A stretch of 64,000 nucleotides of DNA, taken from positions 84,311,857-84,375,856 of the forward strand of contig NC_083407.1 of the NCBI RefSeq assembly GCF_020745735.1, in the 5' to 3' direction. Under the pieces are notes generated by a model. It worked only from the letters and a program-made list of their open reading frames with translations, made no database searches and was not told the origin of the DNA. Made by a program: the position numbers and the translations under genes. The first letter of the stretch is position 1. Each line of letters begins with the position of its first letter. Origin of the DNA: Hemiscyllium ocellatum. Lineage: Eukaryota. Positions 1-64,000 of the stretch are shown one piece after another.

Positions 1-299
1 TACCAGACTCATGTCAAAGAACCCTAATTTTTATATCAACAGGAATCACTGGTGATGAGACTGGGTAAGGCATGACCTCACTTAAAGCTATTACCACCTC
101 ATTAACATAGGTAAGGGAACCAAAATTGACCCCAAATAATTTATTTTTAAATTAATAAGCACTAAATAGAAATTAACATTAAGACAGCCTCAGCATGCTT
201 CTCAATGAAATGGAGAAAGGATCAATTATTAAACATTGCAGTTTATAATTATTCAGGAGTTAAATGCAGAAAGCATATCAAGAAAGAAAGTAAATCAAC

Positions 300-2779
300 T
301 TGCTGCATCAGCATCTGTACCCTTTATTTTCACAAAAATATACAGCATCTGAATGCTTTTAATTAAAAAAAAGTAGTTTACAATTAAGTACTTTTATACA
401 TCACTGAAGCATTCAGTAGTTCACAAAAGTCGAAAATCAAAGTATGCTTGAGGTCCAGGCTGGATTAAAATTGATTTGGATTTACTTCGTACACTTTGAC
501 AGTCTTTAAGTACATCAAAAAAAATCTTTAAATTTATACCCTCTATACTGTAGAAATATGACCAAATACATAAAATTTCCACAGACAGCTGCTTCCACCG
601 TACATTTTCATTTTCACTAGATTGTTACACATTCACTGCATAAAACAAAATATAACACTGTCACTGTATCATGATACCATACTATACCATAACAAGACAT
701 ATTGCACATGCTAAAGCATATAAGTCAACAAGATTACCAAATGGAGGATTATAGGTGTTTTAAATGGATGGACCACTGCATCAGCTTCCCGAAATAATTG
801 TTTTTATGGTTTTAAAATACACAGATGGTCAAATTTGTAAATGCCCTTTTCCAAATAGAATCAATTTCAAAGCTAAATTGCAAGACCTACAAGCAATCTA
901 TAACACTGCAAAAACAATCCATGATGGTTTAATGAACAAAGCACTCTTCAATCAGATGTTTTAAACCTTTAAAAAGAAAATTTTACATTCATTGTAAATT
1001 CAAAATTTAATTAACATTATTGCTTGGATATTAATTAGCAAAGTTCTAGAAGATATTTGGAAACCATCTGGAAAGTACTCATGGGGAGAAAGGCACTAAC
1101 TATTTTATAAAGCAACAAAAACAAAATAGTATTTGATATCAACCCAAGTGAAAGCATTTGCTACAAAGATTGCCAATCACAATGTAATGGATCTCAAAGT
1201 TCCAGTATTTATTTTGTCAGGTCTTTTTCTATGTTTATATTAAAAACTATAAAAAGTTGAAAAGTATATAATTAACTGCTCAAATTGTGCACTTAAAAAT
1301 GTATTAATTTTATATCCCACTGATTCAAACAAGTCAACTCGAAATACACGAACAAAAATATATTTATAAAACAACCACAGTACAGAAGTCACCAGCTGAT
1401 TTCATTTCAGTAAATAAAATAGAGAAGTAAATGGGTTCAAAATGATACTGTGGCTGTAAGCCTTTACTAAAGTTAGTTAACAAAACACCAGTCTTCTCGA
1501 GACACGGCTATCACTTTTGGCATTTTCCTTCAATTTCAGTGCTTTAATATGATATGGTACTTAATTGCGTTAAAGCAATTTCATATCAGAGGTCTCTTGA
1601 AATTTATCTGCATGGACAGTTATATACAGTACTACTGTAACAAGATAATTAAGGTTTCTTGTAAGTTTTTCAGTGCTTTTAGTCAAAATAGCAAGGTTGC
1701 AGTAAATGTTCAGCCACCTCATACAGCAATGTAATTGTTTTCAAATGAGGTTTTGTAATTTCTGAAGCTTTATTTTGCTGATTTCTAATCTAACAATATC
1801 TGATTTCACTTATGTGAAATGCATTTTTTGTATTTTGAATACTGCATTGTTTACTGAAACAGGCTACTTCAATGTAGCTGTGAAAATATTATGACTAAAA
1901 AAAGGCTTTTAAGTTTAAAAAAACGAAAACAGTCAATCCCAATCTGTAGCATGTTTGGTCCATTTGACATCACTGGCCAGACACAAAAAGAACTTGTCAT
2001 TCCACCTGCAGTGTTCCTGTCACAGGTGAAAGAACGTGTCCATTTAACATATTAAGCTTTGGCAGATGAAGCAGATTTCATCAGAACTGTTCTTTGTGGC
2101 AGTTACTGTCTTCATCCTACAGATGGGTAGATTTAAACAAAATTGCTATACATTTTTAAAGGCTGCCAAAGGAGGCGGTATTAAAAAAAAGGTATGAAAT
2201 ACTATATTTCTGCTAACAGAACAGTCACCTAAAATCACTGGTACATTTAAAATAAAAGGGTGCCATCAAGTTTTCTTCTAACTTATGAATACTTGACACT
2301 GCAACCTGGGACAGGTCATTCATAGTTTATCAGTAGTTAATGGCTCAGGTGTCTGGTTTATTTCTAACAACTCTTATCACAAGTTTTTAAACTGGAAGTG
2401 CAAAATGCATGCTTGTGCTAATTTGTCAAAGTTATACTATCTCATTGTAGGGCAAGCAATTTGGCATGGAACAACATAGTCATAACAAAGCCCAAAAATT
2501 TCCACAGGTACTGCATGTACCACAAATTTGCATACAATGTCCCAGAGACCGTGAAAACACCAACCTCTGGCAGATTTGAGCATTAGCAAATCATGTGCCC
2601 TACTCAATAGTCCTCAATTAATCAATACTCCAAGATTCTGCTTTCCTCTTAAATCCTGTAAGAAAAGTGCCTTCAAATAAGTGCTTTTTAAATAAGCAGT
2701 AATTGAGTGGTCATCTGTAATCTTCTATTGAACAACAAATTAAGACTTTTCCTGTGCATGTTAAGCTTTCTAAAATCAA
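300..2779 (-). other. ANKRD44: Probable ANKRD44 3' UTR (~2.5 kb)
   Basis: AT-rich and free of recognisable repeats directly after the stop codon, unlike the introns; ends near an AATAAA signal. Confidence 0.6.
323..328 (-). terminator. Candidate polyadenylation signal AATAAA
   Basis: tttatt at 323-328, followed on the minus strand by a U-rich tract (TTTACTTTCTTTCTTG, ~280-295). Further AATAAA at 1208-1213 and ~1768-1773 could be proximal sites. Confidence 0.55.
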
Positions 2780-3060
2780 TCAGAATGTCTCAGAGTCCGA
2801 ATCATTTTCATCATCATCTTCCTGACCTCTATCCATTTTTCCTACACAGTTATACAACTGTTTGTTGAAAGAATTTATGTTGCTACCCGTATTAGGGAAA
2901 TCATAGGATAGAGGGGTGTTCAAACTATCATTTTTTGTTAGACTGATGCTGAAGGACGTCATTGTGCTGGTAGGACAGAAAGGCATCATGGTAGCCAAAA
3001 TGAGTGCCAGACAGTCAGCCACATCTTTGTTAGGAGCACAAGCCAAGGCTGGGGTGTGAC
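2780..3060 (-). CDS. ANKRD44: ANKRD44 last coding exon ([26 protein letters not shown]...ENDSDSETF*)
   Basis: Acceptor ttttgtgcccag|GT CAC ACC at 3061/3060; TGA at 2780-2782; phase 1 matches the previous exon. Confidence 0.95.
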
Positions 3061-3274
3061 CTGGGCACAAAAGCAGACAAGGGAATGGTTAGTATATGAG
3101 TCTTTTGCAGAAACGAAAAAGGAGTTAAGACAGTTCTTTTCAAAAGATATGTTTTTATTGTTTAAGTCATGCCAAAGTTGAGTGTTTTTAGTTAGACTTT
3201 TAGAAGTATTGTACTATTCAATTGTTACTTCTGGTAGGGTATTGAATAAACCGAGAGCAGCAACTGATACATAC

Positions 3275-3366
3275 CATTTTCATCCACAGCAAGAACACTT
3301 GCACCTTTGCTTAGCAAATTATGCACAACCTTTTTAAGTCCATTCCGTGCGGCTATGTGAAGTGGT
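3275..3366 (-). CDS. ANKRD44: ANKRD44 exon ([30 protein letters not shown])
   Basis: 92 bp; acceptor actttcag, donor gtatgt; phases 2/1; ankyrin motif. Confidence 0.95.
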
Positions 3367-4230
3367 CTGAAAGTACATATTTAAAATACAAGTTACCATA
3401 GACTCAAAAATCAACAGAGTTACCAATAAAGATTGGCCAACTTTATATTTATCCAACCTCATAGCTGGGTGGTGCTCATATCACAGTGATAAAAAGCCAC
3501 ATTTGATTTAACAAAAGGTTCAGATAATTGCTTATTTAAGTGCCATGTCAACCCACAGATGAATTTGGGTAAAAATGTACATTTAAAACAACCTTGATCA
3601 GCAAAGCAACAATAAAATTGAGTAGGAGAACCAAGTTCAGTTCAGACAAATCTACAAGTTATTAGAACTGAGCAAATATACGATGAAAATTAGGATGTTC
3701 ATACAAGCAGATTCAGAAAAAATGTTGTTAAAAAAGAAAAAGGCCTTGACATCCAAGAAAAAGAAGCTGGAAAGCAGAAGTAAAGAATTTAAGATGATAA
3801 GCTAGGAATGATGTTTCACAGGGTTTCAGTCTCTAATAGATGGTGTTGGTAAACAGATTACAAACTTTGTATTAAACCTGTTCAAAGATGTTATTACACA
3901 CCTTTGAAGCAAGTGGAACTTGAATCCAGGCCTCCTGGAGGAGCGGTAAGGGACACGACCACTGCACAAAAACCTACTTAGAATCATGAAATCTCTCGTG
4001 TGAAAGTGGGCCATTTGACCCATTGAGCCGACAGTGACCCTCCCATGAGTATACCACCCAGACCCAGTTTCACCACCCACCCCCGCTTCAGACATGTCCC
4101 CTTTCAGTTGACCTTATTTAAGCCCTTAACAAGCCTCATGTACATAGGTAGCCTCGTGGTCACTGTTTCACCTCTGCAAAAATAACCTGAAGACAAACAA
4201 ATGGGGGAACTAAGTGTTAAAACAAGCTCT

Positions 4231-6632
4231 TGGAGATCCAAGATGGTGGCGACTCAGCAAGTCTGAGTCTATAGTGCTCTTCCAAGATCTAGGCAAAGTG
4301 GGCCACCCTCCTCCACCACACTCACCAAATCATTTAAAATAGTTTTTACTTAATGTAATTAGTGGTTCAGTGCTAAATTTAAACAGTTCAGTCTCCTGTA
4401 AAAATGACTAGGGGAAAGGAGCCCGCAGCTCTCAGCAGGCAGGAGCCCCTCCCCTACCCTCCCCAGCCGCAGCAGAGGCTTCCACAGCCGCCCCCGGGGG
4501 GCTTACCTACGGTGGCGAGCTTTGCAGAAATAATCTCTAAACTCAATGCGAAGAACGATGCTTTCATTGAAGAGTCCCGAAGTCGATGGAATTCATTCTC
4601 GGCCGCGCTACAAAAGTACGGCTGAGACATCAAAGAAATTGAGTGCAGAGTTGGAGGGGCGGAGCTAAAGGCCACGACCTCCGAGGCTATTACAAAAATG
4701 AGGTCGTCGAAAAAATATTTGTTTGCTGGGCCTTCCCGAACGGTAAGAAGGAGGCCAGCATACAAGGTTCCTTGAACAGTGCCTTTAAATCTGGAGGCAG
4801 GATCAGGCCAGGTAAGGATGGAATGGGCCTATCGGGTGGCAATACGCGGGCCCGACTCGAACCAGTGCCCCCCCGCCCGGTCCTGTTCCGGCTGCAGAGC
4901 TATAAGGTGAGGCAGATGCTCTTGGAAGCCTCCGGAAATCTTGGGAAAGATCCCCAAGCCATGACTTATAAAGGATCCAAGATTATGTTATTTCAGGACT
5001 TCTCCCCAGCTCTGGTCCGAAAGAGGAAGGCGTTTGATGAAGCGAAGAAGTCTTTAAGGGATTTAAACATTCAATACTCCTTGCGCTACCCAGCTACTCT
5101 ACGCTTCAGCCATGAAGGGTCGGTGTATAACTTCGGATCACCGGAGAAGGCCAAGGAAATTTTGGACTCTCTGAGATAAATTATAAGAGTTAATTGATGT
5201 TGTTTTGTCCTACCCCCACCTCGGTTTACCCCCTTTTTTTTCCTTTCATTACCTTACTGTTTAATATTATCTCTGGGGAGTGGGAAGAAGTGTTTATTTA
5301 TTCATTCTTTACTAGCGATTTTCTTTCCCTTTTTTTTAAATATAGGCCAGGGGGTCTAGTTAAAGTAGATGGGGAGGAAGGTGGCTACCTTATCCTATTT
5401 TATCTTTGTCCTTGGGAACGGGGTTGTTTTCCCCTGTTATTTTGTATTACTATACTTAATTATTATTTGCTGAGACTGTAATTTTATGTTCATATATGGT
5501 ATTAACATTACCAAATATATCCAGGTGATGTTGTGGGAGATAGGGTACTCATTGTTAGTTCTAGTTTAGTAGTATACTTGAATTTTCTTTATCCTATCGT
5601 GGGGTGCCTAGGTCAAGGGTGGGGCACTGGTTGGGAGAGGTTATGATGGGTTTTTTGGAAAGGAAGTGATGTCCCCTGGGAATAAGGGGGAAGATCTCCA
5701 TTTAAATACGTTTTATACTTTTTTTATTATTTAGAAATTTTTTTTGTTATACTGATCTAAATGAATGAAAGAGCTTTTATTTTTGTGAATTTTATATGCT
5801 CTATGCTCGGGATGTTTTGGATAGGGTTTCTTTTCAGGGGGGTCTCAGACTTGCCCGGTGATTATGGATGGTCGGTCGATTAAATGATGCACTTGGAATG
5901 TCAATTTACCAATCAAAAGGAGGAGAATATTATCAAACCTCAAGAAAGAGAGGATTGATATAGCTCTCCTATAGGAGACACATTTTTGGATCAAGAACAC
6001 CTGAAGTTACAACAGGGAAGAGATTATTTTCCGTTTTTTCTGCGCAGGGAAAAACATTGTGATAAACTAGGTGGTTGCGGGCCTTCATGGACTTTCAAGT
6101 TGGCACAGAATAATTATGGAATATACTCCCCCCGACTTCCTTACAAATATGGTGCACCAGGAGAAAAATCAAATTATTTCATAAAATATGGCAGCCCTTC
6201 TTGAATTACACAAATACAGATATCTCGGTCATCCTACAAGGGCCTTTATTTAATTGAGAGGGTGAATCTGGCTGGTCCGGGGCCCCTGGGAGAGGAATCC
6301 CACACGAATATGGGTTTTGTTGTGATCTGATGTTAACCCATTCCGAGCATGTATATCACTGCTCAATTTCTGTGTTATCTGTTGGGTTTTTCTTTCTCTT
6401 GAATAATGCAAGAATTTTAATCATACACTCTGGTTAGTTGTAAGTTAGATGAGTAGTTAGTTGAGTTTTTTTTTCTCGTTATTTCTTTTTTATTGTTTGA
6501 TAGATTTTGGTTATTATTTATTTAAGATTTAACTGTATATCAATGTTTATACTTGGGTTTTTTTTAAGTTTTCTTTAGTAAACTTGTAAAAACATGTTAA
6601 ATTTTCAATAAAAATATCTATTAAAAAAAAAG
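4231..6632 (+). mobile_element. L1-clade LINE, 5'-intact, internally deleted (ORF1 + short ORF2 ends), with TSD
   Basis: Starts GGAGATCCAAGATGGTGGCG. Degenerate ORF1 4404-5179 (IMLFQDFSPALVRKRKAF...YSLRYPATLR). ORF2 endonuclease start (TWNV, DIALL*ETH) is fused at ~6016 to the ORF2 C-terminus. AATAAA plus poly(A); TSD caagctct at 4223-4230 and 6633-6640. Confidence 0.9.
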
Positions 6633-6949
6633 CAAGCTCTCATGGGGATGAAAATCTGGGACTATAATTATCAAAAATTATTGTTGATATACCAGAACAA
6701 TCGCAACAAGGTTACAGACCTGCATCTCAGACACCTGATTTAAAAATTCAGAGAACGTTTGAATTCAATTTAAAGAAAACAGTATTTTAAAAAGGAGCTG
6801 GTGACAGTAAAAGTAAATCATTAAAACTATTAGATCATAAAAATTTCATTAGTTCATTAAGGTCTTCGGGGAAAAGAAACCTGGCAGACTTCCTGAGCCT
6901 AGCCAACAGCATTGGCTGCATCATTATGGCTGAATAATCAAGAAAGAAC

Positions 6950-7140
6950 GTGGAATCCTTCCAGTTTGGAAGCAGGCCATTCGGTCCATCGAGTCACACA
7001 GACACTCTGAAGAACATCTCATCCAGACTCCCTCCCTTCTCTTTCCCTATAACCCTGCATTTCCCATGGCTACGCCACCCAGCATGCCCATCTCCTGGAG
7101 ACTATGGGTAATTTAGCACAGCCAATCCACCTATCAACCA
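6950..7140 (-). mobile_element. HE1/V-SINE 3' fragment
   Basis: Reverse complement of the SINE 3' half (ggtggattggctgtgctaaattaccc...gaatggcctgcttcc). Confidence 0.7.
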
Positions 7141-7840
7141 ACTAGCCAATCTAGAAGGATCATTCAGCTTGGACGTACACACTGAATCAGTGCGTGGCAT
7201 CCAACAGAATTAACTTGCAAAGTTCTCTTCAACTTTTCAAATATTATTTTGAAGATGTGGCATTCCCGGCCAGACCAAAATGTATAATCTTCTTGAATTA
7301 CTCCCAAGAAAGTGAATGACAGCCATATTCTTGAACCGTCACAGTTAATGCGATAGCTAAGTGCACCTGCAGTCCTGTTTGAGAAGTGGTTCCAGAATTT
7401 TGACTTAGCGAACGATAACAGAGGAGATGCAACACAGCTCCAAGTCTGAATTGTGTGCAACTTGGAGGACAGCTTACAGATTGTGAAATTCTCAGGCAAC
7501 AACATTCAAGCTCATCACCATTCAGGTGAAATTAGTAAACTTAATCAGTAATTCATGCACCACATTAAATATTAGCCTTCTTCACTATCAACTTGAATGC
7601 ATTACATACCATTTCCAGGATTTTAAGGCTTCTTCCACAGTTCAAAGTATCATAACCTCTACCTCTTAGAAAGAGGATGGCAGCCAAAACATAGTAACCT
7701 ATCACTATCCATGTTTCCTCTCCACCCACTATCCTGATTTGAACCTATTTCACCATTCTTTCTTCAGCTGCATGTTGATGTCCTGAGACTTTCCAGAAAA
7801 CAGCAATATGGATACAACTTCACCAGGCAAACTTAATAGT

Positions 7841-8905
7841 CGAGTGTGTGGTGCTGGAAAAAAAAACAGCAGGTCAGGCAGCATCTGAGGAGCAGGTGAA
7901 TCGACATTTCGGGTAAAAGCCCTTCCTCAGGAATGAGGCAGAGTACCGAGGAGGCGGAGACATAAACAGGAGGGGGGTGGGGCTGTGGAGAAGATAGTTG
8001 AGAGTGCGATAGATAGATGAAGGTGGAGTAATGGTGATAGGTGGGAAGGAAGATGGACAGGTAGGACAGGTCATGAGGGTGGTGCCAAGTTGGAAGGTTG
8101 GATCTGGGATAAGTTGGGAGCTGGGGAAATGAGGGAACTGGTGAAATCCACATAGATCCCGTGTGGTTGGAGGGTCCCTAGGCATTGGTTGGTTAGGGAG
8201 TGGCGATTGAGGTGGCCTAGGATCTGCATATCCATGGCGATGTGGGAGGCGGAGTTGAAGTGTTTGGCTACAGGAAGGTGGGGTTGGTTGGTGCATGCAT
8301 CCCAGAGATGTTCTCTGAAGCGCCCTGCAAGTAGGCATCCTGTCTCCCCAAGGTAGAGGAGACCACATCGGGAGCAATGGATACAGTAAATGATGTGTAT
8401 GGAAGTGCAGGAAAAACTCTGGTGGGCATGGAAGGCTCCTTTGAGGCCTTGGACGGAGGGGAGGAGGGGGGATGTGTGGGTGCAGGTTTTGCAATTCCTG
8501 CGGTAGCAGGTGAAGGTGGCGGGAAGGGAGAGTGAGTTGGTGGGGAGCATGGACCTGACAAAGGAGTCGTGGAGGGAATGGTCTTTACAGAAATCAGATA
8601 GGGTGGGGAGGGAAATATCTTTCTGGTGGTGGGATCCATTCGTAGGTGGCGGAAATGACAGAGGATGATGTGATGTAGATGGAGGTTGGTGGAATGGAAG
8701 GTGAGGACTATGTGGGTTCTGTCCTTGTTGCGATTGGAGGGGTTGGACTCAAGGGCAGAGGTGCGGGAAACGTATGAGATGCACTGGAGGGCATCCTCAA
8801 CTACGTGGGAGGAGAAATTGCAGTCTTTAATGAAGGAGACCATCATATATGTTCTGTGGTGGAACTGGTCCTCCTGGGAGCAGATGTGGCAGAGAAATTG
8901 GGAAT
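7841..8905 (-). mobile_element. Penelope-like element, 5'-truncated (RT thumb + GIY-YIG endonuclease + 3' region with hammerhead motif)
   Basis: Minus-strand ORFs give ICSQEDQFHHR, CRRNCKTC and IIYCIHCSRCGLLYLGETG..RFREH; homologous to 35132-37181. Confidence 0.9.
7899..7934 (-). ncRNA. Minimal hammerhead ribozyme motif in PLE 3' region
   Basis: Minus strand ATTC-CTGAGGA-AGGGCTTTTACCC-GAAA-T-GTC-GATT: CUGANGA and GAAA boxes intact, GUC cleavage triplet; stems II and III carry substitutions. Confidence 0.7.
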
Positions 8906-10064
8906 CCCTTTCGCCCAAATAGTTAACAGTTTAAGAATGTGGGTCTTCACCACTTTTTCAGGGGAACTATAGATGAACATGAAATGCTGACTGAGCCATC
9001 AACACAATGTCCTGAAAATCAATTTGTTTTTTAAACTGCAGCATTCAAATCAATATCATCACTGCACAATGATTTCGTTTTTCACCTCATCCTCAATCTC
9101 CATATTTACAATAGCCTGATGAAATTTTTTTTAAAAATCTATAAAAGCAACAATGTTCTAAAATAAAGAAATTCATTTACCAAAAGATTAGCAAACAACT
9201 TATATGGATACAGTACCTTCAATGTAGGAAAATGTCCCAAAGCGCTTCATGGGAATATAGTTAAATAAAGTTGGACACTGGGCTAGGTAAGACCATTAGC
9301 CTGGTTTTAAGTAGTAAGAAATATATTAAAAGGAGGGAAAAGAGGTAGAAAAGCTGAGAAGGTTAGAGGGGGAAATTGATATTTTTTGATTTGGAGGATA
9401 ATTAGGTGCGGGTCATGTCAGGGTCAAGGGGGTGTAAAGGTGATGTAATTGGGGGTCAGGTGAAGTAAGGGGTCAGTTTAATAATTACTCAGGATTTAGA
9501 CTATTTATTTAATACTCCAGTTTTTCCAAAGTAACCATTTTACTTAATTTCAGAGAATCATTCGAAGCATCCAATTTTTAGGATTCCATTCAGAGGGGTC
9601 TAAGACAGAGAGGAATTACCCAGACGGCCATTCAATTTCCCAGGCAATTTCTTCAGATTCTGCTGAGAAGGGCATTCTACAGGGTCTCAATGTGCACCCT
9701 CAATCTATGCAGGCCAGTGGAAAATCTGCCTCATGGGTTGTGCAAATCTTAAGAGTCCAGAACTTGGCACTTCATGCTCTTGTGGCACAGCAGTAGTGTC
9801 TCCACCTCTGGGTCAGAAGGCACAGGTTCAAATTGCACTTGCTCCAGAGGTCTACTATATCATCACTCAACAGACCGATTAAAAATAGCTGTAAGATTGC
9901 CACTTGCTTGTTAACTTTGTCCAACATGGAAGATTTCCCACATGCTTTAAGCACTTACCTGCATTCTGAAAATCGCCCTGGTCCCTCGACCCAATAAAAT
10001 ACTTTCTCTTGAAAACAATCACTGAAATATTTTTTCAAAGACTTATCGAAATATTCTGACTTAC

Positions 10065-10147
10065 GTTTGCAATGCATTGTTTGTTGCATTAATAAGGCTT
10101 GCACTATCCATCTTCTCGAGAATGAACAAGGCACATCTTTCATGACC
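10065..10147 (-). CDS. ANKRD44: ANKRD44 exon (GHERCALFILEKMDSASLINATNNALQT)
   Basis: 83 bp; acceptor tttctggcag, donor gtaagt; phases 0/2. Confidence 0.95.
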
Positions 10148-10949
10148 CTGCCAGAAACAAACATAATTCATAACATTAAGCTATACAAACTCTGCATGCA
10201 CCATAATCATGCATTTAAGCTTTATTCACTTAAAGTTTTTTTCCCACTTATTTGTTGGTTTTGAACTCCATTCTCTTCCTGTTCCACATCCCAAATAAAT
10301 TCCAGTTCCAGATGTTCAGTTCTTATGATGGAGTTCGAATTAGTTGAATCAAAAGCTTTGAAACCCCACCAGACCAGAAAACAAAATTTGATATAACACA
10401 GCCCTGCTAACAAATTATTTCTTGTATGCATCAGCCATTACATCTAATATTTTATTTCCCACAGGTGTAACAATTAAGACAGTAAATATTCTCCCAAAAG
10501 CCGCAATATCTAGCACTAGAAGGCTCTCGGGTCAATGTATATGGAGAATCAGCTGATTTTTGACTGGGACAGTATTTGTGGGCATTACATCCACCACACT
10601 CCTCATCTCGAAAAGCACAAAGTCAGATAGATTGCCATTAAAAGTTCTCAATAGTGACTCTGGCTAACAATTGTGTGTTTGGAAATTGGAAAGGAAAAAA
10701 TCAGACTTGGCCTTTATTCAGTCGAAGTCAAACTCAACTCTCTATTCAAATTCAGACATGAATAAAGTACATTTTCAGTAAGAAACTGCAGAATACAATT
10801 GTCCTATAACTCATCACATGATGAAGGAACATATTTAGAAGAAATATGCAAGGATAAGAATATTGAAGATAAGGAGAAGCTATGATATTCTAGTGTAAAA
10901 TAAAGATATATATTGCAAAAATATCTAGCATTCTAAAATATAATTTTCT

Positions 10950-13295
10950 GAGTCACAGAGATATATAGCATAAAAACAAACCCTTGGGTCCAACTTGTCC
11001 ATGCTGACCAGATACCCCGAATAAATCTAGCCCCATTTACCAGTATTTGGCCCTCATCCCACTAAACCCTTCTTATTCATATATGCATTCAGATGCCTTT
11101 TAAATGTAGTAATTGTATCAGACTCCATCACTTTCAGGCAGAGGGCAGTACGTGTATGAGCTGCCAGAAGAAAGGTTGCCCCTTCGGTCCATTTTAAATC
11201 TTTTCCCTCTCACCTTGAACCTATGCCCTCTAGTTTTGGACTCGCCTCCCCAGGGAAAAGACCTTGGCTATTCACCCCATCTGTGCCATTCATGATTTTG
11301 TAAACCTCTAAGGTCACTTCTCAGCCTCCAGAGAAAGTAGTTCCAGCCTAGTCAGCCTCTACCTATAGCTCAAATCCTCCAAAACTACAACGTCCTTGTA
11401 ATCCTGAGGGGCAGGATGGACATGTATTTGGAAAGGCAAGGACTGATTAGGGATACTAAACATGGCTTTGTGTGTGGGAAATCATGTCTCACAAACTTGA
11501 TTTTTTGCAGAAGTAACAAAGAGGATTGATGAGGGCAGAGCAGTAGGTGTGATCTACATGGACTTCAGTAAGGCATTCAATAAGGTTCCCCATGGGGGAC
11601 TGGTTAGAATGTTAGATCTCATGGAATACAGGGAGAACTAGCCATTTGGATATAGAACTGGCTTGAAGGTAGAAGATAGAGGGTGGTGGTGGAGGGTTGT
11701 TTTACAGACTGGAGGCCTGTGACCAGTGGAGTGCCACAAGGATCAGTGATGGGTTATCCACTTTTTGTCATTTACATAAATGATTTGGATGTGAGCATAA
11801 GAGGTAGTAAGTAAGTTTGCAGATGATACCAAAATTGGAGATGCATTGATCGCGAAGGAGGTTATCTCAGATTACAACAGGATCTTGATCAGATGGGCCA
11901 ATGGGCGGAGAAATGGTAGATGGAGTTTAATTCAGATAAATGCGAGGTGCTGCATTTTGGGAAAGCAAATCTTAGCAGGACTTATACACTTAATGGTAAG
12001 GCCCTGGGGACTGTTGCTGAACAAAGAGACCTTGGAGGGCAGGTTCATAGCTCCTTGAAAGTGAAGTCAAAGGTAGATAGATAGTGAAGACGACGTTTGG
12101 TATGCGCTCTTTTATTGGTCAGAGTATTGAGTACAGGAGTTGGGAGGTCATGTTGCAGGTATAGAGGACATTAGTTAGGCCACTGTTGGAATATTGCGTG
12201 CAATTCTGGTCTCCTTCCTATCGGAAAGAGGTTGTGAAACTTTAAAGGGTTCAGAAAAGATTTACAAGGATGTTGCCAGGATTGGAGGATTTGAGCTATA
12301 GGGAGAGGCTGAACAGGCTGGGGCTGTTTCCCCTCGAGCATCGGAGGTTACGGGGTGACCCTATAGAGGTTTACAAAATTGAGGGGCATGGATAGGATAA
12401 ATAGACAAAGTCTTTTCCCTCGGGTGGGTGAGTTCAGAACTAGGACAGTATAGGTTTAGGGCGAGAGGGGAAAAGATATAAAAAGTACCCAAGGGGCAAC
12501 TTTTTCACACAGATGGTGGTATGTGTATGGAATGAACTGCCAGAGAAAGTGGTGGAGGCTGGTACAATGCAACATTTAAGAGGCATTTGGATGGGTATAT
12601 GAATAGGAAGTGATCGGAGGGATATAGGCCAGGTGCTAACAGGTGGAACTAGATTGGGTTGGTATATATGGTCGGCATGGATGGGTTGGATCGAAGAGTC
12701 TGTTTCCATGCTGTGCATCTCTATGACTCTAGTCTTTTCTAAACCCTTTCCAGTTTCACACATTCTTTCTATAACAGGGAGACCAGCCGAAGGACCTGTT
12801 TCCATACTGTAGGGAATCTAATGTTAAAAAATTGCATACAGTATTCCAATAGTGACCTGTACAGCCGCAACAGGACCTCCCAGTTCTGACCAATAAAGGA
12901 AAGCATATCAAACAACCTCTTCACTATCCTATCTACCTGAGACTCCACTTTCAAGGAACAATGAACCTGCACTCCAAGGTGTCTCTGTTCAGCCAGAGGT
13001 GGTGGTGAAGGCTGGCATAATTGCAACATTTTAAAGGCATCTAAATGGGTACATATAGATCACATCCACCACTCTGCCCTCATCAATCCTCTTTGCTCTT
13101 CTTCGAAAAACGTAATCAAGTTTGTGAGTCACGATTTTCCACGCACAAGCACTAATCCGCCCTTGCCTTTCCAAATTGATGTAAATCCTGTCCTTCAGGA
13201 TTCTCTCGGACAACTTGCCCACCACCAATATCAGGCTCACTGGTCTATAGTTCCCAGGCTTTTCCTTACCACCTTTCTGAAATAGTGGTACCCCG
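10950..13295 (-). mobile_element. CR1 LINE 3' portion (minus), interrupted by a plus-strand CR1 and internally rearranged
   Basis: CR1 3' tail at ~10950; RT segments resume at 12732-13295 (LGVQVHCSLKVESQVDR, VVDVIYM). Confidence 0.8.
11405..12731 (+). mobile_element. CR1 LINE, 5'-truncated (RT + 3' UTR)
   Basis: Degenerate HGF..GKSCLTNL, MDFSKAF, GVPQGSV and KFADD motifs; ends in a ctatgactct microsatellite tail. Confidence 0.9.
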
Positions 13296-13586
13296 CTCTG
13301 TGCAGTTTATTTTGATTAATTATGGCTAAATACAGTTTATCCAGAACTTGTTTCATTGTACATAATTCTTCACAGACAAAACTGGGATTCTTGCTGGTCC
13401 TGGTAGTGTCATTTGCTTTAGGATGTCATGAATACAAATCTAGGCCCTCAATCGTATTGAGATTTGATAAAATTACTTCACAGGTAGACCAGGTAAGGAT
13501 GGCAGTTTCCTTCCCTAAAGGGTATTAGTGAACCAGATAGTGTAAACAGATAAAATAATTCAATGACAAATGTAGATTGATTTTGT

Positions 13587-13960
13587 GGGTGGCACGGTGG
13601 TTAGCACTGCTGCCTTATAGCACCAAAGAACTGGGTTCAATTCCCGACTCAGGAAAAGGAGGCATGGTGGCACAGTGGTTAGCACTGTTGCCTCATAGCG
13701 CCAGAGACCTGGGTTCAATTCCCGCCTCAGGCGACTGACTGTGTGGAGTTTGCACATCCTCCCAATGTCTGCGTGGGTATCCCCGGTTTCTTTCCACAGT
13801 CCAAAAAAAAGGTGCAGATTAGGTGGATTGGCCATGCTAAATTGCCCGTAGTGTTAGGTGAAGGGGTAAAATGGAGGGTAATGGGTTTGGGTGAGTTGCG
13901 CTTCAGCGGGACTTGTTGGGCCAAAGGGCCTGTTTCCATACTAAGTAATCTAATCTAATA
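13587..13960 (+). mobile_element. HE1/V-SINE with duplicated tRNA-derived head
   Basis: A/B boxes (tggcacagtgg, gggttcaattccc), V-domain core, CR1-like 3' end and (aatct)n tail; extra head copy at 13587-13652. Confidence 0.9.
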
Positions 13961-14029
13961 TAGGAGTAAAATGACAGGTCGGCCTCTATTTCTGACAGTT
14001 GATAATAGTTATGTGAATTCTTAAAATAA

Positions 14030-14232
14030 TAACAAAATACCATGGATGAAGAAGATCTGAAAGAAATGTAAGTGCTGAAGAAACACAAAAGGTCAGACAG
14101 CCTTTGTGGAGAAAAAGATTTGACACTCTTCCATAAAGAGTTTCAAAGAGGAATCATGGAACTCAAAACATCAACTCCAGTTCTCTCTTCACAGAAGCTT
14201 CCGGGCCTGCTGGGTTTTGCCAACACTTTCAC
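14030..14232. repeat. Old degenerate palindromic PLE-end element
   Basis: gtgctgaagaaacac..aggtcagacagc..tgtggaga followed by its approximate inverse (cacagaagct...cctgctgggttttgccaacac). Confidence 0.5.
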
Positions 14233-14489
14233 AGGTTATGCAAATTCAGTTGGTGGAATGAATCTGTACATTTGGCCCAAGATGACAGTTTAGCTCCATA
14301 GTTCATGTGATTTGATAATTTTAAACTTTTTTTTGATTGCATTCTATCATGGTCTTCCATAACTTTTGTACCTCCCTCATGAGAAAGGACATCCTCACAC
14401 CATCTAGTTTGTCAAGCTCCTTCAGTATTTTATTTGACTCAGTAAGGTCATCTCTCATCCACTTTGGAGTTTAGAAGAAAAAGTCAAAC

Positions 14490-15073
14490 CTGTGGAAAGA
14501 GGCCATTCAGCTCATCAAGTCTGCACTAACCCTCTGAAGAGCATCCAATCTAGATCTAGTCCCCAACCCTATCCCCATAATCCTGCTAATTCACCTACCC
14601 TGCATCCTTGGACACTATGGGACAGTTTGACATGGTCAATTCACTTAACCCGCACATCTTTGGAGTATGGGACGAAACTGGAGCATCCAGAGGAAACCCA
14701 CAGAGATAGAGAGAATGTACAAACTCCATGCTTAAGGCGAGAAGAGAAAGATTTAAAAGGGACGAAAGGGTCAATTTTTTCCACAGAGTGTGGTGCGTGT
14801 ATGGAATAAGCTACCAAAGGTGGTGGAGGAGGCTGACACAATTACAACATTTTAAAAGCATCTGGATGCGTACATGAAAAGGAAGGGTTTAGAGCGTTAT
14901 GTGCCAAATGCTGGCAAATGGGTTTAGATTAGTTTGGCATATCTGGCCGTTATGGATAAGTTGAACCGAAAGGTGTACATTTCCATGACTCTATGACTCC
15001 ATAAAGACATTTACCCAAGGCTGGAATCAAGCCCGGGTCACCGGCATTGTCAGGCAGCAGTGCTAACTACTGA
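14490..15073 (-). mobile_element. HE1/V-SINE (minus) with a nested CR1 3' fragment (+, 14730-14995; TSD actccat)
   Basis: SINE core broken at actccat 14723-14729 and resumed after actccat 14996-15002. Confidence 0.8.
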
Positions 15074-15659
15074 GAAAATCCATTCATTTAAAGAATCAAA
15101 CTAATGTACCTTCTCAAAACTGCCTCCAATGAAAGTATATCCCTGCTTAAATGAGGCCACCAAAACTGCACACAATTCTCTCGGTGTGCACTCAATAAGG
15201 ACCTGTGTATTTCCCTACTTTTAAACTCCATCCCTCTAAACTAGCTAAACTGAACATATACTTCCCATTGGAAGTGTACTTCAGAGATCAGATTAACGAA
15301 CATGCATCACTGTTCTTCCTTAATCATCACAGTAGTGTCCACTCAAGAATGATTTGAAAAATTCAGTATGAACAACAATAATAGAGATGGCCAAATGATT
15401 TGCAATACAATGAATGCTATTACATTGGGCCACATAAGTGTAATCTGTGGAATGCAAAGACATCAGTTTTAATTAGCATGGATCATAGTGATGCATATAC
15501 ACATTGTAGATATTTATTAATCGATACACTGGGTTTAGGAAGAAAATAATTCACTTGGAAGTTTTATAGTGGCTTCCCACCTCTGAAGATTAAATGTTCT
15601 GGATATAATCCATATTAAAGTTTGGATATAATATCAAATAGTCTTTTTTTTGTTCTTAC

Positions 15660-15742
15660 TTTGCTACATGCCAAGTGAAGAGCTGTATTCTTGTTGGTGT
15701 CTTTGGAAGTTAAGTCAGCATTCGCACTGTTTACCAAGATCT
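15660..15742 (-). CDS. ANKRD44: ANKRD44 exon (EILVNSANADLTSKDTNKNTALHLACSK)
   Basis: 83 bp; acceptor ttccatttcag, donor gtaaga; phases 1/0. Confidence 0.95.
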
Positions 15743-16544
15743 CTGAAATGGAAAAATATTTTTAAACAATGATTTTCAAAGAAGCGATCAAAGTCCAATT
15801 GCTGCATTATTTTCACATTAAGCTACATAGGTCAATGGAACCAGTATTCAAGACATTCATGTCCTTTTTTTTGGTTTCAGTATCAACCAAAAATTTGTCT
15901 ATTATTGTAATATGTGTAACAACATTAATAATACATTTATCAGATGCCTCACTAACTCTTTGGTTCACTAGTCACTGCTTAGTATAAACTATGGACATTG
16001 AGAATTTGTTTTTTAACAAGTAAATGCACAAAAGGTGCTCGACGAATACATGCCACAGATGGTGTTTATAATGACATTTTCCTTCAAGAAAATTGTGACT
16101 TTGTTTGATTAAAGGCAATAGGTTGAAGTTAGTGACTGGGACAGCAGCCTTGTCCACCAGCTGGATAGCCAGTGACAATGCCATCATGGCTGTTTCCAGG
16201 AGAATAGAAACAGGAGAAATCGACTATTTGGCCTCTTGTCCTTAACTCTACTTTCTCTCATGTTTATTCTCCTTTATCCTAGACTTCCTTGAAGACTGAA
16301 AATCTAACTCAGCCATGAGTATATTGCAAAGACAGCCTTTTGTTTTTGGAAATATAAACGATAAAATGAAGTTTTGGATACTGTGTTGCAAGGAATGAAT
16401 TAGTTTGTTTTAAACAATTCAAAAAGAAGTGTGGAACTGTGTGACATACATTTCTTTGTTATACGAGGACCTCTAACATTCAGAGAAACTGCATTTGAGA
16501 GACATGCTTGTACCATACATCTTTGGATTAAAATAATGTCCGAT

Positions 16545-19500
16545 GGGGGAATCCAAGACAGCGGCAACCTAGAAGGATCACATTGCTAGACGCAACTAGA
16601 AATAGTCCCATCCATGCTACTGTGAACAAAAAATAAAAAACAATAAAAGAGCTACAGAACCTGAAAATTTCATTTACCTTTGTTTTTGCTACAGGAGAAT
16701 GCCAAAGAAAGGAAGGAGTTCACCTGGGGCCATGGCTGCAGTTCAATCCACTGAGGTGGCGGGCTTGCTTACTCACCAGGCTTTGGTTGAGGAGTCCACC
16801 AAATCTCAGACATCCTGGGGAAGCAGATTGAAGGGAAAAGACAAAAAAAAAGAGGAAAAGCTGGCCCCGGTCTCTGCTATGCTGCAAAAGCACGAACAGC
16901 AGCTGGAAGACCTGGGGAAAAGAACTAATGCCCTCGAATGCCAGGTCACAGGGGTGGAAGCAGAGGCTGATCCATCCAAGAGTCAGATTGAAGCCCTAGA
17001 AACACAGGTCCATAGTTTGCTGGATGACCTTGAAAACAGGAGCAGAAGAATCTGTGTGTTGTTGGCATGCCAGAGGGGATGAAAGGTGAGCAGCCAGTGG
17101 AATTCTTTGAGAACAGACTCACAGGGGGAAGGGAGGCGGAAAGGGGAAGGATAAAGATAAAGATCAAGAGCGTCCACTGGGTCACGCCACTGAGGCCAGA
17201 AATGGACAAGCTCCCTCGCCCTGTTCCATCATTATAAAGACAAAGAGTCATGGAAGCTTCCAGAACCTAGGGGAGGGATCAGAGGGGGTTGGTGTGCGAG
17301 GGCTCCAGGATTATGGTTTTCCCAGACTTTTCAGCGGCTGTGACCCAGAAGAGGAAGTCCTACGATGGCATCAAGAAGAGATTTGAGAGAGCTTGGGATC
17401 CAGTACTCAAAGCTATCTAGCGCTGCTTTGGATTAATCATAATGGATCGGTACATTTATTTGACTTGCCAGACAAAATGAGGAACTTTATGGACACGCTG
17501 ACCTAAGCCAGATAATTGAATAGGCACGGGTAACAGTAGTTTGGGTTTGTCCTTCTTCAGATAGGACTTCGTAGAGTCTCCTTTTGTTGACAATTAAATT
17601 AAATTATGCTCCAAATGGATAGATATTTACCTTTAATTTCTAAGTTAAGCTATATCAAGGGATGGGTGATGTATATACTTTTAACTTACTTGTGCATATT
17701 ACTTATTTTTTTTCTTACTTTTTTTGGCTACTTTATCCTGCATTGTCTGTGTTTGTGGTGCAACTCTAACTACTAGGAGTTAAGAAGATGATTGGGATGG
17801 TTAATAGGATTTTGGGATGTGTAGGTGCCTCCTTTGAATGGGGGGGTAAATTCCTCTAATCAGTACCTTAGGCACTTTTTATTGCTTTTCTGTTTTTTGG
17901 TGTACATAGCTTTTGCAAGTTTTGTAGGTTTGTTGGTTACAGCTTTTGTGTATGTAGTTTTTGTATTGTGGACTTTCTTGTGCTGAAACTCGACGATTCA
18001 GAATTCAAGTTCTTCCTCTCTGGAATCTAAATCGTGTTATAGAAGGTTATGGCTAAGGATGTGTTCAAGTGATGTACCTGGATCATTAAGGGTAGTCACT
18101 CACTGGTCATGAGGAAGAAGGTAGGTTCCAGTCTTATAGGGAGGGGGTGGAAGTTGCCTTATTACAAGAAATACATCTAGATGATGCAGAACATTTGAAA
18201 CCGCAACAGAATGGGTATGACCGAGTTTAATTCTGATCTGTCAAAACCAGGAGTTGGGGGTGGAGGTGGGGGACATACTTGTTAGGAAGAATCTGCCATT
18301 TAAGTTGTTATAGTGTATTAAAGACACACACAGGAGATTTGTAATCCTTAAAGATTTGATAAATGGGTAAGAATGCGGGATCTCAAATGTTTATTGTTTC
18401 CCAGCCCACCCCTTCAGGTTCTTGATATACGCACTTTCTAAACTAGTTAACCTTGCATCTCAACATATTATTGTGGGGGCATTTTAATAGATCCTACTAT
18501 ACACAGATTGCCCAAAGGGCCCCCCCACCCTGATATCTTCATTGGGATCTAAGCAATTAAGGGATTTGTGTGTTGAACTAAGACTGGTAGAAGTTTGGAG
18601 GCACCTTCACCCTACTGTTAGGGATTTTATGTTTTTCTTGAATCTGCACAAATGCCATACCAGGATTGATCTCTTTTTGACTCCTGTAGCATATTTGGGC
18701 TCGGTGGTGTCATGTACAATTGGCAATATCACTGTGTCAGATCATGCTCCAGTGCATCTAATGGTCAAGATTGAGGATATTATGGTAGACTTGAGGCAGT
18801 GGCAATTGAATCCCTTCATCCTTAAGGATAGCACATTTACTGAATTCTTTTCTACTGAATTCAGGGCTTTTTTAGACGTTAATTCAGGTTTGGCCAGTAA
18901 TCGATCTGTTCTCTGGGAAACTGCTAAAGCCTATGTTAGGGGGTTAGTTATTTCCTATTTTGCCAGTAAGAAATGGCAGAAGGGTGAGCAGCAATGCTTG
19001 CTCGAGACAGGTCTGAAGACAGCTGAAAAGGCATACTTTGATAGGCCTTCACTGGCTAAACTATAGAGGATCACACAGTGCTTTGATCCACATCGAACTC
19101 CACGCTCACACAGACAGCTAAGAGGGAACTTTCATTTGCAAAACAAAGGTTGTTTGAGCATGGGGATAAACCAGGCAAATACTCAGCATATTTTACCAGG
19201 AAAAGGAGTGCTCCCCAAGCCATTACTTCAATCAGAGAAGATACTGGAAATTTAACCCATGGTTCCTCAAGGATTAATGGTGCATTTTGGAAATTTTACT
19301 CCAAACTATACCAGTCTGAAAGTTGAGAAGACGAGTGAGCTAGGATGGAATCTTTTTGGAAGAATTTGGACCTCCTGGGAGTGACCCCTGAGCAAGTGTT
19401 TCTCCTTAACACCACACTGTCATTGCAAGAGGTGCAGGAGGCAATGAGGCAGCTTTCGTATGGAAAAGCGCCTGGTCCTGATGGACTTCCCAGCGAGTTT

Positions 19501-20390
19501 TATAAGGAATTGATAAATACACTGTCAGGACATATGTTTAGCATGTTTAAATGATTCACATAATCGTGGCCTCCTCCTGCCATCTTTGAGAAAGGCAAAC
19601 ATTTCTCTTATCCTTAAAAAAGGAAGGCCCTGGAGGACTCTGCTTCCTATAGGCCCATCTCACCTCAATGTCAATTTCTACAGGGTCCGCTTGGCTCCAG
19701 ACTGCCTTTGAAAATTTAAGTGTGGGTATCTCTAATGTGTCGTAAATGCAAAAGGAGTATGGCTACGCTCACTCAGTCTCTGACCCTGCCGCAGGCTGCG
19801 GGCATACCGGAGTATTGTGATATGAGAAACAGAGGGGGTCTTGGGGATAGAGGTGGAGATGGACCCTGTATCTCTTCTTCTTGGCCTTGACAAGCCACTT
19901 CTATTAGATGCGCATAAAAAAAAGTTTTTCAGTATCCTCACTTTTTTGTGCAAAAATAACATTCTGCTATGCGTAGAGAAAGCCTCCCCGGACTGTTGGG
20001 CTGTTGTAAGCTCGTCATAGAACACATCCCTTTGGACTTTCTTACAAGTGTGGTGCAGAATAAAACTAAGACATGGCAGCCCTTTTTAAGGCTACTTGGG
20101 TAGAGATTTGTCTGCTATACTAATAAGGGCCTTTATATAGCCATGATGATTCTGTTTAATGAATCAGATATTCAAAGAGGAGAAATTATGAACATGTGTA
20201 TGAATTTATGTTCTCGATGTTCGAGGGCTATTACTTTGTTTCGTTGAGCTGTATTATTATTAGTGCCATGATTCATTAGTTGTTAGTTTTTATTAATTAT
20301 TTATGTAACTAGTGGGTTTCTTTGTATTGCTTTGTATTTGTTATAATATCCAAAAAAACCTTTTTTCAAATAAAAATATACTTTTAAAAA
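16545..20390 (+). mobile_element. L1-clade LINE, 5'-intact, degenerate, RT core deleted
   Basis: GGGGGAATCCAAGA start; ORF1 (DDLENRSRR); endonuclease (HTRIDLF, SDHAPV); GKAPGPDGLPSEFYK; jumps at ~19680 from YRPIS to the C-terminal zinc-knuckle region; AATAAA and A-tail. Confidence 0.9.
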
Positions 20391-20550
20391 AATGCCTGAC
20401 AACATCAATAGGAAATCTGTAGTTTGGCACAGACCTCAGGAGAGGCAGTTGCACTTCGTTTTCATGTTTCTTAGAAATCCCAGACAGGACCATCTCTCAC
20501 TTCTGAGAGTGGCAAAAAAAAAGCACTCAAACACTTTAAAAACAACTTGT

Positions 20551-23500
20551 GGGTGGATCCAAGATGGCAGCAATCCAACAGGTTTGTATTGCTGAGCTCT
20601 ACATCATAACTCAGGCGAAGTGGTGCTTTTACCCTCCCCGTCTAGCTATTTTGGAGAAAAATAGATAGTTTAATATCAGTAGAATTGCTACACATCTTTT
20701 TTTAGCAAGGAAAGATGACTAAAGGCAAAGGACCAAACAAATTGCAACAGACGGGACACTCCCCTGCAGCATCAGATATGCCCACGGCCGCAGCTACTGC
20801 CTCCCCCAAAATCCTGGTGGAGTCACCTGCTCAAGAGGCCTGGCTGGAGAGTTCGTGAAACTCCAGGAGAAGATCACAGCATCGATTGAAGAGAATCGCA
20901 CCATGCTGCAAAAGGATAAGCAGCAGCTACCGAGTCTCAGGAAGCAAGTGGAGGAGGTTGACCGGTAGACCGCGACGTCAGAGACCGCAGTTGAGTCCTC
21001 GATGGGACGTATCCAGGCTCTGCAGGTACAGGCCTTAGGAGAACAGGTCAATGACCTGGAGGTTCGAAGCCAAAGAAAAAACATCCATGTGGTCGGCCTG
21101 ATGGAGTGAGTGTAAGGTGAGCAGCCAGCCAGTTTTTCGAAGAATGGCAGCTGTGATTTCTGGGCTGTGAGGCAGAGGCAGACCAGGTGTGAATTGAAAG
21201 AGTTCATCAGGTGGTGGTGTGCAGGCCCAGTATGGACCGGCGCCCCCTCCCAGTCCTAGTGTGATTCCAGTCCGATAGGGACAAACAAAAGGCAATGGAA
21301 GGCGCCAGGTTGCTGGGAAAGGATCCACAGGCCATGATTTATGAAGGATTAAAGATTATATTTTCCAAGACTTCTCTACAGCCATGATCCTTTGATGAGG
21401 TGAAGAGGAGACTGAGGGATCTGGATATTCAATATTCTATCAGGTGTCCGACAATGCTCCGTTTTAACCACAAAGGGTCCATGCATGCATTTGACTCCTC
21501 AGAAAAAGCAAATTACTTTCTGGACACTATGAAATTGACCGGATGGTCCAAAGAACATGGACAATAATGGTTCTCTTTCCTTTTCCTTATTTTTCCCCCT
21601 CTACCTCATGTATCTCTTTCTTTATTATTTTGTTTCAGAAAGCATTGTTGATTTTTTCTTCCTGGTAATAATGGAGGTCAGTGTGGGGTTGGGGAAGGGT
21701 GAAGTGCCCACTTTTGATTTCTTTGTCCATAATACCTTTCTTTTGATCCTTCGGAGGAGTGTGGGACACACTCAAGCTAGGAGGAGTTATGGGGGTGTAT
21801 GTGAGTAGTGTTAAGCGACCCTGTAGGCAGGGTGGGTCTCCAATCAAGTGTTTTTTGTATGTTGTAATTGCTTTAGTTTGTTGGTTTTTAGTCAAGGGCA
21901 TTTTTGAAAGTTTTATTAACGTAGTTTTAGTGTGTGTTTATTTTAAGACTCCATGAATCTCCATTGTTTACACGTGGCACATTGTGAGTAGGGTTCTTCC
22001 TCTCAGGGGTTCAAGGACTGTTATAGAGGGATATGGCTAAGTGTCTGCTTTAATGGTGCACCTGGAATATTAAGGGATGTCACTTGTCAGTCAAGAGGGA
22101 AAAAAAAAGTACTTACAAGTCTCAGGAAGGAGATGGTTGATATGGCCCTTTTGCAAGAAACTCATCTTGATGATAGGGAGCACTTAAAAAGGTACAGAAG
22201 GATGGGTTTGATTGTGTGTTTTTTTGTCGTTTAATACTAAGAGCAGGGGAGTGGCCATACTTGCCCAGAAGAGCCTCCCATTTAAGTTCTTAGAGCAACT
22301 TAATGGTGAACAGGGGCAGTTTTTAATCCTTAAAGCTTTAATACATGGTGAAGAGTATGGCATCCTAAATCTTTACTGTACCGTGGCACACCCCCTCAAA
22401 TTGCTGATTGATGCACTAAGTGAATTGCCCTTGGAACGTGGACCCCACACACAATGCTCAAAAGGTCCCCCAAATATCTCTCCGCAATCCAAGTGACTGG
22501 TTGACTTATACATAGAATTGGGGCTGGCGGAAATGTCTCCACTCTATGGGTAGGAACTTCACCTTTTTCACTGATCCATACAAGTGTCATACCAGGATTG
22601 ACCTTTTTTTAAAGCTCCCACTGTCTTTCTGGAGTCAGTGGTGTTCTGTAAAATTGAAAACAGAGCCATTTCCTACCATGCGGCAGTGTATTTGGAGGTT
22701 GACATTAAGGGCAATGGAAGAAGTTTGTGGCATTGGCAAATGGATCCTTTTATTTTTAAGGACAGTAAATTTGTCGAGTACTTCGAGTGAGTTTAAAGTG
22801 TTCTTGGCTATCAATTCGAACACAGCTAGTAACCCGTTTGTACTCTGGGAGACTGCTAAGGCCTATGCTAGGGGGATAGTTATCGTTTATTCGGCCAGCT
22901 GGAAGCAACAGAAGGGAGGGCAGCAATGTCTGCTCGACGCATGGTTAAAGGCAGCTGAGACAGCATATTTTGAGAGGCCTGTGACTAAATTGCAGCGGGT
23001 CACGGCTCTCCAGGTCACTTTGAACTCTAAACTCACTCAGACAGCAAAGAGAAAACACTTGCATGAATCAATGACTGTTTGAGCATGACAGTAGGCTAGA
23101 CAAATTCTTGGCATATCTGGCCAGTAAAAAAAAAACACCCTCCAATCCATTACATCACTCAGAGAAGGCAATGGGATTCGTACATGTGACTTTAAAAAGA
23201 TCAATGTGGCATTTTGGAGTTTTTACTCTGAACTATATCAGTCAGAATGCTGCGAGGATAGTTGGGCTAAGATGGAGTCTCTTTTTTTAAAAAAAGAACC
23301 TGGACCTTCCAGGCGTGACTTCGGAACAGGCATCTCTTCTTAATGGCCCCTTGACAGTGCAAGAGATACAGGAGACAGTAAGCCAGCTCCAAGTGGGAAG
23401 GTGCCCGGCCCTAATGCTCTCCCAAGTGAGTTCTACAAAGAATTTATAAATATCCTGTCATGGCCATTCCAGACATGTACAACTATTCGTACAGTCATGA

Positions 23501-25363
23501 GTGCATCACGCCATCCCTGACAGGGGTTAAGATCTCTTATTCTCAAGAAAAGGAAGACCCCAGATGATTGTGCTTCATAAAAGTCCATCTCATTGTTAAA
23601 TTTGAACTTTAACATTTTATCCAAGACACTTGCGTTGAGATTGGAGAAGGTGTTGCCCTATACTGTTAAGGAGGACCAGGTGGGTTTTATAAAGGGCCAT
23701 AGGTCCTCCAATAATATTAGAATATTACTGAATATGGTCCAAGTGTCAGCAATGATCGGTTCAGGGTTTGCTGACCTCTTTAAATGCAGAGAAAGCATTC
23801 GATCAGGTGATGTGGCCATGTCTTTCTTATACTCTGGAAAAGTTTGGTCTAGGTTAGGTCTTTGTCAGATGGATGGAGGTCCTGTATAGTGACCCGCTGG
23901 CTGTGTTTCTCATCAATACTGTAAGATCTAGTAATTTCAGTACTGGTAGGGGCAGTTGGCAAGGTTGCCCCCCTCACCACTACTGTTCATGCTGGTGATT
24001 GAGCCGCTAGCAGAAGCTATCCATAAGGATCCTAACATACTACTCTGTTGTTTATGGATAAAGTGAGTACAGTTATGGAATACTGTCGAAATTCAATCAT
24101 TATTAATAGGGTCAAAGCAGGGAGAACAATGCGACAGAGCAAGAGCAGTTTATCTAAAACCTCCTTTCTTACCCAGATAGTTGGTACGCCAGGATTCCAG
24201 CCAGGAATGATGCACCATGGATTCAAAACGTGGGCAACTAGGGGAGTCTCCTGTTTGGCAGACATCATGATGAACTTCGACGAAATGAACCACAAATATG
24301 GATTGCCTAGCAGGGATCTTTTTCATTATGTATAAATTCCCTCACCTGAAAATAAAGACTTCACTTTTGACCAACCGCTATTGGTGTATTACAGAGAAGC
24401 GAGCCCTTCATGCTGTAAGCAATCTGTCAGTTAGTACGCACTACCACCTTCTGGGGTGCTGTGCCTCGAATGATATTGAACGATTGAGAGAGGTCTGAGA
24501 GCAAGAGTTGGGAGTAGAGATCCCCTCAGAGACATGGGAGGACATTTGTTTAAACACAAGATAGATCTCACTCTGTAACAGAACACACCATGTAGTTCAA
24601 GGCTCTTCATGGGATTCATTTGGCCCCAGACCATTTTGCGAAATTCAAAAAGGGAGCATCTCCAATGTGCCCCAAGTGCAAAATAAGCATTGGTAGCCTC
24701 ACTCATTGTTTGTGGTCACGCCACAGCCTTCATAGGTACCACAGCGCTGCGGCAGTAGTAATAGAGGGGGCCCTGGGGATCAAAGTTAAGGTAGACCCGA
24801 TCTCTCTTCTCTTGGGCTTGCTGGATTTATCTTCCTTAGACATACATGGGAAAAAGCTATTTAACCTCGTCACTTACTGTGCGAGGAAGAACATTTTGAT
24901 GAGCTGGGTGTCTGAACACCCTCCAGGCCTGTTGGGGTGGCTTAGGATAATTATGGAACACATCCCTTTGGATTTCCTCATAAACATAGTGGATCAGAAA
25001 ACAGAACATTTTTGTAAGAGACAGCAGCCCTTTATGAATTATCTGGAAGCAGATTTGTTGCCATTTTACTTAGGGCATTTGTTTAGCTATGATGGTTAGG
25101 TTTAGTGAGTCTTGTGCCTGGGAGGAAGAATCTCAAATAAATATGGGTGTAATAATTAATGCTCCCCAAGGTTGGGAGCTTTGGTGTAGCTGCACTGAGT
25201 GGTGTTATTTGTTTATAGATTTGTAGTGAGTGTACTTTTGATTTGTTTTAAGAGTAGGGTAGTAGTTGGTTCATTGTAATTGTTATTACAATTTTAAATT
25301 GTTATATTTTTGTAATGTTCTAATTTTGTAAAGAAAAAGTTTCTCAGTAAAAAGATTAAAAAA
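20551..25363 (+). mobile_element. L1-clade LINE, 5'-intact, degenerate, RT C-half deleted
   Basis: GGGTGGATCCAAGATGGC start; ORF1; ORF2 from ~22033 (WCTWNIKG, SRGVAIL, LALRLEKVLP..DQVGFIKG, QGCP, IEPLA); jump at ~24040; CPKC..HCLW knuckle; T-rich 3' UTR and A-tail. Confidence 0.9.
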
Positions 25364-26282
25364 GCAATTTTATCACTAACAAAAACAGGTTCAACTGATC
25401 AGCTACCGAATTATGGTTCAAAATCAACAATAATGTGACATAAGACAAAATAAATTACGTAAAGGTCACCTTATTCTACCTTTGTGATCTGGACTTTTGA
25501 TCAACAGAATTTTTCCTTTTATTGGCTATGTCTCCTACCTCTGATATATCTGCAAAACTCTGTCTGTCTTACCTGCCCTACTTATGAATCAACGTGTGCA
25601 TTTGGATTTAAAGGGCTTTTACTTTAAGTTTGCATATTAGTCCCTAACAAACTGTTTTGCCTTTGCAAACAGATACATTTTTTAATAAAAATAACTTTGT
25701 TTGTTTGTTGATGAAATCTGGTGTGAGCTTCATGTCAGATAGCAAACAAAGTAACCTTGGTGATGGAATGGTCTTTTACACATTTGAGACAACTTGTCGA
25801 TTCATGGAGCTTGATATCCAATACACTTTAGAACGAAATTCCAAGGACTAATGGACCCACTGAGAACAAACCCATCTTCTTCTTGCTGTTGTTCCAGATT
25901 CCAACACAAGAGGAATCATCTGTTCAACATCTATGGTCAAGCGGTGAGAATCCTTTATTTGCTTTTGAGTTGATGCAGATTAATCTGGGGGAGGGGGTTT
26001 TCACTCTGGCAGGATTTGCTGCTGTTGTGGACATCTGTGAAGCAGGGAGTGCTTGACCAGTTAATTGTTGACCTGTTAATGGGTGTCTCAAGGGCCTCAA
26101 TTTATCTATGAGTGAGAAGACAGATCTTAACCTTCCCAACCCCTGACCTAATTGACAGGGAATCAGATAGGCAAGAAGCTGACTCCTCCAGGGTGACCAG
26201 ACAACCTGGATTTTCCAAGAACATAGAACAATACAGCACAGAACAGGCCCTTCAGCCCACAATGTTGTGCCGAACATCTATC

Positions 26283-29185
26283 CTAGATTAAGCACCCATC
26301 CATGTACCTATCCAATTGCCGCTTAAAGGTCGCCAATGATTCTGACTCTACCACTCCCACAGGCAGCGCATTCCATGCCCCAACCACTCTCTGGGTAAAG
26401 AACCCACCCCTGACATCTCCCCTATACCTTCCACCCTTCACCTTAAATTTATGTCCCCTTGTAATACTCTGTTGTACCCGGGGAAAAAGTTTCTGACTGT
26501 CTACTCTATCTATTCCTCTGATCATCTTATAAACCTCTATAAAGTCACCCCTCATCCTTCGCCGTTCCAACGAGAAAAGGCCGAGAACTCTCAACCTATC
26601 CTCGTACGACCTATTCTCCATTCCAGGCAACATCCTGGTAAATCTTCTATGCACCCTCTCCAAAGCTTCCACATCTTTCCTAAAGTGAGGCGACCAGAAC
26701 TGCACACAGTACTCCAAATGTGGCCTAACCAAAGTCCTGTACAGCTGCAACATCACTTCACGACTCTTGAATTCAATCCCTCTGCTAACGAACGCTAATA
26801 CACCATAGGCCTTCTTACGAGCTCTATCCACCTGAGTGGCAACTTTCAAAGATCTATGTACATAGACCCCAAGATCCCTCTGTTCCTCCACCTGACTAAG
26901 AACCCTACCGTTAACCCTGTATTCCGCATTCTTATTTGTTCTTCCAAAATGGACAACCTCACATTGGCAGGGTTGAACTCCATCTGCCACTCCTCAGCCC
27001 AGCTCTGCATCATATCTAAGTCCCTTTGCAAACGACAACAGCCCTCCTCACTGTCCACAACTCCAGCAATCTTCGTATCATCTGCAAATTTACTGACCCA
27101 CCCTTCAACTCCCTCATCCAAGTCATTAATAAAAATTACAAACAGCAGAGGACCCAGAACTGATCCCTGCAGAACTCCACTTGTAACTGGGCTCCAGGCT
27201 GAATATTTACCATCTATCACCACTCTGACTTCGACCGGTTAGCCAGTTTTCAATCCAATTGGCCAAGTTTCCCTCTATCCCATGCCTCCTGACTTTCCGC
27301 ATAAGCCTACCATGAGGAACCTTATCAAATGCTTTACTAAAATCCATGTACACTACATCCACTGCTCTACCCTCATCCACATGCTTGGTCACCTCCTCAA
27401 AGAATTCAATAAGACTTGTAAGGCAAGACCTACCCTTCACAAATCCGTGCTGGCTGCCCCTAATCAAGCAGTGTCTTTCCAGATACTCATAAATCCTATC
27501 CCTCAGCACCCTTTCCATTACTTTGCCTACCACAGAAGTAAGACTAACTGGCCTGTAATTCCCGGGGTTATCCCTATTCCCTTTTTTGAACAGGGGCACA
27601 ACATTCGCTACACTCCAGTCCCCTGGTACCACCCCCGTTGACAATGAAGACGAAAAGATCATTGCCAACGGTACTGCAATTTCCTCTCTTGCTTCCCACA
27701 TAATCCTAGGATATATCTCGTCAGGCCCGGGGGACTTGTCTATCCTCAAGTTGTTCAAAATGTCCAACACATCTTCCTTCCTAACAAGTATCTCTTCTAG
27801 CTTACCAGTCCGTTTCACACTCTCCTCTTCAACAATACAGTCCCTCTCGTTCGTAAATACTGAAGAAAAGTACTTGTTCAAGACCTCTCCTATCTCTTCC
27901 GACTCAATACACAATCTCCCACTACTGTCCTTGATCAGACCTCCCCTCGTTCTTGTCATTCTCATGTTTCTCACATACGCATAAAATGCCTTGGGGTTAT
28001 CCTTGATCCTGTCCGCCAAGGATTTTTCATGCCCTCTCTTAGCTCTCCTAATCCCTTTCTTCAGGTCCCTTCTGGCTATCCTGTATCCCTCCACTGCTCT
28101 GTCTGAACCCTGTTTCCTCAACCTTATGTAAGCCTCCTTCTTCCTCTTTACTAGACATTCAACCTCCCTCGTCAACCAAGGCTCCCTCACGACCATTTCT
28201 TTCCTGCCTGATAGGTACATACATATCAAGGACACGTCGTATCTGCTCCTTGAAAAAGTTCCACATTTCCACCACATCCTTCCCTGACAGCCTATGCACC
28301 CAACTTACGCTCCTCAAATCCTGTCTTACAGCATCATAATTTCCCTTCCCCCAATTGTAAAATCTACTCTGTTGTGCGCACCTATCTCTCTCCATAACCA
28401 AGGTGAAAGTCACAGAATTGTGGTCACCATCACCAAAATGTTCACCCACTAACAAGCCCATCACTTGTCCTGGTTCATTACCGAGTACCAAGTCCAATAT
28501 GGCCTCCCCTCTGGTTGGACAATCTACATACTGAGTTAGAAAAGCTTCCTGGACACACTGCACAAACACCGCCCCATCCAATCTACTTGATCTAAAGAGC
28601 TTCCAATCAATATTTGGGAAGTTGAAGTCGCCCATGACTACGATCCTGTGGCTTCTGCACCTTTCCAAAATCTGTTTCCCAATCTGTTTCTCCACATCTC
28701 TGCTGCTATTGGGGGGCCTATAGTAAACACCCAACAAGGTGACTGCACCTTTCCTATTTCCGACTTCAGCCCATACTACCTCCAAAGGCAGATCCCCCTC
28801 AAACTTCCTTTCTGCAGCCGTTATACCATTTCTAATTAGCAATGCCACCCCCCCCTCCTTTTTTACCACCCTCCCTAATCTTACTGAAACATCTGTAACC
28901 AGGAACCTCCAACAACCATTCCTGTCCTTCATCTATCCACGTTTCCGTGATGGCCACAACATCGTAGTCCCAGGTACCGATCCATGCCTTAAGTTCACCC
29001 ACCTTATTTCTGATACTCCTTGCGTTGAAGTATACGCACTTGAGCCCATCTCTGTGTCCGCAAGTATTCCCTGTCAGTGCTACCTTCTCCACAGCCTCCC
29101 TACATTCTTGGGCATCCTGACACACAGCTAGCTTACTTGCTGGACTACAAGTCCGGATCCCATCCCCCTGCCAAACTAGTTTAAA
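26283..29185 (-). pseudogene. CR1 ORF2: APE endonuclease + reverse transcriptase, four frameshifts
   Basis: YFNARSIRNK, AITETW, GDFNFP, GDHN, KSPGPD, YRPVSLTS, MDFSKAFD, QGSVLGP, FADD; frame changes at ~28855, ~28190, ~27225, ~26965. Confidence 0.9.
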
Positions 29186-30106
29186 CCCCCCCCGAAGAGT
29201 GCTAGCAAACCTACCCCCCAGGATATTGGTGCCCTTCTGGTTCAGGTGCAACCCGTCCTGTTTGTACAGGTCCCACCTTCCCCAGAATGCAGTCCAATTG
29301 TCCAAATACCTGAAGCCCTCCCTCCTACACCATCCTTGCAGCCACGTGTTCAACTGCACTCTCTCCCTATTCCTTGCCTCATTGTCACGTGGCACCGGCA
29401 ACAACCCAGAGATGACGACTCTGTCTGTTCTAGCTTTTAGCTTCCAGCCTAACTCCCTGAGCTCTTGAATGACCTCCCCACCCCTCTTCCTACCTATGTC
29501 GTTGGTGCCAATGTGTACCACGACTTCTGGCTGCACATCCTCCCCCTTAAGGATTCTGAACACACGGTCCGAGACGTCTCGGACCCTAGCACCCGGGAGG
29601 CAACAAACCATCCGAGAGTCTCGCCCATGTCCACAGAACCGCCTGTCCGTCCCTCTAACTAGAGAGTCTCCTATAACTAGCGCTCTCCTGCTCTCCCCCT
29701 TTCCCTTCTTAGTCTCAGAGCCAGACCTCACGCCACAGACCCCTTCACTGCAGCTTACACCTGCAAGGCTATCCCCCCCAACAGTTTCCAAAGCTGTATA
29801 CTTATTGTTTAGGGGAACGACCACAGGGGAACCCTGCACTGCCTGCTTCTTCCCCTTCCCACCTCTAACTGTTACCCAGCTACCTCTGTTCTCCGGGGTA
29901 ACTATGTCCCTGTAGCTTCTATCAATCACCCTCTCAGCCTCTCGAATAATTCTCAGTTCATCCAACTCCAGTTCCAGTTCCCTAACTCGTTCGGTGAGGA
30001 GCAGGATCTGATTGCATTTCCTGCAGACAAAGTTGGCAGGAGTATCGGTGGTCACCCCTACCTCAAACATCCTGCAGGAGGAACATTCCACTGCCTGCGC
30101 TGCCAC
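29176..30106 (-). CDS. CR1 ORF1: zinc finger/leucine zipper + SGNH(GDSL) esterase
   Basis: CSSC..CRKC, coiled coil ERVRELELELDELR, VIGDSLVR, CLPGAR, VVVHIGTNDI, DGLHLN. Start codon uncertain (GTG at 30106). Confidence 0.85.
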
Positions 30107-30295
30107 GACTGTACACTTTGTCTCCAAAACAAGAACACTGAGTCAATAACACTGAGTCGCTTACCTGTGGACTTTAAAGTTAGGTTAGAGGAGGAGGGTG
30201 GGAGGGAGGCCCTAGGAAGTAGGGCCTGGAGTCTAGAACACACCTACTCAAATACTACTCACTTACCTTCCCGACCAGCTCTGCGCTCCGACCTC

Positions 30296-30451
30296 ACTTC
30301 CGCCCGGCTCGCACCGCTCTCCGCGGTGAAAAGACCGTTGTCGTCGAGGTAAGTTCTTTAAATAGGTAAGGTAAGTGAGTAGTATTTAAAGAACTTACCT
30401 CGACGACAACGGTCTTTTCACCGCGGAGAGCGGCGCGAGCCGGGCGGAAGT
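30296..30451. repeat. Near-perfect inverted repeat, 69-bp arms, 18-bp spacer
   Basis: 30296-30364 vs 30383-30451: 68 of 69 positions complementary. Confidence 0.97.
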
Positions 30452-32939
30452 AGAAGACTTCTCAGACTTCGCATTCTGCATCCCATGTGTGGCTTTTCAG
30501 ATGACATGTAGGTCTGGGATAGTGGCAGCATGATTTGGCTATAACATCGCTGAAGGATTAGAGAATGGTATTTTTGAGAAACGCTTACCTCCGTTGGCAA
30601 GAGTGCGATTCCATGGGGATCGGTTCGCAGGCTTCATTCTACACATGCACGAATGTCCCCACCAGTCTGCAGTCTCCAACTCTCTCTCCCCCACTGCCCA
30701 CGTCCCCGCTCAACCAAAGGATTCATCAGCATCTCCCTTGACCTGAACCAATTTATTACCTAATGCCAATCCCCTGCCTTTTCTTCAAATCCCTTAATGT
30801 AATTTCTATTCAAGTAATCATCAAAGTACTCTTGAATACCTCAAATGAATCTGCTTCCAACACGTTTCCTGGTAGTGCATTCCATAATCCAACTAATTAT
30901 TCTTACATCACCCTTGCTTAATTTGCACATCACTTTAGACTTATGCCCTTTCGTTCTTTTTTCTTTTATGGACAGAAACAACTTGTATCCTTGTGACAAT
31001 TGTGCCCCCTACATTGTCTTTCAAGATTCTTCCAACCAAAGTGCACCATCTCACTCAACTGCCATCTATCCATCCATTCAACTTCTTAACGTCCTTTTGT
31101 AAAAAGAAAAATGAAGGGTCCCATTACAAACTTCAGGGGAGTCCCATGACAAACCTTTCTCCAGCCGAAAATAAATTTCTACAATGGCAATGTTACCTTT
31201 TTAATACTTTTGTAACTCCACACTTTATCTTAATATCTGCAAGTACTGTGCTTCATCAACTTATAATAGAAACAAGCTATTGCTGTTTTCTGCTGTTCCT
31301 AGTCACCACTGACATGAAATTTTTAAGAGTACATTTGGCTCAAAAAAGTGCAGTTGTCTGCAGATAAAGATGAATTGATAAAAATCCAGTCACAAAATTG
31401 ATTGCACGTGCAGAGTTTGAACTTAAATTGTTGGAATTTATAAAATATGATTTACAAACTTGTGATCAGATCTCATACTATATTTCCTCACTATATAAAT
31501 TTCTCATTGCACCAGAATATAATCACTATTCTTTATAATTGTTATCTCTTAATTGTTTAAACATGAAAAGATTACAAATTTAATTTAAATATGTATCTGC
31601 TGTAATTTAAAGCTCCTAAACAGCATTTCATCAACATGCACACCACTGAAAATGATAAATGTCCAGAAATTCTCGATAGAATTTTAATATCTAGACTAGT
31701 TTGTAGTGAGTGTGCTGAGCAGTAACCAGAAACCCATCTGCTGATGGACGGTCCAAATCCAAATAGTTGAGAGGATTCTGATGTGGGGCTGAATGCAAAC
31801 AAACTACAAGGTGGTAACTGAGAGACAACTGGACTGATGCAGTCTCAAGGACAGAAGTCAGTCTCCTGTGTTCTCTGAAACATCTGACACAGTGGCTTAT
31901 AAGGCTTGCAGATAACATTGATCCAGCAGACCACAGAAAATCCTGGCTCTGAAACCAAATCAACATGGCTGTGGTGCTGAGCTGTGAGTGGTTAGTTACA
32001 TTGGATACCATGTCAAATAAGTTAAGTAACTTTTTCAAGACAGGAAAGGTGACCAGAAAACCACATTAAGTACTCACTGAGTTCTTCAGTCTCCTACTGC
32101 ACGTCACTTCTCAGACCAAACAAGTATCATTCCTCTCTCAAGGCAGCTCGAATATCCCATCACGTCAGCCACCTTCAACAGTCATCTTCAACTTAATACT
32201 ACCTCATATCTCACAATAATCATCAAATGCTTGCATTGCATTGTTTTAACACATTCCATTTCTGACAGTTAAATCTTTACCTCCTTACAGAATAAGAGTG
32301 CAAAAAACTAGGGTAGAGAATAGAGTTACAGAGCAAAAAGAGGTCATTCAGCCTAAGGCCTGCACCAGCTCTTCAAACAACCATTACCTAGTTCCAATTG
32401 CCAGCCTTTTCCCCAAATCCTTGCACACTATTTCTATCTAGCAAGAACATGGGATAGCTCTACAAATGAGACTGATGTTTTGAAATCGAAATGATGCCAA
32501 AAAGGCACAGTACTGACTACACACAGCATTCCCAACAATGCAGAAGATCTAAAAGCACAAATAAAGATAGAAACGTTTGAAATTCTAACAGGACTAGACA
32601 AAGTAAGCACAGCATGTTCCCAAAGACCAGAAAGTCCAGAAACAGGAGTCATTGTTTAAACATATAAAGTGTATATTTAAGACTAAGATGAGGATAAATT
32701 TAGTCATGCAGTGTGACACAAAGTGGTTGAGGCCAAAACGTCTCATGTTTACAAAGAGGAGGTAGATAAAGTTTTAGAGTTAATCAATCAAAGGATATGG
32801 AGTGAAAGAGGAAACATCGTAGTGTTAGATGATTAGCCATGATCATACTGAACAGCCTTGAAGGACCAAATGGCATACTCCTGTTCTTAGTTTTCATCTT
32901 TCCATGATACAATTAACATTACCGAAATATGGCCACACA

Positions 32940-34600
32940 GTGACCAAGTCCGGAGACTGAATATTTAAGGATATTTGATGAACAGACGGACGAGAAGGAA
33001 ACCACTGGAGTTGCATTGATTATAAGAAATGGAATCAGTACATTAGTAATGGGGACCTCAGGCAAAGAACAATGTGGAATCTGATTGGCCAGAGCTAAGA
33101 AACCAGGAGCAGCAGACATTGGTTGAATTTATTTACAGGCCATCAAATAGTGTTGGTATTAATCTAGAGGTGAGAGAAGAATGTAGCATGGGCAACACAG
33201 TTATCAGCAGTGACTTAAATCTGCATATGGATTAGGGATATCAATTGAGCACAAGATCTGTGGATGACCAATTTCTGCTATGCATTCCAAATGTTTTTAC
33301 AGAGCAGTATATTAAGGAACCAAGCAGAGGATGTGGGTTTTTTTAATTGTAGTATTGTGTCATTTAAAAAGGCTAATTAACCATCTTGATGTAACAAACT
33401 TCAGGGATAAGTGACCACAATATGTTTGAATTTTGCATTATGTTTGAAAGTGAGATAGTTCATTCTGAAGCAAGGGTGTTACGTTTGAATAAGGGAAATT
33501 ATGAAGGCATGAGGTACAACTTGACTGAGGTGGATTGGGAGGATACATTAAAAGGTGTGACTACACAGTTTTTTAAAAAAGCTGTCCATTGTCTATTTCA
33601 TGACTCTCAGGAAGTAAACATTTTCAAAATGCGAAAATCAAAGATGGCCAACCTGGCAAATAAAGTAAGTTCAGGATTGCGTTAATTCGAAATGGCCAAG
33701 AGCTGCTAGAAATAGCACTTAATTCTGAGAATTGGGAGGTTTATAGAATACAACAGAGGACAACAAAACAGATATCAATATAATAAAGCAAAAACAAAAA
33801 ATAGACTAAATGTTTCTACAGGTGCAGAAAAATGAAGTAGTTGCCCAAAACAAATGTGAGTCCATCAAAGGCAGAGTCAGGAAAATTCATAATTAGATAT
33901 ACAAAAATGGCAGAGAAGCCAACTTATTACTTTGTGTTGGCTTTCTCTGAGGAAAATACAGAAATATACCAAAAGTAGAGATCTATGTAGCTAGGGAGAA
34001 TGAGGACTTGAAGGAAATTATTATTAATTAGTAAGATGATTGTACTGGAGAAATTAACAGAGTGAAAGTTGAAAAGCCCCAGACAGTTGAGGAAGGTAGT
34101 TGTAAAGATAGTTGATGCATTGGTGGTTATCTTTGAAAATTCTGTAGATACTGGAATTACTCCTATGGATTGGAAAGTAGCAGATGTCACCCCACTAGTC
34201 AAGAAAAAAAGTGAGAGAGAAAACAAGGAATGATAGACCCATTAACCTTGCATCAGTAGTAGAGAAAATACTAGAATCTAATATGAAGAATGGGATAGAC
34301 AAATACCTGACTGATAGTGATCCAAATGAGCATGGATTTAGGAGTGGGTAGTCACATTGGACAGTTTGAAGTTTTTTTTAAACATGCCACAAACCAAATT
34401 GATTAAGGAGGCAATGAACAGAGCATACAATCATTTTCAGAAAGTTGCTGATAAAATCCCCACAGGAGGCTGATCAGAAAGATTGAAACACATGGGATCA
34501 GAGGTAACGTACTGGCAAGGATTCATGACGGTTTTCTGTTTCTGAGTCAGTCACCAAGCTGTGACTAGTGGGGTCCTGCAAGGATCAGTACTTAGAGTCT
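32940..34600 (+). mobile_element. Old CR1 LINE ORF2 remnant (3' part appears to resume at ~37330-37830)
   Basis: Degenerate SDHN, LNKGNYEGMR, DWKVADVTPL and GVLQGSVL motifs. Confidence 0.75.
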
Positions 34601-35115
34601 GTGGGAAAAGATTTGCTAACCCACGATTGGTCAATCTTGCTTTTGTTGGCCTAACTGTACCAGAACACGCAGAATTCCCAAGCAACTCAAGCCGAATCAG
34701 ACAGCACGCAGACAAGGGAATACACTAAGCTCCCACAGACAATGACAGAGCACCACAGATATCTCAAAGCCCCAAGGGCAGTTTCATAACCCAGCAATAC
34801 CAAAGCCACACAAAGAGTAGGTCAGACAGAGAGGCACCAGGACATGCTCCAGGCACAGGACAATGGAAGCACCTCACCACTTCAGAAAAAGACATTAACA
34901 CCTACTGTGAAAAGGAATGGAACCGCTGGTACTGTTAGGATGCTGCATTGTGTGAAGGAACAGGACATTCATCTGATATTTGTTTTCCAATTAGCATCCT
35001 TGTAACTAGATTTCTCCATTTCCCATTTCTTAATTAATGTCATTGTGCAACATTACTATAAAACTGTTCTCATCCTCAGCTCTAGAAGGAGAAATCTGAT
35101 CTATTTGTATAGACT

Positions 35116-37181
35116 CTGGATTAGTGGTGCTACTGCCCCCTCGACCATGACCCCACCACCCCCATCACCAAACCATCATCTCCCAGACCATGCAGAACTT
35201 CATCACCTCAGGAGATCTCCACCCACAGCTTCCAACCTCATTGTCCGGGAACCCCGCACTGCCCGGTTCTACCTCCTTCCCAAAATCCACAAGCCTGACC
35301 ACCATGGCCGACCCATTGCCTCAGCATGCTCCTGCCCCACTGAACTCATCTCGACCTACCTCGGCACTGTCCTATCTCCCCTAGTCCAGAAACTCCCCAC
35401 ATATGTTCAACACACCACCCACGCCCTCCACCTCCTCCAAGACTTCAGTTTCCCCAGCTCCCAACGCCTCATCTTCACCATGGATATACAATCCCTCTAC
35501 ACCTCCATCCACCATGACCAGGGCCTCCAAGCCCTCCGTTTTTTCCTCTCCAGACATCCTCAACAGTACCCTTCCACCGACACTCTCATTCGTTTGGCCG
35601 ATTTGGTCCTCATCCTTAACAATTTCTCCTTTGAATCCTCCCACTCCTTGCAGACCAAAAGGGTAGCCATGGGCACATGTATGGGCCCCAGCTATGCCTG
35701 TCTCCTTGTTGGCTACGTAGAACAGTTGATCTTCCGTAATTACACTGGCTCCACTCCCCACCTCTGCCTCCGCTACATTGATGACTGCATTGGCGCCACC
35801 TCGTGCTCCCGCGAGGAGGTTGAGCAATTCATCAACTTCACCAACACATTCCACCCTGACCTTAAATTTACCTGGACTATCTCTGACCACGTCCCTCCCC
35901 TTCCTGGACCTCTCCATCTCCATTAATGACGACCAACTTGACACTGACATTTTTTACAAACCCACCGACTCCCACAGCTGCCTAGATTACACCTCTTCCC
36001 ACCCTACCTCTTGCAAAAATGCCATCCCGTATTCCCAATTCCTCCACCTCCTCCGGATCTGCTCCCAGGAAGACCAGTTCCACCACAGACCACACCAGAT
36101 GGCCTCCTTCTTTAGAAACCGCAATTTCCCTTCCCACGTGGTTAAAGATGCCCTCCAATGCATCTCGTCCACATCCTGCACCTCCGCCCTCAGATCCCAC
36201 ACCTCCAACCGTAACAAGGACAGAACGCCCTGGTGCTCACCTTCCACCCTACAAACCTTTGCATTAACCAAATCATCTGCCGACATTTCCGCCACCTCCA
36301 AAAAGACCCTACTACCAGGGATATATTTCCCTCTCCACCCCTTACCGCCTTCCGCAAAGACCGCTCCCTCCGTCAGGTCCACGCCCCCGAGAACCCACCC
36401 TCCCGTGCTGGCACTTTCCCCTGCCACCGCAGAAACTGTAAAACCTGCGCCCACACCTCCTCCCTCACCTCTATCCAAGGCCCTAAAGGAGCCTTCCACA
36501 TTCATCAATGTTTTACCTGCACATCCACTAATATCATTTATTGTATCCGTTGCTCCCGATGCATTCTCCTCTACATTGGGGAGACTGGGCTCCTCCTAGC
36601 AGAGCGCTTTAGGGAACATCTCCGGGACACCCGCACCAATCAACCACACCGCCCCGTGGCCCAACATTTCAACTCCCCCTACCACTCTGCCGAGGACATG
36701 GAGGTCCTGGGCCTCCTTCACTGCTGCTCCCTCACCACCAGACGCCTGGAGGAAGAACGCCTCATCTTCCACCTCGGAACACTTCAACCCCAGGGCATCA
36801 ATGTGGACTTCAACAGCTTCCTCATTTCTCCTTCCCCCACCTCACCCTAGTTCCAAACTTCCAGCTCAGCACTGTCCCCATGTCTTGTCCTGACTTGTCC
36901 TACCTGCCTATCTCCTTTTCCACCTATCCACTCCACCCTCTCCTCCCTGACCTATCACCTTCATCCCCTCCCCCACTCACCCATTGTACTCTATGCTACT
37001 TTCTCCCCACCATCCTCTAGCTTATCTCTCCACGCTTCAGGCTCACTGCCTTTATTCCTGATGAAGGGCTTTTGCCCAAAACATCGATTTCACTGCTCCT
37101 TGGATGCTGCTTGAACTGCTGTGCTTTTCCAACACCACTAATCCAGAATCTGGTTTCCAGCACCTGCAGTCATTGTTTTAC
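35116..37181 (+). mobile_element. Penelope-like element: RT + GIY-YIG, with short inverted end at 5' junction and TSD
   Basis: FYLLPKIHK, FTMDIQSLYTSI, AMGTCMGPSYA, RYIDD, IIYCIRCSRCILLYIGETG..RFREH; imperfect TSD ctatttgtatagact (35101-35115) / ctacttatacagact (37182-37196). Confidence 0.93.
37054..37089 (+). ncRNA. Minimal hammerhead ribozyme motif (CpG-decayed)
   Basis: ATTC-CTGATGA-AGGGCTTTTGCCC-AAAA-CATC-GATT; two CpG transitions away from GAAA-CGTC. Confidence 0.7.
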
Positions 37182-38789
37182 CTACTTATACAGACTGTCA
37201 GTTCTGTGTCAGCTGGCCTGTTTTCTCTTCCAGTGATATCACTTGCACTAAACCGTTTGTCAACTTCACTTCGAGCTGTGTTTTGTGATCTCTAATCTAT
37301 TGGGCAAATTTCTCCAATAGCAGTTTATAATGAATGTTTTGAAGATGGGGATCAAATATAACATTACTAAATTTGCAGGCAGTATGGTCCTCTCAGGATG
37401 GTGAAGGGAGATATTGGGCAATAAAAGTGTGCATTCTAAACAGTTTCAAAGAACAAGTGGAGATTTTATTGAAACTCATGAAATATTTGAAGGGGTGAGC
37501 CTAATTGTAGGCAGAAGATTTCCCCAGTTAAGGAGTCTAGAACCGGGGGGACACAATCTAAAAATAAGGGGGAATGCCACTTCGGTCTGAGATGAAGAGG
37601 AGTTATTTTACTCAAAAGGATTGTGAACCTTTGGAGTTCTTTACCATAGATGGCTATGGATGCTGAGTCTTTGAGATAAAGATTGTTTAAGATAAGATTG
37701 CCAGATTTCCGATTACCAGTGGCGTACGTGGTTATGGGGAAGTGGTGAGTAAAAGGCACTAAAATGTCTGATCAGCCATACCATCTTGAATGGTGGGGAA
37801 GGCTCTGTGGGCTAAGTGGCTCTGATTCATATGTCCCATTGCTTTGTGGCTGTCTCAATAGGTTAACCTGAAGCAAGGGTGCCAAATGATCGGTTCTGAA
37901 GTCTGCCAGATAGCAAGCCAGTTTTTTTTGTGGTTGTAGAGATTAAGGGGTCCAGATTGTTTTGAGAAATGAGGTGTAATTCTTTTCCCCCTAGAAATCA
38001 TGACAACAGTTATGTGCTAATAGTGTACAGACAAACTATCCAGAGTCCCAGGAGAGTTACAGATGTCAGCTTGTAAAGAACTATACCTTAAAATGCCCAT
38101 TATGTTCCCATTGGGCTGTCAAGAATAGCTAAATTAGCAACTTGACAAGAATACAAAGTCCATATGATTCACATTGTAATGATGATGGGCTTTGAGATGG
38201 GAAGGATACAATGGAAGCCATTTTAAAGCCTGATTTACAAGCTTTCCTAAAATATACCAAGTATAGGTAAGTTAGTCAACCAGGGTCCAAAAGAGAGAGA
38301 GCAGCTGAAGATTCAAAATATTTATGGTTCATCATGCCTGTATGTGCCAATTTGAGCTCATGCTCAAATTGAAAAGACCAAATACATAAGAATCTGAATT
38401 AAAACCAAGAAATTCAACTAGCTTTTGCTGGTGGATCTCCACCAAAATGCTCACTATGAAGGTCAGTTCCAGGGTTGAAGATTACCAGGTTGAGTAAAGA
38501 AAATAAAGTCAACCTCCAGGAGTCAAGAATCATTTTTGACAGTTCTGGAAGAACTGAATGTCTATTTAAGTATTATATAATGCATATGTGAAGTTTTTTT
38601 CAGTTTTGTTAAAACTGATGTTCTATGGTTCATTTAGTCTTTGTTATAGTAGACATCTTAAAACAATGAAATCTTTGTGTGTCACCCATTCAGCTATTAA
38701 ATGGAAATCTGAAACTTTTTGGTCTTTACAGAGATTATAGCATCTTCAAATCATGGGCACCATATAACAAAAAAAATAATACATACAGC

Positions 38790-40030
38790 CACCTTGTGCA
38801 CAACTCTGGGGTGAGTCCATCTGGTCAGGTGTTTTATCTACCTTCAGCCTTTCAGCTTCCCCATCACCTTCTATTTGGTGTTAGCCACTAAACTCACGTC
38901 TGCCCTGCAACTGTTGAGTTCTGGTCTGCTACTGGTTTTTTCCACTGTGAAGATTGATGCAAAATACCTATTCAGTTTCTCTGCTATTCTTTGTTCCCCA
39001 TTACTACTTCCCTAGCTTCATTTTCCAACAGTCCAAAGTCCACAGTTACCTTCCTGGCACCTTTCAGACGTTTAAAAATTCTTGAAATCTTATTAGCTAG
39101 CTCACTCTCAGATTGCATCTTCTCTCCACTTATTGATTTTTAGTTATTCTGTGCTAGTGTTTAAAGGCTTCCCACTAATCATCAACACCTGTATGCTTTC
39201 TCTTTTGCTTTTATGCTGTCCCTGACCTCCCTTGTCAGCTGTGGTTGCCTTGCCTTCCCTAATGTTTCTTCTTTTCTATGAAGAATTTCTGCTGTGCCTC
39301 CCAAATTATCGCAAAAACCCCTGCCATTGCTGCTCTACTGTCTTCACTGCAAGGCTCTCTTTCTAAACAACTCTGGCCAACTCCTCCCTCATGTCTTTGT
39401 AGTTACCCTTACTTAGTTGTAATATTGTTTCATTTGACTCCCACTTCTCCCTCTCAAACTGCAGGATGAATTCTTCAAAATGAGCTTAAGGAGGAAGAAC
39501 CCCTCGGAGACAGTAACCATAATATCTTCCTCAATACACATCACAGAATACAGTGGGCTCTACTGTAAGCTGTTCCCAAAAAAACCCATCTCATAGATAT
39601 TCCACAAATTAAATCCTTTGACATCCCTGACCAACCTGACTTTCCCAGCACTCTTAAATATTGAAAACATGCATCATTTCTGTAATAGTGCCTTTCTTAC
39701 ATGCCTTTCTATCTCCTGATTTTCTTCCTTATACGTAACTCTTGTTAGGGTTTCCCTTCCTTTACAGTTCCTCAACTCAACCATCGCACATTCTATGCAT
39801 TCCAACTCAATCACTTCTTACTATCAATTTAAGCTCTTACTAACAAGATAACTTGGCCGCCTCTGCCCATCTTTTCGAAAGGATGTGTATCCTTGGGTAT
39901 TTAATTCCCTGCCCTGATCCCCTGGCAGCTCTGTGATACCCATAACATCATACCCGCCAATTTCCATGTGTACGACAAGCTTAGTTACCTTATTTTGAAT
40001 AATGCACGTATTTAACATTCTCACTCACAT
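38790..40030 (-). mobile_element. Old CR1 ORF2 remnant (endonuclease region)
   Basis: Minus-strand LNTCIIQNK, YDVMGITE, LNRYFASIFTVE. Confidence 0.7.
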
Positions 40031-40249
40031 TGACTGCCCCCCACTTCTCATAGTTGTTCCCTCATCTGCTTGAGAAAACCAGAAGTTCGATTTCTGACCA
40101 TTTCCACACTCTGTCCTTGTATTTGTTCTGGAAACTTTAATGACCTCTGATGAGCTTGCCTCTCTTTCAAATGCAACAGACCACTGAAACTGTAAGCACA
40201 AAGTTCAAAGACAGATATGACAACTGCACAATGAAAGCATTCCTCGGTG

Positions 40250-41095
40250 TCTTGAGTCGATATGTATAATAACACTGCAGTGATTACATCGTAGCTGAAT
40301 GTTAGTGGAGTAAAACTCCTTTGTACCAAGAAATACATTTGGTTGAATTGATGGTGCCACTAGTGTCAGATGTGTGCACTTATAGCTCCCTGCAATTTGG
40401 CAATCCAGCCAAAGCAGAAAATCTGAGTAATCATTCCTCCACAACGACCTCATTAGAAGCAAAATGCACATACATGGTGACTCTAACAAATAGTTTTGGA
40501 CTACATATAGATGCCATCTGAGACCCTGGAGAAGTGTTGTCAACGATGTTTAAAATGGATTCTCCACATCAGCTGGGATGGAGGTGTACTAACATCAGTA
40601 CCCTTGATGCAGCTAAATTCCAGCATTGAGACCCCAACCATCCGAAACCCACTCCAATGAGCTGGCCACGTGCTTAGGATGCCAGAGTTCCGAATGCCAA
40701 TGCAAATCATCAAGGAAGGCACTTGATCAAGAGGAAGACAAACGAACCATTTCAAAAGGCTCCTGGAGGCTTCCTTTAAGATATGCAACATAGATGTCAA
40801 CGTGTGGCAACTGTCACTTAGAAGAAACTGAGCTCAAGGAAACTCCTGTATGAAGGGACATAATTCTTCTAGAACTCCTGTCGGCAAGAGGAAGTACAGA
40901 AAAGAAAATGAAAAACAGAATACCAATTATCCTGAGGCCAAGAACTATTTCCATCTCCCAGAAATATCTGTCACACGTGGTCAGAGATGTGGCTCGAGAA
41001 TTGGGTTCATTGGCATCTTTGGATCCACAGAACGTATGAACAGGGACGTGGAATTTCCTGGAGGTGGAAAACTGTACGCATTAATCAATGATTGC
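40250..41095 (+). mobile_element. RTE-clade LINE 3' remnant
   Basis: Degenerate LEK.CQRCL..ILHISW, TNISTL and AGHVLRMPEFRMP motifs typical of RTE C-termini. Confidence 0.65.
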
Positions 41096-41712
41096 CACTG
41101 CCATTGGTATTGGCCATCGTAGAAGAGCACTTCTGGTCTGCTACTGGTTTTTTCCACTGTGAAGATTGATGCAAGATACCTATTCAGTTTCTCAGAATAT
41201 ACAGAAGATTGTAAGACTCTGCAGATTTTACTAACAAATCTCTCGAAGGAGATGAAGGTTAAGAAATTCAGGATTGCAGTGACCTTGACTACCAAGATGC
41301 AAGCCCAACTGGTCTCTAGGCAGGTTTTGTTCCAGACTGAAAGTGTCAGCAATGACCTGACATACAGGCTGAGATTTGTTACAAACTAGTGCTTCCCATG
41401 ACCAGGACTCTCACCTTCTGCCTTTGTACCCTTTATTGGGGGTATTGGTTCCTGTGAGCTAGAATTCTGGAGTTTATCCCTTTGTTCTGTGAAATGTAGA
41501 TAGCAGAGGAAAAAGGTAGCAAAGTTTGGGAAGTCCTATCTGAAGCAGTTAAAGTACAGTTTCAGAACAAGCCGTGTGAGCAAAGCTTTTCATTTAAACA
41601 AACAACAGTAAATGCCTGTCCATCAACCTTCACACGCTTACTTTCAACCCTGTCCTGTGTTCAGACAATTAATGCCAGAAATAAGGTTTGAAGATGCAAT
41701 CAATTACCTCTT

Positions 41713-42037
41713 TGGGCGGCACAGTGGTTAGCACTGCTGCCTCACAGCGCCAGAGACATGGGTTCAATTCCTGCCTCAAGCAACTGTCTGTGTGGAGTTT
41801 GCACATTCTCCCCAAGTCTGCTTGGGTTTATTCCGGGTGCTCTGGTTTCCTCCCACAGTCCAAAAATGTGTGGGTTAGGTGAATTGGCCACGCTAAATTG
41901 CCCGTAGTGTTAGGTGAAGGGGTAAATGTAGGGGAATGGGTCTGGGTGGGTTGCTCTTCGGAGGGTCGGTGTGGACTTGTTGAGCCGAAGGGCCTGTTTC
42001 CACATTGTAGGGAATCTATTCTAATCTAATCTAATCT
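41713..42037 (+). mobile_element. HE1/V-SINE
   Basis: gggcggcacagtggttagcactgctgcc head, B box, V core, (aatct)n tail. Confidence 0.92.
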
Positions 42038-42679
42038 TACTATATGTTAAATTGCAGACCTGCCTGTCTCTTGAGGCTTCCTATATGCTAACATATGCAC
42101 ATTACTTAGCTGCCAATGTTGCTAGGCTCCAATCAGCTTCCCGAGACACAATGCAGCTTCTTTAACCTGCCAAATGCAGTAATAGCAAATCACCATGGTA
42201 GGAAAAATTTCGGCCTGTTGCATTCGCTCCCTTCATAGATACTAACTGACCTGAGTGGTTTGAGAATATTCTATTGTTATTGCTGTCATTTTTTTAAACA
42301 TCTGATCAGGACATTTGTTTTCCACTCTGCAGAATACACAGCATTCCACATCTTCATTCAATGTCACTCTTACCACAGCTTAAATTTTCTTTTCCTCATT
42401 TTGGGGAACATTTTATCTTCAGTTCGCAACCCACCTTAGTATGAGATAAAGGTCAAAAATCCATACCGAATCCACATCATATTTTAAAGCAATTGGAACT
42501 AATCACTAAAAATAATACATTATTTATGCATAAATAATATGATAACAAGTAGTTTGAAAAAGACAACACACAGTGGATAGTATAACATTTGATTTTAAAT
42601 AAAATCTTACACATTGTCAAAATTTTCGTACCAAAAGATAGAGAAGAAAAGCTTAACAAAATGCTGACTTTGTGTACTA

Positions 42680-42906
42680 CAGGTCGTTCTGCTATAACAC
42701 ATGTTTCATCTGCGTGAATTGGCGAAAATGCAATTGATGAATTGTGGTCATTGTTTGGATAACATGAACTTCCTACTGAAGGGGTACAGTGATTTTCTAT
42801 TAGCAATCTTCAACAGCGTGATTCTCTATTACAGTTTTCCATAGTTCCATTTTTCTATAATACGAGGTTGCAGAGGAACACAACTATGTTAGAGCAGAAC
42901 AACCTG
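42680..42906. mobile_element. Tc1/mariner (Tigger/pogo-like) MITE, 227 bp
   Basis: TIRs CAGGTCGTTCTGCTATAACA / TGTTAGAGCAGAACAACCTG (18/20), left flank TA. Confidence 0.8.
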
Positions 42907-43088
42907 CAACTCATGTGACTTGACTTGGCAGAAACCTGCAACTTACTTGGACTATGCACCATAATTGCAGTCCTGACTATTTGAGAAAATATTTGGCTAC
43001 AAGTGTTTTGAGAGAAGGGAAAAATAACTATTTGCTGCTTTACCAGTAAAACCATTTTGGAAAGCAAACAAAATTCAAGGCTACCTAC

Positions 43089-43234
43089 CTACAGCTCCAC
43101 ATTGTCCATTTTCAGCTGCCATCATTAATGGAGTTTTCCCTGACTTATCAGCAGGATTCACTTGTGCACCATGACTTAGCAGCAATTGCAAACACTCTAC
43201 ATGGTCTGTAAAAGCAGCTGCATGAAGAGGAGTT
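43089..43234 (-). CDS. ANKRD44: ANKRD44 exon ([48 protein letters not shown])
   Basis: 146 bp; acceptor tatttttag, donor gtaggt; phases 2/1. Confidence 0.95.
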
Positions 43235-44331
43235 CTAAAAATACAATTTAACAGCAAGTTATTTAACTCCAAAAGTACCAATGCACAAAATAATTTACTG
43301 AATCACAAAACAGTGCCAGACAGACTTCGTCTTATCCAAACTTATATGTCAGTTAATGTTTTGAACAATGTCAGTTTGCCTGGACTGAAGGCTGAAAACT
43401 GACACCATCGTCATTCACTTCTCGATTTTATAATTGACCAGACTTTTTCCTCACAATTGTCCATTTCACTTAAAAAGTAGCTAATAAGAGAGATTACTAG
43501 TTTAAGACACAGTGTCAGCGTTAATCAATCTAAACCTATGGATATCTCAGACAGATGTAATATAAAACTCCTTCTGATCTGGACCTACAAGATGCCTCAG
43601 CTGCAAACTTACCTAAGTAGTAACATTTACCACAGCAGGATGACAATGTTTTTCTTATCGCTAACATCAATCAACCAAAGGTTCTTTGCTTGAATTGGCT
43701 TATTTGTTGTAATAATGCCCACAAGGAACTTGACTGAAACTCAAACTCATTTTAGAAATGACTCTTTTGCTAGAAAACAGAAGATATTGCCCATTGGTCT
43801 GGACTGCTTCAGCATCAAATTCTACAGGTACAAGATTAATGCTACCCAGTTCCCATCTCAAAGCTTTTACATCATTTTCAGAGCTTGGAAACACCAGAAC
43901 AGAGTTACAGCACAAATCACAATTTCAAAAGCAACATTCAAAAATATTCCATATTCCCAAAAGAAAATTACATAGCTGAACAGCACAATGGCAAGAAATA
44001 AAAATGAATATCACCTTTTTAAGTCATATTTATACTGAAGAGGCAAAATTTGTTTAAGGTATGAAAAATCCACTAAGTGAAGTTCCCTCTTTCTCCCAGA
44101 AGTCTGTACCTTTATAATCTTAACTGTCAAGATCACAAAATTATTCCATAATAACTAAGGAATTGAGTTCCAATTGTGTGATGTAATAGCTTAAATAACA
44201 TCTTTCGAGCAGCACATTAAGTTTCAGTTTGACTTTAACACCTCAAGCAAAAATTCAAGTGATTTTTGAAACACTTTTTTTTCCACCCCCAAGCAGGGTT
44301 GTGCAATGATTAAATAAAAAAATATTCATAC

Positions 44332-44415
44332 CTTCCTTGGGCATCTCTGGAATCAACAACTTTAGCACCTAAAGCTTCAATTAACATTTCTGCACAATTT
44401 TCATGGTCATTTATT
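44332..44415 (-). CDS. ANKRD44: ANKRD44 exon (INDHENCAEMLIEALGAKVVDSRDAQGR)
   Basis: 84 bp; acceptor ttgcttacag, donor gtatga; phases 2/2. Confidence 0.95.
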
Positions 44416-45034
44416 CTGTAAGCAAAGGAAAAGTGTTGGGTCAAGCAGGAAGAGCAAAACCTCTTGGTCTATCAAATCTCATCTTACTCATACTCTACTG
44501 TTTGTCACAGCATCCAACTATACTTTAAAAATCCTTCTTTATATTTCTAATGCAGTTGACAAGTTAGTCCAAACATATGTAAAATATTTCTTCCTGATAG
44601 AACATTGCAAAATGATATTGTCACTAACTTCGGTCTTCTGCACCTATTTATTGGTTTCAATGTTGAATACCATGGTCAAGAAAACACAAATGTATGCTGT
44701 TTCTGCTCAAATAAAGATTGGAATTAAATAAGATCATGTTAATTTAGCAAATTAGCAATTCAGAACAGATGTATCTACAATTATGAGAGAATAACCCAGT
44801 AAATATTCATTGCCAGTCAGTCAATTCAATGCTGCACAGACTGTCAAGACTACGTGCAACCTTCAGGACAAGCTAGGCTACAGATAAAGAATGAACATTT
44901 GAGTGGGAGAGAATTCAGAACAGGCATGGAATGAAGGGAATAAATGGTTGTGCGGTCAAGTTGGCTCTTTGCAAAATAACATTTTTGGAAGCTTTGAGTG
45001 TGAAATCAATTCAGAATGATTTAATTATTAATTA

Positions 45035-46085
45035 TTCATAAAGTCACAGCATAGAAACAGATACTTCCATCCAACTTGTCCACGCTGACGAAGTTTCCCA
45101 AACTAAACCACTCGCTTATGGTTGGCCGTCCCATTTCCCTCTAAACCTTTCCTATTCATGGAAAAATTTGTAAATAACTAAACCTGCATGTACCACTTCC
45201 TCTGGCAGTTCATTCCACATACAATCCACTCTGTGAAAAAACTTGCCCCTCAGTCCCTTTTAAATCTTTCTTCTCTCACCTTAAAAATATGGCCCCTAGT
45301 TTTCAACTCCCTACCCTAGGGAAAAGACCTTGGCTATTCACCTTAGTTATGCCCCTGATGAACAAAGAACAATACAGCACAGATATAGGACCTTAAACCC
45401 TCCAAGCCTGCGCAGTTATTTTGTCCTGCCATACTCAAACAGTCTTCACTTACAGAATCCGTATCCTTCCATTCCTTCCTATTTACGTATTTATCCATGT
45501 GTTTCCTGAATGCTGCTACTGTGTCTGCTTCTACACCTCTTCCGGCAGCACGGTGCAGTCACTCACTACGCTTTGTAGAAAAAAGATTCACCTCACCCAT
45601 CTTTTACAGTCCCACCTACCTTCCCCAAACCCCCTGGAACCTTGAGCCTGCATCTCCTATTCATTGTTCATGCCCACAATTCCCACCCCACCATTTTGCC
45701 TCTCCTGACTGATGCTGAAGGGACAGAACATAATTGTCCTCATTTTATACCCCTCCTATAAAGTCACCCCTCAACCTCCTATGCTCCAGTGAAAAACATC
45801 TCAACTTATCCAGCCTCTCCATATAAGTCAAAGCCTCCAGTCCCAGCAACATCTTGGTAAATCTTTTCCAATTTAAAAATATCCTTCCGACAGCAGGGCA
45901 ACCAGAACTGTACATAGTACTCCAAAAGTGGCCTCACCAATGTCCTCTTCAAGCTCAACATGACATCCCAACCCCTATACTCAATGGTCTGTGCAATGAA
46001 GGGAAGTGTGTTAAACACCATCTTCACCATCCTGTTGACTTTCAAAGAACAATGTACCTGAACGCCTCGGTGTCTCTGTTAAACT
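45035..46085 (-). mobile_element. CR1 3' fragment with a second CR1-type 3' end nested at ~45360-45740
   Basis: RTLVRPLLEYYVQFW; two separate CR1 tails (45040 and 45361). Confidence 0.75.
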
Positions 46086-48114
46086 TTGCATATTAGGGTC
46101 TTTAGGAGTATGGACTAGAGTGAAGATATCCACTGAAATGACTTGGAAATGTTGTACTTTTCAAAAATGAACAAATCAAGTGTTCAATAATCTTGCTATT
46201 AAATCACCTTACCTCAAAACATGCAACAAGATCTCGTATTTCAAATTTAAAGTGGGTACTGCATCCCTAACTTGATATGTATGTCCCCGTTGTTTCTTTT
46301 GTGGAGGGGACATCCAGAAGGCAAGGATTTTACAACAAAATTGTAAAAGTTGGAATGCTCCCCCAATCAATCAAATGGACCTTTGGCATTCTGTATCCTG
46401 ATCATAAACACTTTCTTTCCATCTGCATTCTAAAATACCTATGCCTGGTACATGCCACAACTGGGGCTGATCTTGACCCACTCCAGTCAAGTCCTGATCT
46501 CTCAACTCCTTCAGCGTTGGCAGGATTGCCCCTAGTTGGGAAATGCTGAGAAGTTGAAAACCACAAAAAACAGAAATGTGGTGAAGTCCAGATATGAAAT
46601 GCACTAAAACCTCTGCAGCCCAAATTCAATGCAACTGTTAGCCCTTCTCAGCTTCATTGCATCTCTCCATCCCTGTAAATAATGCAGCCAGTAGATCAGT
46701 ACACATTAGATAAACAGCTTTTTTAGGTGGATATGAAATCTGAGATGAATTAGCATTTCTCACATTCTACAGATGCATCAAATACTTTTCTGTGTGGTAC
46801 TGGCATGTAACAGATGCTAGATTCAGAATTACAAAGGTGATTTATATCAGCACTTAAGTTTATTTTTAGAAAGAATAAACTCATCTGGAAAAACTAATTT
46901 TTGAATCACCATGAGGGGGCATTCTACACCAAAACAATAATTGTAAAATAAAATTACCCATGCCTACACAATAGAAGGAAAAAGGAAACCTGAAGTGTAA
47001 CAATTTTATTGTGCAAATTTTTAATATTTAGACCACTGAAAAGCAAACGATTTAATGTAGTATCAATGTTAGGCTAAAACAATTCAGTATTACAGTCACG
47101 TAATAATGTACTGAACTCACTTTGTGTAATTAACCACAAACTGCAAAATTCTGTTGCTGGACAACTTTAATCAGTGTCTTATGCTGCTCTCAGGAATAAA
47201 ATGCAGCTGACCAACCATATTAACAGTTTTTTTTTTCAAATGCCACATATCATGTGAAACAAGAAACATCTAAAAGGTCAACATCATCCTTAATTATAAA
47301 AAGGGACTGGGTAGATCGAAACAAATGTCAAGTGGTCATTTAGTGTATCAGAATGAAGCCAGAAATATAAAGTTAAAATCGTGAGATCTAGGATAGGGAG
47401 GAGAACTTTCTTCACACAGAAATGACTGAAGATCTCTGAAATTAATTTTGAGATTTAGCGATTGAGGGGAAGGTTATTTACCAACAAGGATCAATCCCAA
47501 TATAGATGGATGGTGCCAGATGTCTCATGTGTTTTGGCACGGAACTATTTCCATAGGTCTCTAATTCTACATATTTGAAATAATTAAAATCTCCTCTACG
47601 CATGGAAGACAGTTTAAGAATTTATTTTTGCTCAAATATCGGATGTCATTGCTAGCAGTTTAAAAAACGAATGACAGCAACGAATACTTACAGAACAACT
47701 GAGTTAATGTCTTCGTGAATTCCGGAATCAGTATGCGAATTTCAGACAATTGTGTGTTATTGTATTTTGTTCAAATTTACTCTATCACCAAATCTTACAA
47801 CCAACAGATAACTTGGAAGACTTTGCCATCAGACTGACCCTCATTCAAAATAAAATTTCAAAAGAATAATCCATTACATGGCTCAATCCAAACATGTTAG
47901 AAATACAAATGCATTAGAAATACAAAGTCAAAATGTTTGAAGATCCCTTCGAACCTCACAAAGGTAATGAAAAATAGAAAAAAATGTATTCACAAAAGAT
48001 GTATAGGAGAGTGAGAACAGGGAGATTTAATTAACACTTGTCTGGGGGAGATGTAGATAAGTATGAGTTGTGTTGAATAGTTACTCACGAATTAGACCAT
48101 GTATTAAACACTAA

Positions 48115-48335
48115 CTGTGAGAGGGAAAAGATTTAAAAGGGACTTATGTCCTCTGGCTCTGGACTCCCCCACCCCTGGGGAAGAACCTCATCTATTTACC
48201 CTATCCAGGCCCCTCATGATTTTATAAAACTCTAAGGTCTCCCCTCAGCCTCTGACACTCCAGGGAAAACAGTCCAGTTATTTGGCCTCTCCCTGTAGCT
48301 CAAATCCTTCAATGCTGGCGACATCCTTGTAAAAT
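48115..48335 (-). mobile_element. Short CR1 fragment with a small inverted piece
   Basis: Matches other CR1 3' regions; first ~28 bp in the opposite orientation. Confidence 0.6.
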
Positions 48336-48771
48336 TCAAGACTGGTTCAGGAATATACAAAATAATGGACAAACAGGAAATGATCCACTAGACCATCTAA
48401 ATCTGTAACATATAATGATGTTGCCAAGTATTGTTTCAGCCAAACTCCAGCAGTGGAATACTGGTTCAAACTAATGACCATTCAATTTGTTCTCTCCCCT
48501 TAAGGTCTCTGTACCATTCTCTTCACTAAGGTCACAAACATATTGTAGAACAATGTGTTCAATAGAATATACGTTAATTGGATCGTATGCTTGTTTAAAG
48601 ATTTAACAATGGGTCTTGATTATTCAAACATGAGAATATTACAGGATTTGGTCAGAAATGCATTTTGATGCATTTGCTACTTAACTCTGGAGTAGGATTT
48701 ACTTTCTCCAGAAAACTTTCAAATATTTACATTTGTCATATTGAGAATAAACTGCCTCACAATTGACTTAC

Positions 48772-48859
48772 ATTGCACAGTGCAAAGGAGTAAAAGGAGC
48801 ACCCCCAAATTTGATAAATTCTTTTTGTTCCAGTAGGACCTCCAAACAGGTTTCATGAC
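48772..48859 (-). CDS. ANKRD44: ANKRD44 exon (GHETCLEVLLEQKEFIKFGGAPFTPLHCA)
   Basis: 88 bp; acceptor ttttgttag, donor gtaagt; phases 1/2. Confidence 0.95.
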
Positions 48860-49730
48860 CTAACAAAACAAAGATTTCTGAATTGTAAAAACTGTATGAC
48901 AAAATGATTTCCAGAATTAAAGTATAGTATTTACTGAGGATCTTCTCTGCAAAATAATGTAAACTATTTTCAGATAAACCTGTCGCAGGTGCATCCTTCA
49001 ATATCACATCAGTATCCTCAGAATTTGACATTTTTGCTCAAAAATGTGATCAAGGATCATTAACAAAACCAACTTTAAGTCACTCATTTTTGATACCTGC
49101 ATGCAATTTGTATTACTTTAATACCTATAAAATAATAGATAAGAGAATCAAAGGTTTGAACCTAATCGTGAAATTCAGCATTTGAACTCCAAGATTAGCC
49201 AGTAAACTTGTAAATCACTCCCAAATTATTCAGAGTTCTGAGAGATTCAGTTGTAAATTTTCTTCTTGAAAAGCAATTTAAAAACTGGATTTAATTACTC
49301 TCCATTTTTCTAATATGATGTTTTGGCAAACCATTTATTTTCTATTTTTGAACATTCCTTACACTGGGACAGGAGGAGCCAAATTACTCCTTTGACTTGG
49401 CTAATGCCTTTTCATTGACAATCACCAAGAATTATTGAAATGCTGAGGATCAGTATCCCTTCAATGTCTCCATTCTTCCCTCTGGCAAAATCCTAAACTT
49501 CACTTTCTGGTCCCACACGATGACATGGCCAGAGTACAAAAATCATTTTTGGAGAATTAAATGGACATTATCTTATTCCTCCATGGCAAATACTTCACCA
49601 TTAAATTTAATCGGCTAGTCTACATTTTAGGTGAAATGTGTTGTGCATTACAAGAGAGTTTCAAAATTACTGAAGTGTTTTATGAAAAGCTGAAGCTCAC
49701 ATTTATTATTATAAATATTTGGTTATTTAC

Positions 49731-49950
49731 CATTATAACAAGCCCAGTGCAATGGTGTATAGCCATAATTATCTACAAGATTTGTGAGGGAACTTATAGA
49801 AAGTGCTGACGGCAATAAATTGCACAATAACGTTGCATGACCACAAGCTGCTGCAAAATGCAACGGGGTCCTTCCTTTGGAATCACGACACAAAATAAAT
49901 GCATCATGGTCCAATAATGTTTCCACACATTCTTCGTGGCCAGTAACAAC
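49731..49950 (-). CDS. ANKRD44: ANKRD44 exon ([38 protein letters not shown]...[10 protein letters not shown])
   Basis: 220 bp; acceptor tttatatatag, donor gtaaat; phases 0/1. Confidence 0.95.
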
Positions 49951-50559
49951 CTATATATAAAAAAAAACAACATTTTAATAGTGTATTTCCACAGAAGTCT
50001 AAAACAAAGTAAACACTTGTTCCTAGTTTGATTCTGCCAGGCTCACAATAATAAATCCAGCAGCACTAACATAAATACAATTGTGAAGTTTTGAAACCAC
50101 GTGCAAATATCTAAAATAACAGTGATATGAAGCCACCAGACATAACTCATTCTACCTTCAGACAATGGTGTTGACTGAAAACAAAATGTAAGGGCAAAAC
50201 CCAACTGATTAATTGTGGGGCCATTTTTGGGTCAGGAACCAAATCTTTTGAGTAATAGATCTTCCAGATCTCAACACTGGATGGCAACCTGCTTCAGAGA
50301 TTTCTGTCCAATGAGGGTAAGCAAGCAAAATGAAGCACATAAACACAAAAGATCTGTCTTTGAAGGGACACTAGCAGCACTCTCAGTAGCAGTTGTCTTT
50401 TTTAAAAAAATAACACTAGGATGTAAGCCTTCTGCTTCTGGGGATTTATTGGATTTTAGTCCCTCAAGTTTGTCCATTGGCTCTTCTCTGCTGATTTTTT
50501 AAAAAAATTGTTAACTTTTTAGTATCTGGGTTAAATAACTCTCATATAACAGATCAGTG

Positions 50560-52625
50560 CAGTACAGGCCCTTCAGCCCTCAATGTTACGTCAACATGTG
50601 GAACCAATCTGAAGCCCATCCAACCTGAACTATTCCATTTTCATTCATATGTTTATCCAATGACCATTTAAATGCCCTTAAAGTTGGCGAGTCTACTATT
50701 GTTGCAGGCAGGACATTCCACACCCCTACTACTCTAAGTAAAGAAACTACCTCTGACATCTGTCCTACATCTATCACCCCTCAATTTAAAACTATGTCCC
50801 CTCATGTTAGCATTCACCATGTGAGGAAAAAGGGTCTCACTGTTCACCCTATCTAATCCTCCGATTATCTTACGTCTCAATAAAGTCACCTCTCAACCTT
50901 CTTCTTTCTAATGATACAGACTCAAAGGTCCTCAGCCTTTCCTCATGTGACCTTCTCCTCCATACCAGGCAACATCCTAGTAAATCTTCTCTGAACAGTT
51001 TCCAAAGCTTCCACATCCTTCCTATTATGCGGTGCCAGAACTTACTCTGAAAACAGCAGCACTAGAGTTTGTACAGCTAAAGCATGATCTCGTGGCTCCA
51101 AAACTCAAATCTTCTCCCAATAAAAGCTAACACACCATATGCCTTTTTAACAAGCCTATCAACCTGGGTGGTAACTTTCAGGGATCTATGTACTTGGCCA
51201 CCAAAATCTCTGTTCATCCACGCTACCGAGAATCTTACCATTAGCCCAGCACACTTTATTCCTGTTACTCCTTCCAAAGTGAATCACCTCAGACTTTTCC
51301 ACATTAAACTCCATTTGCCACCTCTCAGCCCAACTCTACAGCTTATCTGTGTCCCTCTGTAACCTGCAACAGCTTTCAGAACCATCCGCACCTCCACAGA
51401 CCTTAGTGTCATCTGCAAATTTCCTAACCCATCCTTCTATGGCCTCATTATAAAAAAATTACCAACAGCAGTGGCCCCAAAACAGATCTTGCCGTGCACC
51501 AATAGTCAACTCCAGGATGAACATTTCCCGTCAACCACCACCCTCTGTCTTCTTTCAGCTAGCCAATTTCTTATGCAAACCGCTAATTCATCCTCAATCC
51601 CATGTCTCCGTATTTTGTGCAATAGCCTACCGTGGGGAACTTATCAAACGCCTTACTCAAATCCATATACATCACATCAACTGCTTTACCCTCATCCACC
51701 TGTTTGGCCACCATCTCAAAGAACTCAATAAGGTTCTGAGGCACAAACTACCCTTCACAAAACCATGTTGACTATTCCTAATCAACTTATTCCTCTCTAT
51801 ATCATTATAAATCCTGTCTCATAAGCTTTTCAAACACTTTACCCATAGTCGAAGTAAGGCTCACTTATCTACAATTACCAGGGTTGTCTCTACTCCCTTC
51901 TTGAACATCATTTGCTATTCTCCAGTCTTCTGCCACTATTTCTGTAGATAATGATGACATAAAGGTCAAAGCAAAGGGCTCTGCAATCTTCTCCCTGACT
52001 TCCCAAAGAACCCTAGGATAAATCCTATCCAGACCAGGGGACTTAACTATTTTCACACTTTTCAGATTGCTAACATGTCCTCCTAGTGAACCTCAATCCC
52101 GTCCAGTCTAGTAGCCTGTATCTCAGTATTCTCCTTGACAACATTGTCTTTTTCCAGCGTGAATACTGATGAAAAATATCTATTTAGCACTTTCTCTATC
52201 TCCTCGGACTCCACGCACAACTTCCCACAACTGCCCTTGATTGGCCCTCTCTTTCTCTAATCATTCTTTTATTTCTGATATACCTATAGAAAGCTTTAGG
52301 GTATTCCTTGATCCTAGCTGCCAATGACTCTTCATGTCCCCTCCTGGCTCCTCTTAGCTCTCTTTTTGGGTCTTTCTTGGCTAACTTGCAATTCTCAAGC
52401 ACCCTAACTGAGCCTTCACGTCTCATCCTAACATAAGCCTCCTTCTTCCTCTTGACAAGAGATTCAACTCCTTTAGTAAACCATGGCTCCCTTGTTCGAC
52501 CACTTCCTCCCTCCCATGCAGTAGCTGTTCCTTGAATAATCTCCACATTTCAATTGTGCCCAGTCCCTGCAGTTTTCTTCCCCATCTTATGCATCCTAAA
52601 TCTTGCCTTATCACATTGTAATTGC
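50560..52625 (-). mobile_element. CR1 LINE, truncated and degenerate, related to the 26218 element
   Basis: REPWFTKGVESLVKRKKEAYVR, KSPGLDRIYPRVLWE, VHRSLKVTTQVDR; same 3' end motif (caggcccttcagccc). Confidence 0.9.
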
Positions 52626-52689
52626 CAAATCATGAGGCCAGTATCCTGTCACACTTTGTTTACACATGCACAGCACTGTTTAAAAAATT

Positions 52690-53380
52690 ATTTTGTGGGT
52701 CTTGGGCATTGCTGACCGGCTAGCATTGATAGCCCATCAATATTTGCCTTGAGAAGATGGTGGTGAGCTGCCTTCTTGAATCTCTGCAGTCCACTTGCTG
52801 TGTGTTGAGGGAGGGAATTCTAGGATTTTGACCCAATGACTGTGAAGAGATAGAGGTATATTTCCAAGTCAGGGTGGTGAGTGACTTGGAAGGGAACTTG
52901 CAGGTGGTGATGTTCCCAAGTACCTACTGCCCTTGTCCTTCTGGATGGATGTGGTTATGGGTTCTGAAGGTACTGTCTAAGGATCTTTGGTGAATTTCTG
53001 CAGTGCATCTTGTAGATAGTACACACTGCTGCTACTGGTGTTGGAGAGATTGTAGATGTGATGCCAATCTAGCAGTTTGTTTTGTCCTAGGTGGTGTCAA
53101 CCTTCTTTAATGTTGTTGGAGCTGCACCTATCCAGGCAAGTGTAGAGTATTCCATCACACCCTTGACTTGTGCCTTGTAGATGGTGGATAGACTTTGGGT
53201 GGCAGGAGGTGAGTTACTTGCCACAGTATCCGTAGTCTCTGACCTGCTCCTGTAGCCACTCTAGTTGAGCTTCTAGTCAATGGTAACCCCAAGGATGTTG
53301 ACAGCGAGGGTTCAGTAATGGTGATACCGTTGAATGTCAAGGGGTGGTGGTTAGAGTGCCTGGCTGACCTCATTACAATC
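52690..53380 (-). mobile_element. 3' end of a different CR1/L2-group LINE
   Basis: NHHPLTFNGITITE..ATGAGQRLRILWQVTHLL; a related 3' remnant lies at ~7240-7500. Confidence 0.65.
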
Positions 53381-54689
53381 ACTATACTGGGTATTTTCCA
53401 TTTTTGGCATATAACTATTACACCAGTATTTTCTAACTTTTGGAATTCCTAATCCCCACCCATACTGATTCTACTTCCTGACTTTTGAGTAAAATGCTTT
53501 CTCAGTAGTGCCCTTACATCATTCTTTACCCCCTACCTATCACCCCCTCCTTTTCCATTGTGCCGAACTTTGAAATGTTGGGTACATTGTAACATTTATT
53601 TACCAATCTTTGCTGCCCTTTAATGGAACCCTTGGTCTCTAAAACTTAAAGTAGATCTAAACAATTTATCACTATTTGTGCCATTACTTCATCTGATTGT
53701 ACTACCACTATTAAATATCTCTTGTTCCTTCCTGTCCCACTCTCGTGGTCTTTATCCAAATCAATGCACTAATGTCTTATCTTTTCCAAACCGTTCCCCA
53801 ACCTGTTGTGATGATCTGAATCAAGTCACCAAATTTTTGTAAGGATCTGGCTAGGAAACAATAATCATTTGAAAAAGAAGTTAGTAAGTGCAGTCATAAC
53901 AGATCGCATGGATTTCTCAGCAAACTCCACCCTGATATTAATAGCTGTGGGCCATGAAAACTTTACAAGAGACTACAAATACCTTTCTTTTTAAGGCCTA
54001 TCTACGCAACTCCTTCAAAAGCCACTACATCATGGACTGTTCATATTCTGATGGTCCATCTTCCTTTCCTAAGACTATGCTCCCCTGAATTCTTGGACAC
54101 TTCACTTCACTTACTGTTAGGCACAACTTTAGCTTTTCACAAACAGCTAACTTCACAATGTGATTACTGATTTTTTTTTAATCTATTCTTATAATCAACC
54201 TGTTCACAAATGTAATTACATACCTCAGACTCAAACCTGGGCTCTTGTTCCAGGGTTAAGGACACAACCATTGCATCACTGAAGGCTTTTCCTGAGCACT
54301 AATATGGTTTAGCTGCATCAAGCAATTACTGATTGAGAGTTTTCAACCTCAACTTTCTGCAGCACTGAACAACTAGAGACATATCACTGGAAATGCTGAT
54401 TGAACTGCAGGCACACTATCATGAATTTAAAGATGCCTAAATAGTTTCAAGATTCACAAAGGGTGACAAGTTGAATAAAACCTGAGGTAAGAATGAACGA
54501 GGATGAATAAATGTAACTTTATTTGCATTTTGTTACTTGTGTCATGTTTACATTGTAATGAATCACAGTTGAAATGACATTTCATTTTCCCAAACATGGA
54601 AGGCATATTAGAAGCACATATTGTTATGGATCATGAGAATTTACTGAAAAAGCAAATAGTTTCAGAAAAGGGAGACAACGCAAAACTCA

Positions 54690-55212
54690 TTGCAGAGTTC
54701 AGAACCAGGGGCACTGGCTTAAGGTGAGATTTAAGATTTAAAAGGGATGTGAGGGGCAACTGTTTCACTATGTTAACGGAATGAATTGCCAGAGGGAGTG
54801 GTGGAGTAGACAAGCAGGAAGTTAGAAGAACACAACAAGCCAGGCAGCATTGGGAGGTGGAGAAGCTGATGTTTCAGATGTAACCCTTCAGGAATCATTC
54901 CTGAAGGAGAGTTACACCAAATCATCAACTTCTCCACCTCCTGATGCTGCCTGGCTTGCTGTGTTCTTCCAGCCTCCTGCTTGTCTACTTTGGATTCCAG
55001 CATCTGCAGTTTTTTGGCTCTAACAGAGGGAGCGGTAGTGGTAAGTACAGTTACAACATTATTAAGACATTTAGACAGGTACATGAATAAGAAAGCTTTA
55101 TATAATTATGGGCGAACACAGGCTTCCCAAATGACAGGCATTTGGGAAGCATGGTCAACATGGATGAGTTATATCAAATGGTCTGTTGCCATGCTGTATG
55201 ACTCTATGACCC
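54690..55212 (+). mobile_element. CR1 3' fragment hosting a palindromic PLE-derived insertion
   Basis: agaaccagggggca...atgactctatgac tail; interrupted at 54805-55023. Confidence 0.75.
54805..55023. mobile_element. Palindromic PLE-end mini-element (two ~92 bp arms + 34 nt tail), 15-bp TSD
   Basis: Arms 54805-54895 / 54897-54989, centred on cttcaggaatcattcctgaag; TSD cagagggagtggtgg (54790-54804) / cagagggagcggtag (55024-55038). Confidence 0.85.
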
Positions 55213-56338
55213 TATGTTCTAAAAGCACAGACAGATTCAACTGCTCTCAAACTCTCAATGAATTGCTAGAAAATTTAGTTCAGCTACCATTTCAGCACTT
55301 CAGGTATTTTTTGCATGTAGTGTCTGTCCTCATCCAACTGCCTATAACCTCTGATGTGCTGAGTAATCCTTGAAATGTTTTGAGTGACCTATCACAAGAG
55401 GCCAGAACTATTGTTAACCAGAACTAAACAGTAAAATCCCTTGGAAGCAATTCCAGCCTAAAAAGTTGCAATATTCACTGTGTACTGACTTAAAGCACAA
55501 ATTGCATACAGAAATAATGGAATCTATCACACTTGTGTGGTCCTGGTTATACAGTTCACCAAAGTTCATGTCACAGAATTGCTCCTCTTGCAGACACGCT
55601 GATAGAAATTTCCATGAATTGTTCACTGGACTAAAGCTTGCCACTTTCCACTTTTATATTTGGGAATTAACTTCGGTTTCAAGCCTCGGTCTTTCCTCAT
55701 GTGCACTTGCCTGCTCTGATCTTCCAAACACCAGTGCAGAATATGACACATGTACCATTGGGAAAGAGGCAGGGCAAGTGAGAGTTGGCTTTTGACTGCA
55801 GAATTAGTTGCATTCATTGGATGGTCACTTCAGCCACAAAATTTCCAGCTTCAGTTTCAACCTGCCCCTAGGAAAACTGGAGGCAGCAAGAAGAAATCAG
55901 GATAGCGACCCTATAGCAATTTCTACTATTTCCCCAGCTCCACTTTCCGCAATCCCACTTTTACCCAAATCCACACAGAATATATTAAAATCTTGCTGCA
56001 AGGATCAGTTCCAATATGGAAATTGTTCTCAAGTGGAAAACAGCAGGAATGTTCACAATTCAGAAGTTAAACTATTTTACATCTAATAACAATCAATCAT
56101 TGAAGAATCAATTAATATGTTTCCAGTGACATTGAAAATACGCACATTTAAAACCAGTGAAAACAATTTTAATGCAAAAAAAATTATATGAAGTAGTAAG
56201 ATGAGAATTTTAATTTCCTTTCGCTCTTCAGATTTGGAGTAGATTTACATTTGAAAAATCTGCAAGCGAATATGCATTTTTGAAAAACAGTTAAGTTTAA
56301 TTAACATTCTGTATTTAAGTTTTGAATGCATGCCTCAC

Positions 56339-56456
56339 CCCACGATGCAAGGCTGTACAGCCTCGTTTATCTGCTGCATCTATATTTGCACCTTTTTCAA
56401 GTAATAGAATGACAGCATCGATGTGTCCATTAGCAACTGCAAGCATCATTGGTGTC
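56339..56456 (-). CDS. ANKRD44: ANKRD44 exon ([39 protein letters not shown])
   Basis: 118 bp; acceptor cttcactag, donor gtgagg; phases 2/0. Confidence 0.95.
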
Positions 56457-56754
56457 CTAGTGAAGATTATTATGAAACAAGTTAACATGCAATTGCATAA
56501 CGTTGAAGTTACAGCAGTACGTGAAGAGTTAATGTATAGAAACTGAAATAGTAACCAAAATTTGACAAATGTGATAATCGATGAGCTACAATAATAATTA
56601 GTGGCACCAAGAAGGCTGGTAATATATGAAGTGTATGGCTCTGGATGAAATTGCATCTGTTGCAAATAAAAACAGCAATTGCAAGGTATGCTGGTCATGA
56701 TATTAGAATCCTCCTTAAGATGAAAGATATGATGCCAAAAAAACTAGAGGTTTG

Positions 56755-57324
56755 TGTTATGGACCAGGCCAGATCCCCTCAAAACATTTCAATAAGATAG
56801 CCCAGACCCTACCTTCCTAGTTGTTTTAAGGTGGATATTCCAGGAGTGATTCAGCTGGCCAAACCTCTCCCTCCACTCGATTTTAAACAAAACAATTTAT
56901 TTACTAACTACTGAATGAAACATGAATGAGAATTCGGAATAACCTAACCTATCTGAAAACCCAACTGACTCGATTGCAACTTAATGACGCTGTTCCAATT
57001 TCCTACAACATCCCCATAAACACACAAGAGAGATGTCAGAGAATCAGCATGGAACCTGTTTTCACTGTAGCTGTTTCTTTGGGTGCACAGCTAAAAACTA
57101 AACCAACCTAGAAAAATCCCTGAAGTGGGGGAACTGGCCACATCCCTTTCATTGTACAAATGTTTTTAAAAGAAATCTAAAAGCCTTTTTCCCTGATTAT
57201 GGCTAACTGATACAGCCTGAGGCAACAATCGAAGTGGCCCAATCAAATTGAAACCTCTGCCTTTTACAACCCCCTTTGAAACAAAAAGACAACATAACCT
57301 TGTTAAAGGAGGAGCATTGTCACA
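56755..57324. mobile_element. Probable solo LTR (570 bp)
   Basis: TGTTA...TCACA termini, flanks tttg/attg (3 of 4 match), AATAAA on the minus strand at ~56896-56901. Confidence 0.5.
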
Positions 57325-57404
57325 ATTGCAAACGCTACATCCTTGCTCCAAACAAAAAAGGATAAACCTGGCAATTACAAGTCAAGTTAGCCTCAGTGAT
57401 AGGA

Positions 57405-57704
57405 GGTTAAAAATCACAACATCAGGTTATAGTCCAACAGGTATAATTGGAAGCACACTAGCTTTTGGAGCGACGCTCCTTCATCAGGTAATCACCTGGC
57501 GAAGGAGCGCCGCTCTGAAAGCTAGTGTGCTTTCAAGATGCTGCCTGAAGATGCTGCTCTTCCAGCACCACTTATCCAGAATCTGGTTTCAAGCATCTGC
57601 AGTCATTGTTTTTACCTTGCTTCCAATTAAACCCGTTGGACTATAACCTGGTATTGTATGATTTTTAATTTTGTACACCCCAGTCTAACACCAGCATCTC
57701 CAAA
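57405..57704. mobile_element. Palindromic double-hammerhead mini-element with nested 81-bp PLE end; 12-bp TSD
   Basis: Inverted arms centred at 57491/57492; TSD tcagtgatagga (57393-57404) / tcagcgatagga (57705-57716); nested insert 57537-57617 with TSD tgctttcaa/tgcttccaa. Confidence 0.88.
57456..57527. ncRNA. Two head-to-head minimal hammerhead ribozyme motifs
   Basis: Minus: TAC-CTGATGA-AGGAGCGTCGCTCC-AAAA-GCTA-GTG. Plus: CAC-CTGGCGA-AGGAGCGCCGCTCT-GAAA-GCTA-GTG. Their consensus is a complete CUGAUGA/stem II/GAAA core with palindromic AGCU stem III. Confidence 0.8.
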
Positions 57705-57985
57705 TCAGCGATAGGAAGCTTTTAGAAAAAAAAGTGCTCCCAATTCAGGAATAACGACCTGGAGCTACCTGCACATATGCAGTTCTACATGACGCACAAA
57801 CGACTTCCGTGAAATCAACTGAATTTTGATTGCATTATGAATTGCAAAGCTTCACACAGCAGATCGTCATACAGACACATCCAACCAAATTCAATGAGAT
57901 TTTACAAATTCACACTGTTTAGCAAAGCTTGGAAAATTCACCCATCTGCTTTATCTATAGCTCTATCAAAAGCACTGTAAAGACA

Positions 57986-58198
57986 TAGCTAGTTCTGCCA
58001 TAACGAGTTTCATTAAGGCGAATTCACTATAACACAATTGATGAATGGGGGACACTTCCTAAAGTGCAAACTTTTTAAAAAGTGTGTTAGCTGTAATGTG
58101 ATTACATTAGAAACAGGGCTTAGTGTTGGCAAAGCGCCAATTTTCTATAATGCAGGGTTGAATAAGAATGCAACCATTGTGTTACAGAAGAACTACTC
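57986..58198. mobile_element. Degenerate MITE related to 42680-42906
   Basis: agttctgccataac...caattgatgaat...ttttctataat...gttacagaagaact shared with the first copy. Confidence 0.6.
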
Positions 58199-58737
58199 AT
58201 TAGATTAATTACCTCCTTGCCGTTTGCTAGATGACTATAGATATTTGCTTGTATGCCACTGATGTTTAGAAAAGGAATCAAAAAAAATTAGCAACCATTT
58301 GAACATTATTAATTGACAAAATAGAGCCAGATTTGTTAGGGACAAATCACGTTTGGTTCACTTGATTTGAGCTTAATGAAATTAATGAAGGTGAATAAAA
58401 GCAGCACTGTTGATGTTGCCAATATGCATTTGCAAAAATGTTTGACAGAAATTGATCCTTTATCCCCAAGGGTTCAATGAGGGATAGAAAGGAAGTTGTA
58501 ATGAATGCTCTTTTCAGATTTGAGGAAAGAGGAGTAGAATCACCCAAGATCAGGCACTATGACCACTGCTACTTCTGATATACATTACTGATTTGAAGCT
58601 GGAGATACAGGGCTAAACTTCAAATTTGTAGATTACACTAAACTTGTTTGAGTAGTTGACGTGAGGAAAATAGTAATTGTTTTAAGAGGATATAGGCTGG
58701 TGAAATGCTTGGACAAATATGAAATTTAACATGCCGT

Positions 58738-59057
58738 GGGCGGCATGGTGGCACAGTGGTTAGCACTGCTGCCTCACAGCACCAGAGACCTGGGTTCAAT
58801 TCCCGACTCAGGCGACTGACTGTGTGGAGTTTGCACATTCTCCCCGTGTCTGCGTTGGTTTCCTCCGGATGCTCCGGTTTCCTCCCACAGTCCAAAGATG
58901 TGCAGGTCAAGTGAATTGGCCATGCTAAATTGCCCCATAGTGTTAGGTAAAAGGGGTAAATGTAGGGGAATGGGTGGGTTTCGCTTCGGTGGGTCGGTGT
59001 GGACTTGTTGGGCCGAAGGGCCTGTTTCCACACTGTAAGTAATCTAATCTAATCTAA
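58738..59057 (+). mobile_element. HE1/V-SINE, young, inserted in an old CR1 remnant (~58300-59400)
   Basis: Complete head, core and (aatct)3 tail. Confidence 0.93.
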
Positions 59058-60288
59058 TAAAAAAAAGTTTGAAGTGACTGATTTTGTTAGGAAAAATGGA
59101 GAGACACAATACTTACAAAAAATGGTAAATTTTTAAGACGGTGGAAGAGAATAGACACCTTAGGTTTTTGTATATGAGTCCTTTAAGACAGCTGGACAAA
59201 TTAATTAAGTAGGTAATAAAGCATATTGGATCCCAAAATTTACAAACAATGCCAAAAGTTACACTATTAGTTCAGTTCCACTAAAGTTTATGCCTGATTC
59301 TGGGTACCATACTTTAGGAATAAATGCAAAAGCTTTGGGATGGTTACGGAGACATTTTCTGGAATGATCCTAAGAATAAAGGTTTACAGTTACATGAAAT
59401 AAATACACAGACCTTGGAAAAACTCAGCAACCTTAACAATGACTGTGTTATTGACCCAAAACATTAACTATTATTGTCTCCATTGAGGTTTCCTGAGCTG
59501 AGTTTTCCAAGCATTTTTTTTTTAAAAGATTTCTCATGTTTACAGTATTTTGTTTTCCTATTACAGTCCCATGATAGCTGGGGATTGATCTTTCCTGGGC
59601 CGTGGGGAATTTGAAGAACAACCGATGAAAACCTATCAAGGATTGGGACGGAGCTTGATATTCATATGGGATTTTGGTGGGAAACCATGTTGTGTGGTCA
59701 TTACACTTAATATCTGATGAGCACAGCAAGGGTGGAACAATCTGGGAATGAGTGCCATGCTGCCTGAATGATTGGAAGCTCCATGTCCAGATTAAAGTTC
59801 ATTGGACTAGAAAAAATTATCTCCATGGATCAATTAAGCCCTGAGACCTGGCATCACATTTGGGAACAATAGCAAGTTCCACTATTTGGGGCTGTCCATA
59901 CCCAAACGAGAGTGCTGATCATTCCATTCATCACAGTTTCCATTCATCATAGCAATGGCCTCTCAATTCTCTTTTAGTTGAAGCTAAATCTCTTGAAAAT
60001 ACAATGGCACCCCACGTCTTCTGGCCTAAAACGAAGGTCTCAAAAAAAAAATATATGCTGTACTAAAGGAGAAAATAATTGCGGGGATCCAGGGAAAGAG
60101 CAGAAAAATGGGATGAATCGGATTACTCTTCAAAGGACCTAGCACAGGTTCAATGGGCAAATGGAAGTTCTGAAGGAGGACAGGAGAAATCCCAGTTATG
60201 TTAAACATTATTGAAAAATTTCTTCAAGAACTAAATGGCTTCAAAGTGTTAGCACAAAATCATTTCAAATAAAATTATATCTACTCAC

Positions 60289-60376
60289 TGTCCATTGCCA
60301 TCTGTCACATCAACTGCATCCAAGCCACCTGCAGCTTCTATTAACATACGCAGGCATGTCGTATGACCATTGGAAA
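60289..60376 (-). CDS. ANKRD44: ANKRD44 exon (SNGHTTCLRMLIEAAGGLDAVDVTDGNGQ)
   Basis: 88 bp; acceptor ttgttgtatag, donor gtgagt; phases 1/2. Confidence 0.95.
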
Positions 60377-61039
60377 CTATACAACAAACGAAAGTGACAA
60401 ATATCACCCTTTGCTATGCCAATCTGTTCACACCAAATGTAAACAGCATGAATGCATCAGAGTTTGAGAAAACAATGGCTAAAAGGCAATATGCTACTGC
60501 ACTATTCATAAGAGTCATGTTTTACAAGACTTTTTCCACAGACAGTCTACTCCCTCCATTTACTAAATAGTCTAATCACTTAGCCATGGAATTTGATATC
60601 CAAGTCATGACAACCTATTCACCATTTTATTCTTGCTTAACCTTAAATGCAAGCATCAACATGGATGGTAACAATAGAGCATATCGCAACATTTTTGTAA
60701 GAAATAAAATTTAAATCCAAGTAAACATTAAATGTTTTATTGATTTTATACACACCCTAAATATTTGCAAAACTACCATTTAAGTTTATGCAAATTGACT
60801 GATATTTGGGTCATTTGAAGCTGCCAAACTAGTGCGAATTCTGGTCTCTAACTGTTGATTATGAAGGGATGAAAAAAATAAATGTAGATGAATCAACAAT
60901 GGTATACTGCATACACTAAATATTTGATATGTAACATTTAGTGGACAACACAAAGTTATTCAAAATCATTGGAGGCTCAATACATGCACAATATCATTTT
61001 TCAAACCAATTACATGCAAATTAGGAACTAACTTGAGAC

Positions 61040-63130
61040 TGAATCATTTTCATAGGAAGAGTAGCCGCCCATTCTGCCCTATAAGCTTGTTCTGCCATTC
61101 AATGATCTGTGGCTTAACTCCATGTACTTGTCTTTGACCGACATTTCTCAATACTTTTACTTAATAAAAATTTATTTCAGATTTAAAACTAACACCCAAT
61201 GTAGCATCAATTGCTGTTTGTAGAAGAAAGTTCCAAAGCTTTACCACCCTTTAGGTGTAGAAGTGCTCACTAATATCCCTGAACAATCTGGCCCTAACTT
61301 TTAGCTTATGCTCCCAAGTTTCAGAATTTCTGACCACCGGCAAGTTTTTTTTAAAAAATGTACCCTGTCTTTATCTGTTAATATCTTAAAAACTTGGATC
61401 ATATCATCCTTTAACCTTCTAAATTCCAGAGAAAATAGGCCTAGGTTGTGTAAACACTTCTCATAAATTAACCCTGTAAGTCCCAGTTTCACTCTTATGT
61501 ACCTATATTATACTCCCTCCAAGTTCAATGCATCCTTCCTAAGGTGTGGTGCCCAGATCTGCTCACAGTACTACAAGCAGGGTATGACCAGGCTTTTGTA
61601 ATATTTGCAGGAGAACTTCTACATCCTTGTACTTCAGTTGTCTTGATATCAAGTCCATCACTGCATTAGTTTTCTGATTATTTTCTGCATCTGCTTGTGA
61701 CATTTGAAAGATCTGTGCACCTGAACCCCCAAGTCTCTTTGCACATCCACTGTATTTCATGTTGTATCATTTAGAAAGTATCTTGATCAACTGAGTCATA
61801 AATATGAATTGCCCAGTAGGGACCTCTTTCATTATTTTCAGATCAGGGAAAAAGAACACACTGTTAGTTGATCCTTATTAGGTTTGATGCAGAGAGGACA
61901 GTGCTTCAGACTACAGGTACTCTCTCTCTCTCTATTAGCACCTTTTACCATTTACTGGGAGGTGGCGCCTCAAAAGATATTGAATCACACTGTGGGATCT
62001 GGGTGCAAGAATTGGAGTGGAGATCTCTTCAGAGGTACAGGAGGATGACATTTGGAAGAATGAGAGAAAGATCTCTATTTGTAATAGAACACAGGCTATG
62101 CAGCTGAAGGTTCTTCACAGGGTCTACTGAGCCCCAGAACACACTGTGAAAATTAAAAAGGGAACATCTCCAATGTGCCCCAAGTTCAACGTAGGTATTG
62201 GCATTCTTATCAATTGTTTGTGTTCATGCCACAAGCTCTGCAGTACTGGGGTGCTATAGCAAGTGTACTGGAGAGGTCCTGGGGACCAAAGTCAAAGTAG
62301 ATCCGGTATCTCTCCTCTTAGGCCTGCCAAATCTGCATTCTTTACATGAGCATGAGAAGAAGCTGTTTAATATTCTTACTTATTGCATGAGGAAGAACAT
62401 TCTGATGAGTTGGATTTCAGAAAATCCTTTGGGCCTATCGGGATGGAATAAGGTAGTTATGGAACATATCCCCTTAGACTTCCAGACAAGTATGGTGCAC
62501 CAGAAAACGAAACTTTTTTTGGAATATGTGGCACCCTTTCTGAGCCATGTAGAAAGGGACTTGTCAGCTATATTAACTCGGACCTTTAATTAGCCATGAG
62601 ATCTGGATCTGATGGGCCAGGTGCCCCGAGAGGAAGATTCTTGAATAAATACGGGTATGCTAACTGATGCCCTCGATGATGGGGGGGCTCTGGTAGGGTT
62701 GCGCTGAGTGGTGCAATTTAATTTATTTTAATTATTTATTGAATTGCAGTATGGGGAGTTTTTTAAATGTGTTTTGTAGAGTAGTGGTTAATTGTTATAC
62801 TCTCAGATTGTTTTTTAGTAATTTTATAATTTTGTAAAGAATAAAAATCTTGATCAATTAAAAAAAATAGTACCCTGATCTATCCCCTTTAGCGACCGAA
62901 AATGGACCTCACACTCGCTTACATCGAATGCTATCTGCAGCAGTTTTGCCCACACACAGCATAAAATTACAAAGGAACATTGATAGACTCAACACTACCT
63001 GCAAACTTTGGGTCTTCAGAAAATTTAGTTATGACTCTCTATGTCATTATCCAAGTTGTTAATAAACAATATAAACAAGGCCGTAATACAGATCCTTGTG
63101 GAATCACTGATCATATCCTGCCAAGAAAAT
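61040..63130 (-). mobile_element. Old CR1 3' portion split by an L1 insertion
   Basis: LGLFSLEFRRLKDDMIQVFKI at 61300-61490; RT continues at 62868-63130. Confidence 0.75.
61789..62867 (+). mobile_element. 5'-truncated L1 nested in CR1
   Basis: KYELPSRDLFHYFQIR, KVKVDPVSLLLGLP, MEHIPLDF homologous to 24290-25363; TSD agtatcttgatc / agtaccctgatc; A-tail. Confidence 0.88.
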
Positions 63131-63969
63131 GTTTGACCTAATGTAATTTTCAATATTTACGTGCTTGAATAGTGCCAAGATAAAACTTTTCTACCCTGAA
63201 ATACGAAAACAGTAAGATCTAGGTGTTTATTCCCAGCTTACCCCTCTCAAATCCACAAAGTCTCATGACTGGTTCCAAGACCAATTCCTAGCATAACATT
63301 TGCACAACAGTAAAGTGCCAGAATTAATCCAGAACAGCTAAGAAATTTAAACCACCTCAAAATTATCTAATAACCAATGTTCATAAATATCAATTCTTTC
63401 CATTGGCAATATTTCTCTCAAACTCTCAAGAGATTTGAATTTGAAAACAATTAGTGCATGGAACTTCAGATTTTATCACAAGGTCATGTAAGAAGCACGG
63501 TTGTGTCAAAGGTTTTGCAACTTAAGAAACATTGATTGCAGCTGTAATACTAGATTAAGAGAAAAAAAGCCATGTGATTGCCAATTGAGGAAGAGGAGCA
63601 GAAAGAGAAATTGGACAAATCACTTCATGACTTGTGTCTCAAAACCAGCCATTGAATGCCATGGGCAAGAATCTCACAGAAACATGCATTCCCCTCAACA
63701 ATATGATCCAGAGATGATATTCAGATAGTGCACAGCATTAATGAAAATTAACATCCAGAAACGCAGATGCCAGAAATCTAAAACAAAAACAGAGAGTTGG
63801 AGAAACACACCTGTTGACAGATGCTGCCAGGCCTGCTGTGTTTCTCCATTGTTCTTTTACTCATAAAAATAACAGTAGTGACAGTGAATGAGTCTATTAG
63901 CTTCTCAAATCTGAGATCTCTGCTACCTTGCAACCATATGAACAGACAAAATACAAAATACAATTTTAA

Positions 63970-64000
63970 GTATACAAAGTTAAAAATCACCAGGTTATAG
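63970..64000. repeat. Start of another copy of the 57405-type element (cut by the window edge)
   Basis: gttaaaaatcac..caggttatag matches 57406-57432. Confidence 0.6.

What the first reader, a model, noticed from the sequence alone, without database searches (positions are those of the whole stretch)
29100..29200. Candidate -1 programmed ribosomal frameshift (U UUA AAC) at the CR1 ORF1/ORF2 junction
Seen on the minus strand: CTT C GGGGGGGG TTTAAAC TAG TTTGG; the heptamer is at 29179-29185. With 7 Gs ORF1 would end GGT TTA AAC TAG (GLN*), placing the coronavirus-type slippery heptamer in the correct X XXY YYZ phase, with ORF2 in the -1 frame. ORF2 has no Met between the junction and the endonuclease motifs (FKLVWQG...YFNARSIRNK...AITETW). 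Downstream pairing is possible (GGACT-TGT-AGTCC; GGGATCC/GGATGCCC). This copy has 8 Gs, so ORF1 and ORF2 read as one frame, through either a real insertion or a homopolymer error. Inference: ORF2 is made as a Gag-Pol-like ORF1-ORF2 fusion, unlike L1 re-initiation.
Basis: partly seen in the sequence, partly recalled or inferred. Interest (0 to 1): 0.75.

Follow-up and report, generated by a model that had tools for sequence, protein, structure and literature searches.

The report
Conserved slip site joining CR1 genes
A dead copy of a shark CR1 jumping gene carries, one letter out of step, a seven-letter slippery signal that ends the first gene of CR1 elements from sharks to birds and probably lets ribosomes slide back one letter to make the copying enzyme, which I found described nowhere for these elements.

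Summary
On the minus strand there are 8 Gs (29186-29193), TTTAAAC (29179-29185) and TAG (29176-29178), inside a decayed CR1 LINE. ORF1 has an esterase domain. ORF2 has endonuclease and RT domains, four further frame breaks, and no Met before the endonuclease.

The family-level idea is strongly supported by comparison. In 12 other CR1 loci (sharks, ray, frog, turtle, lizard, bird-like and unknown contigs) ORF1 ends in-phase on TTTAAAC with a stop directly after it. ORF2 lies in the -1 frame and has no conserved AUG. Of 97 ORF1 homologues that keep the esterase DGxHL motif, 79 end in L-N-stop.

- The 8-G state is neither an assembly error nor private to this copy. It holds about 70-80% of word depth among close relatives in three species, so this subfamily is mostly an in-frame ORF1-ORF2 fusion.
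- No downstream stem is supported. What is conserved is a pair of G tracts at +11 and +18.

Frameshifting itself is untested. I found no prior description in the papers I could search; the 1997 CR1 papers are not held. The scan flagged the same junction on other DNA of this genome at least 16 times. Novelty: new variant of a known kind. Interest 0.7.

The parts
26215..30250 (-). Decayed CR1-type LINE copy (ends approximate). A palindromic stretch noted by another reader lies just 5' of it at 30250-30451.
   Evidence: Pfam domains in order GDSL esterase, Exo_endo_phos, RVT_1. tblastn with a lizard ORF2 covers 29185-26289. The 3' tail ends in short TGTTCT-like repeats near 26215.
29194..30127 (-). 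ORF1 remnant: CxxC...CxxC knuckle, coiled-coil-like stretch, SGNH/GDSL esterase. GTG stands near 30107 where relatives have their start Met.
   Evidence: About 100 homologues of roughly 300-340 aa.
29186..29193 (-). Run of 8 Gs directly before the heptamer. It puts ORF1 and ORF2 in one frame in this copy.
   Evidence: In one search the 7-G form holds 13%, 29% and 21% of word depth in three DNA runs, the 6-G form 7%, 0% and 0%, and no 9-G form is listed.
29179..29185 (-). TTTAAAC heptamer. It is read here as TTT AAA C (out of phase) and in relatives as N-NT TTA AAC.
   Evidence: Invariant in 13 of 13 junctions. No variant of 5% or more in the reads.
29176..29178 (-). TAG, the ORF1 stop in relatives that are in phase. 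About 90% of the family has TAA here.
   Evidence: table 3: 29176 C>T on the + strand in 90-92% of depth. Across lineages the stop varies among TAG, TAA and TGA.
29159..29168 (-). Two G tracts (GGGGG at 29168-29164, GGG at 29161-29159), at +11 and +18 after the heptamer.
   Evidence: G at +11 in 12 of 13 junctions and at +18 in 13 of 13. The ORF2-frame codon that ends at +11 encodes 8 different residues, always with an NNG codon.
26289..29185 (-). ORF2 remnant (linker, AP endonuclease, reverse transcriptase) in five frame pieces, with breaks near 28873, 28183, 27226 and 26960.
   Evidence: tblastn with the 978-aa open ORF2 of locus L005. Pfam.

Best explanation
The heptamer is the family's ORF1/ORF2 recoding site. 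In CR1 LINEs, ORF1 ends ...NNT TTA AAC stop. While decoding U UUA AAC, with the stop codon next in line, a small share of ribosomes slip back one base (tRNA-Leu moves UUA to UUU, tRNA-Asn moves AAC to AAA). They then continue as ...L-N-L-x into the AUG-less ORF2, giving an ORF1-ORF2 fusion on the Gag-Pol pattern. A G-rich element 11-20 nt downstream, rather than a stem or pseudoknot, is the likely helper.

At this locus nothing works. The copy has one extra G, so ORF1 runs directly into ORF2. It also has four more frame breaks in ORF2 and lacks the ORF1 start Met.

Shown: the anatomy, its conservation and the phase. Inferred: the slip itself, its efficiency and the role of the G tracts.
For: - Of 97 ORF1 homologues with the DGxHL motif, 79 end L-N-stop. 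In 70 of these the tail after the motif has the same length. The residue before L has a codon ending in T in 78 of 79.
- DNA was read in 12 other loci: Mustelus, Leucoraja, Hyla, Chrysemys, Zootoca, and metagenome contigs that look turtle-like, bird-like or are of unknown origin. All have TTTAAAC followed at once by TAG, TAA or TGA. In all, ORF2 is in the -1 frame, which opens only 3-84 nt upstream, and the +1 frame is closed.
- The flanks are not conserved. TTA out of six Leu codons, AAC out of two Asn codons and the preceding T are therefore held at the nucleotide level.
- The first Met in the ORF2 frame wanders (residues 5 to 83, or none).
- One lizard copy has both ORFs open with this layout: ORF1 346 aa, ORF2 2934 nt.
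- A relative with a 7-G run is in phase.
- Of the best 150 representatives among 1.84 billion proteins, ORF1 matches end at the junction; only fragments cross it.
Against: - There is no experiment and no peptide or ribosome-profiling data.
- No stable or conserved 3' structure was found: single folds have z scores around 0 (one of 26 reaches -2.4) and RNAalifold predicts 0 pairs. Efficiency could therefore be very low.
- In this subfamily most copies carry 8 Gs and need no slip.
- Double coding (L-N in one frame, F-K-L in the other) could add to the conservation.
- The loci were reached through called ORF1 proteins, which favours copies with an intact ORF1 end.
Confidence: 0.7

Rival explanations
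1. In this shark subfamily the propagating form is the in-frame 8-G version. ORF1-ORF2 is made as one polyprotein without any slip, and the heptamer and stop are relics of the ancestral arrangement.
For: The 8-G form holds about 71-80% of word depth among contigs at least 90% alike in three species. The 7-G form holds 13-29%. Another subfamily also has a read-through form (P0161).
Against: - Contig depth is a rough measure, and soft-clipped contigs at 29192 show further subfamilies with 7 Gs in phase (table 7).
- The 8-G copies could have been moved in trans, or could be dead on arrival.
- No open full-length 8-G copy was seen.
- All other lineages keep separate frames.
Confidence: 0.25
2. ORF2 is translated on its own by termination-reinitiation or internal initiation, as in L1 or SART1. 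The heptamer would then be conserved for another reason, such as a protein-binding or reinitiation motif.
For: L1 and SART1 use such routes (background in PMC3708506). No strong 3' stimulator was found here.
Against: - There is no conserved AUG and no stop-start overlap.
- The ORF2 frame opens as little as 3-6 nt before the heptamer, yet F-K-L is always kept.
- The phase of the heptamer relative to ORF1 is exact in 12 of 12 other loci.
Confidence: 0.12
3. The frame change is made on the nucleic acid: polymerase or reverse-transcriptase slippage in the G run adds a G, and ribosomes do not slip.
For: The run varies in length (6, 7 or 8 Gs) within the family.
Against: Most lineages have no G run before the heptamer (for example GAGGGC, GTGAGAC, AGGAGTG) yet keep the heptamer and stop. 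Slippage on the nucleic acid therefore cannot be the general mechanism.
Confidence: 0.05
4. The motif is chance or an assembly artefact with no meaning.
For: A 7-mer is expected several times by chance in 64 kb.
Against: The same heptamer, phase and adjacent stop occur in 13 of 13 junctions across lineages whose ORF1 proteins are only 27-71% alike. The 8 Gs are seen in three species' runs.
Confidence: 0.01

Closest known systems
Coronavirus/arterivirus ORF1a/1b -1 frameshift site (U UUA AAC plus pseudoknot)
   Same: The heptamer and the phase rule are identical, and the downstream enzyme ORF is in the -1 frame without its own start (from established knowledge; heptamers listed in PMC5009743).
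   Different: No pseudoknot or stem was found. The 0-frame stop touches the heptamer. The host is a cellular LINE, not an RNA virus.
Gag-Pol -1 frameshifting of retroviruses and LTR retrotransposons, and PEG10 (G GGA AAC)
   Same: An abundant RNA-binding first protein and a rare fusion carrying the RT. The ratio is set by a slip at the end of the first ORF (PMC5009743).
   Different: This is a non-LTR element. ORF1 is an esterase-type protein, not Gag. No such site was reported for CR1 in the papers I could search.
L1 ORF2 unconventional termination/reinitiation and SART1 UAAUG coupling
   Same: The same problem: making a little ORF2 protein from a bicistronic LINE RNA (PMC3708506).
   Different: Here there is no spacer and no stop-start overlap, ORF2 is in the -1 frame, and it has no conserved AUG.
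Protein-stimulated frameshift sites with a distant, linear or weakly structured 3' element (arterivirus nsp2TF C-rich motif, cardiovirus 2A)
   Same: The conserved element starts about 11 nt after the shift site, in the range the review gives for stimulators that depend on trans-acting factors (PMC5009743).
   Different: The motif is G-rich, and no binding factor is known or tested. This resemblance is an analogy only.
'Shifty stop' -1 sites, where a stop codon directly follows the slip site
   Same: The stop follows the heptamer at once in 13 of 13 junctions, and its identity varies while its position does not.
   Different: Known examples are recalled from memory and were not checked here. 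Whether the stop promotes the slip in CR1 is untested.

Membership tests
Canonical eukaryotic -1 programmed ribosomal frameshift signal | Slippery heptamer X XXY YYZ in phase with the upstream ORF | tested here: not met
   In this copy the 8 Gs make the frame read TTT AAA C. In the 12 other loci, and in the 7-G minority of this family, the feature is met.
Canonical eukaryotic -1 programmed ribosomal frameshift signal | Downstream ORF in the -1 frame, overlapping the site, without its own conserved start codon | tested here: met
   The -1 frame opens 3-84 nt upstream. Met positions vary or are absent. The +1 frame is closed.
Canonical eukaryotic -1 programmed ribosomal frameshift signal | Stable stem-loop or pseudoknot 5-9 nt after the heptamer | tested here: not met
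   Minimum-free-energy z scores are around 0 for 90- and 130-nt stretches of 11 junctions; one of 26 reaches -2.4. RNAalifold gives 0 pairs on 12 sequences. No four-tract G-quadruplex motif. No Rfam match. Pseudoknots were not searched explicitly.
Canonical eukaryotic -1 programmed ribosomal frameshift signal | A trans-frame protein is actually produced | not testable with these tools
   This needs a reporter assay, mass spectrometry or ribosome profiling.
CR1-group LINE with esterase-type ORF1 | ORF1 with a Cys knuckle, coiled coil and SGNH esterase; ORF2 with AP endonuclease and RT | tested here: met
   Pfam hits PF13472, PF03372/PF14529 and PF00078, in that order. Homologues are CR1 ORF1s of sharks, rays, turtles, lizards and frogs.
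CR1-group LINE with esterase-type ORF1 | RT falls in the CR1 clade rather than L2 or Rex1 on a tree | not tested
   No RT tree was built. The assignment rests on ORF1 and ORF2 similarity to annotated vertebrate copies.
Termination-reinitiation coupling (SART1 type) | Overlapping stop and start codons (UAAUG), or an AUG next to the ORF1 stop | tested here: not met
   The junction reads AAC followed by TAG, TAA or TGA, with no ATG nearby in 13 of 13.

The most novel reading that the evidence does not exclude
The 8-G copies are natural 'pre-shifted' variants. One extra G next to the slip site turns a rare frameshift product into the default product. RNAs carrying it make ORF2 on every pass and, through cis preference, dominate new insertions. 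That would be genetic evidence that the ORF1-ORF2 fusion is the working form of the CR1 enzyme. It would also show a LINE moving from frameshift-dependent to single-ORF expression. Alongside this, the conserved G tracts at +11 and +18 would be a structure-free, factor-dependent stimulator.
Probability: 0.2. Interest if true: 0.85.

Novelty: new variant of a known kind. Interest (0 to 1): 0.7.

Why it matters
CR1-group elements are the main LINEs of most non-mammalian vertebrates, yet how they make ORF2 protein has not been worked out. Recent CR1 surveys and a paper on recoding in CR1-clade LINEs do not mention frameshifting.

This site is invariant from sharks to birds, is in phase and touches the stop codon. 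That turns the question into a simple reporter experiment. It predicts a Gag-Pol-like fusion, unlike L1. It also offers a frameshift signal that seems to work without a stem.

In addition, it gives annotators a rule for joining CR1 ORFs, and it explains why ORF2 lacks a start codon.

Tried and rejected
Single folds were no better than shuffles. RNAalifold found no pairs. A UGGGA...UCCA pairing shared by three shark copies shows no covariation.
- **G-quadruplex.** No motif of four G3 tracts in any junction.
- **Rfam.** Only a sub-threshold miRNA match on the other strand.
- **More loci.**
  - The Latimeria protein P0052 is not on record.
  - L011 (P0109) has no ORF2 behind it and is uninformative.
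- **Cluster look-up for taxa of the unknown lineages.** No names were returned.
- **Older CR1 papers** (Haas 1997, Kajikawa 1997) are not held, so a passing early remark on a -1 overlap cannot be excluded.
- **Assembly error as the cause of the 8 Gs.** Rejected.

Full report
**What is at the locus**

The minus strand of 29200-29140 reads CTTC, eight Gs (29193-29186), TTTAAAC (29185-29179), TAG (29178-29176), then TTTGGCAGGGGGATGGGATCC.... It lies in a CR1-type LINE that runs on the minus strand from about 30250 to about 26215.
- ORF1 has a Cys knuckle, a coiled-coil-like stretch and a GDSL/SGNH esterase.
- ORF2 has an AP endonuclease and a reverse transcriptase (Pfam; ORFs).

In this copy the 431-aa ORF 28832..30127 runs from ORF1 straight through FKLVWQG into the endonuclease, because of the 8 Gs. 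A tblastn with an open 978-aa lizard ORF2 aligns from its first residue at 29185 down to 26289. The match comes in five frame pieces, with breaks near 28873, 28183, 27226 and 26960. GTG stands near 30107 where relatives have the ORF1 start Met. The copy is therefore dead.

**What the reads say about the G run**

Logan contigs of three DNA runs from three coded organisms were laid on 28900-29500 at 90% likeness or more.

| G-run state | Run 1 | Run 2 | Run 3 |
|---|---|---|---|
| 7 Gs (one G fewer), share of word depth | 13% | 29% | 21% |
| 6 Gs (two fewer), share of word depth | 7% | ~0% | ~0% |
| 9 Gs | not listed at 5% or more | not listed | not listed |

- The 8-G state is therefore real, is shared across species, and is the majority among close relatives of this copy. 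It is not a homopolymer error and not a private insertion.
- The G of TAG (29176) is A in about 90% of depth. The family majority therefore reads TAA, which is still a stop in the 7-G phase.
- No variant of 5% or more touches the heptamer.
- Contigs that break off at 29192 belong to diverged subfamilies whose letters give T or C plus 7 Gs, which is in phase (table 7).
- Depth from contigs is only a rough measure of copy share.
- In a raw RNA run, 29 reads lie on the stretch from both directions. The four that cross the run have 8 Gs. This says nothing about translation.

**Comparison across the CR1 group**

A protein search with the read-through ORF found about 100 ORF1 homologues of roughly 300-340 aa. 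They come from sharks, rays, coelacanth, frogs, turtles, lizards, a snake and unnamed contigs.
- Of 97 that keep the esterase DGxHL motif, 79 end in L-N-stop.
- In 70 of those, the tail after the motif is the same 26 residues long.
- The residue before L is A, G, S, T, C, Y, D, I, F or N, all of which have a codon ending in T. There is a single E as the exception.

I then read the DNA of 12 loci: Mustelus L001, Chrysemys L002, Leucoraja L003, Hyla L004, Zootoca L005, unknown ENA contigs L006 and L012, turtle-like L007 and L008, bird-like L009 and L010, and shark-like L013.
- All have TTTAAAC directly followed by TAG, TAA or TGA, in the X XXY YYZ phase of ORF1.
- In all, the endonuclease-RT ORF is in the -1 frame and begins F-K-L.
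- The -1 frame opens only 3 to 84 nt upstream, and the +1 frame is closed.
- The first Met in the ORF2 frame lies anywhere from residue 5 to 83, or is missing.
- The Zootoca copy has both ORFs open: ORF1 346 aa, ORF2 2934 nt.
- L013 has A plus seven Gs before the heptamer and is in phase.

The flanking letters are not conserved, and ORF1 proteins of these lineages are only 27-71% alike. Suppose L-N were kept for protein reasons only. The choice of TTA (one of six Leu codons), AAC (one of two Asn codons) and a preceding T would then be expected about once in 48 per independent lineage. This is my estimate, not a tool result.

In an HMMER scan of 1.84 billion representatives, ORF1 matches end at query residues of about 303-316, which is the junction. 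Only short fragments such as P0161 cross it.

**What lies downstream**

- Minimum-free-energy folds of the 90 and 130 nt after the heptamer have z scores around 0 in 11 junctions; one of 26 reaches -2.4.
- RNAalifold predicts no pair on 12 sequences.
- No junction has a G-quadruplex motif of four G3 tracts.
- Rfam has nothing.

What is conserved is G-richness at fixed distance.
- G is present at +11 to +15 in 10-12 of 13 junctions, and at +18 in 13 of 13.
- The ORF2-frame codon that ends at +11 encodes Q, P, L, W, V, K, S or R, yet always uses the NNG codon (12 of 13). The next codon is GGG in 9 of 13.
- That is a constraint on the RNA, not only on the protein.
- A start about 11 nt after the shift site is close to the range the frameshifting review gives for linear or factor-dependent stimulators (PMC5009743). 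This is an analogy, not a test.

**Mechanism**

The best reading is a -1 ribosomal slip on U UUA AAC with the 0-frame stop next in the A site, giving ...L-N-L-x... and an ORF1-ORF2 fusion at low frequency.
- Shown here: the site, its phase, the adjacent stop, the -1 ORF without a conserved start, and their conservation.
- Inferred: the slip, its rate, any help from the stop codon and the G tracts, and whether the fusion is later cut.

Independent initiation is hard to reconcile with an ORF2 frame that opens 3-6 nt before the heptamer in several lineages while F-K-L is always kept. Slippage on the nucleic acid in the G run cannot be general, because most lineages have no run there.

**The 8-G majority**

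The 8-G majority in this subfamily remains unexplained. These copies may descend from a fused master whose polyprotein works. They may be moved in trans. Or they may be enriched because an RNA that needs no slip makes more ORF2 for itself.

**Literature and earlier notes**

In the library I could search, these sources do not mention frameshifting for CR1:
- the large recoding review (PMC5009743);
- the 2026 survey of CR1-group elements (PMC13343379);
- the ORF1 modularity paper (PMC4120745);
- the esterase structure paper (PMC3905857);
- the amniote CR1 paper (PMC4316615);
- the paper on 2A recoding in CR1-clade LINEs (PMC3708506).

Full-text searches for the heptamer together with non-LTR or LINE terms gave nothing relevant. 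The 1997 chicken and turtle CR1 papers are not held, so an early passing remark cannot be excluded.

The scan itself has flagged the same junction on other DNA of this genome at least 16 times, and one follow-up reached the same reading. Those are AI notes, not independent evidence.

**A lead not closed**

A second ORF1 lineage (nine proteins, 33-57% alike) ends invariably in Q-G-N-stop. A third ends in (S/A)-K-N-stop. These fit CAG GGA AAC and NNA AAA AAC, two other classical heptamers at the same place. I could not fetch their DNA (look-ups exhausted; empty), so this is an inference from protein only.

**Verdict**

At family level the site is most likely a conserved -1 frameshift signal of an unusual build (confidence 0.7). 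At this locus it is out of phase in a dead copy, and the out-of-phase form is the common one in this subfamily.

Noticed in passing
proteins P0159, P0165, P0097, P0178, P0186, P0188, P0193, P0240 (alignment A4); P0200, P0227, P0238: Other esterase-ORF1 lineages end invariably in Q-G-N-stop or in (S/A)-K-N-stop. These fit the classical heptamers G GGA AAC and A AAA AAC at the same position. The DNA was not seen.
   Followed up: partly
window 29186-29309 (tables 5 and 7): In two of the three species, many low-depth contigs join the G run to places 70-120 nt further into the ORF1 tail, or break off exactly at 29192. The ORF1 tail just before the run differs between subfamilies, and the run is a common alignment breakpoint.
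   Followed up: no
protein P0001: A protein filed as SGNH/GDSL hydrolase of Pseudomonas aeruginosa is 80% identical to this shark CR1 ORF1. It is most likely fish DNA contaminating a bacterial assembly.
   Followed up: no
proteins P0034, P0037, P0071: Gene models named 40S ribosomal protein S24 isoform X2 (Pristis), hydroxyacid oxidase 2 isoform X1 (Hypanus) and transmembrane protein 204 isoform X3 (Mobula) match CR1 ORF1. They are probably models that swallowed a LINE.
   Followed up: no
window 30250-30451: A near-perfect CpG-rich inverted repeat lies directly 5' of the element (seen; already noted by another reader as s1-175331).
   Followed up: no
protein P0161: A 138-aa fragment from another subfamily reads ...TGGFKLDWQG... 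across the junction, so read-through forms at a G run next to the heptamer are not unique to this subfamily.
   Followed up: no
window 28900-29500, run X23: PolyA single-cell RNA reads of a related species lie on the element from both directions (29 reads in a 2% sample). Some CR1 copies are transcribed or lie inside transcripts.
   Followed up: no
L011 3501-4373: An esterase ORF1-like gene on a contig labelled Oreochromis ends ...KLPKI-stop, with no heptamer and no ORF2 behind it. It may be a solo or domesticated ORF1, or a different LINE group.
   Followed up: no

What the first reader, a model, noticed from the sequence alone, without database searches (positions are those of the whole stretch)
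57393..57716. Palindromic mini-element built from two head-to-head hammerhead ribozymes
Seen: a ~220-bp non-coding element (excluding the nested insert) with a 12-bp TSD. Its two arms are inverted copies, each carrying a minimal hammerhead core (consensus CAC-CUGAUGA-AGGAGCGUCGCUCC-GAAA-GCUA-GUG). Each arm has lost a different core base, so together they reconstruct an intact ancestor. Known: PLEs carry minimal type I hammerheads with a palindromic stem III that cleave as dimers. Inference: this layout puts a ribozyme on both strands, and the full hairpin masks both cores in a read-through transcript. That could make intronic insertions harmless to the host pre-mRNA and may define a non-autonomous PLE-mobilised class. 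Another copy starts at 63970.
Basis: partly seen in the sequence, partly recalled or inferred. Interest (0 to 1): 0.8.

Follow-up and report, generated by a model that had tools for sequence, protein, structure and literature searches.

The report
Decayed fold-back Penelope retroelement insertion
This is an old, mutated insertion of the tail end of a very abundant Penelope-like retrotransposon family, laid down as two inverted copies that each carry a dead mini hammerhead ribozyme; this form is already described for these elements, so it is ordinary.

Summary
At 57393-57716, a 12-bp target-site duplication (11/12) flanks two inverted arms. Each arm carries a minimal hammerhead motif with a different core defect. 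An 81-bp insert is nested in the right arm.

The reading as a new palindromic element class is not supported. Contigs from three organism labels show about 10^5 copies of this family. The majority letters restore CUGAUGA and GAAA. Most copies run straight past this palindrome's centre, and other fold-backs join at other points.

The arms are unequal at their outer ends. Only the right arm has a 36-39-nt "tail", and the left arm stops where the family's second class of 3' ends lies. Two other insertions in this window (54790-55036 and 35101-37196, the latter with RT and weak GIY-YIG remnants) follow the same rule.

This matches the published Penelope-like element (PLE) pattern: 5'-truncated copy, adjacent inverted 5'-truncated copy and a one-sided 30-40-bp tail. 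In vitro work links it to two RT start sites and priming on both DNA strands.

One point stays open: 24-34 contigs per DNA run share this same centre, at the ribozyme's 5' edge. The scan has noted this architecture many times elsewhere in this genome.

The parts
57393..57404 (.). left copy of the target-site duplication (TCAGTGATAGGA)
   Evidence: family D3: 11/12 identical to 57705-57716. It lies exactly at the element's border. The left flank joined to the arm is also seen in contigs of three organism labels (records 1, 17, 25).
57405..57489 (-). inverted, tail-less arm: the 3'-terminal part of the family in antisense orientation. The minimal hammerhead remnant lies at 57456-57489 (G12 changed to A by a C>T change at a CpG, 57466).
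   Evidence: arm alignment. table 3: 57466 T>C is the majority letter. table 7: a family 3' end class lies at the equivalent place, 57668.
57490..57493 (.). centre of the palindrome (AATC). It can also be read as the first bases of the right arm, because the family continues ..AACCACCUG upstream of the ribozyme.
   Evidence: pair I1 (4 nt between the arms); loose ends at 57489 show the family's continuation; table 3 covers 57490-57493.
57494..57536 (+). inner part of the direct arm, with the minimal hammerhead remnant at 57493-57527 (CUGGCGA instead of CUGAUGA; 11.1 is U)
   Evidence: table 3: 57499 G>A and 57500 C>T are the majority letters.
57537..57617 (+). nested later insertion: a 5'-truncated, ribozyme-less 3' end (with tail) of a second Penelope-type family, with a 9-bp TSD at 57528-57536 / 57618-57626
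   Evidence: 87% identity to 37103-37183; alignment A2; the 37-kb copy follows RT and weak GIY-YIG ORF remnants.
57618..57668 (+). outer part of the direct arm, the counterpart of 57406-57455
   Evidence: pair I2.
57669..57704 (+). one-sided 'tail' of about 36-39 nt, present only on the direct arm. The family's match runs on to 57707, so up to 3 nt overlap the TSD.
   Evidence: the right arm overhangs the left arm. table 7: two end classes at 57668 (238-298 contigs per DNA run) and 57707 (734-1,064 per DNA run).
57705..57716 (.). right copy of the target-site duplication (TCAGCGATAGGA)
   Evidence: family D3. record 32 joins the tail, the TSD and the right flank in organism C.
63970..64000 (-). 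outer end of a second copy of the same family, cut off by the end of the window
   Evidence: sequence; 76-81% over 27-38 nt, E 0.02-0.2; alignment A1.

Best explanation
This is the product of one old retrotransposition event by a Penelope-like element (PLE) reverse transcriptase/GIY-YIG endonuclease. It is a 'fold-back' insertion made of two extremely 5'-truncated copies of the last 85-125 nt of a hugely abundant PLE-derived family. The copies are joined head to head and flanked by one 12-bp target-site duplication.

Shown here:
- one TSD around both arms;
- both arms come from the same sub-type of template;
- the direct arm ends at the family's outer 3' end (with tail) and the inverted arm at the family's inner 3' end (without tail);
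- the same asymmetry occurs in two other PLE insertions of this window;
- the minimal hammerhead sits about 85 nt from the 3' end and is intact in the family majority.

Inferred mechanism:
- The endonuclease made a staggered cut.
- Both DNA strands primed reverse transcription of family RNA, one at each of the two internal RT start sites that purified PLE protein uses in vitro.
- The two short cDNAs met and were joined near the 5' edge of the ribozyme.
- I give this about 55% within this explanation. A turn-back or template jump of a single RT gets about 35%.

Later history:
- A second PLE family inserted into the right arm.
- Point mutations, 13 of 14 of them transitions, destroyed both ribozyme cores.

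The palindrome is a by-product of integration. It is not a functional design, and this copy does nothing today beyond forming a long hairpin if it is transcribed.
For: - Anatomy: one 11/12 TSD at the borders and inverted arms of 86-90%.
- Same template type: both arms share a GU insertion after the cut site and the AAUU minor variant (table 3 at 57446 and 57627, and loose ends at 57456 and 57618).
- Family level: 23,000-32,000 contigs were laid per DNA run. Summed depth on the arms is 2-5 million against about 20-60 on the flanks, which is roughly 10^5 copies.
- Core restored: majority letters restore GAAA and CUGAUGA.
- Two 3' end classes at 57668 and 57707, with AT-rich flanks behind them.
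- Most copies continue past 57489 as GGTTGTGGAG, and fold-back joints occur at other positions.
- Age: the insertion junctions are present in three organism labels (records 1, 17, 25, 32).
- Same rule in this window: 54790-55036 has a 13-bp TSD, 70-nt arms and a 34-nt one-sided tail. 35101-37196 has a short inverted tail-less piece and a 2-kb copy. The latter holds RVT_1 (E 3e-8) and a weak GIY-YIG match (E 1e-3).
- Literature: PMC8557442 describes PLE insertions as highly 5'-truncated, often with an adjacent inverted 5'-truncated copy and a 30-40-bp tail at one end. PMC11167929 reports that purified PLE protein cleaves and extends both strands and starts RT at two internal sites whose spacing is the tail. 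PMC4209133 reports minimal hammerheads in PLE repeats, dual motifs on opposite strands 100-700 bp apart, an extra base between positions 9 and 10.1, a G10.1-C11.1 pair and palindromic 15.2-16.2.
Against: - No RT/GIY-YIG ORF was linked to this particular family. Its PLE nature rests on architecture and on the ribozyme type.
- In this element and in 54790-55036, the inner ends of the two arms agree within 0-4 nt. They lie 3-7 nt upstream of the CUGAUGA box. Two independently truncated cDNAs do not predict that.
- 24-34 contigs per DNA run cross the centre at 80-90% identity, mostly reading CAGGTGATCACCTG (table 3; records 18, 27, 28). The same centre therefore recurs in paralogues.
- Head-to-head joining of two cDNAs has not been shown experimentally for any PLE.
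- The contig data are summaries. I could not read the individual copies.
Confidence: 0.8

Rival explanations
1. Same single PLE event, but the inverted arm was copied from the first cDNA instead of from a second RNA. The RT reached the 5' end of its template (or a block just past the ribozyme) and turned back, or jumped, onto nascent cDNA. This gave a near-symmetrical palindrome. The endonuclease then resolved the structure about 36-39 nt short of the end. This is a variant nested inside the best explanation.
For: The inner ends of the arms are symmetrical within 0-4 nt here and within about 1 nt at 54790-55036. Paralogues with the same centre read as a loop-free palindrome, CAGGTGATCACCTG. 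Both arms share rare template variants. PMC8557442 attributes the tail to EN-mediated resolution.
Against: The copy at 35101-37196 is strongly asymmetrical, with an inverted piece of about 20-25 nt against a 2-kb direct arm. Many joints are also asymmetrical (57489|57659, 57671, 57687). The inverted arm's outer end coincides with an RT start-site class, which the two-start-site model explains directly.
Confidence: 0.3
2. One reading: the palindrome is itself a propagating, non-autonomous, PLE-mobilised element family with a fixed centre. On this view the head-to-head ribozymes and the masking hairpin are its design.
For: 24-34 contigs per DNA run (6 in the RNA-guess run) cross the centre without the flanks of this locus. 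Most keep A-T-C at 57491-57493 (table 3; records 18, 27, 28). At single-copy depth this equals tens to a few hundred copies.
Against: Those copies are about 0.1% of the family's depth. 238-307 contigs per DNA run pass 57489 into a different shared sequence, and other centres exist. The central letters can be read as templated family sequence (AACCACC, with T a common variant of C), so a shared centre does not require common descent. A transcript of the unit folds into a hairpin of -144 kcal/mol, which is a poor RT template. The tail-less outer end is explained by integration, not by transcription of a unit. Other notes of this scan describe centres at stem II and at the cut site (unchecked).
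Confidence: 0.08
3. Two independent insertions of the same family in opposite orientation, one next to or into the other.
For: The family is abundant, about one copy per 40 kb, and PLEs are reported to insert into or beside earlier copies (PMC6765202).
Against: A single TSD flanks the pair, and there is no TSD around either arm alone. The arms share rare variants and nearly the same inner end. The same tail-less/tailed pairing recurs in three insertions of this window.
Confidence: 0.03
4. A miniature inverted-repeat DNA transposon (MITE or Foldback-like) that merely resembles a PLE end.
For: The element is palindromic, short, non-coding and TSD-flanked.
Against: The outer ends are unequal by 36-39 nt, so there are no matching terminal inverted repeats at the borders. 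At least 99% of family copies are not palindromic and behave as 5'-truncated retrocopies with discrete 3' ends. The nested copy and neighbouring copies of the sister family are plain 5'-truncated ends attached to an RT/GIY-YIG element.
Confidence: 0.02

Closest known systems
Complex tandem/inverted insertions of endonuclease-positive Penelope-like elements (Evgen'ev & Arkhipova 2005; Craig et al. 2021, PMC8557442)
   Same: High 5' truncation, an inverted 5'-truncated copy directly adjacent, a 30-40-bp tail at one end only, a TSD and a hammerhead in the terminal repeat. All are seen here.
   Different: Here both copies are truncated to about 85-125 nt, so nothing but the two ends is left. No ORF of this family was found in the window.
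Two internal RT start sites and cleavage/extension of both strands by the Anolis Poseidon PLE protein (PMC11167929)
   Same: The spacing of the two 3' end classes (57668 and 57707, about 39 nt) equals the 'tail'. The ribozyme lies about 85-125 nt upstream of the ends. The flanks of family copies are AT-rich.
   Different: That work did not report head-to-head joined products. The link to fold-backs is my inference.
Minimal (helix III-less) type I hammerheads of PLEs (Cervera & de la Pena 2014, PMC4209133; Lunse et al. 2017, cited in PMC6765202)
   Same: In the family majority: CUGAUGA and GAAA boxes, an extra A between 9 and 10.1, a G10.1-C11.1 pair, palindromic AGCU in place of helix III and a short helix I. 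Dual motifs on opposite strands 100-700 bp apart were already noted in Schistosoma.
   Different: Both motifs of this copy are mutated in invariant core positions. Helix II is 5 bp with a 3-nt loop, shorter than the 6-8 bp typical there.
Non-LTR retrozymes / non-autonomous PLE derivatives (Cervera & de la Pena 2020, PMC7229834; Li et al. 2026 preprint, 10.64898/2026.07.22.740005)
   Same: Short, non-coding, hammerhead-bearing sequences related to PLE terminal repeats and presumably moved by PLE enzymes.
   Different: Retrozymes are direct tandem repeats that yield circular RNAs by double self-cleavage. Here the two motifs are inverted, so one transcript has only one sense ribozyme.

Membership tests
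PLE minimal hammerhead (min-HHR, PMC4209133) | Catalytic boxes CUGANGA and GAAA | tested here: not met
   In this copy the left arm has AAAA and the right arm has CUGGCGA. The family majority has both boxes intact (table 3: 57466 C, 57499 A, 57500 T), so this copy is a decayed member.
PLE minimal hammerhead (min-HHR, PMC4209133) | One unpaired base between positions 9 and 10.1, and a G10.1-C11.1 pair closing helix II | tested here: met
   Both arms read ..GA-A-GGAGC...GCUC(C/U). The left arm has G-C and the right arm has G-U.
PLE minimal hammerhead (min-HHR, PMC4209133) | No real helix III: palindromic 15.2-16.2, so that two copies pair in trans | tested here: met
   GAAA-GCU-A gives A15.1 G15.2 C16.2 U16.1 = AGCU, which is self-complementary with no loop (feature).
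PLE minimal hammerhead (min-HHR, PMC4209133) | Self-cleavage (as a dimer) | not testable with these tools
G12 and A6 are invariant core positions by established hammerhead mutagenesis, so both motifs here are expected to be dead.
Rfam hammerhead families (RF00163, RF00008 and others) | Score at or above the gathering threshold of a hammerhead covariance model | tested here: not met
   No hammerhead hit at gathering score in the window, nor at E<=10 in 57300-57800. The models also miss the core-intact minimal motif at 7930-7907, so this negative says little.
EN+ Penelope-like element insertion | 5'-truncated copy with an adjacent inverted 5'-truncated copy inside one TSD | tested here: met
   description.
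EN+ Penelope-like element insertion | 30-40-bp tail at one end only, matching two discrete 3' end classes | tested here: met
   The tail at 57669-57704/7 is on the right only. Family end classes lie at 57668 and 57707. Tails of 31-34 nt occur in the two other insertions.
EN+ Penelope-like element insertion | Family linked to an ORF with PLE-type RT and GIY-YIG endonuclease | tested here: inconclusive
   Met for the sister family: 35045-35926 matches RVT_1 (E 3e-8) and 36233-36850 matches GIY-YIG weakly (E 1e-3, below Pfam's cut-off). No ORF-bearing copy of the finding's own family is in the window. Searches of outside collections found nothing.
Non-LTR retrozyme | Direct tandem repeats, each with a sense hammerhead, giving unit-length circular RNA | tested here: not met
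   The two motifs are inverted, not tandem. No tandem copy lies at this locus.
MITE / Foldback DNA transposon | Matching terminal inverted repeats reaching both borders | tested here: not met
   The right border carries 36-39 nt that have no counterpart on the left.

The most novel reading that the evidence does not exclude
The recurrence of fold-backs whose two arms both begin 3-7 nt upstream of the CUGAUGA box may mark a defined event in PLE integration. Either the template RNA has a fixed 5' end at the ribozyme's helix I, or the RT turns back or jumps there. The recurrence is seen here, at 54790-55036 in another family, and in 24-34 paralogous contigs per DNA run. If real, the hammerhead region, and not random truncation, would set where PLE inverted repeats form, and these mini fold-backs would be a natural record of a still-unknown step of PLE integration.
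Probability: 0.15. Interest if true: 0.5.

Novelty: new member of a known kind. Interest (0 to 1): 0.2.

Why it matters
As it stands, it matters little. It is one decayed copy among roughly 10^5 of a Penelope-derived repeat, in the insertion form already drawn in reviews of these elements. Its value is as a clean, fully bounded example. It shows in a single 324-bp stretch the TSD, the tailed arm, the tail-less arm, the ribozyme and a later nested insertion. Such short fold-backs, taken genome-wide, could be mined to learn how PLEs make their inverted repeats, which the literature still calls undefined. This single copy cannot settle that.

Tried and rejected
- Rfam at gathering score on the whole window and at E<=10 on 57300-57800 gave no hammerhead. 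It gave only miRNA-precursor look-alikes (MIR845_1 and others, far below threshold), which are artefacts of the long hairpin.
- The same Rfam scan misses a core-intact minimal motif at 7930-7907. I therefore dropped Rfam as a test for this ribozyme class.
- Exact-pattern scans for family sequence found nothing: metagenome contigs twice, genome contigs and viral contigs. No individual outside copies could be read, so I could make no alignment or tree of copies.
- The 'opposite strands' joints (57453/57527 and 57456/57620) first looked like other fold-back centres. I rejected them as cross-mapping between the two arms of the reference. Only the same-strand 'skips' joints were used as evidence for other centres.
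- The RNA-guess run X19 holds family contigs but has zero depth on this locus's flanks. I make no claim of expression for this copy.
- Lunse et al. 2017 (PMC5785218) is not held. It is cited only through PMC6765202.
- I considered ADAR or APOBEC-type editing as a reason for the 13:1 transition bias between the arms. I did not pursue it, because n=14, the directions are mixed and several changes are at CpG.

Full report
**1. What is in the sequence**

Reading 57100-58000 and the repeat search confirm the layout.

- TCAGTGATAGGA (57393-57404) and TCAGCGATAGGA (57705-57716) are direct repeats, 11/12 identical, at the two borders.
- Between them lie two inverted arms. 57447-57489 pairs with 57494-57536 (43 nt, 86%), and 57416-57455 pairs with 57618-57657 (40 nt, 90%).
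- The right arm is interrupted by 57537-57617. This stretch has its own 9-bp duplication (TGCTTTCAA / TGCTTCCAA) and matches 37103-37183 at 87%.
- With that insert removed, the arms align with 75 matches, 14 mismatches (13 of them transitions) and one 2-nt indel.
- The right arm overhangs the left by 36-39 nt at its outer end (57669-57704/7). The finding does not mention this asymmetry, and it turns out to be the key feature.
- The copy 'starting at 63970' is a 31-nt stub at the window's edge. It is weakly but consistently similar to the arm's outer end.

**2. The ribozyme motifs**

- Left arm, - strand: AC-CUGAUGA-A-GGAGC-GUC-GCUCC-AAAA-GCUA-GUG.
- Right arm, + strand: CAC-CUGGCGA-A-GGAGC-GCC-GCUCU-GAAA-GCUA-GUG.

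Apart from the boxes, both arms have the traits that Cervera and de la Pena list for PLE minimal hammerheads:

- an extra base between positions 9 and 10.1;
- a G10.1 pair closing helix II;
- a self-complementary AGCU in place of helix III.

Each arm has a different core defect: G12>A on the left, and A6>G with U7>C on the right. Rfam finds no hammerhead here. It also misses the core-intact motif of the sister family at 7930-7907, so that negative is uninformative for this helix III-less class.

**3. Family-level evidence**

I laid Logan contigs of three DNA runs (organism labels A, B, C) and one run guessed to be RNA on 57300-57800 at 80% likeness or more.

- *Abundance.* 23,000-32,000 contigs per DNA run match the arms. 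Summed depth is 2-5 million on the arms against about 20-60 on the flanks, which is roughly 10^5 copies. The nested insert's family is similarly abundant.
- *Intact ancestor.* The majority letters are C at 57466, A at 57499 and T at 57500. The left-arm defect is a C>T change at a CpG.
- *Same template type.* Both arms share minor variants: a GU insertion just after the cut site, and AAUU where most copies have AAAU. Both arms came from the same kind of template.
- *Two 3' end classes.* Contigs stop matching at 57668 (238-298 per DNA run) and at 57707 (734-1,064 per DNA run). AT-rich, non-conserved sequence lies behind both. The left arm's outer end corresponds to the inner class, and the right arm's to the outer class.
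- *The centre is not a family boundary.* At 57489, 238-307 contigs per DNA run continue with a shared sequence (GGTTGTGGAG...) unlike the palindrome.
- *Other fold-back centres.* Same-strand 'skip' joints show antisense-to-sense junctions elsewhere: 57442|57636, 57441|57624, 57461|57631, 57463|57627, 57487|57680 and 57489|57618 to 57687.
- *Same-centre paralogues.* 24-34 contigs per DNA run do cross this centre at 80-90% identity, mostly with G at 57490, giving CAGGTGATCACCTG. Their depth equals tens to a few hundred copies, about 0.1% of the family.
- *Age.* Flank-to-arm junctions of this very insertion occur in all three labels with 0-3 differences (records 1, 17, 25, 32). The insertion is therefore old. 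This fits about 12% divergence between the arms and one change in the TSD.
- *Expression.* The RNA-guess run has family contigs but no depth on the flanks. Nothing can be said about expression of this copy.

**4. The neighbours**

Notes on this same window pointed to 54790-55036 and 35101-37196, and I checked both.

- 54790-55036 has a 13-bp TSD (12/13), 70-nt inverted arms (89%), a degenerate hammerhead on each arm and a 34-nt stretch on the right only.
- 35101-37196 has a short inverted piece (35111-35129, the complement of 37133-37151) joined directly to a 2-kb sense copy. The ORF remnants of that copy match RVT_1 (E 3e-8) and, weakly, GIY-YIG (E 1e-3, below Pfam's cut-off). It ends with a minimal hammerhead and a tail of about 31 nt.
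- Summary of 3' ends in this window: three of three fold-backs pair a tail-less inverted arm with a tailed direct arm. One simple copy (7960-7840, - strand) stops at the tail-less site. The insert nested in the finding has the tail.

**5. Comparison with the literature**

- Craig et al. 2021 (PMC8557442) state that PLE insertions are highly 5'-truncated. [quoted passage not shown]
- The 2024 in vitro study of an Anolis PLE (PMC11167929) shows three things. The protein cleaves and extends both strands. Reverse transcription starts at two internal sites whose spacing is the tail. The ribozyme lies about 90 nt upstream of those sites, and its cleavage is not needed for insertion.
- Cervera and de la Pena 2014 already saw dual minimal hammerheads on opposite strands 100-700 bp apart and ascribed most motifs to truncated PLEs.
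- Non-autonomous, PLE-derived hammerhead elements are also known as non-LTR retrozymes. Those are direct tandems.

**6. Mechanism**

Best reading, with confidence 0.8: one PLE integration event produced both arms.

- Within it, I favour priming on both strands of the staggered cut, one cDNA from each RT start site, with the two short cDNAs joined head to head (about 55%).
- The alternative is a turn-back or template jump of one RT at the end of its template (about 35%). The near-symmetry of the inner ends here and at 54790-55036 favours this. The strongly asymmetrical 35101-37196 copy and many asymmetrical joints speak against it as a general rule.
- The steps after cutting are inference. No experiment has shown head-to-head joining.

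- The centre is not fixed.
- The central letters can be read as templated family sequence.
- The unit's RNA is a hairpin of -144 kcal/mol (z -13).

Functionally, each transcript would contain one sense motif, buried in the hairpin. It would lack the second sense copy that these helix III-less ribozymes need, and both motifs here are mutated.

**7. Verdict**

The PLE and hammerhead identification is right. The 'new class' and the 'harmless in introns' readings are not supported.

The scan has noted this architecture many times in this genome. Those unchecked notes mention other centres. The host is probably a cartilaginous fish, but that rests only on those notes and on my memory of such repeats. 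I did not verify it with a tool.

The one point worth a genome-wide look is whether fold-back centres pile up at the ribozyme's 5' edge.

Noticed in passing
window 54790-55036: A second fold-back PLE-end insertion of another family. It has a 13-bp TSD (CAGAGGGAG[T/C]GGT), 70-nt arms at 89%, degenerate hammerhead remnants on both arms, a 34-nt tail on the right only, and a centre (GGAAT-C-ATTCC) again just upstream of the CUGA box.
   Followed up: partly
window 35101-37196: A 2-kb decayed Penelope-like element with RVT_1 and weak GIY-YIG ORF remnants. It ends in a minimal hammerhead (37048-37090, GAAA decayed to AAAA) plus a tail. It is preceded by a short inverted tail-less piece (35111-35129) and flanked by a likely TSD, TAYTTRTAYAG.
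   Followed up: partly
window 7840-7960 (- strand): The only core-intact minimal hammerhead in the window (CUGAGGA-A-GGGC..ACCC-GAAA at 7930-7907). It sits in a simple copy that stops at the tail-less site. Rfam's hammerhead models do not detect it.
   Followed up: partly
window 57405-57704 (arm against arm): 13 of the 14 differences between the two arms are transitions. All differences in the TSDs of this element and of 35101-37196 are also transitions. The sample is too small to interpret.
   Followed up: no
loose ends at 57406, 57668 and 57707: The averaged flanks of thousands of family copies are strongly AT-rich behind both 3' end classes. This matches the AT-rich target preference reported for a PLE endonuclease in vitro.
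   Followed up: no
window 57538-57557: The nested insert begins with a 10-nt direct duplication (AAGATGCTGC, spacing 13). Its first 17 nt have far lower family depth than the rest, so the 5' junction of that insert is atypical.
   Followed up: no
window 57446-57537: Sub-threshold Rfam matches to plant and animal miRNA precursor models (MIR845_1 31.6 bits against a gathering score of 81, and others) on both strands. They are artefacts of the long perfect-ish hairpin.
   Followed up: yes
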